Below are positions 1-28,918 of a stretch of DNA of 28,918 nucleotides, in pieces. This DNA is from Alphaproteobacteria bacterium (GTDB taxonomy: Bacteria; Verrucomicrobiota; Verrucomicrobiia; Chthoniobacterales; UBA10450), in the NCBI GenBank assembly GCA_050257575.1, contig JBLMXD010000065.1, forward strand, positions 1 through 28,918, given 5' to 3'. The position numbers were made by a program, and so were the translations under genes. The notes under the pieces were generated by a model. That model ran no database searches, had not been told where the DNA came from, and saw nothing but the letters and a program-made list of their open reading frames with translations. The stretch's first letter is position 1, and the number at the start of each line of letters is the position of its first letter.

Positions 1-322
1 GGAAAAAAGCAGACGCGCCTCTGTCCATGGCCATGCGACGAACGGACGGGTCATCTTTGCCAGTCAACACAATGACTCGTGTCGCGGGGGATACCGTTCG
101 TAATCGCCTTTGCACTTCCAACCCATTCATGTCTGGCATGATAATGTCGATCACAGCAACGTCGGGACAATGAATCGACGCATGCTCCAGGAATGCGATC
201 GGATCCGTGAAGGCCTCGACCTTCCAACCACATGAGTCGAGAAGGCGGCTCATGGCCTTGAGGATGGCTACATCATCATCCAACAGGCATACCGCCACAG
301 TTTCGTGGTTAAGCGCGACCAT
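1..322 (-). CDS. Single-domain response regulator (receiver only), 3'-truncated by the window edge
   Basis: Not in the ORF track. Hand translation from ATG 322: MVALNHETVAVCLLDDDVAILKAMSRLLDSCGWKVEAFTDP...VAVIDIIMPDMNGLEVQRRL...VIVLTGKDD...GASAFF. Shows the acidic pocket DDD, phospho-Asp in DIIMP, and switch Thr. GGGAG lies upstream as a possible RBS. A C-terminal output domain beyond the edge cannot be excluded. Confidence 0.88.
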   Translation of the reverse strand, partial: MVALNHETVAVCLLDDDVAILKAMSRLLDSCGWKVEAFTDPIAFLEHASIHCPDVAVIDIIMPDMNGLEVQRRLRTVSPATRVIVLTGKDDPSVRRMAMDRGASAFF

Positions 323-532
323 CTTTAATCTCCCCAGTCACATTCAAAATCTCATTCGGATAGCCAAAAGGGGCTGCCTCATACGGCCCACCAAACAACT
401 GTGCCGTGCGCCCATTTAGGTATAGTTCGCCTCTCCTTCTTAAAAGAAGTAGCGAAAAGCTATCGTTAATAACTAACACGGCCGCACCCTCAGGCATGAA
501 ACTACCTAGCGCCTGAGATCAGCGGAATGCAA

Positions 533-1174
533 TCAGACCTTAGTCCCGGGTTTGACCGGTGGCGTGATGCCAGCTTTCTGCAAAACTAACATCAGCTCAG
601 CAACTGACGTGATCCCGAGCTTTTGCATGACGTGCGCACGATGGGTTTTAACTGTCTTTTCAGCCATCCCAAGCTCGCCGCCAACTTGCTTATTGAGCAG
701 TCCCGTAGCAACGAGTTGCATGACTTCGTACTCGCGCGGTGTCAATCGTGCGAGTAGCGCCTCAGCCTGGTTTTTCTCAGCGGTGTGCCGCCGCTGTTCA
801 GCCGAGCGAACGAGAGCGCGTTCGACGCTTTCCAGTAGTTGCCTGGGCTTGAAAGGCTTGGGGAGAAAATCTACAGCGCCTGCCTTCATCGCCTCGGCAC
901 ACATAGGCACGTCACCGTGGGCCGTTATAAAGACAAGTTGCTCTTCACGCCTGCACTCGATGAGCGTTTTCTGCAGGTCCATTCCGTTTAGCCCGGGCAT
1001 CCGCACATCGACAATGAGGCATGAAGGTCCCGGATGCGACGATCGAGAAAGAAATCCGGACGCAGAATCGAACAGTTCTGTGTCGTAACCGGCAGCGTCT
1101 AACAAGCGCTCCAGACTTTTTCGGACCGATTGATTATCATCAATCACAAACACAAGTCCCTTCGGGGTCATCAT
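533..1174 (-). CDS. FixJ/NarL-family response regulator (receiver + LuxR HTH)
   Basis: VFVIDDNQS, VDVRMPG, ITAHG, FLPKP, then LTPREYEVMQLVATGLLNKQVGGELGMAEKTVKTHRAHVMQKLG. Start placed at ATG 1174, which forms an ATGA overlap with the kinase stop. Confidence 0.95.
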   Translation of the reverse strand: MMTPKGLVFVIDDNQSVRKSLERLLDAAGYDTELFDSASGFLSRSSHPGPSCLIVDVRMPGLNGMDLQKTLIECRREEQLVFITAHGDVPMCAEAMKAGAVDFLPKPFKPRQLLESVERALVRSAEQRRHTAEKNQAEALLARLTPREYEVMQLVATGLLNKQVGGELGMAEKTVKTHRAHVMQKLGITSVAELMLVLQKAGITPPVKPGTKV

Positions 1175-3759
1175 CCGGACATTCCCTCTTTCGTTGGCAG
1201 ATGAAAACAAAACAAGGCTCCGCCACCGTCGGCGTTTTCGGCTGCGATGTTTCCGCCATGCGCCTCAACAATCGAACGGACGATGGCGAGACCCATTCCG
1301 AGGCCTTCTTCTTTCGTAGTGAAAAACTGCTCGAAGAGGCGTCCCCGCGTCGACTCGGAGATTCCTGAGCCATAATCGCGCACCGAAACAAAGATCGTGC
1401 CGTCGCCGTTGCAGCTTGTGGCAACCTCGACGACCCGACGATTTGGCGGCGTGTTGCGCATCGCTTCAATAGCGTTATGCACAAGGTTAATCAGCACCTG
1501 CTGAATCTGAATGGGATCGCCATAGATCGCTGGTAAATCCTGCCCGAGCGACATTTTCAGCTTACAGAACTGCGCGGCGGCATCCGGCTGAATGATACGC
1601 GTGACAGCGCTTATCACGTCGTTCAAATTTATCGGCCCGCGAATCGCGCTGCCTTTTTTAATCGCGCTCCGTACATTGCGCATGATGTCATAGGCGCGGT
1701 GTCCATCTTCCACCACATCGTTGAGAATTTCCTTGAGCTGTTTCGTATCGAGCCTGCCGCGCTCAAGATATTGCATCGCGGCACTCGCGTTGTTCACGAT
1801 AGCCGCGAGCGGTTGATTTAGTTCGTGTGCAAGGGAGGCGGTCATTTCGCCCAGCAGGCTGACCCGGCTCAGAAGGTCAACCTGCTCGCGACTGCGTCGC
1901 CTCTCTTCCTCCACCGCTTTGCGCGCGGAGATGTCCACAACATTCGTTAGAACAACAAGGCCGTGCGGGGTCTGAATCGGATTTAATCCAATTTCAACCG
2001 GAAACTCGCTGCCGTCTTTGCGGCGGGCGAACAATTCGCGGCCTGCGCCCATCGCACGCGCCTCCGGTACAGCGAGGAAGTTCGCCCGGTCGCCAGAATG
2101 CGTCTGTGCGAAGCGCTCCGGAACGAGGACTTCAATCTCTTTGCCAATGAGTTCGTCACGCATATAGCCGAATAGCTCTTCGACATGCGCGTTAACGAGT
2201 AAGATCCGGCCTTGATGGTCAACCAGCACTGCACCGCTAGGCGAAGCCTCCGTCGCCAAGTGAAAAAGTTGCTCTGCCTGCTTTCGTTCCGTGATATCCA
2301 TTGAAACGCCAAGGAGCCGGCTGAGCGTGCCTTTGCCATCGTCGACACACCGCGCCCTTCCTCCTATCCAGCGGATCGCTCCATCAGGAAGCACAATGCG
2401 ATACTCAATTTCGTAGCTACCCTGAGTTTGTATCGCTCCCCGCATCACCCGATCGCGACCTGCTCGATCATCCGGGTGCACCCGTTTCTGGAACTCACTG
2501 TAGTTAATCTCACCCTCCGCCGGGAATTGAAACAGCTGACGAACTTTGTCTGAGACCCAGAATCGCTCGGTAGCGGTATCGAATTCCCACACGCCGAGCT
2601 GCGCGGCTTCGGCGGCGAGCGCAACGCGCTCTTCAAACTGATGTAGTGCTCTTCGTTGTCTAAGCAGGTCTGTAACATCAACACATGACCCGATGTAGCC
2701 GGCAAACGTGCCGTCCGCATCGTAGCGGGGCACTCCGTCATCTGAGATCCAACGATATTCGCCGTCATTCCGTCTAAGTCGGTATTGCATCACGAAAGGT
2801 TTGCGCGCGTCGAATGCTTCTGTGTATGTCTTGAGACATTTTTGTAGATCCTCGCGGTGGACGCCTTCGGCCCAGCGACTTCCAGCCTCCTGTTCGAAAC
2901 TGCGACCCGTAAACTCCAACCAGCGTTTGTTGAAAAAAGTGCACAGTTTGTCTACGCCCGACATCCAGATAAGAACCGGGGCGGCGTCAGCAACTATTCG
3001 GAAGCGCTGTTCGCTTTCGCGCAGAGTCGCCTCGCTTGCTTGCAACTGCCGGGTAAGCTGAGCGGCCCGAATCAGGTCGTAGCTCAACTCGTAAGCCATC
3101 GCGGCAACGAGAATTAAGTAGAACAAGCTCACCATTAGAGGCATCGCCACAATGCCCCACGTCATCGCCACCGCTTGCGCGCTTGCCAGCACGACCAGCA
3201 ATACGATGCTGCCACCAACTACCAGCGCTCGCTTGCGATTGCCGCGTCGCCACACGGTAATTGTCGCATCCACCACAAAGATAACCAGCAGGAGCAGGCC
3301 GAATTGAGCCACCAGCATCCAGGGACTCGGCACTCCTACCGGGAGCGACACGGATTCTCCCAAAAATGGGATGTGGCGCAGTGCAGTGACTTTGCGGTAA
3401 TTGATATTCGGCGAGAGAACGAAATTGAGAATCAGCGCCAAACTACGTACTGCCACGATGGTCCACCCGAGCCATCGCTGGCCTGCCTTTAAGTAAAGCC
3501 GCACGAACGCGACGATCGACACGATCAGCACCCAGGCTGGGACGTGTATCCAGCGTGCTATTGCGTCGAATTGTGCAGGCGTTTCAGCCTGCATTAAGGC
3601 TAATTCCAGCGCTGCAAAAATGGCCACCGCCACCGCCCCGACCGCAAACACGAGATTTGCGCGAGCAGCTCGATCCTTCCACCACACAATGAACTGGAGA
3701 AATGCAAGCGTGAGGCACGCCCCGGCACCGACTGACCAGATGACTGTGACCCAGCTCAT
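1171..3759 (-). CDS. FixL-like membrane sensor histidine kinase (multi-TM N-terminus, 3 PAS/PAC, HisKA, HATPase)
   Basis: Hydrophobic N-terminal ~230 aa; three PAS/PAC units ending RRNDGEYRW, VLPDGAIRW and RRKDGSEFPV; H-box AHELNQPL, N-box NLVHNAIEA, DYGSGI, FFTTK, GLGMGLAI. Confidence 0.95.
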   Translation of the reverse strand: MSWVTVIWSVGAGACLTLAFLQFIVWWKDRAARANLVFAVGAVAVAIFAALELALMQAETPAQFDAIARWIHVPAWVLIVSIVAFVRLYLKAGQRWLGWTIVAVRSLALILNFVLSPNINYRKVTALRHIPFLGESVSLPVGVPSPWMLVAQFGLLLLVIFVVDATITVWRRGNRKRALVVGGSIVLLVVLASAQAVAMTWGIVAMPLMVSLFYLILVAAMAYELSYDLIRAAQLTRQLQASEATLRESEQRFRIVADAAPVLIWMSGVDKLCTFFNKRWLEFTGRSFEQEAGSRWAEGVHREDLQKCLKTYTEAFDARKPFVMQYRLRRNDGEYRWISDDGVPRYDADGTFAGYIGSCVDVTDLLRQRRALHQFEERVALAAEAAQLGVWEFDTATERFWVSDKVRQLFQFPAEGEINYSEFQKRVHPDDRAGRDRVMRGAIQTQGSYEIEYRIVLPDGAIRWIGGRARCVDDGKGTLSRLLGVSMDITERKQAEQLFHLATEASPSGAVLVDHQGRILLVNAHVEELFGYMRDELIGKEIEVLVPERFAQTHSGDRANFLAVPEARAMGAGRELFARRKDGSEFPVEIGLNPIQTPHGLVVLTNVVDISARKAVEEERRRSREQVDLLSRVSLLGEMTASLAHELNQPLAAIVNNASAAMQYLERGRLDTKQLKEILNDVVEDGHRAYDIMRNVRSAIKKGSAIRGPINLNDVISAVTRIIQPDAAAQFCKLKMSLGQDLPAIYGDPIQIQQVLINLVHNAIEAMRNTPPNRRVVEVATSCNGDGTIFVSVRDYGSGISESTRGRLFEQFFTTKEEGLGMGLAIVRSIVEAHGGNIAAENADGGGALFCFHLPTKEGMSG

Positions 3760-3779
3760 GCCTCCCTGTGAATTTTACC

Positions 3780-3793
3780 TGATATCCATATCA
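3780..3793. promoter_or_regulatory. Inverted repeat TGATAT-cc-ATATCA in the divergent kinase/cax promoter region (candidate operator)
   Basis: 6-2-6 inverted repeat read directly from the sequence. A second palindrome, TTTGCGCAAA, lies at 3887-3896. Function is inferred only. Confidence 0.3.
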
Positions 3794-3893
3794 TGGCGCT
3801 GCCACCAGAAAAACTCCAATATCTCCATTTTGCAACGCTTGCTTCGGGCAGCATCAGACTTTAGTCCTATTCACGAATGGCGAGCTTTTGCGC

Positions 3894-3907
3894 AAACTGA
3901 CCATTGG
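3894..3907 (+). repeat. 14-bp direct repeat, copy 1 (AAACTGACCATTGG)
   Basis: Exact match to 5011-5024; ends 6 nt upstream of the cax ATG. Confidence 0.9.
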
Positions 3908-3912
3908 TTGGC

Positions 3913-5004
3913 ATGAAACCGCTTCTTCAAGAGATCCGCCGCAACCCGCTGCTTTGGCTGCTGGCGTTTGTCCCCATTGCGCTCGCAGCAGAGAAGCTGA
4001 ATCATGAAGCGCACACGCTGCACTTTGTTCTTTCGGTACTCGCGATCTTGCCGCTGGCGGTTCTGCTAAGTCACGCTACGGAATCGGTCGCGGCGAAGAC
4101 AGGCGATTCGGTAGGCGGTCTGCTGAATGCCACGCTTGGAAACTTGACCGAGCTAGTCATCGCCATCGCGGCTTTACAGGCGGGCCAATACACGTTGGTC
4201 AAGGCCTCAGTCGCCGGCGCGATCGTGACGAATTCGTTGTTTATGCTGGGAGCTTCCTTCCTGCTCGGCGGCCTGAAGTATCACCTCCAGGAGTTCAATC
4301 GTATCGCTGCGCGATTTCAGGCGGGGTTACTTTTTCTAGCCACGATAGGGCTTCTGATTCCCTCCGCTGTGGCAGAGCATGAGACGTTAGGCAAAGCGGG
4401 CTTGAATCAAGAGCTGAGCCTGGCGCTCTCGTTTTTACTTTTACTCGCCTACGCTCTCGGTCTCTGGTTTTCGCTCAACACGCATAGCGAATTGTTCGCG
4501 GGAACAGCGGAGGAACATGAAGCAGTGTGGCCGATCGGCCTTGCGCTCGTAACGCTCGCAGTCGTTACGATTTTGGTGGCGCTCGTGAGCGAAGTGTTTG
4601 TCGGGTCTGTTCAGTACGCTGCTACCGCTTTCGGAATGAGTCCGGCGTTCGTTGGATTCATCATTGTCGCTTTGGTAGGTGCAGCTGCCGAAATGACAGC
4701 CGCATTTTCCGCTGCGCGCAAAAACCGTTTGGACTTGAGTGTCGGTATTGCACTGGGCAGCGCTGCGCAGATTGCGCTCTTCGTTGCTCCCATCCTGGTG
4801 CTGCTTAGTTATTTGATCGGACCGGCACCAATGGATTTGAACTTGTGGCCGGGGGCGGTGGCAATGATTTTGTTCGCAACGTTGACTGCCTCGCTCGTCA
4901 CAACTTCCGGGCGTTCCACCTGGTTCGTCGGCGTGCTAGCGATCATGGTCTACCTGATGTTCGCCACGGCCCTTTATCTCTTGCCGCCTGCGGGAAACAA
5001 ATGA
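3913..5004 (+). CDS. cax: Ca2+/H+ exchanger (CAX/CaCA family)
   Basis: ~11 TM segments; alpha-1 repeat GGLLNATLGNLTE; alpha-2 region VGAAAEM...KNRLDLSVGIALGSAAQIALFVAP. Start placed at ATG 3913. Confidence 0.92.
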   Translation: MKPLLQEIRRNPLLWLLAFVPIALAAEKLNHEAHTLHFVLSVLAILPLAVLLSHATESVAAKTGDSVGGLLNATLGNLTELVIAIAALQAGQYTLVKASVAGAIVTNSLFMLGASFLLGGLKYHLQEFNRIAARFQAGLLFLATIGLLIPSAVAEHETLGKAGLNQELSLALSFLLLLAYALGLWFSLNTHSELFAGTAEEHEAVWPIGLALVTLAVVTILVALVSEVFVGSVQYAATAFGMSPAFVGFIIVALVGAAAEMTAAFSAARKNRLDLSVGIALGSAAQIALFVAPILVLLSYLIGPAPMDLNLWPGAVAMILFATLTASLVTTSGRSTWFVGVLAIMVYLMFATALYLLPPAGNK

Positions 5005-5010
5005 ATGAGT

Positions 5011-5024
5011 AAACTGACCATTGG
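5011..5024 (+). repeat. 14-bp direct repeat, copy 2 (AAACTGACCATTGG)
   Basis: Exact match to 3894-3907; begins 7 nt after the cax stop. Confidence 0.9.
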
Positions 5025-5109
5025 ATATCGACCACTGAAAATGACTTCGCGCGTCCGGGTCTCGACAAAAGAGAATGGGGAACTTATACAGGGTGAAAGT
5101 GAACAAGTC

Positions 5110-5607
5110 ATGAAGCGTGAAGCCGAAAACATAATTATTCAGTGTATTGTACGAGCGCGTTGTCATCGGCGCCTTGCTCCGTTGATCGCGCTTGTCTTCC
5201 TGGCATTCCCGGTCGGCGCCCACGCATCCATTTTTCAGGGAGAGACGCTCGACTCAGTCGCCAATGCCATCTCGTGGGTCGCGCTCATCGTCGGGCCGAT
5301 TATCGGCATCGCCGTTTTCTGGATGGTGCATATCCTGCCGGAGAAAATTGCGGAGAAGAAAAGGCATCCGCAGACAAAGGCGATTCAGTGTCTCTGCCTG
5401 CTTTCGCTTTGCTTTGGCGGGCTGCTCTGGCCACTGGCCTGGCTTTGGACTTACACCAAGCCGACCTTGTACAAGATGGCTTACGGGACCGATGTCGACG
5501 AATCGCTCGGCCATCTCGGCAAGGAGGTGAAAAAGGAGGAAGACGAAATTGAGGAACTTCGGGCTCGCCTCGCAGAACTCGAAGCGAAACGAAACTCAGT
5601 CGGATAA
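5110..5607 (+). CDS. DUF3302-family small membrane protein (YibI/YiaW-like)
   Basis: VHILPEKIAEKKRHPQ..AI..LCLLSL.FGGLLWPLAWLWTYTKP matches the DUF3302 pattern; C-terminal coiled coil; directly upstream of a HlyD gene. Start uncertain (5005 is the alternative). Confidence 0.8.
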   Translation: MKREAENIIIQCIVRARCHRRLAPLIALVFLAFPVGAHASIFQGETLDSVANAISWVALIVGPIIGIAVFWMVHILPEKIAEKKRHPQTKAIQCLCLLSLCFGGLLWPLAWLWTYTKPTLYKMAYGTDVDESLGHLGKEVKKEEDEIEELRARLAELEAKRNSVG

Positions 5608-5613
5608 GGTGTA

Positions 5614-6699
5614 ATGGAACTCATCCTACTCATCATCTACTCGGTCATCGTCTGGCTGATCTTTTTCAAATTCAAGTTGCTGCCGTGGAACATCACCAGC
5701 CAGGTAATCGTCGTCACCATCCCGATCATCGGACTGACGATGCTGGTTCTCTTCATGAACATCGTGGCGCCGTCGTCCTCCGACGTGCGGGCCCAGAATT
5801 ATGTCATTCCGGTAGTGCCACGTGTTACCGGTCAGGTAACGGAGGTGCCGATCGAACCAAACCGGCCCATCAAAAAAGGCGATGTGCTTTTCAAAATAGA
5901 CCCGGTGCCGTTCGACGCGGCGAAGAAAGCGGCGGAGGCCACGCTCCGTGGAGCGAACGATCAACTCAACAACGCGGCGAATAAAAAAGCCTCCCTGACT
6001 CCCCGGATCGAGTTGGCGAAAAAGCGGGTCGAGCAATTCACGGCACTCGCCGCAACCGGCGCGGGAAAGCGGGCGGACCTTGAGCAGGCGCAAAGTGATC
6101 TCGCGAATCTGCAGAGCGAATTTCTCGCCGCCGATGCCACGGAATCGCAGGCCAGAGCACAGATTAGCAAATCGGAAGCAGACCTGATCAATGCGAAGTT
6201 CGACCTCGAAGGGACAACGTATCGCGCACCGGCTAACGGCCGCGTAGCGAATCTCGCCCTGCGCCCAGGAGTGCGCGCGATGCAGTTCGCGGCCTTTCCG
6301 GTGATGAGTTTCATCGAGGAGGACGACCCGTGGGTACTCGCCTTTTTCCGTCAGAACGAATTGCGTTATGTGGAACCCGGAAACGAGGCGGAAATCTACA
6401 TGTCGACATATCCGGGCCGCATTATTAAATGCAAGGTGGACTCCATCCTGTGGGCCACGGCACAAGGTCAGATGCCGATTAGCGGGAATCTGCCCAACAC
6501 GGTTCCGGTGGGGGCGCCAGAACACCGCATCGCAGTGCGGCTACTTCTCACAGGCAAAGATCGCGACACTTTCCTCGCCGCCGGAGCGGAAGGCGGCGGC
6601 GCGATTTACACCAACCACGGCAAGATCATTCACATCGTTCGCAAGGTGTTCGTCCGAGTCTCGGCGAAACTCGACTGGTTCGTTTGGAAGCTGCACTGA
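5614..6699 (+). CDS. HlyD-family membrane fusion (periplasmic adaptor) protein, YibH/YiaV-like
   Basis: N-terminal TM segments; lipoyl half-motifs PRVTGQVTEVPIEPNRPIKKGDVLFKIDP and YRAPANGRVANL; helical hairpin between them; AAGGTG RBS. Confidence 0.92.
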   Translation: MELILLIIYSVIVWLIFFKFKLLPWNITSQVIVVTIPIIGLTMLVLFMNIVAPSSSDVRAQNYVIPVVPRVTGQVTEVPIEPNRPIKKGDVLFKIDPVPFDAAKKAAEATLRGANDQLNNAANKKASLTPRIELAKKRVEQFTALAATGAGKRADLEQAQSDLANLQSEFLAADATESQARAQISKSEADLINAKFDLEGTTYRAPANGRVANLALRPGVRAMQFAAFPVMSFIEEDDPWVLAFFRQNELRYVEPGNEAEIYMSTYPGRIIKCKVDSILWATAQGQMPISGNLPNTVPVGAPEHRIAVRLLLTGKDRDTFLAAGAEGGGAIYTNHGKIIHIVRKVFVRVSAKLDWFVWKLH

Positions 6700-6710
6700 G
6701 CCGCGCCCAT

Positions 6711-8198
6711 ATGAGAACCTGGGTTCTTCTTGGCACTGCTGCGTGTCTCACACTTGCCGGTTGCGCGATCAAGCAGCCACCTGTTGGCGAAGAGATCCTG
6801 CCCGAATCAGCACGTGAGCAAATCCCGCGCCACTGGGCAGGGCCACATCGAAGCGGCAGTGTCGTGCCGAATTGGATCCTCACCTTCCACGACCCTGACC
6901 TGACCGCGCTCGTGACGGACGCCGTTGAGCGGAATCCCGATCTTAAAGCTGCAGCCGCGCGCGTCGAAGCATCGCGCGCTGCTGTGCGCATCGCTGCATC
7001 ATCGCTATACCCACGGATCGCAATGAAGGGACTGGGCGAGCGCCAGGGGCAGCATCTTAGCGGCGACCTCGGACGCGATATCAATCCGCCTGATTTTGGG
7101 AACTCAGGAGTCGAGAATTCCGGCGGCGCGGGCCTCGACACCAGCGTTGACGACACATCAAAGCGTTGGGTGTACGGTATCGCTGCCGGCGCTGCATGGG
7201 AAGCCGACGTTTGGGGCCGCATTCGCTCGAAAAAAGCTGCCGCAAAAGCTGAAAGCGAAGCCTTGGAGGCCGACTACGAATTTGCACGTCAATCGCTCGC
7301 CGCTGCGGTGGCGCGCGCGTACTTCAGCACGATCGAGGCTGCGCAACAGGAGGCGAACGCGCGAGAGACGCTCAATATTTACCAGGAATACTCAAAGCTC
7401 ACCGATATTCAGAAGCAGCACGGTTTCGCGAGCGACTTTGACGTGTCGCAAATCAAATCGCGCACTGCGAGCGCCGAGGACGCACTTTACACTGCGCAAT
7501 CCGCGCGCGCGCAGACGATCCGCGCGATCGAAGTAGTCACCAGCCATTACCCTGCCGGCCGTTTTGACGTGCGACGTTCGTTTCCCGCTCAACCGAGGGC
7601 TGTGCCCGCCGGTCTGCCTGCGCAGATCCTCGAACGACGACCGGACCTCGTCGCAAGCGAGCGCCGCTTCGCGGCTGCATTCCATCGCGTGAATGAGGCT
7701 CGAACCGCACGCCTGCCGCGCTTTGTGCTTACCGCCGGGAGCGGACTCGGAACTGCGGAGCTCGATTCCGTCGGATCTCTCAATGCGCTCCTCTGGACTT
7801 TCGCCGGCGGAATCACCCAACCGATTTTCTTCGGCGGCGAACTTCAAGCGGCGCAAGATCTTCGTACCGCCGAGCAAAAGGCTTCAGCCGCGAGTTACGT
7901 GGGACACGCGTTACGCGCTTTCGAAGACGTGGAAGACGCCCTCGCTAACGACTACTATCTCCGCAAACGCGAAGGCGCACTTTCTGACGCAGTTTCCAGC
8001 AGCGCCGACTCGGTAAAATTCGGGAGACAACAGTTGGAACAGGGCCAGGTGGATATGTTCACCGTGTTGCGTCTGACTGGAGAGAACCTCGCCGCGAAAG
8101 TCCAATTAACGGCAGTCCGCGCCTCTCGTCTCCGCGAACGCGTAAATCTTTACCTGGCGTTAGGGGGCGATTTCGAGGGAACGGGTGCACCGAAATGA
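6711..8198 (+). CDS. Outer-membrane efflux factor lipoprotein (NodT/OprM/TolC family)
   Basis: Lipobox LAGC; LVTDAVERNPDLKAAAARV, WEADVWG, ILERRPDLVASE, NLYLALGG. Start placed at ATG 6711. Confidence 0.93.
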   Translation: MRTWVLLGTAACLTLAGCAIKQPPVGEEILPESAREQIPRHWAGPHRSGSVVPNWILTFHDPDLTALVTDAVERNPDLKAAAARVEASRAAVRIAASSLYPRIAMKGLGERQGQHLSGDLGRDINPPDFGNSGVENSGGAGLDTSVDDTSKRWVYGIAAGAAWEADVWGRIRSKKAAAKAESEALEADYEFARQSLAAAVARAYFSTIEAAQQEANARETLNIYQEYSKLTDIQKQHGFASDFDVSQIKSRTASAEDALYTAQSARAQTIRAIEVVTSHYPAGRFDVRRSFPAQPRAVPAGLPAQILERRPDLVASERRFAAAFHRVNEARTARLPRFVLTAGSGLGTAELDSVGSLNALLWTFAGGITQPIFFGGELQAAQDLRTAEQKASAASYVGHALRAFEDVEDALANDYYLRKREGALSDAVSSSADSVKFGRQQLEQGQVDMFTVLRLTGENLAAKVQLTAVRASRLRERVNLYLALGGDFEGTGAPK

Positions 8199-8230
8199 GT
8201 TCCTCAAAATAGCGATAAGAACATCAGCTG

Positions 8231-8635
8231 ATGCGGACAATCACCAACCACTATCGCGACGCGCAGATTTTGAATCTCGGTTCCGGTAGCGAACGCGGTC
8301 CGTACTTGGTGACGCAGACCGGCGTATCGCCTCGCGATCCAATACCAAAGACACGTATGTTTGTGCTTCGACCCGATGGCCACTGGGTCGATTTCAATGC
8401 CTACGCCTGCCAGGGCAAACCGGAAGCCATAGACGAGATTGTCTTCTCTACCACGACGCAAATCATGGAGACGTTTGGAAAATTGTTTGGTAAACCCCGG
8501 GTTGTCGATCTGCTCGTTGATGAAACGGGATTAAAGGAGTGGTTGGAACGCCAAAAAGATAGCAACCCATTAGAAGCAGCTCGGGCTTGGGCCGTTGGGC
8601 ACCGGGAGCGCCGCCGCCAAAAGCGTCGCGGTTAA
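8231..8635 (+). CDS. Hypothetical soluble protein (134 aa)
   Basis: Fills the gap between the efflux factor and SulP genes on the same strand; ATG start; protein-like composition; no motif recognised. Confidence 0.7.
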   Translation: MRTITNHYRDAQILNLGSGSERGPYLVTQTGVSPRDPIPKTRMFVLRPDGHWVDFNAYACQGKPEAIDEIVFSTTTQIMETFGKLFGKPRVVDLLVDETGLKEWLERQKDSNPLEAARAWAVGHRERRRQKRRG

Positions 8636-8649
8636 ACTCACTCAATAGT

Positions 8650-10386
8650 ATGGGCACGGAAACGGCCGCGACGAAACACAGTGTCGAATCGCGAAGCGCG
8701 GTTCGCTCTGGATGGGATGACATGTTTCCCGTCCTGGCCTGGTTGCGTGCTTACCAACCTAAGTGGCTGCGGGCAGATTTAATCGCAGGTGTCACCCTTG
8801 CTGCATACCTCATGCCCGCGGGGCTTGCAGATGCGTCGCTGGCAAATGTGCCCCCTGAAGCGGGACTCTATGCCTGCCTCTTTTCCGGTCTTGTTTTCTG
8901 GTTGTTTTGTAGCTCCCGACACACAGCTATTACAGTCACATCCGCTATCTCGGTGCTAGTAGGCGCATCGCTCGGCGATCTGGCTGGAGGGGACGCATCA
9001 CGGTTTTGGGCACTGGCCTCATGCACGGCGTTGATTGTCGGCGTACTCGCTTTCATCGCGTGGCTGGCCAAGGCAGGCGTAATCGTGAACTTCATTTCCG
9101 AAAGCGTCCTCGTCGGATTCAAGTGCGGTATCTCCTTGTTTATAGCTAGTACCCAGTTGCCGAAGCTCTTTGGGTTTAAAGGATCGCACGGCGATTTTTG
9201 GGGACGCTCGGGTTACTTCTTTTCCCACCTCGGTGAAACAAACGAGGCTTCGCTGCTGCTCGGTCTCTGCGCTTTGGCGTTATTGTTGTTAGGCAAACGA
9301 TTTCTCAAGAATAAACCTGTAGCTCTCTTCGTGGTAATCGCCGGGATTCTGGCCGCTGCGAGTATGAATCTCGGGAACCTCGGCGTGAAACTGCTAGGCG
9401 AAGTGCCACAGGGAATGCCGCCATTCGGTCTTCCGGCAGTGCACGCGTCCGACCTCAATGATCTGTTGCCACTGGCGCTGGCTTGTTTTCTTCTTGGCGC
9501 GGTCGAAAGCGCCGCCATTGGTCGCATGTTCGCGGCAAAGCACGGCTATCGTTTCGATGCGAACCAGGAATTACTAGGTATCGCGGGCGGAAACGTCGTG
9601 GCCGGACTGGGCCACGGCTTTCCTGTTAGCGGCGGGATGTCCCAATCCCTGGTGAACGAAAGCGGCGGTGCGCGCACGCCGTTGTCGGGATTTATTGCTG
9701 CCCTACTGATGTTGCTCATCGTGTTATTCCTATCAGGCGTATTGCGTTACCTTCCGCAACCGGTACTCGCAGCGGTCGTGCTCATGGCTGTAACAGGTCT
9801 CTTCAAGCTGACAGCACTTAAACATTTCTGGCGCGCGGACCGCGAAGAGTTCGTGGTGGCTATCGCGGCTCTGCTTGGAGTGCTCGGTTCGGGCCTGTTA
9901 CGCGGTGTCCTGATCGGCGCAGTCATTTCGTTGGTCCAACTGCTGCGCCGCGTTTCACGGCCACACGTCGCGTTCCTGGGACGCATCCCCGGAACGCGCC
10001 GTTTCTCGGATCGCGCCCGCCATCCAGACAACGAATTAATTCCCGGCGTGTTGATTTTCCGGCCCGAGTCCGGCCTCGTTTATTTCAACGTAGACAATGT
10101 GTGCGACGCGATCCTGAGCCGCGTTCGCGCCGAGCCGACATTGCCGAAGCTGGTAGTGCTCGATCTCTCAGCTGCGCCGCGCGTGGACCTGCAAAGCGCA
10201 TATGCTCTGGGCGGCATGGCCGACGAGTTGACGGCCAAAGGCATCTGGTTCCAGGCGGTAGAACCGCGCGCCTCTGTGCGCGACCGCTTACGTAATGAAG
10301 GTGTGGACGGAAAACTGGGTGGTGTGAATCGCTTCACGACCGTGGCCGACGTCATCGATAATCTTCAGTCAGCGCAAAATGGCTGA
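8650..10386 (+). CDS. SulP/SLC26 anion transporter with STAS domain (copy 1)
   Basis: LRADLIAGVTLA...GLYA, ANQELLGIAGGN, FPVSGGMSQS, STAS segment LVVLDLSAAPRVD. Start is 8650 or 8722. Confidence 0.93.
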   Translation: MGTETAATKHSVESRSAVRSGWDDMFPVLAWLRAYQPKWLRADLIAGVTLAAYLMPAGLADASLANVPPEAGLYACLFSGLVFWLFCSSRHTAITVTSAISVLVGASLGDLAGGDASRFWALASCTALIVGVLAFIAWLAKAGVIVNFISESVLVGFKCGISLFIASTQLPKLFGFKGSHGDFWGRSGYFFSHLGETNEASLLLGLCALALLLLGKRFLKNKPVALFVVIAGILAAASMNLGNLGVKLLGEVPQGMPPFGLPAVHASDLNDLLPLALACFLLGAVESAAIGRMFAAKHGYRFDANQELLGIAGGNVVAGLGHGFPVSGGMSQSLVNESGGARTPLSGFIAALLMLLIVLFLSGVLRYLPQPVLAAVVLMAVTGLFKLTALKHFWRADREEFVVAIAALLGVLGSGLLRGVLIGAVISLVQLLRRVSRPHVAFLGRIPGTRRFSDRARHPDNELIPGVLIFRPESGLVYFNVDNVCDAILSRVRAEPTLPKLVVLDLSAAPRVDLQSAYALGGMADELTAKGIWFQAVEPRASVRDRLRNEGVDGKLGGVNRFTTVADVIDNLQSAQNG

Positions 10387-10430
10387 TGAGCTGAAACCAC
10401 TCCAAGCGGACTTGAGTATAACCGCGATAA

Positions 10431-10892
10431 ATGACCGATGAGAAGGTTAGCACCGTAATGATCGCGAACCTTTTAATTGCTTCGTGCCTGGTTGCGACCA
10501 CCGTTATAATTCACGCTGCTGGTCTCAGCATGGTATTGAGTCACGCTTTGCGTTCTACCGACCGGCCAGATACACGCTTTTGGTCAATTACATGGCTGCT
10601 GGTTCGGATCGCATGGTTCCTAATTGCTATTCACCTGTTTGAGATCGCGATATGGGCTTTGTTTTTTTGGTGGGAGAAATGTCTGCCGGACATGGAGTCG
10701 GCGTTCTATTTTTCCGGTGTGACTTATGCGACCCTCGGTTACGGCGACCTCCTCCTGCCAAAAGAATGGCGGCTTTTCGGGCCGCTTGAGGCGCTCACCG
10801 GCAGTCTAATGATTGGCCTGTCCATAGCATTTTTCTTCGCTGTACTGAGTAAAAGATTTCTGCAACGCGTCCCCGTCGATACCCAGAGCTGA
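10431..10892 (+). CDS. Small K+-channel-like pore protein (Ion_trans_2 type), no gating domain
   Basis: AFYFSGVTYATLGYGDL selectivity-filter motif flanked by TM helices. Confidence 0.88.
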   Translation: MTDEKVSTVMIANLLIASCLVATTVIIHAAGLSMVLSHALRSTDRPDTRFWSITWLLVRIAWFLIAIHLFEIAIWALFFWWEKCLPDMESAFYFSGVTYATLGYGDLLLPKEWRLFGPLEALTGSLMIGLSIAFFFAVLSKRFLQRVPVDTQS

Positions 10893-10927
10893 CCGCATGA
10901 ATTATTCAGCTATCGACATTTCATTTG

Positions 10928-12670
10928 ATGAGTCCGGATGACCGCGGAGTCGAACGAACGCCACTCAGCATGAACCGCTGGAAACGCTGGCTGCCCGGAC
11001 TGCAGATAGCGAGCGAATACAAAGCCGCTTGGTTTGCGGGCGATCTAATGGCGGGGCTGGTGCTGGCTACGATGCTAGTGCCGGTCGGCATCGCTTATGC
11101 GCTGGCTTCCGGTGTTCCAGGAATCTATGGGCTGTATGCCACTATCGTGCCCTTGCTCGCCTATGCGCTTTTTGGTCCCAGCCGCATTCTGGTGATGGCG
11201 CCGGATTCGGCCCTCGCCCCCGTAATTCTGGCGGTCGTGTTCCCTCTCTCGCGTGGCGATCCCACGCGTGCGGTAGCTCTCGCCAGTATGATGGCTGTCG
11301 TGTCAGGTCTGGCGTGCATCCTAATAGGTATGCTGCGCCTTGGCTTCGTAACCGAGCTTCTCTCCAAGCCTATCCGTTACGGCTACATGAACGGTATCGC
11401 GCTCACGGTGTTGATTAGTCAGCTGCCGAAGCTCTTCGGTTTCTCGATCGATGGCGCCGGTCCGTTGCGCGACGTTATGCGGATTGGGGAAGGCATCCTC
11501 GGCGGACGATCGAATTGGACGTCCTTCGCAATTGGCGCCGGCACACTCGCCGCGATTCTTTTGCTAAAGCCTTACAAGCGCATCCCGGGCCTTCTGCTTG
11601 CGGTGGTCGCTGCCACTGTCGTGGTCGGTGTATTGAACCTCGACGCCAACGCCGGCGTGAAGGTTCTCGGACCGCTTCCGCAAGGACTGCCATCGTTTGC
11701 ATTGCCTATGATCAATTTTGCTCAACTCAACGACGTCATTATCGCTGGCTGCGCTGCCGCCATGGTGGCGTTCGCCGACACGAGCGTCTTGTCGCGAACG
11801 TACGCGGCCAGGATGCGCACGTCGGTTGATCCGAATCAGGAAATGATCGGCCTTGGAGCTGTCAATCTCGCCACCGGCCTTTTTCAAGGATTCCCGATCA
11901 GCAGCAGCTCGTCACGCACACCGATCGCCGAAGCGGCCGGTGCGAAGACGCAGCTCGCCGGAGTGGTGGGTGCCATCGCGGTCGCGCTCGTTCTCGTGTT
12001 CGCACCCGACCTGCTGAAGGATCTGCCCAGCAGCGCGCTCGCCGCGGTGGTGATCGCGGCGGCGATCGGCTTGTTCGAATTCGCAGACCTGCGCCGCATC
12101 TTTCGCATTCAGCAATGGGAGTTCTGGCTGTCCGTTGTCTGCTTTGTCGGCGTTGCGGTGTTGGGCGTAATTCCCGGCATCGGCATCGCGATTGTAATCG
12201 CGGTCATTGAGTTCCTGTGGGACGGCTGGCGGCCTCACTATGCAGTACTTGGGCGAGCCGAAGGTGTTCGAGGCTACCATGACATCATGCGATATCCCGG
12301 TGCGCGCCGCATTCCCGGCCTGGTGCTGTTTCGTTGGGACGCGCCCCTCTTTTTCGCCAACGCCGAGTTCTTCCACAAGCGCGTGCTTGAGGCCGTTGCA
12401 GAATCGCCGACTCCGGTGCGACGAATCATCGTGGCGGCCGAGCCTGTCACCAGCATCGATGTGACGTCGGCCGACATGCTGGCCGAGCTCCAACATTCTC
12501 TGGCAAAATCTGGGATCGAGTTCCGGTTCGCCGAGATGAAAGATCCGGTCAAGGACAAGCTGAAACGCTTCGAACTATTCGATCGCTTCGGCGCCGCCGA
12601 CTTTTATCCGACGATAGGTAGCGCCGTAGACGCTTACCTCGAGGAGCATGCGGTCGACTGGACGCCTTGA
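10928..12670 (+). CDS. SulP/SLC26 anion transporter with STAS domain (copy 2)
   Basis: GDLMAGLVLATMLVPVGIAYA, GLYATIVPLLAYALFGPSR, DPNQEMIGLGAVN, FPISSSSSRT, DAPLFFANA, AEPVTSIDVT. Start is 10928 or 10970. Confidence 0.94.
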   Translation: MSPDDRGVERTPLSMNRWKRWLPGLQIASEYKAAWFAGDLMAGLVLATMLVPVGIAYALASGVPGIYGLYATIVPLLAYALFGPSRILVMAPDSALAPVILAVVFPLSRGDPTRAVALASMMAVVSGLACILIGMLRLGFVTELLSKPIRYGYMNGIALTVLISQLPKLFGFSIDGAGPLRDVMRIGEGILGGRSNWTSFAIGAGTLAAILLLKPYKRIPGLLLAVVAATVVVGVLNLDANAGVKVLGPLPQGLPSFALPMINFAQLNDVIIAGCAAAMVAFADTSVLSRTYAARMRTSVDPNQEMIGLGAVNLATGLFQGFPISSSSSRTPIAEAAGAKTQLAGVVGAIAVALVLVFAPDLLKDLPSSALAAVVIAAAIGLFEFADLRRIFRIQQWEFWLSVVCFVGVAVLGVIPGIGIAIVIAVIEFLWDGWRPHYAVLGRAEGVRGYHDIMRYPGARRIPGLVLFRWDAPLFFANAEFFHKRVLEAVAESPTPVRRIIVAAEPVTSIDVTSADMLAELQHSLAKSGIEFRFAEMKDPVKDKLKRFELFDRFGAADFYPTIGSAVDAYLEEHAVDWTP

Positions 12671-12830
12671 GAATGCATTCCAGATCATCGCAGCGAGGCA
12701 CCTAACGAGACACATGATGCCACGGCGCCAGCGCAAGCTCCTCCTCATCGCACTGATTGGAGCGCGGTGAAGCGGCGATTTTGCTCCCCTTTTGCTCTCT
12801 CCGTCATCGGTGTGCAGCCTTCGATGGCTG

Positions 12831-12839
12831 TGTTACAAT
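12831..12839 (+). promoter_or_regulatory. Extended -10 promoter (TGtTACAAT), predicting a leaderless mRNA at ATG 12847
   Basis: TGn+TACAAT ends 7 nt before ATG 12847; no Shine-Dalgarno sequence is visible. Confidence 0.45.
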
Positions 12840-12846
12840 CGGCGTA

Positions 12847-13833
12847 ATGATTATGAAGCGCCATTTTTTCACCGCAACGCTCATAGCCGCCTGCTTCGCC
12901 TCTCCCGTCCTTGCCACGCCGCCCGGTAACCTGCAGCAATTGCATCTGGCTTTCGTGACGACCACGGGTCCCGCCGAGCCGGGCGACACGACTTTTTACA
13001 CGGTCGGGCAGAAGCAATTTGGCGTGGGCCGGCTCGCCTCAGTCGTCGACATCGACGGTGAGCAGGTGACGTTCGAGGTGCTGGTGAGCCTCGAGTACAC
13101 GGACGGCAGTGGACCTTTCACGGGATTTCTGTCGCTCCTGTGGCCGAACGGCGACGCCGTGGTCTGCCGCTACGACGGCGTGGTGGTGCGCGATGCGGCT
13201 GGCGACTCAAGATGGAATTCAAATTTGCACGTGATCGACGGCAGCGGTTCACTTACCAACGCCACCGGCAACGGCACGTTGTCGGGTTTCCGGAGCGCGG
13301 CGCTCGGCGGCTCCGTGGATTACGCCGTCGACCTTACCATCCACCCGCATAACGGCGGGCAGGGCGGCGGGGGCTCTGAGAACGCTAACGGAGGTTCGTC
13401 TGGCATCGAGTTCGGCAACCCAGGCGATATCGCGATCGACGTTGTTCTGACTGGTGCCCCCGAAGATCAACGTCTGCGAAACGTCGGGTTCGACGACTCT
13501 TTCCGCTATGGGATCTTCCGGATCGCCGGTGACGCGAGCGGACCCCTTCCAGCGCATGTCAGCGCACTGGGGACCCTCGGGTACCGGATGGGCAGTGGTC
13601 CGTTCGCGGGTTTCCTCGTGCTCGACTACGGTGGCGACCACGTTCTGTACTGCCGCTACGAGGGCCATACCACTCAGTTGTCCGTCGATTCGACGCGGAT
13701 CCTCGGTCGGCTCGATGTGATCGCTGGCACGGGTATGTTTGATGGCGCGCAGGGTCAGGGAGAAGTCCGGGCGCGCCGCGGCGGCCCGGTAGGCTCAACG
13801 CAATTAACATCGATCCGTCTGCGCCTGCACTGA
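12847..13833 (+). CDS. Secreted protein with two tandem dirigent/allene-oxide-cyclase-like beta-barrel domains
   Basis: Signal peptide MKRHFFTATLIAACFASPVLA. Internal repeat: GSGPFTGFLSLLWPNGDAVVCRYDG / GSGPFAGFLVLDYGGDHVLYCRYEG and VIDGSGSLTNATG / VIAGTGMFDGAQG. Gly-rich linker. CDS is solid; the fold call is inference. Confidence 0.75.
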   Translation: MIMKRHFFTATLIAACFASPVLATPPGNLQQLHLAFVTTTGPAEPGDTTFYTVGQKQFGVGRLASVVDIDGEQVTFEVLVSLEYTDGSGPFTGFLSLLWPNGDAVVCRYDGVVVRDAAGDSRWNSNLHVIDGSGSLTNATGNGTLSGFRSAALGGSVDYAVDLTIHPHNGGQGGGGSENANGGSSGIEFGNPGDIAIDVVLTGAPEDQRLRNVGFDDSFRYGIFRIAGDASGPLPAHVSALGTLGYRMGSGPFAGFLVLDYGGDHVLYCRYEGHTTQLSVDSTRILGRLDVIAGTGMFDGAQGQGEVRARRGGPVGSTQLTSIRLRLH

Positions 13834-13842
13834 ACGGGACTG

Positions 13843-13895
13843 CGTGGGGCGCTACGCCAGCGCCAGGCGAGAGCACATCGCCTCCACGTTTCTTT
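13843..13895 (+). terminator. Branched (three-way junction) hairpin followed by a U-rich tract; candidate intrinsic terminator
   Basis: CGTGG/CCACG closes two hairpins, GGCGCT/AGCGCC and AGGCGA/TCGCCT, then TTTCTTT; starts 10 nt after the stop at 13833. Confidence 0.45.
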
Positions 13896-13992
13896 CCAGC
13901 ATCGAGATAAAACTTCTTTTTCAGGTCTTCCTTGGCAAGGATCGCCGAGGATAAATCATAAGGAACGTGTTACACCCGACGTTTAACATCCA

Positions 13993-15324
13993 ATGGCCGA
14001 GACACGATGCTTCGGAGTATTGAGCCTCTCGAGGCGCTGGCAGGCAGCGCTGATTGTAATCATTGTCCTCGACACAACAGTTTCCAGGGCCAGTCCACCG
14101 GAATATCTTGCAGCTAGTCGCGAGCCGGCAGACAGCGCGAGCAAAGAAGTATCGCCGATTGAAGAACCATTTTTGCAACCAGCCGGCTGGCGATTGGCAG
14201 AGCCCAGCACCGAACCGTTTTTGAGCGATTCGGTCTTTAGCTTGGAGCCGCGGTTCTACAATCGTTATCTGGACGATGCCAATGGCGTGCAGGAAGCGTT
14301 TGCCGGAGGTGGCGCGCTGGGCCTAACGAGCGGCTGGTGGCGCGAAACTCTACAACTGGGCATCGTTGGCTACACCACTCAGCCGCTCGCGACGGGGCGC
14401 GATGCAGCCGGCGCCCAGCTCCTCCGGCCCAATGGCGATGGATTTTCCGTGCTTGGTCAAGTTTGGGGAAAACTGCATGCGGGTCCGGCGACCGCCACCC
14501 TGTTTCGTCAGGAGATGGAATTGCCATTCATAAATGGCGACGACAGCCGGATGATTCCAAATACGTTCGAGGCATATCGTCTCGACATAAAGCCATCGGA
14601 TATCTTCCGGTTTGGCGTAGCCTATGTGACACGCGAGAAGAGCAGGACCAGCGCAGAATTTCGCCCAATGTCGGAGGTCGCTGGTGTCCCTGGTGTCGAT
14701 CGGGGCACGAGCGTAATGGGTTTCCTCCTCGGCTCCAAAGACGCTACCTACATTGGTGCAATCAATGAATTGACCTGGGACCTGCTAAACATTGCCTATG
14801 TGGAAGCCAGCAAGACCTGGAAATTCTCGGACGACCTTCAATTGCGCGGCGAGCTGCAATTCATCGACCAGCAAAGTGTTGGTGATGAACTGCTGGGAGG
14901 TTTTGCTACCCAACTCTACGGCACATCTTTGATCGCAAGTTACCGCAGCGCTGTGCTGAGCGTGGGTTTTACAAGCACTGCCAATGGCTCAAAAGTCATG
15001 AAGCCATTCGGCGGGGTGCCGGCATTTAACTCGCTTATGATCTCCGATTTTGATGGAGCCGGGGAAAACTCCTGGCGCATAGGGCTGAGTTACGACTTTG
15101 CCCGGATCGGACTTACCGGGGTGAAGGCTTTCGCTAACTATGCGCACGGCGAACTTCCGGCAAGTCAGCACGAAGATGAAATCGACGGCACGATCGACTA
15201 CCGGATTGATCAGGGACCATTGAAGAATCTTTGGCTCCGCCTCCGATACGCGTACAACCCACGAAGCAACGAACCCGCGACTAACGACCTCCGCGCGATT
15301 CTCAACTACACTTTTACTTTTTGA
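13993..15324 (+). CDS. OprD-family outer-membrane porin
   Basis: GRQEMELPF-like segment, DSRMIPNTFE, FNSLMISDFDGAGENSWRIGLSYDF, KNLWLRLRYA; C-terminal Phe (NYTFTF). Confidence 0.87.
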   Translation: MAETRCFGVLSLSRRWQAALIVIIVLDTTVSRASPPEYLAASREPADSASKEVSPIEEPFLQPAGWRLAEPSTEPFLSDSVFSLEPRFYNRYLDDANGVQEAFAGGGALGLTSGWWRETLQLGIVGYTTQPLATGRDAAGAQLLRPNGDGFSVLGQVWGKLHAGPATATLFRQEMELPFINGDDSRMIPNTFEAYRLDIKPSDIFRFGVAYVTREKSRTSAEFRPMSEVAGVPGVDRGTSVMGFLLGSKDATYIGAINELTWDLLNIAYVEASKTWKFSDDLQLRGELQFIDQQSVGDELLGGFATQLYGTSLIASYRSAVLSVGFTSTANGSKVMKPFGGVPAFNSLMISDFDGAGENSWRIGLSYDFARIGLTGVKAFANYAHGELPASQHEDEIDGTIDYRIDQGPLKNLWLRLRYAYNPRSNEPATNDLRAILNYTFTF

Positions 15325-15450
15325 CCATTGCAGGACGCGACCGCGAGAATCAATTTTTTCCCGTGAAGAATCGAGCTAGCACGTCCCCCAATCACGATGC
15401 AAATGGCGCGACCCGCGATGACGTTGTGCAGAATCTTATTCCCGACCCGA

Positions 15451-15471
15451 GCGTTGAACACAACGCGTTGT
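15451..15471. promoter_or_regulatory. Overlapping inverted repeats upstream of the L,D-transpeptidase gene
   Basis: GCGTTG-aaca-CAACGC (15451-15466) overlaps the perfect 12-bp palindrome ACAACGCGTTGT (15460-15471). Confidence 0.3.
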
Positions 15472-15500
15472 ACAGTAATACTTCACGTTCGAATTACATC

Positions 15501-16499
15501 ATGAAGTTCCTAACCATTCTCGCAATCTCATTCGGTTTTCTCACCGCGTCGCAGGCGATGGACAAGCCGTCGTTTCATACCAAAGGTACACCCTCGGGCA
15601 AGCCGACCGGAACGCTCAAACCGGGCGAGTACTGGTGGAACCCGCAGCTGTCTCCCAGTGGCCCTGTAGTTGTCCTGGTCAGCATTCCGCAGCAGACCAT
15701 GCATGTGTATCGCAACGGCATTTTGATCGGTCGCTCCACTGTAAGCACCGGGACAAAAGGCCATTCCACACCCGGTGGCGTGTTCAGCATCCTCGAGAAG
15801 CAGCAGTCGCATCGTTCGAAAACGTATAACAATGCGCCAATGCCTTACATGCAACGGCTCACCTGGAGTGGCATCGCCATGCACTCGGGCCAACTGCCCG
15901 GTTATCCCGCAAGCCATGGCTGTATCCGCCTGCCTTATGATTTCTCTCAATTACTTTTCAAAGCGACAGCAAAAGGCGGCACAGTAGTCGTTGGTGATGG
16001 AAAAACGCCAACACCACATCTTGCTTCGAATCCGGGTTTGCTATTGGCGCCAAAGGATTTCACGCCGGACATGGTCCACCGATTGGCCAAGGACGAATAT
16101 GACTGGAGGCCAGAGCGCAGCACCCAGGGACCAATCACTATCGTGGTAAGCTCGGCCGACAAGGCACTGTATGTATATCGCAACGGCAATCCCATCGGAC
16201 GCGCGGCAGTTCAAGTCAGTGGCCAAGGAGGCCTCGGCAACAGCGTATTTACGTTACTCGAAGGCCACACCGGAAAACCAAGCCAACTCGCGCCTGGACA
16301 CGAGGCAGGCAACTGGATGCGTGTGACCAGTCAGGGCCGACCTATTGAGGCAGATGAAATTGCGTCCAGAATCCGTTTCAACACGGAGTTTGCACAAAAG
16401 CTCGCGGACGAGATCAAGCCAGGCACAACAGTCATTGTCACAGATCACCCCGTTGTGCGGAATCCCGTCGCCGACTCCACAGTCTTTGCTGCCAACTAG
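15501..16499 (+). CDS. L,D-transpeptidase (YkuD family) with a second, degenerate YkuD-like domain
   Basis: Signal peptide MKFLTILAISFGFLTASQA; catalytic GIAMHSG...PASHGCIRL. Start placed at ATG 15501. Confidence 0.92.
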   Translation: MKFLTILAISFGFLTASQAMDKPSFHTKGTPSGKPTGTLKPGEYWWNPQLSPSGPVVVLVSIPQQTMHVYRNGILIGRSTVSTGTKGHSTPGGVFSILEKQQSHRSKTYNNAPMPYMQRLTWSGIAMHSGQLPGYPASHGCIRLPYDFSQLLFKATAKGGTVVVGDGKTPTPHLASNPGLLLAPKDFTPDMVHRLAKDEYDWRPERSTQGPITIVVSSADKALYVYRNGNPIGRAAVQVSGQGGLGNSVFTLLEGHTGKPSQLAPGHEAGNWMRVTSQGRPIEADEIASRIRFNTEFAQKLADEIKPGTTVIVTDHPVVRNPVADSTVFAAN

Positions 16500-16564
16500 C
16501 GCATCGCGACTTCTGGCAGCAAGATTCCTGACTTGCGCGCCGCTGGCAAACCGATGTTCGCTGC

Positions 16565-18007
16565 ATGAAAACAACACTGCCGACGAAAAAGACCAAGGTC
16601 GTAGCGACAATCGGCCCGGCTTCGGAGTCCCCCGAGATGCTGGCACGACTCATACATGCCGGAATGAATGTCGCGCGGTTGAATTTCTCACATGGGCAGC
16701 CTTCGAAACACGCGGAAGTTATTCGGCGCATCCGTGACGCAGCGCGCGAGAACGGACGGCGTGTCGCGATCATGGCTGATCTTCCCGGACCGAAAATGCG
16801 ACTGGGAAAAATCGACCCGGAACCGATTCAGCTTCTGCCGGGCGAACGCTTCGTCCTTACGAACGAAAAAATTGTGGGCAATGCGCAACGCGTCTCGATG
16901 AGTTTCGAGCGGCTGCCGCTCGTGGTGAAGCCAGGCGACAGGATTTTTCTCAACGACGGTCTCGTGCAGCTCGTGGTGAAAAGCGTGTCTGGAACTGATG
17001 TGGAGTGCACCGTAGTTGTCGGTGGCGAGTTGCGTTCACGGAAAGGATTAAATCTGCCGGGCATTGAACTTGGCATCAGTGCATTCACCGAGCACGACCG
17101 CGACTGCCTTGAGTGCGCAGTTAGAGAAGGGGTTGATGCAGTGAGCCAGTCGTTTGTTGAACGCGCCGCGGACATCGAGGCTGTGCGCAAGACGGCCGGG
17201 AAAATGGGTGCGCAACCTTTTGTCATCGCAAAGATCGAACGATCGGATGCTCTTGCGCATTTCGATGAAATTCTTGCCGCGGCGGACGGCATCATGGTGG
17301 CGCGCGGTGATTTGGGCGTCGAGGTGCCGATCGAGGAAATCACCTACACACAAAAGCAGCTTATCGCGAAAGCGAATCTTGCGGGGAAGCCAGTCATTAC
17401 TGCGACACAGATGCTCGAATCGATGGTTTCGAGCCGTTTGCCTACGCGCGCAGAAGCAACTGACGTCGCGAATGCAATTCTCGATGGAACGGATTGCGTA
17501 ATGCTCTCCGGTGAATCAGCGATGGGAAAATTTCCCGAGGAATCAGTAACGATGCTGGCGAAAATCGCTGCCTTCACCGAGAAACATCGACCACGGAGAA
17601 GTTTTGTGGCCCAGCGCGAGTTCCTGCAGCAGCAGGGAGCGATGACTGGCGGTGATCGCATGGCGTCTGTCGCTGAGCATGCTCTGGATACCGTGCCTTG
17701 TGACATGTTGCTGGTGCCGACACGCAGCGGAACGACTGCACGCACGATCTCGCGCTGCAAACCACCAGTCTGGATCATCGCGCCTAGCTGCGACCCAGCG
17801 ACATGTCAGCATCTCGTATTTTCGTACGGCGTTCACCCTTTCGATCTGGTGGAGGAACCGGACGACTGGCGCGAATGGATGGCGCGCTGGCTGCGCGAAA
17901 ATGGAATCGCTGCCGAACGCGTGATTCTGGTTGCCGGCCCATCACTGCGAAATCCGAAAGCCAATCAGCGCATTGAGCTGATGCGGATGGATGCGGAAGG
18001 CAGTTGA
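16565..18007 (+). CDS. pyk: Pyruvate kinase
   Basis: TKVVATIGPAS, ARLNFSHG, DLPGPKMR, MVARGDLGVE, ITATQMLESM, DCVMLSGES. Confidence 0.97.
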   Translation: MKTTLPTKKTKVVATIGPASESPEMLARLIHAGMNVARLNFSHGQPSKHAEVIRRIRDAARENGRRVAIMADLPGPKMRLGKIDPEPIQLLPGERFVLTNEKIVGNAQRVSMSFERLPLVVKPGDRIFLNDGLVQLVVKSVSGTDVECTVVVGGELRSRKGLNLPGIELGISAFTEHDRDCLECAVREGVDAVSQSFVERAADIEAVRKTAGKMGAQPFVIAKIERSDALAHFDEILAAADGIMVARGDLGVEVPIEEITYTQKQLIAKANLAGKPVITATQMLESMVSSRLPTRAEATDVANAILDGTDCVMLSGESAMGKFPEESVTMLAKIAAFTEKHRPRRSFVAQREFLQQQGAMTGGDRMASVAEHALDTVPCDMLLVPTRSGTTARTISRCKPPVWIIAPSCDPATCQHLVFSYGVHPFDLVEEPDDWREWMARWLRENGIAAERVILVAGPSLRNPKANQRIELMRMDAEGS

Positions 18008-18094
18008 CCATGGGAAGCAGTTTATAGGACGAAAGTCTAATTGGCATGTTTGACTCCGCCAGTTGAGCTTGCGAATCGAAGAGACCGTAGCGCG

Positions 18095-19486
18095 ATGAAA
18101 ATTACTCTCATTGGCGCCGCTGGAGGCGAAGTCACAGGTTCATGTTACAGCGTCCAGACGAGAGAGGCGCGCATTCTCGTTGATTGCGGCCTTTTTCAAG
18201 GCGGGAAAAAATCCGAGGCGCTTAATCGTCCGCCAACAACGCCGAATCGCAGGCTTGATGCAGTGCTGCTCACGCATGGCCATCTGGATCATACCGGACG
18301 TCTGCCGTTGCTCGCGAAAATCGGCTATACCGGGCGCATCTATGGCACGCCGGCAACGCTCGACATGACCGGTCTGATCCTGCGCGACTCGGCGCGTCTG
18401 CAAGTCTCGGACAACGAGCGGAGGAACCGTAAACGGCTGCGCGCCGGCGAACCACCACAGCCACCACTCTACACACCGGATGACGCCGAAAAGATTCTCT
18501 CTCAATTGCGACCGGTACCGTATCAGAAACCGTTCGACGTGGCGCAGGGAATCAGCGCGATCTGGGCGGATGCCGGTCACATGCTTGGGTCCACAAGCAT
18601 ACAACTGATCGTAGACGAGGAAGGAACGACGAAGCGCGTTGTTTTCTCCGGTGACCTTGGGCCATGCAGCGCGCCGATTCTGCGGGAGTTTGAACCGTTC
18701 CATCGCGCCGATCTTGTTTTTCTCGAATCGACGTACGGCGGGCGCGATCATCGTTCCTTCAAAGAAACAGTTGCAGAGTTTGAGCGCATCGTGATCGATG
18801 CTGTCAGGAACGGCGGCAAGATACTCGTGCCGACATTCGCTGTCGGGCGCGCGCAACTGATCACCCTGCTTCTCGGGAAAATGTTCCGTGCCGGGAAAGT
18901 ACAGCCCTTTCCCGTTTTCCTTGACAGCCCGATGGCAATCGAGGCAACCAACATTTACGCCAAGCACGTCGAGCTTTTCGACGACGAGATGAAAACATTC
19001 ATTCGTGACCGCCCGCTCCGCGCTGATTTGAAGACGATGAAACTAACGCCGACTGCCGACGAGTCCCGCGCCATCAATGAGGTGCGAGGCGCGTGTCTTG
19101 TGATGGCCGGCGCAGGAATGTGTAACGGCGGCCGCATCCTTCATCATTTGAGGGCCAACCTTTGGAAGCCGAGCACGCATGTGCTGATCGTCGGTTATCA
19201 AGGAAACGGCTCGCTCGGGCGGAGACTTGTCGATGGCGAGAAGGAGGTCAAGATTTTCGGCGAGAAAATCGCGGTAAAGGCAACCATTCACACATTGGGT
19301 GGATTCAGCGCCCACGCTGGGCAGACCGATCTCATGCGTTGGTTCGATGCGATCGCGCCGAGCAAACCGCGCGTTGTTCTGACACACGGTGAAGACGATC
19401 AGCGGGCCGCACTTGCCAGACTCATTCAACAGCGGTACCGCTTGCAATCGAAGCTGCCGAAGATGGGTGCAGTGATCGAGCTTTAA
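18095..19486 (+). CDS. MBL-fold beta-CASP metallo-hydrolase (probable ribonuclease, CPSF73/Ysh1-like)
   Basis: VDCG, THGHLDH, AGHMLGS, FSGDLG, ESTYG, FSAHA and LTHGE motifs all intact. Start placed at ATG 18095. Confidence 0.95.
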   Translation: MKITLIGAAGGEVTGSCYSVQTREARILVDCGLFQGGKKSEALNRPPTTPNRRLDAVLLTHGHLDHTGRLPLLAKIGYTGRIYGTPATLDMTGLILRDSARLQVSDNERRNRKRLRAGEPPQPPLYTPDDAEKILSQLRPVPYQKPFDVAQGISAIWADAGHMLGSTSIQLIVDEEGTTKRVVFSGDLGPCSAPILREFEPFHRADLVFLESTYGGRDHRSFKETVAEFERIVIDAVRNGGKILVPTFAVGRAQLITLLLGKMFRAGKVQPFPVFLDSPMAIEATNIYAKHVELFDDEMKTFIRDRPLRADLKTMKLTPTADESRAINEVRGACLVMAGAGMCNGGRILHHLRANLWKPSTHVLIVGYQGNGSLGRRLVDGEKEVKIFGEKIAVKATIHTLGGFSAHAGQTDLMRWFDAIAPSKPRVVLTHGEDDQRAALARLIQQRYRLQSKLPKMGAVIEL

Positions 19487-19519
19487 TCGGGCAAATGCTT
19501 AATCGAAGGAGATACTCTC

Positions 19520-19852
19520 ATGCCATTTGAAAAATTTGACCTTGAGAACCTGGATAAGGAGCGGCGCAAAGCGCTTGAAAACTCAATTCGCGCTATCAGC
19601 GTTGAAGAGCTGAAGACGCTTGGCGATCAGATCTTTCGCTACGCGGACGATCCGTGGCGGGAAGCGTTCTTTGGATTCGTCGCCGAGAATCCCGGCGCCA
19701 CATTTCATCATGCCGTTGCAAGCGACGGTGTGAACTTCATTTACTGCCGTGACAAGGATAAGGGCATATGGTTCCTCCCCGGGAGCGGCCTTGGACCATT
19801 GCAGGCCGCGGGTCGCAAAATCATGAGCGATATCATCCTGGGAAAGCGGTGA
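19520..19852 (+). CDS. Hypothetical protein (110 aa)
   Basis: AAGGAG RBS 8 nt before the ATG; same strand as its neighbours; no motif recognised. Confidence 0.8.
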   Translation: MPFEKFDLENLDKERRKALENSIRAISVEELKTLGDQIFRYADDPWREAFFGFVAENPGATFHHAVASDGVNFIYCRDKDKGIWFLPGSGLGPLQAAGRKIMSDIILGKR

Positions 19853-19963
19853 GTCTCGGTAGAGCGCTACATCCGCGCACATGTTTGAGCGAATAGTAAA
19901 ATTCTCAGAGGACATCACTTCCAGGCGTTGCGTGATCAACTTCAAGCGTCTCTAACGGCAAGT

Positions 19964-20698
19964 ATGAAGAAGCAAGTGTCAGCTTTTGGACAGTCCGACA
20001 TCGTTCGCCTCAACAATGAAGATGCGGTCAGCACACTTGTTGAACATGCCGTGACCGGTCTCTGGGATGTTGTTAATGAACTGACGCGCCTTCGTCGGAC
20101 CTCGCGACAAAACTATCGGGTGACCATCTTCGGTTCTGCGCGTCTCAAGCCCGGTACCCCTGCTTATAAGGGAGTCAGGAAACTCGCCGCCGAGCTGACG
20201 AAGATCGGTTGCGATATCATCAGCGGCGGTGGTCCTGGTCTGATGCAAGCGGCGAACGAAGGAGCGCACTCCGTGCAGCCAAAGGGTCACAAACGGTCGG
20301 TCGGTATTCGCATCGAGTTACCATTTGAACAGGAGGTCAATCCGTTCGTGAGTCTGGCGTACGAACACCGCACATTCTTTTCCCGCCTGCACCATTTCAT
20401 GATTGTTTCGGATGCGTTCGTCGTAGTGCCGGGTGGGATCGGAACATTGTTAGAACTATCGCTCGCCTGGCAACTCCTTCAGGTCCGCAAACTTTATAAT
20501 ACGCCGCTCATTCTCGTCGGAAAAATGTGGGCCGGGCTGGTCAACTGGGGGCGCAGCTCGATGCTCCAAAAAGGCAACGAACTCGCCAGCGAGATCGATT
20601 TCACCATCCCGCATTGTGTGAGCACAATTGATGAATGCCTCGCGCTGATCCGAGAGAACCGCGCTGCCTGGCTGGCGTCGCAAAGAAGAAAGAAGTAA
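19964..20698 (+). CDS. LOG-family nucleotide phosphoribohydrolase
   Basis: VTIFGSAR, SGGGPGLMQAAN, IELPFEQ, PGGIGTLLE (PGGxGTxxE). Confidence 0.92.
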   Translation: MKKQVSAFGQSDIVRLNNEDAVSTLVEHAVTGLWDVVNELTRLRRTSRQNYRVTIFGSARLKPGTPAYKGVRKLAAELTKIGCDIISGGGPGLMQAANEGAHSVQPKGHKRSVGIRIELPFEQEVNPFVSLAYEHRTFFSRLHHFMIVSDAFVVVPGGIGTLLELSLAWQLLQVRKLYNTPLILVGKMWAGLVNWGRSSMLQKGNELASEIDFTIPHCVSTIDECLALIRENRAAWLASQRRKK

Positions 20699-20702
20699 TC
20701 CC

Positions 20703-21785
20703 GTGAGCAAACGAATCGGTGTTGTGACCGGCGGTGGAGATTGTCCGGGCTTAAACGCAGTTATTCGCGCCGTGGCGAAAGCTTCGGCCAAACGCGGCTG
20801 GGAATGCATAGGTATTCTCGGCGGCTACGAAGGTTTACTCAAACCACAGCGAACCAAGCCGCTCGATTACCACACGCTTAGCGGATTGTTACCGTGCGGC
20901 GGAACAATTCTCGGCACGGCCAATCGCGGAAAATTCTCCGCCAAGGTCGGCCATGGCGAGAGTCGCACGTTGCCGAAGGAACTGCTGGAGGGTGTGAAAG
21001 CGGGAATGGACGCGCTTGGTTTATCCGCGCTCGTGTCTATCGGCGGCGATGGTTCCTTAAGCATCGCGCAGCAAATGTTCGAGTACGGTATTCCGGTCGT
21101 CGGGATACCCAAGACGATTGATAACGATCTCGAAGGAACGCTTTTTACCTTCGGATTCGACTCCGCCGTCTCGTCCGCGACCGATGCACTGGATCGGCTT
21201 CATACGACTGCTGAAAGCCACAATCGTGTCATGGTTTTAGAAGTCATGGGGCGTTATGCAGGCTGGATCGCTTTGTACGCCGGTGTGGCCGGCGGCGCGG
21301 ACGTGATTTTGATCCCGGAGATTCCGTTCAGCTACGAAAGCATCTGCGCGAAGGTTCGCGAACGCGAGAAGCTCGGAAAAGAATTCACGATCATCATCGT
21401 CGCCGAAGGCGCTCGCGAAAAAGACGGCAGGTTTGTAACTTACGGTGGGGAAACTAAAATCGGCGAGGCACGGCTGGGCGGGATTGGAGCGGTCGTCAGC
21501 GCGGAGGTTGAGAAACGTACGGGTAAAGAATCACGCGTGTGCGCGCTTGGTCACCTTCAGCGTGGCGGATCGCCCACGACGTTTGATCGCGCGCTGTGCT
21601 CCATGTTCGGCGCGACGGCAGTGGAACTCGTGGCAGCGGGTGAATTCGGAAAAATGGTTGCATTCAACGGGCCGCAGATTGGCGCAGTTAAAATCAGCGA
21701 GGCGATTGGCAAACTCAAGACCGTGCGTCCTGACGGGAATCTCGTTCGCACGGCGCGCGCCCTTGGCATCTGTTTCGGAGACTAG
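20703..21785 (+). CDS. pfkA: 6-phosphofructokinase, group III / mixed-substrate-type PfkA
   Basis: GGGDCPGLN, GGTILGT, IGGDGS, PKTIDND, EVMGR, LGHLQRGG; GTG start 4 nt after the LOG stop. Confidence 0.96.
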   Translation: MSKRIGVVTGGGDCPGLNAVIRAVAKASAKRGWECIGILGGYEGLLKPQRTKPLDYHTLSGLLPCGGTILGTANRGKFSAKVGHGESRTLPKELLEGVKAGMDALGLSALVSIGGDGSLSIAQQMFEYGIPVVGIPKTIDNDLEGTLFTFGFDSAVSSATDALDRLHTTAESHNRVMVLEVMGRYAGWIALYAGVAGGADVILIPEIPFSYESICAKVREREKLGKEFTIIIVAEGAREKDGRFVTYGGETKIGEARLGGIGAVVSAEVEKRTGKESRVCALGHLQRGGSPTTFDRALCSMFGATAVELVAAGEFGKMVAFNGPQIGAVKISEAIGKLKTVRPDGNLVRTARALGICFGD

Positions 21786-21924
21786 GCGCCGCCGCATTCA
21801 ACCTCAGGGGCTTGGCGCATTCGTTGAGCGTTGCACCTCCAGAAGAATCTGTTGGCTGATCGTGGAAAACTTGATTCGAGAACAGGACGTAATTCCCGTA
21901 TTGACGCAGGCAGTCAGTTTGTCG

Positions 21925-22266
21925 TTGAAATATGCTGTGTTCATTCGTTCTGGAAGGCGTAAATGCATTTTCTTCTTTTCGGTCTTCATTTTGATCTTAC
22001 AAACCGCCGTAGCAGGGCAAAATCAAAAGAATGGTGTGACGGTTTCCTACGAGAGCCTTGGCAGGTCCCGAATCGCGCGCTTTACAAACTCAAATTCATT
22101 TCCAGTCCGAGTGGAATTCTCATATCAAGGCACAAGAGTGCATGGTTCAGCTGAGGCGTCCGGTCAGGATGCGGTTTTTGTAGCAGCCAAATTTTCCTCC
22201 ACTTACGGTGGCAACGGGCTTTCCGTCACCTCTGTTCGAATCACCGGGGTTATGCGGTCGGACTGA
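21925..22266 (+). CDS. Small secreted beta-rich hypothetical protein
   Basis: C-terminal part of the 21445-22266 ORF: basic N-region plus hydrophobic core (RSGRRKCIFFFSVFILILQTAVA), then a ~85-aa beta-strand-like domain. Start uncertain (TTG 21925 or GTG 21862). Confidence 0.55.
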   Translation: MKYAVFIRSGRRKCIFFFSVFILILQTAVAGQNQKNGVTVSYESLGRSRIARFTNSNSFPVRVEFSYQGTRVHGSAEASGQDAVFVAAKFSSTYGGNGLSVTSVRITGVMRSD

Positions 22267-22267
22267 C

Positions 22268-22418
22268 GCTGATGACGACTTCCGAAGAATCGGTCGCATT
22301 CACCTGCCCGCAGGTTGACGCGATTCAGATCAGCGACGCAATCCGAAACTCAAAACGGGGCATCCGAAGCAATCTCATTCGCACTACGCGTGCGATCGGC
22401 ATTCGCCTGGGCGATTAA
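22268..22418 (+). pseudogene. Degenerate second copy of the pfk 3' end
   Basis: VAFTCPQVDAIQISDAI...NLIRTTRAIGIRLGD* aligns to pfk VAFNGPQIGAVKISEAI...NLVRTARALGICFGD* (21/42 identical columns by hand alignment), with apparent 1-nt indels. Confidence 0.85.
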
Positions 22419-22421
22419 AGC

Positions 22422-23207
22422 TCACGGTCCCGGCACACTCATTGATCGTTGCACGTCAAGAAGCGGCTGTTGACTTATCTTGAGAACGCCTTCTTGAGAG
22501 CGATCCAAGTCTGCAATTAGCTCAATTACGACAGAGAAAGCGATGGCTACCGCGAGGATCGCGAGAGATCTACGGGCTCCAGCCAGGCCAGTGTGGTAGC
22601 CCATCGCAGTGAGAGACAGCGCAGCAACGGCGAAAAGGCCTAGCCAAATTGCACCGGGAATTCGACTCCTCAGCCCTGCCTGCACCCGTTTCGCGTGCAG
22701 ATCGATCATCTCATTAAGCGACTGGACGAACAGACCGACGATAATCGAGTTTGGGTTTTTCTCCGCGACCGTTTCCGCTTCCGCCCAGACCTGTTGTTGA
22801 ATGTGATCCGACCGGCGCATTCCCTCTTCGATTTTACCCGATTTAACCGCATTTAAACGAACACCAACGTAATCCCGGAGAAGTGCCCGGATTTGTTCGC
22901 CCCGCTCGGGAAGCATACCTGCACGCAAGTAGGTCGTCCCAATTGCGTTGGCTTCGTCCAGCAGTACCTGCCTCTTTGTGTCGAACCTTGTGGCTGCCAA
23001 TCCAAACGTGAACGCAAGAATGAAAGCGAATAATCCGAGGGTAGCCCCAACCATTGTTCCAACCGGGGCCTCCTTCTCCTGCTCGGGCCGGCTACGCCGA
23101 TACTTTCCCAGGTGATAGCCACACTCTACCGAAAGTAGGACAACAATTAATATGACAACGAAGAGCCCCCAAAGAGGCAAAGTATCAATCGCGGTGGCAG
23201 TTTGCAT
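22422..23207 (-). CDS. DUF4239 (bestrophin-like) membrane protein
   Basis: GLFAFILAFTFGLAATRFD.KRQ..LDEANAIGTTYLRA...DLDRSQEG pattern. Start placed at ATG 23207. Confidence 0.85.
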   Translation of the reverse strand: MQTATAIDTLPLWGLFVVILIVVLLSVECGYHLGKYRRSRPEQEKEAPVGTMVGATLGLFAFILAFTFGLAATRFDTKRQVLLDEANAIGTTYLRAGMLPERGEQIRALLRDYVGVRLNAVKSGKIEEGMRRSDHIQQQVWAEAETVAEKNPNSIIVGLFVQSLNEMIDLHAKRVQAGLRSRIPGAIWLGLFAVAALSLTAMGYHTGLAGARRSLAILAVAIAFSVVIELIADLDRSQEGVLKISQQPLLDVQRSMSVPGP

Positions 23208-23232
23208 GGTGATTTCTACTGTTTGCGCTTTA

Positions 23233-24000
23233 TCAGGTGTCGCCTCGCCTTCGGGCAAGAAAATACGACACAGGAATTCCGATTAAAGCCGCTATGAGCG
23301 CCACGACCGAAATCTGAGACGCATGTCTGACTACAAAGAAAGGCGAATAGCGCTGATGATACAGGACAAAGCCAGGCAGGAACCGGTTCCACGGTAGAAG
23401 GAGCACGAGTAAAAACCCCAAGGCAGAACAACCCGGCATTCCCAGATCGCAGAAGCGTCGGCCCTTCCAAAAATGCGCGCTGCCAATCATGAGCGATGTC
23501 AAAAATATCATCGAAAGGCATACTCCGGTCACACGGCGGAATTTCTCGCCACCAATCGCTCTCGAATGTTGACGAAAATCTTTCTCAATCAGGTTCGAGA
23601 TTGCCTTGGTCTTATCGGCGGATTCGCCGCTTACGGAAACCCGGCGTGAGGAATCCCCCAAATCAATCGTAACAGATGAGATGGGCGCATCGGATTGCTC
23701 GTAGGTATAAGAAAAACTGAAAATGTCGTTTGGAAACGCAAGGCTGTTCGCCAGCGGGAAGCGCGGCAGTTCGAACTCGTAGTTATCAGCTGCAAGCTTC
23801 ACAAATTCCCGAGCGGAACCTGGTTCAACGGCGGGGCCATTGGCTGCATCAACCAGCGACCGGGTCTTACTCAAGATCACGTCGAGGTCCTTCGCTGCCA
23901 ATTTCAGAGGAGGCAGATTACGGGTCTCTGAAAATTGCGCCCCGCTCAAGGGCCATGTCGTGACCGAAACCCAAACGCTGAAAACAACTGCGAACCGCAT
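23233..24000 (-). CDS. Hypothetical membrane protein (signal peptide, soluble domain, ~3 C-terminal TM segments)
   Basis: Start at ATG 24000 removes the overlap with the upstream gene and gives a signal-peptide-like N-terminus, MRFAVVFSVWVSVTTWPLSGA. Confidence 0.65.
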   Translation of the reverse strand: MRFAVVFSVWVSVTTWPLSGAQFSETRNLPPLKLAAKDLDVILSKTRSLVDAANGPAVEPGSAREFVKLAADNYEFELPRFPLANSLAFPNDIFSFSYTYEQSDAPISSVTIDLGDSSRRVSVSGESADKTKAISNLIEKDFRQHSRAIGGEKFRRVTGVCLSMIFLTSLMIGSAHFWKGRRFCDLGMPGCSALGFLLVLLLPWNRFLPGFVLYHQRYSPFFVVRHASQISVVALIAALIGIPVSYFLARRRGDT

Positions 24001-24010
24001 CGCAGCAGGC

Positions 24011-25246
24011 CTAACGAAACCCGAACCGAACCGCGCTACCGTCGCCAACGAGGCCACGCGCTGCTGCGCGTACTCGCGGATCCGACATTCGATAAACGCT
24101 TCGATCAAGCAGGTAATGAATGAACCCCGTTGCGAATCCCAGAGCCAACAGCGCAGGCACCCACGTCGACGTACGTAACTGCGCCGCAAACGCACCAAAG
24201 ATCCAGTCGCCATAGTAAGTGCCGGTTTCGCGGTTTGCTTCGACCTCAAAAATGGGAAGCAAGACAATCGACAATAACGTGAGGAAGAGCAAAACCGCCC
24301 ACGGCCGAACATTCAGTCTGTGTAAAGAGCGGCGAACAAAGCCGGTTGCCGGGACGGATTCCGCCGACGGCGTTTGCGAAGCGAGGCCGGTAGCAAGCAT
24401 CCAGTGTTGCGATGTCCAGATCACGAGGAACAAAAACAAGCTTCGAGGGCGAAGAGCCAGGCCGACCATTACTGCCAGTCCAATAATGTACAGGATGCGC
24501 GGCAACGACCACTGCGGGGTACGCAGTTCTGCAAACAACACGATCGCCGTGATGGCAAACAACGCCAGCATCGCAACCCCTCGGATTCCATTCTCCGCAG
24601 ACACGATCCACGCCGGAAACAGCCACCGATCAACCCACTGATCTTGATAAGCTACTGCTCCCGCGAGAATATCTGCGATAAAAACCAGCACACCGCCCAC
24701 AACCAGGGCGAAGAAACGATCCATGCGCCTGGTCTTCATACACCAACCACGTTCCGCCCGTGAACGGTAGAGCGAAAGCGCACCGAAATGTTGCGCTGCG
24801 AAATGGTACGTCACGCAGGCATAATCGACAATTGCCAGTCCGATCAGTCGCTCTTCGCGCGTCCACGGCAAAGCCGAGTCTGCCGGTAGAAACAGAGCGA
24901 AACATCCTGCCGTAACGAGAATCGGAAGTGCGACAAACCGGATTGGCTGTTCGCGCAGCAGCGGCCGGTATGCTTCGGTGCAGTACGCGAGATAAGTGCT
25001 CGATAACCGGTGACCAATCCAAAACAGAGCGGTCAAACCAAAGTAAAACAAATCAAGCGGGCTGGACTCGGGATTCGAGTACCCGTGCGCAAGTAACAGA
25101 GCGACGGGTGCGAGCCAGAGCGCACTCAGTATCCAGAAGCCATCCCACCCAGGACTGCGTACCCAGGTTGAAGGCGATATGCATGCCCATTGCCGCTCTG
25201 CCTCTGCGATTTCGACTACATCCCCGGTTGAGGAAAACGCAGCCAT
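24011..25246 (-). CDS. Polytopic membrane protein with four His motifs, function unknown
   Basis: GHRLSSTY, YHFAAQHFG, SQHW and IHYLLDRSVY, each in or next to a TM segment. Confidence 0.82.
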   Translation of the reverse strand: MAAFSSTGDVVEIAEAERQWACISPSTWVRSPGWDGFWILSALWLAPVALLLAHGYSNPESSPLDLFYFGLTALFWIGHRLSSTYLAYCTEAYRPLLREQPIRFVALPILVTAGCFALFLPADSALPWTREERLIGLAIVDYACVTYHFAAQHFGALSLYRSRAERGWCMKTRRMDRFFALVVGGVLVFIADILAGAVAYQDQWVDRWLFPAWIVSAENGIRGVAMLALFAITAIVLFAELRTPQWSLPRILYIIGLAVMVGLALRPRSLFLFLVIWTSQHWMLATGLASQTPSAESVPATGFVRRSLHRLNVRPWAVLLFLTLLSIVLLPIFEVEANRETGTYYGDWIFGAFAAQLRTSTWVPALLALGFATGFIHYLLDRSVYRMSDPRVRAAARGLVGDGSAVRFGFR

Positions 25247-25261
25247 TGGGCAAGTGGGCTA

Positions 25262-25284
25262 CGCGCCGCGCGTTCGGCGGCGCG
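25262..25284. other. GC-rich intergenic hairpin (8-bp stem, 7-nt loop)
   Basis: CGCGCCGC-gcgttcg-GCGGCGCG between two co-oriented genes; no U-tract on the coding (minus) strand. Confidence 0.4.
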
Positions 25285-25306
25285 CACTATTTATCAGGCG
25301 ATACCG

Positions 25307-25753
25307 TTATTTCTTGAGTTCCATGTCAACGCCACCTCCGCCGAGAGTGACATCGACGCCGCGGGTGGTGGAGCTCATAAGAATTTTCACACCATTTTCA
25401 TTCTTCATTGCCACGGCACTCCGGCCGCCGGCAATCGTCAATCCAGCTCCCCCGGCATTATAGTGACCGCTGAAATCTCGAAGGTTTTTCAGGTGGTAAA
25501 CTTCGCCCAAAGCAGAACCCCCGGTGATTCCGACTTTGCCTAACGACAGGCCGTTTACGGACACCGGATAGTCTTTCCCCTTGTACGTGAGCGTCCCTGA
25601 ACCCCAGCTAAAGCCAATCCCTGCTGCGAATGATCCTCCCTTTAGGCGCAAGATCGCGTCTGGTTTTCCTTCCTTGCCGGCCTGCATCACCCCTACCGTT
25701 ACCGAGAATACAAGCAAAAGAATTCCGATTCTCCTGACATTATTCATATGCAT
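25307..25753 (-). CDS. Secreted DUF1134/EipA-like (SYLF-related) protein
   Basis: Signal peptide, then GIGFSWGSGTL.Y.G..Y...V.GLSLG.VG...GEVYHL..L.DFSG.Y...GAG.T...G......KNENGV. Confidence 0.72.
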   Translation of the reverse strand: MHMNNVRRIGILLLVFSVTVGVMQAGKEGKPDAILRLKGGSFAAGIGFSWGSGTLTYKGKDYPVSVNGLSLGKVGITGGSALGEVYHLKNLRDFSGHYNAGGAGLTIAGGRSAVAMKNENGVKILMSSTTRGVDVTLGGGGVDMELKK

Positions 25754-25823
25754 ATCCTTTCATTTTCTTTGATGGCTAAATAGTGTTTTTCTCCAACCGA
25801 TTCTATCGGACAAAAGTCCCATA

Positions 25824-25837
25824 TTGCCGGTTGGCAA
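25824..25837. promoter_or_regulatory. FNR/FixK-geometry palindrome TTGCC-ggtt-GGCAA
   Basis: 5-4-5 inverted repeat fitting TTG(A/C)-N6-(T/G)CAA, in the divergent intergenic region. A minus-strand TAGAAT -10-like hexamer lies at 25805-25800. Confidence 0.4.
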
Positions 25838-25881
25838 AGTTTCATCTATACGTGGAGGTAAGGGTTGAACAGCAAAAATTT

Positions 25882-27378
25882 ATGAAATCACAAAGCCGCA
25901 AACTTTTTCATCGCATGGTCGCTATTGCATGGGTCGCTTCGTTTCCGATCGGCCATTCCGTTGTTGCGCAAACGCAGTCGGCACAGCAGGCGCAATCGCA
26001 AGAAATGACGACCACAACGAACGATCAGGAGACAACTATACTTCCGGCTCAAGAGTTGGATTCACTGGTTGCGCCGATCGCGCTGTATTCAGATGATCTC
26101 CTGGCTCAAACGCTCGCTGCTTCTACTTATCCGTTGGAGATCATCCAACTTCAGCAATGGATGGATAAGAACAAAAATTTGAAAGACCAGGCGCTGGCGG
26201 ACGCAGTGGCAAAGCAGCCGTGGGACCCGAGCGTTCAAGGACTGGTAATGTTTCCCGACGTGGTACAGCGAATGGCCGGCAACATCCAATGGACGACTGA
26301 TTTGGGAAACGCATTCCTGGCGCAGCAATCGGACGTGATGGCTGCGGTTCAGCGGATGCGCGCGAAAGCACAAGGCACCGGAAACCTGAAAACCAGCGCG
26401 CAACAGGTAGTTCAAACCGAGACAATTCCCAGCGGCCAACAGGTCATCAAGATTGAACAAGCGAATCCTGACGTTGTTTATGTGCCTTCTTACGATCCGA
26501 CTGTGGTGTACGGGCCTGCCCCTGTTCAATACCCGTACTATCCCTATACCTATCCGGGTTATGTGCCAGGGACAGCTTTGATGTGGGGCGCGGGAATTGC
26601 GATCGGTGCCGCGGCTTGGGGCGCCTGGGGTGGCCACTGGGGCGATTGCGATTGGCACGGCGGTAACGTTAAGATCAACAACAATTATAATTACAACAAG
26701 AACAACAATTTTAACCGCAACGTAAACCGTCAGGGGCAAGGTAATTGGCAGCATAACCCGCAACACCGTGGAAATGCTCCTTACGGGGACAGAGGAACAG
26801 CGAATAAATTCGGAGGAAACAACCGGCAGCAACCCGGCGGCGGTAACCGTCCCGGTGCTGGAAATCGACCGGGCGGCGGTGGCGCTGCAAATCGCCCAGG
26901 TGGTGGCGGGGCCGCAAATCGCCCAGGTGGTGGCGGGGCCGCAAATCGTCCAGGTGGTGGCGGGGCCGCAAATCGACCAGGCGGTGGCGGAGCTGCAAAT
27001 CGTCCAGGTGGTGGTGGAGCCGGAAATCGACCAGGCGGTGGCGGTGGTGCCGCGAACCGTCCCGGTGGTGGCGGAGCTGGCAACCGACCAGCGACACGGC
27101 CATCTGGCGGCACTGGCAAGAACCAAGTCGGCAATCGTACCGCATCATCGCGACCAAGTTCGGGTTCCCGCGGAGGAGGATTTAGTGGGGGTAGTGCAAA
27201 CCACGCCCGCGCCAGCAGCAGCAGAGGCGGCCACAGCATGGGCGGTGGCGGCATGAGTCGCGGCGGTGGAGGTGGCCATCGCGGTGGCAGTATGAGTCGC
27301 GGCGGCGGAGGTGGCCATCGTGGCGGAGGTGGAGGACGTGGCGGCGGCGGTCGCGGTGGCGGAGGGCGTCGGAGGTAA
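25882..27378 (+). CDS. DUF3300 domain protein with a long Asn/Gly/Arg low-complexity tail
   Basis: Signal peptide; ELDSLVAPIALYSDDLLAQTLAASTYP, WDPSVQGL, WTTDLGNAFLAQ, IEQANPDVVYVPSYDP. Start placed at ATG 25882. Confidence 0.92.
   Translation: MKSQSRKLFHRMVAIAWVASFPIGHSVVAQTQSAQQAQSQEMTTTTNDQETTILPAQELDSLVAPIALYSDDLLAQTLAASTYPLEIIQLQQWMDKNKNLKDQALADAVAKQPWDPSVQGLVMFPDVVQRMAGNIQWTTDLGNAFLAQQSDVMAAVQRMRAKAQGTGNLKTSAQQVVQTETIPSGQQVIKIEQANPDVVYVPSYDPTVVYGPAPVQYPYYPYTYPGYVPGTALMWGAGIAIGAAAWGAWGGHWGDCDWHGGNVKINNNYNYNKNNNFNRNVNRQGQGNWQHNPQHRGNAPYGDRGTANKFGGNNRQQPGGGNRPGAGNRPGGGGAANRPGGGGAANRPGGGGAANRPGGGGAANRPGGGGAANRPGGGGAGNRPGGGGGAANRPGGGGAGNRPATRPSGGTGKNQVGNRTASSRPSSGSRGGGFSGGSANHARASSSRGGHSMGGGGMSRGGGGGHRGGSMSRGGGGGHRGGGGGRGGGGRGGGGRRR
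26845..27090 (+). repeat. Coding tandem repeat, ~27-bp unit encoding NRPGGGGA(A/G)
   Basis: Eight full units starting at 26863, 26890, 26917, 26944, 26971, 26998, 27025 (30 nt) and 27055, plus partial flanking NRP units. Confidence 0.95.
27253..27330 (+). repeat. Coding 39-bp tandem duplication (MSRGGGGGHRGG)
   Basis: ATGAGTCGCGGCGG.GGAGGTGGCCATCG at 27253 and 27292. Confidence 0.85.
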
Positions 27379-27401
27379 AACAAACTGACGAGAAAATACA
27401 A

Positions 27402-28421
27402 ATGAAATCAAACATTATGACTTCGACAAAACTCTCCCTGATCGTAGGCGCGATCATTGGTTGCGCCTTTCTGCTTCTGACCGCGCAAGGCGCATCGGAG
27501 CAAAAGCAAGACACTGCTGCGGCGTCACAGCCTGACGGAAAGCAATTCGACACCCCGAAACAGGCGGCAGACGCGCTTATTCAGGTAGCGTCGAATTTTG
27601 ATGTCGCTAAGGCGAAAGAAATCCTGGGGCCCGACAGCGAGGACATTGTCAGCACTGAGGACCCGGTACAGGACAAAAATCGTGCTGAGGCATTCGCAGC
27701 CAAAGCGAAGGAAAAAACCTCCATTGAAATGGAGAAGAACGATCCGAACACCGCCATTCTTTTGGTAGGCAACGATGATTTCCCGTTTCCCATTCCACTC
27801 GTGAAACACAAAGGCAAATGGTCCTTTGATACGAAAGTGGGACGCGAGGAAATATTAAATCGCCGGATCGGCGCGAACGAATTGAACGCCATTGAGATTT
27901 GTCGTGGCTTCGTTGAAGCGCAACACGAATATGCCGAGGAAAAGCACGATGGTTCGAAGGTGAACCAGTATGCCCAGCGTGTTCTTAGCACACCGGGGAA
28001 ACATGATGGTTTGGCCTGGCAGAATCCGGACGGTACATGGGGAGGCCCGGTCGGAGAAACAGTCGCCGAAGCGCTCCAGGAAGGTTATTCCGCGCAGGGC
28101 GGTAAACCCTACCACGGTTACTACTATAAAGTACTGAAGGGCCAAGGGCCTGATGCTCCGATGGGAGAGATGGACTTCATGGTTGGCGGCGCAATGATCG
28201 GCGGGTTTGCCCTCGCTGCTGCGCCCGCTGATTATCGAGTCACAGGTGTGATGACATTTATTGTCGGTCCCGACGGAGTGGTTTACGAAAAGGATCTCGG
28301 CCCCGATACGCTGAAGACGTTCCAGAGCATGGACAAGTACAACCCTGACAAGACTTGGAAAGTAACCGAGGACGACGTGGAAGACGACGAGGACCAGGGA
28401 TCTGAATCACAGTCTCAATAA
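27402..28421 (+). CDS. DUF2950 family secreted protein
   Basis: Signal peptide; FPFPIPLVK..GKW.FDT..GREEILNRRIGANEL, YAQR..STPGK.DGL.W, PYHGYYYKVL, GVMTFIV...GVVYEKDLG; acidic tail. Usual partner of DUF3300. Confidence 0.92.
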   Translation: MKSNIMTSTKLSLIVGAIIGCAFLLLTAQGASEQKQDTAAASQPDGKQFDTPKQAADALIQVASNFDVAKAKEILGPDSEDIVSTEDPVQDKNRAEAFAAKAKEKTSIEMEKNDPNTAILLVGNDDFPFPIPLVKHKGKWSFDTKVGREEILNRRIGANELNAIEICRGFVEAQHEYAEEKHDGSKVNQYAQRVLSTPGKHDGLAWQNPDGTWGGPVGETVAEALQEGYSAQGGKPYHGYYYKVLKGQGPDAPMGEMDFMVGGAMIGGFALAAAPADYRVTGVMTFIVGPDGVVYEKDLGPDTLKTFQSMDKYNPDKTWKVTEDDVEDDEDQGSESQSQ

Positions 28422-28526
28422 AGCCTAACAACCTACCGCTGCTCTTAGTCGAGTTGCAGTTGTGAGCTTCGGTGGCTTTTGCAAGCGCGCTCGCGACTCT
28501 GTTCCACGCGTTGAGTTTCAGTGCAG

Positions 28527-28918
28527 ATGAGACTATTCCGCTTCAGCTTGTACTCACTGGCTTGGATCGCAGCGGCGATCTGTGCGGCTTGGGCATTCGG
28601 CGCGCTCTATTTTGATTTTCCCAAAGCCGGTGGCGTCGTAGCGATTGTATTTGCAGTCGCTTTACTGGCTGTCGTCGTCCTTGTTCGCGGGAAATTGCTA
28701 AAGCTTGCAATCGTCTTTGTGGCATTCGCCATCGTGGTTTCGTGGTGGCTGACATTGAAGCCCGGCAATGATCGCCCCTGGCAACCGGATGTCGCGCAGA
28801 CCGCATGGGCGGAAATCAATGGCGACGAGGTCACCATTCACAACGTGCGGAATTTCGATTACCGCACTGCGACCGATTTTACGACCCACTGGGAAACGCG
28901 CACGGTCCGGCTCTCGCA
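28527..28918 (+). CDS. DUF4105 (Lnb N-terminal-like) membrane protein, 3'-truncated by the window edge
   Basis: Not in the ORF track. Hand translation: three TM segments, then WWLTLKPGNDRPWQPDVAQTAWAEINGDEVTIHNVRNFDYRTATDFTTHWETRT. Confidence 0.88.
   Translation, partial: MRLFRFSLYSLAWIAAAICAAWAFGALYFDFPKAGGVVAIVFAVALLAVVVLVRGKLLKLAIVFVAFAIVVSWWLTLKPGNDRPWQPDVAQTAWAEINGDEVTIHNVRNFDYRTATDFTTHWETRTVRLS

Follow-up and report, generated by a model that had tools for sequence, protein, structure and literature searches.

Integrative elements, such as phages and ICEs, insert in the 3' ends of genes (fda, guaA and tRNA genes among them) and supply the gene with a replacement end. Another route to rearranged gene ends is homology-facilitated illegitimate recombination, which reportedly occurs during the uptake of related DNA (de Vries and Wackernagel 2002). 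The locus described here, which lies in a window of 28,918 nucleotides (the whole stretch of DNA analysed), invites comparison with both: behind the phosphofructokinase gene (pfk) and a small gene, there is a second pfk 3' end, hereafter the fossil, that abuts a convergent gene for a bestrophin-like membrane protein (Table). The initial annotation interpreted this arrangement as the scar of an element that had integrated into pfk, making it a chimera, or alternatively, as a gene for an expressed peptide. From that interpretation, the displaced pfk end and the existence of relatives with an empty site can be retained, but not the integrated element or the peptide, and no evidence was found for the chimera. 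Instead, the fossil is likely to be a non-functional, neutrally decaying relic of a second pfk/bestrophin-like junction, present because two halves of the locus, each with its own junction (denoted J1 and J2), were united by recombination.

Table. Features of the locus in the coordinates of the window
Feature	Coordinates	Strand	Basis or remark
Live phosphofructokinase gene (pfk), 360 aa, directly after LOG-family gene	20703..21785	+	Pfam PF00365, E 1e-100
Repeat copy 1, part a: live pfk tail, codons 315-360 and stop	21645..21785	+	aligns with 22280-22418
Repeat copy 1, part b: short-type spacer after pfk stop	21786..21803		alignments
Repeat copy 1, part c: dead bestrophin-like 3' end (stump), stop and about 18-22 codons	21804..21872	-	
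TTGACG, putative -35-like box upstream of small gene	21901..21906	+	upstream alignment, 13 loci
Small gene, 109 aa, GTG start	21937..22266	+	start from alignment of 13 loci
Junction zone J2, 13 nt from small gene's stop to first clearly pfk-derived codon	22267..22279		
Repeat copy 2, part a: fossil pfk tail, codons 315-360 and TAA	22280..22418	+	indels +1, -1, -2
Repeat copy 2, part c: last ~22 codons of live bestrophin-like gene	22422-22489	-	
Live bestrophin-like membrane protein gene (PF14023, formerly DUF4239)	22422..23258	-	Pfam E 1.8e-19

The displaced pfk end behind the small gene is present, as originally reported. On recount, the identities in the two ungapped blocks (38/51 and 33/48) and the split of their 28 differences (17/9/2 over codon positions 3/1/2) were reproduced exactly; the best ungapped matches of the same two blocks elsewhere in the window are 28/51 and 25/48, and BLASTP aligns the 48-aa open frame at 22272-22418, of which the fossil is the core, with the pfk tail at 22/43 identities (E 4e-12). 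The fossil stop (TAA, 22416-22418) does lie 3 nt from the convergent PF14023 stop (22422-24). The homology had been placed at 22268-22418; the tail homology holds, but its left edge is at about 22280, pfk codon 315, rather than at 22268, and in relatives it begins at pfk codon ~311. An apparent extension back to pfk residue 296 in tblastn was rejected, as this stretch belongs to the small gene, whose 3' end was read in a different frame. On the right, the repeat is longer than was previously noticed, with 21645-21872 pairing with 22280-22489 (in a blastn self-match, 21642-21864 versus 22277-22482, 224 columns, 68.8% identity, E 2e-16), and its DNA alignment runs on through the bestrophin-like stump. 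The repeat unit thus defined takes in pfk codons 315-360 with their stop codon, crosses a spacer and finishes inside the convergent bestrophin-like gene, whose 3' end it includes. Its two copies are reciprocal: in copy 1, the pfk tail is live and an 18-codon bestrophin-like fragment is dead; in copy 2, the pfk tail is dead and the bestrophin-like end is live. The repeats measure 208-228 nt and share 69-80% identity, with indels; no significant difference in identity was detected between the tail and spacer parts (Fisher p 0.3-0.9). The stump matches residues 261-278 of the live bestrophin-like protein in tblastn with E 0.01 here, 4e-4 in the closest relative, genome G104, and 0.006 in G006. 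The arrangement is not an assembly artefact, since four soil-metagenome studies yielded contigs that run from the small gene into the fossil; one 878-nt metagenome contig covers the live tail, the small gene and the fossil together.

The fossil contains only codons ~311/315-360 of pfk, lacks a start codon, and bears the marks of decay in every lineage compared. In this genome, the 48-aa frame was reopened by the -1 and -2 deletions, which therefore leave the residues NSKRGIRS, in its middle, outside the pfk frame. The fossils of this genome and G104 are 91% identical and differ by 13 substitutions (5/2/6 over codon positions), three 1-nt indels and one 15-nt indel; the live tails of the same pair are 97% identical, differing at 4/141 sites with no indel. 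Fossil changes also fall on sites that are invariant in 16 live tails, 4 of them common to both fossils and 7 private to that of this genome, although these counts, like those by codon position, are small numbers. The fossil of locus L137 is 81/76% identical to those of G104 and this genome, and for the same pairs, the third-position identity of the small gene is 79/76%; in other words, the fossil diverges like the synonymous sites of the small gene. It remains free of indels and in frame in L137, with the stop lost; elsewhere, most of it has been deleted (half, by an internal deletion, in L167; all but about 15 nt in L146). The 17/9/2 split had been taken as a sign of long coding divergence. 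The count is real but does not prove long functional divergence: the excess at position 3, tried as such a proof, gives ratios of position 3 to positions 1+2 of 18:11 and 20:17, compatible with the ratio of about 1:1 that is expected if the fossil is neutral and the live tail selected (p about 0.1-0.3 by a rough binomial estimate). Truncation, a frame that is not conserved, and unbiased substitutions at invariant sites are the features of a neutral gene remnant, and the fossil has all three.

This record bears directly on the proposal that the 48-aa frame is an expressed PFK-tail peptide. The frame is indeed open in this genome and starts with ATG. However, in G104, whose pfk is 97% identical, it is broken by private indels different from those seen here, with stops after private 1-nt insertions, and the same broken form occurs in an independent metagenome contig; add to this the large deletions, the displaced middle and the substitutions without third-position bias, and a peptide appears extremely improbable. 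With the frame disrupted in so close a relative, this alternative fails, and the comparison of relatives refutes the 48-aa frame as a conserved gene; in annotation, it should not be called one.

The live pfk presents a contrasting picture. All 15 full-length orthologues in the genus have 360 codons without indels, at 84-97% amino acid identity. Trees of the pfk body (942 nt) and tail (138 nt) both join this genome only to G104, with stems of 0.11 and 0.10, and are otherwise stars, the 138-nt tail being too short to resolve more; the identity profile along pfk has no step at codon 315. Given this agreement between the two trees and the smooth profile, nothing argues for the postulated chimera: within the limits of resolution, the live tail and the body are congruent, and pfk in this genome is intact and not demonstrably chimeric. 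Nor does the region between the copies harbor any pfk 5' or middle part, tblastn with the whole pfk matching the tail only. For the decayed tandem paralogue that was offered as a fallback, the expected pfk 5' remains between the copies are thus missing; upstream of 22280 lies the small gene, which is homologous to small genes elsewhere.

The small gene itself is a resident of the locus in most of the genus, where it is found in about 30 genomes and in several positions; a relative is encoded in 208 metagenome stretches, in several contexts. Its GTG start aligns with ATG in relatives, and its product is probably secreted, given an N-terminal hydrophobic segment (signal peptide judged by eye only). 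The protein has no Pfam family, and its nearest Atlas clusters are labelled 'hypothetical protein'. The TTGAC part of the -35-like box is kept in all relatives aligned; a scan of 21600-22600 for consensus promoters and terminators gave nothing above the shuffled background.

Comparison across the genus shows how fluid this locus is. Among 108 genomes, mostly incomplete metagenome bins, there are at least 7 gene orders; the metagenome sample comprised 80 loci of the 208 stretches. As had been predicted, some relatives have pfk directly abutting the bestrophin-like gene (G011, G089, G069 and contig C86 of G104, a genome in which the locus occurs in two versions and which is possibly a mixture), and in metagenome contigs L144, L151 and L163, pfk also converges on the bestrophin-like gene with nothing between. 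Two further junctions are shared among lineages. At J1 (21872/21873), a deletion junction, the stump behind the live pfk ends; this boundary is common to G104, G006, G115 and G044 and appears in decayed form in G002, and apart from G104, these carriers lack the fossil. J2, from the small-gene stop to pfk codon ~311-315, is common to five lineages (this genome, G104:C216, L137, L167 and L146), and has a single, inherited origin. L137 and L167 possess J2 with neither pfk nor the stump upstream of the small gene. Thus, each junction exists alone, J1 in genomes without the fossil and J2 in L137 and L167, and because J2 occurs in the latter two without an upstream pfk, the fossil is not simply the original end of this pfk, pushed aside. 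The window carries both, in the order pfk, stump, small gene, fossil, bestrophin-like gene.

Divergence along the locus is a mosaic. Between this genome and G104, third-position identity is 70% for LOG, 85% for pfk, 94% for the small gene, 58% for the bestrophin-like gene and 79% for orf359; at the DNA level, the bestrophin-like body reaches only about 79% identity, compared with 93-99% in its flanks (72-83% amino acid identity among orthologues). Compared with the J1-type genomes, the small gene of this genome is 68-72% identical at third positions and pfk 53-54%. Around the small gene, a search for a tract resembling G006/G115 gave only a weak signal in 100-nt identity windows and a clearer one in third-position counts. 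In some comparisons, then, synonymous divergence is lower in the small gene than in the flanking genes, which fits spread between lineages; a crossover point inside the small gene was looked for, and no signal was found.

We infer the following order of events. In an ancestor, the DNA just past the small-gene stop would have been joined illegitimately to pfk at about codon 311-315, producing J2; the small gene would thereby have come to be followed by the pfk tail, its spacer and the entire convergent bestrophin-like gene. The two parental sequences are rich in GCC at this point (GCCGCCAACGC behind the small gene, GCCGCCGGTGA in pfk codons 309-313), and microhomology of this kind possibly mediated the join. 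In a separate haplotype, the bestrophin-like body between pfk and the small gene would have been deleted (J1), so that only the 18-codon stump remained next to the live pfk. Most likely, homologous recombination within the small gene or close to it then united a left half of J1 type with a right half of J2 type, alleles being exchanged between lineages at this locus, and the relic was carried along with the recombining alleles. On this reading, the decaying fossil is left over from the reshuffling of genes at a locus of soil bacteria that is prone to recombination, and its history is one of ordinary genome evolution.

One rival scenario derives both copies from within the lineage. A segment starting at pfk codon ~311, spanning the bestrophin-like gene and ending at the small-gene stop would have been duplicated in tandem, creating J2 in a single step; the bestrophin-like body of the first unit and the small gene of the second would then have been lost by deletion, the haplotypes with J1 or J2 only being later derivatives or recombinants. 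A possible substrate, the order pfk, bestrophin-like gene, small gene, occurs in G011, G089, G104:C86, L144, L151 and L163, and the two copies are mutually closest in the spacer and the bestrophin-like 3' part: there, copy 1 is nearest to the fossil side of G104 (82-83%, versus 66-70% to other species), both lack the first hairpin half that is present in G006, G115, G044 and G104b, and TAGGCGCCGCCGCA in the copy-1 spacer resembles TAGGCGCCATCGCA following the G104 fossil. Two unrelated parents would explain this closeness less well than a duplication within the lineage or a later gene conversion. In the tree of the fossil and 16 live tails, which is short (138 nt), the fossil groups weakly with G006 and G115 (support 73/78); neither an origin from a G006/G115-like lineage nor a position as the sister of the genome's own tail is rejected (AU test, p 0.32 for the latter). 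On the other side, the scenario needs three events, and both of its deletion junctions are also found in genomes without the duplication, so that horizontal exchange would still be required; the fossil has 0/6 of the states private to the live tail and is as near to the tails of other species as the live tail is. No precursor haplotype, either a small gene followed by full-length pfk or a tandem unit, was found in 108 genomes and 80 metagenome loci. On balance, we regard the tandem duplication as unlikely.

The alternative of a mobile element fares worse. It holds that pfk was the target of a mobile or circular element, with the small gene and a substitute pfk 3' end as cargo, which displaced the original end upon integration and has since lost its recombinase; a target repeat flanking the insert is the topology expected when a circle integrates by a single crossover, empty sites, where pfk abuts the bestrophin-like gene, do exist, and the small gene has the signs of inter-lineage spread already described. 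Yet, no integrase or transposase gene or remnant was detected among the ORFs at about 19.5-25.2 kb of the window (orf359 and orf411, to the right, have no Pfam match, and neither does the small gene), and the repeat ends lack short near-identical att cores, with no exact core standing out. Moreover, the long, diverged repeats contain a reciprocal piece of the bestrophin-like gene, the live pfk tail and the gene body are congruent as far as they can be resolved, J2 is also found in L137 and L167, where no pfk lies upstream, and the small gene is a fixed resident of the locus in most of the genus. The interval 21786-22279, which includes the segment (21786-22267) formerly read as the remnant of an integrated element, has no other content than the spacer, the stump of the bestrophin-like gene, and the small gene together with its conserved upstream region. 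Such an integration is, in our judgement, very unlikely. A recombinase-free variant, in which the small gene and the flanking pfk and bestrophin-like tails form a cassette with the tails as portable homology arms, is rather improbable as well; if real, the cassette would enter and leave related genomes that have the pfk/bestrophin-like junction while leaving the host genes intact, and would explain the more recent coalescence of the small gene than of its flanks and the persistence of the fossil in several lineages.

With reshuffling by recombination as the preferred reading, the locus becomes a worked example of how uncultured soil bacteria shuffle the LOG gene, pfk, the bestrophin-like gene and a small secreted-protein gene by deletion, illegitimate joining and allele exchange between lineages. 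Datable gene-end stumps of this kind can serve to recognise haplotypes that have a common ancestry. A gene-end repeat around an insert can form without a mobile element, which calls for caution in scans that call elements from such repeats.

Set against the known systems, the locus resembles integrative elements in that a gene end is duplicated around an insert, the upstream copy keeps the gene intact, and relatives have uninterrupted sites; it differs in having neither a recombinase nor a short conserved core, in the length (about 220 nt) and divergence of the repeat, which also repairs the convergent gene, and in an insert that is a single resident gene of the locus. Products of Campbell-type insertion-duplication likewise have direct repeats of a homologous segment flanking inserted DNA, and recombination between the repeats here would restore the pfk/bestrophin-like arrangement of G069; unlike such products, the locus shows no circular form or pop-out joint in the metagenome contigs, where rare forms are invisible. 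In homology-facilitated illegitimate recombination, a homologous anchor with a microhomology-type join would bring in DNA of a foreign allele and leave just such a partial gene, but J2 is old and common to several lineages, so the event cannot be attributed to this genome. The closest likeness is to gene remnants at illegitimate or deletion junctions, which are also truncated 3' pieces without a start codon, joined at an arbitrary point within the gene to unrelated DNA, inherited by descendants and decaying via indels and unbiased substitutions. What distinguishes the present locus from these remnants is that two complementary ones, the tail of pfk and that of the bestrophin-like gene, flank one small gene as a pair that resembles a long target-site duplication and has travelled with its neighbours across several lineages.

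The small gene, whose protein has its nearest protein-atlas clusters mostly in Verrucomicrobiota (a weak hint at the phylum), lies between the two copies of a repeat, in a region (19.5-25.2 kb) where the plus strand carries, in order, a 110-aa ORF, a LOG-family gene, a phosphofructokinase gene (pfk) and the small gene itself. The window is contig C65 of a metagenome-assembled genome (G000; 1.9 Mb, 307 contigs, 68% complete), and this stretch is also found in soil metagenomes. The GTG start of the small gene is shared with the related genome G104, with ATG at the aligned position in other relatives (11 loci) and a TTGAC box conserved upstream in the alignment of relatives; the TTG at 21925, which simple ORF calling selects, is unlikely to be the true start.

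Features of the pfk region and the two repeat copies
Feature	Position	Strand	Remarks
LOG-family protein gene	19928-20698	+	
pfk (phosphofructokinase)	20703-21785	+	Pfam PF00365, E 1e-100
Small gene	start GTG 21937	+	no Pfam family
Bestrophin-like gene	22422-23258	-	PF14023 'Bestrophin-like domain', formerly DUF4239
Membrane ORFs, 359 aa (orf359) and 411 aa (orf411)	in 19.5-25.2 kb region	-	
Repeat copy 1	21645-21872	stump on -	live pfk tail + dead bestrophin-like stump (tblastn)
Repeat copy 2	22280-22489		dead pfk tail + live bestrophin-like 3' end

The initial annotation had described a second pfk 3' end beyond the small gene, and its block counts were reproduced without change (identities of 38/51 and 33/48; 17, 9 and 2 differences at codon positions 3, 1 and 2); elsewhere in the window, the same two blocks reach at best 28/51 and 25/48, and at the protein level, the open 48-aa frame (22272-22418) matches the pfk tail with E 4e-12. 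The second end is thus real, but its proposed start at 22268 is not, because pfk homology begins only at about 22280, at codon 315 (TTC), preceded by the end of the small gene and 13 nt. The repeat also reaches further right: 21642-21864 aligns with 22277-22482 (224 columns, 68.8%, E 2e-16), an alignment that takes in the pfk stop, a short spacer and the final ~18-22 codons of the bestrophin-like gene. Because the match continues past the pfk stop into the bestrophin-like end, copy 1 joins a live pfk tail to a dead stump and copy 2 is the reverse. What was observed is real, and its outline is now sharper than in the first description. One independent metagenome contig of 878 nt runs from live tail through small gene to dead tail (hereafter, the fossil) in the G104-type form, and in three further studies, contigs span the join of small gene and fossil in the same form as the window; therefore, the structure is real DNA.

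The closest relative, contig C216 of G104 (pfk 96.7% aa), has the same arrangement and is about 91-99% identical in DNA from pfk through the fossil, with indels in this span only at the fossil: three of 1 nt inside it and one of 15 nt just past its stop, where G104 retains 'TAGGCGCCATCGCA…', which corresponds to the spacer behind the live pfk stop. Between the two fossils there are 13 differences (5/2/6 by codon position), and between the live tails, 4 in 141 sites. Among the sites invariant in 16 live tails, four are changed in both fossils and seven in G000 alone, a substitution pattern that is the signature of dead sequence. The suggestion that the 48-aa frame is an expressed PFK-tail peptide is therefore rejected as far as a conserved gene is concerned, and stop codons interrupt the frame in G104.

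Across 108 genomes of the genus, this pfk occurs as 15 full-length orthologues and one partial (84-97% aa), and a second pfk type, about 55% identical in amino acids, lies elsewhere in most genomes; the pfk of the window is accessory, present full-length or partial in about 15/108. A second bestrophin-like paralogue (about 35-39% aa) is likewise found elsewhere in most genomes; loci of these second types include G000:C255:3482-4225. Between LOG and orf359, the genes are arranged in at least seven ways: pfk and the bestrophin-like gene converge, with the small gene behind them (G011, G089, G104:C86) or absent (G069), which are the abutting pfk-DUF4239 pairs that the initial annotation had proposed to look for; LOG abuts the bestrophin-like gene and pfk is missing (G098); pfk abuts orf359 (G018, G117); the small gene comes after pfk, in some genomes with a bestrophin-like stump and in others without (G002, G115, G096, G116, G061); pfk and small gene occur with a 3.4-kb insert (G006); and the last is the window's own form, only in G000 and G104:C216. 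In the insert (L033, G006:C25, 2785-6190), which separates the small gene from orf359, are a gene of the Na/sulfate-symporter family (PF00939, E 5e-111) and unassigned ORFs. The G104 bin holds two versions of the locus, one in the window's order (L068, C216) and one convergent, with pfk, bestrophin-like gene and small gene (L097, C86; pfk 85% aa identical); these are either two paralogous loci or the product of a bin mixing two populations (stated contamination about 5%). Five metagenome loci (L178, L182, L186, L198, L199) have an inverted order: one strand carries orf411, orf359 and the small gene, next comes a bestrophin-like 5' fragment (residues ~22-79), and beyond it pfk and LOG lie on the opposite strand; inversions, too, act at this locus.

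Two junctions define the window's arrangement. The right boundary of the stump, J1 (21872/21873), is identical in G000, G104, G006, G115 and G044, with a decayed form in G002, and marks one old deletion of a bestrophin-like gene body that formerly separated pfk from the small gene. Scanning metagenomes for the small protein yielded 80 loci, of 208 stretches encoding a relative, and three of the 80 carry the second junction, J2, in which the small-gene stop and the same ~13 nt are followed by pfk codon ~311/315. In L137, the fossil has 50 codons, in frame and indel-free, with residues replaced and the stop lost, and is followed by the bestrophin-like gene and orf359; in L167, an internal deletion cuts it after codon ~323; in L146, it is reduced to 'GCCGGCGGCGACTTC'. 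Neither pfk nor a stump lies upstream of the small gene in L137 and L167, and given the shared J2, this junction was therefore made once. The series small gene, fossil, spacer, bestrophin-like gene, orf359 is thus a haplotype of its own, and the fossil has eroded to a different degree in each carrier. The stretch that normally follows the small gene (…GCCGCCAACGC…) is GCC-rich, as are pfk codons 309-313 (…GCCGCCGGTGA…), and a microhomology-mediated join is plausible at J2.

Each junction occurs alone in other lineages and the two occur together only in G000 and G104, and hence, the simplest account is that homologous recombination, with its crossover inside the small gene or close to it, joined a J1-type haplotype (pfk, stump, small gene) to a J2-type one (small gene, fossil, bestrophin-like gene, orf359); a crossover point inside the small gene was looked for and not found. 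Two signals suggest duplication within the lineage or later gene conversion: over the spacer and the bestrophin-like 3' portion, copy 1 has its nearest match in the fossil side of G104 (82-83%, compared with 66-70% for other species), and the same hairpin half is missing from both copies. In the 138-nt tail tree, the fossil groups weakly with G006 and G115 (support 73/78), and a position as sister of the genome's own tail is not rejected (AU p 0.32). The fossil shares 0 of 6 states private to the live tail. Whichever order of events applies, that the fossil is a relic of rearrangement is not in doubt. Against an integrated element, no recombinase gene was found among the ORFs checked between about 19.5 and 25.2 kb, no short exact core repeat is present, and the small gene is resident at the locus in most of the genus. 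Against a chimeric pfk, body and live tail behave alike as far as the short tail resolves, both grouping G000 and G104 alone (stems 0.11 and 0.10), and the identity profile has no step at codon 315. A decayed full tandem paralogue, the proposed fallback, was also not seen, with no pfk 5' remains between the copies.

Between species, identity at third codon positions is about 45-60% for pfk, LOG and orf411, a level that we take as close to saturation, and 50-62% in every pair for the bestrophin-like gene; the small gene reaches 68-72% against the J1-type G006 and G115 and 76-79% against L137. All-site identity of the L137 fossil to those of G104 and G000 (81/76%) equals that of the small gene's synonymous sites, and the fossil thus behaves as neutral DNA travelling with the small gene, in a block that coalesces more recently than its flanks. 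Even between G000 and G104, third-position identity ranges from 94% (small gene) to 58% (bestrophin-like gene); the locus is a mosaic built by frequent allele exchange between lineages. Positions 22400-23190 of the window, compared with L068, have about 79% DNA identity in the bestrophin-like body and 93-99% in the flanks, with boundaries near the fossil 3' end and the bestrophin-like gene 5' end, suggesting that one of the two lineages exchanged its allele by homologous recombination.

Gene-end debris is found at other loci as well. In L098 (G044:C67, 3481-4735), an enolase cut at about residue 380 (the Pfam Enolase_C match stops at position 228 of 296) runs out of frame into the last 33 pfk codons, a second, independent pfk-tail fossil, behind which come the hairpin spacer, the bestrophin-like stump and then the small gene; four metagenome contigs (L122, L135, L136, L142) also have this truncated enolase (97-99% aa) upstream. 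About 370-560 nt downstream of the small gene in L092 (G090:C356), and in its direction, are scrambled pfk fragments, a piece like residues 326-341 preceding one that matches residues 275-312 (92% aa), that is, more pfk debris beside the small gene in another genome. L034 (G018:C8) keeps a 19-residue remnant of the LOG C-terminus (residues 234-252) just upstream of pfk, another gene-end stump beside a surviving neighbour.

The fossil, then, has an ordinary explanation: it is a gene-end stump left by illegitimate joining at a recombination-prone locus and is now eroding. This is a useful annotation note, and it carries a caution, namely, that an insert flanked by gene-end repeats is not necessarily an integrated element.
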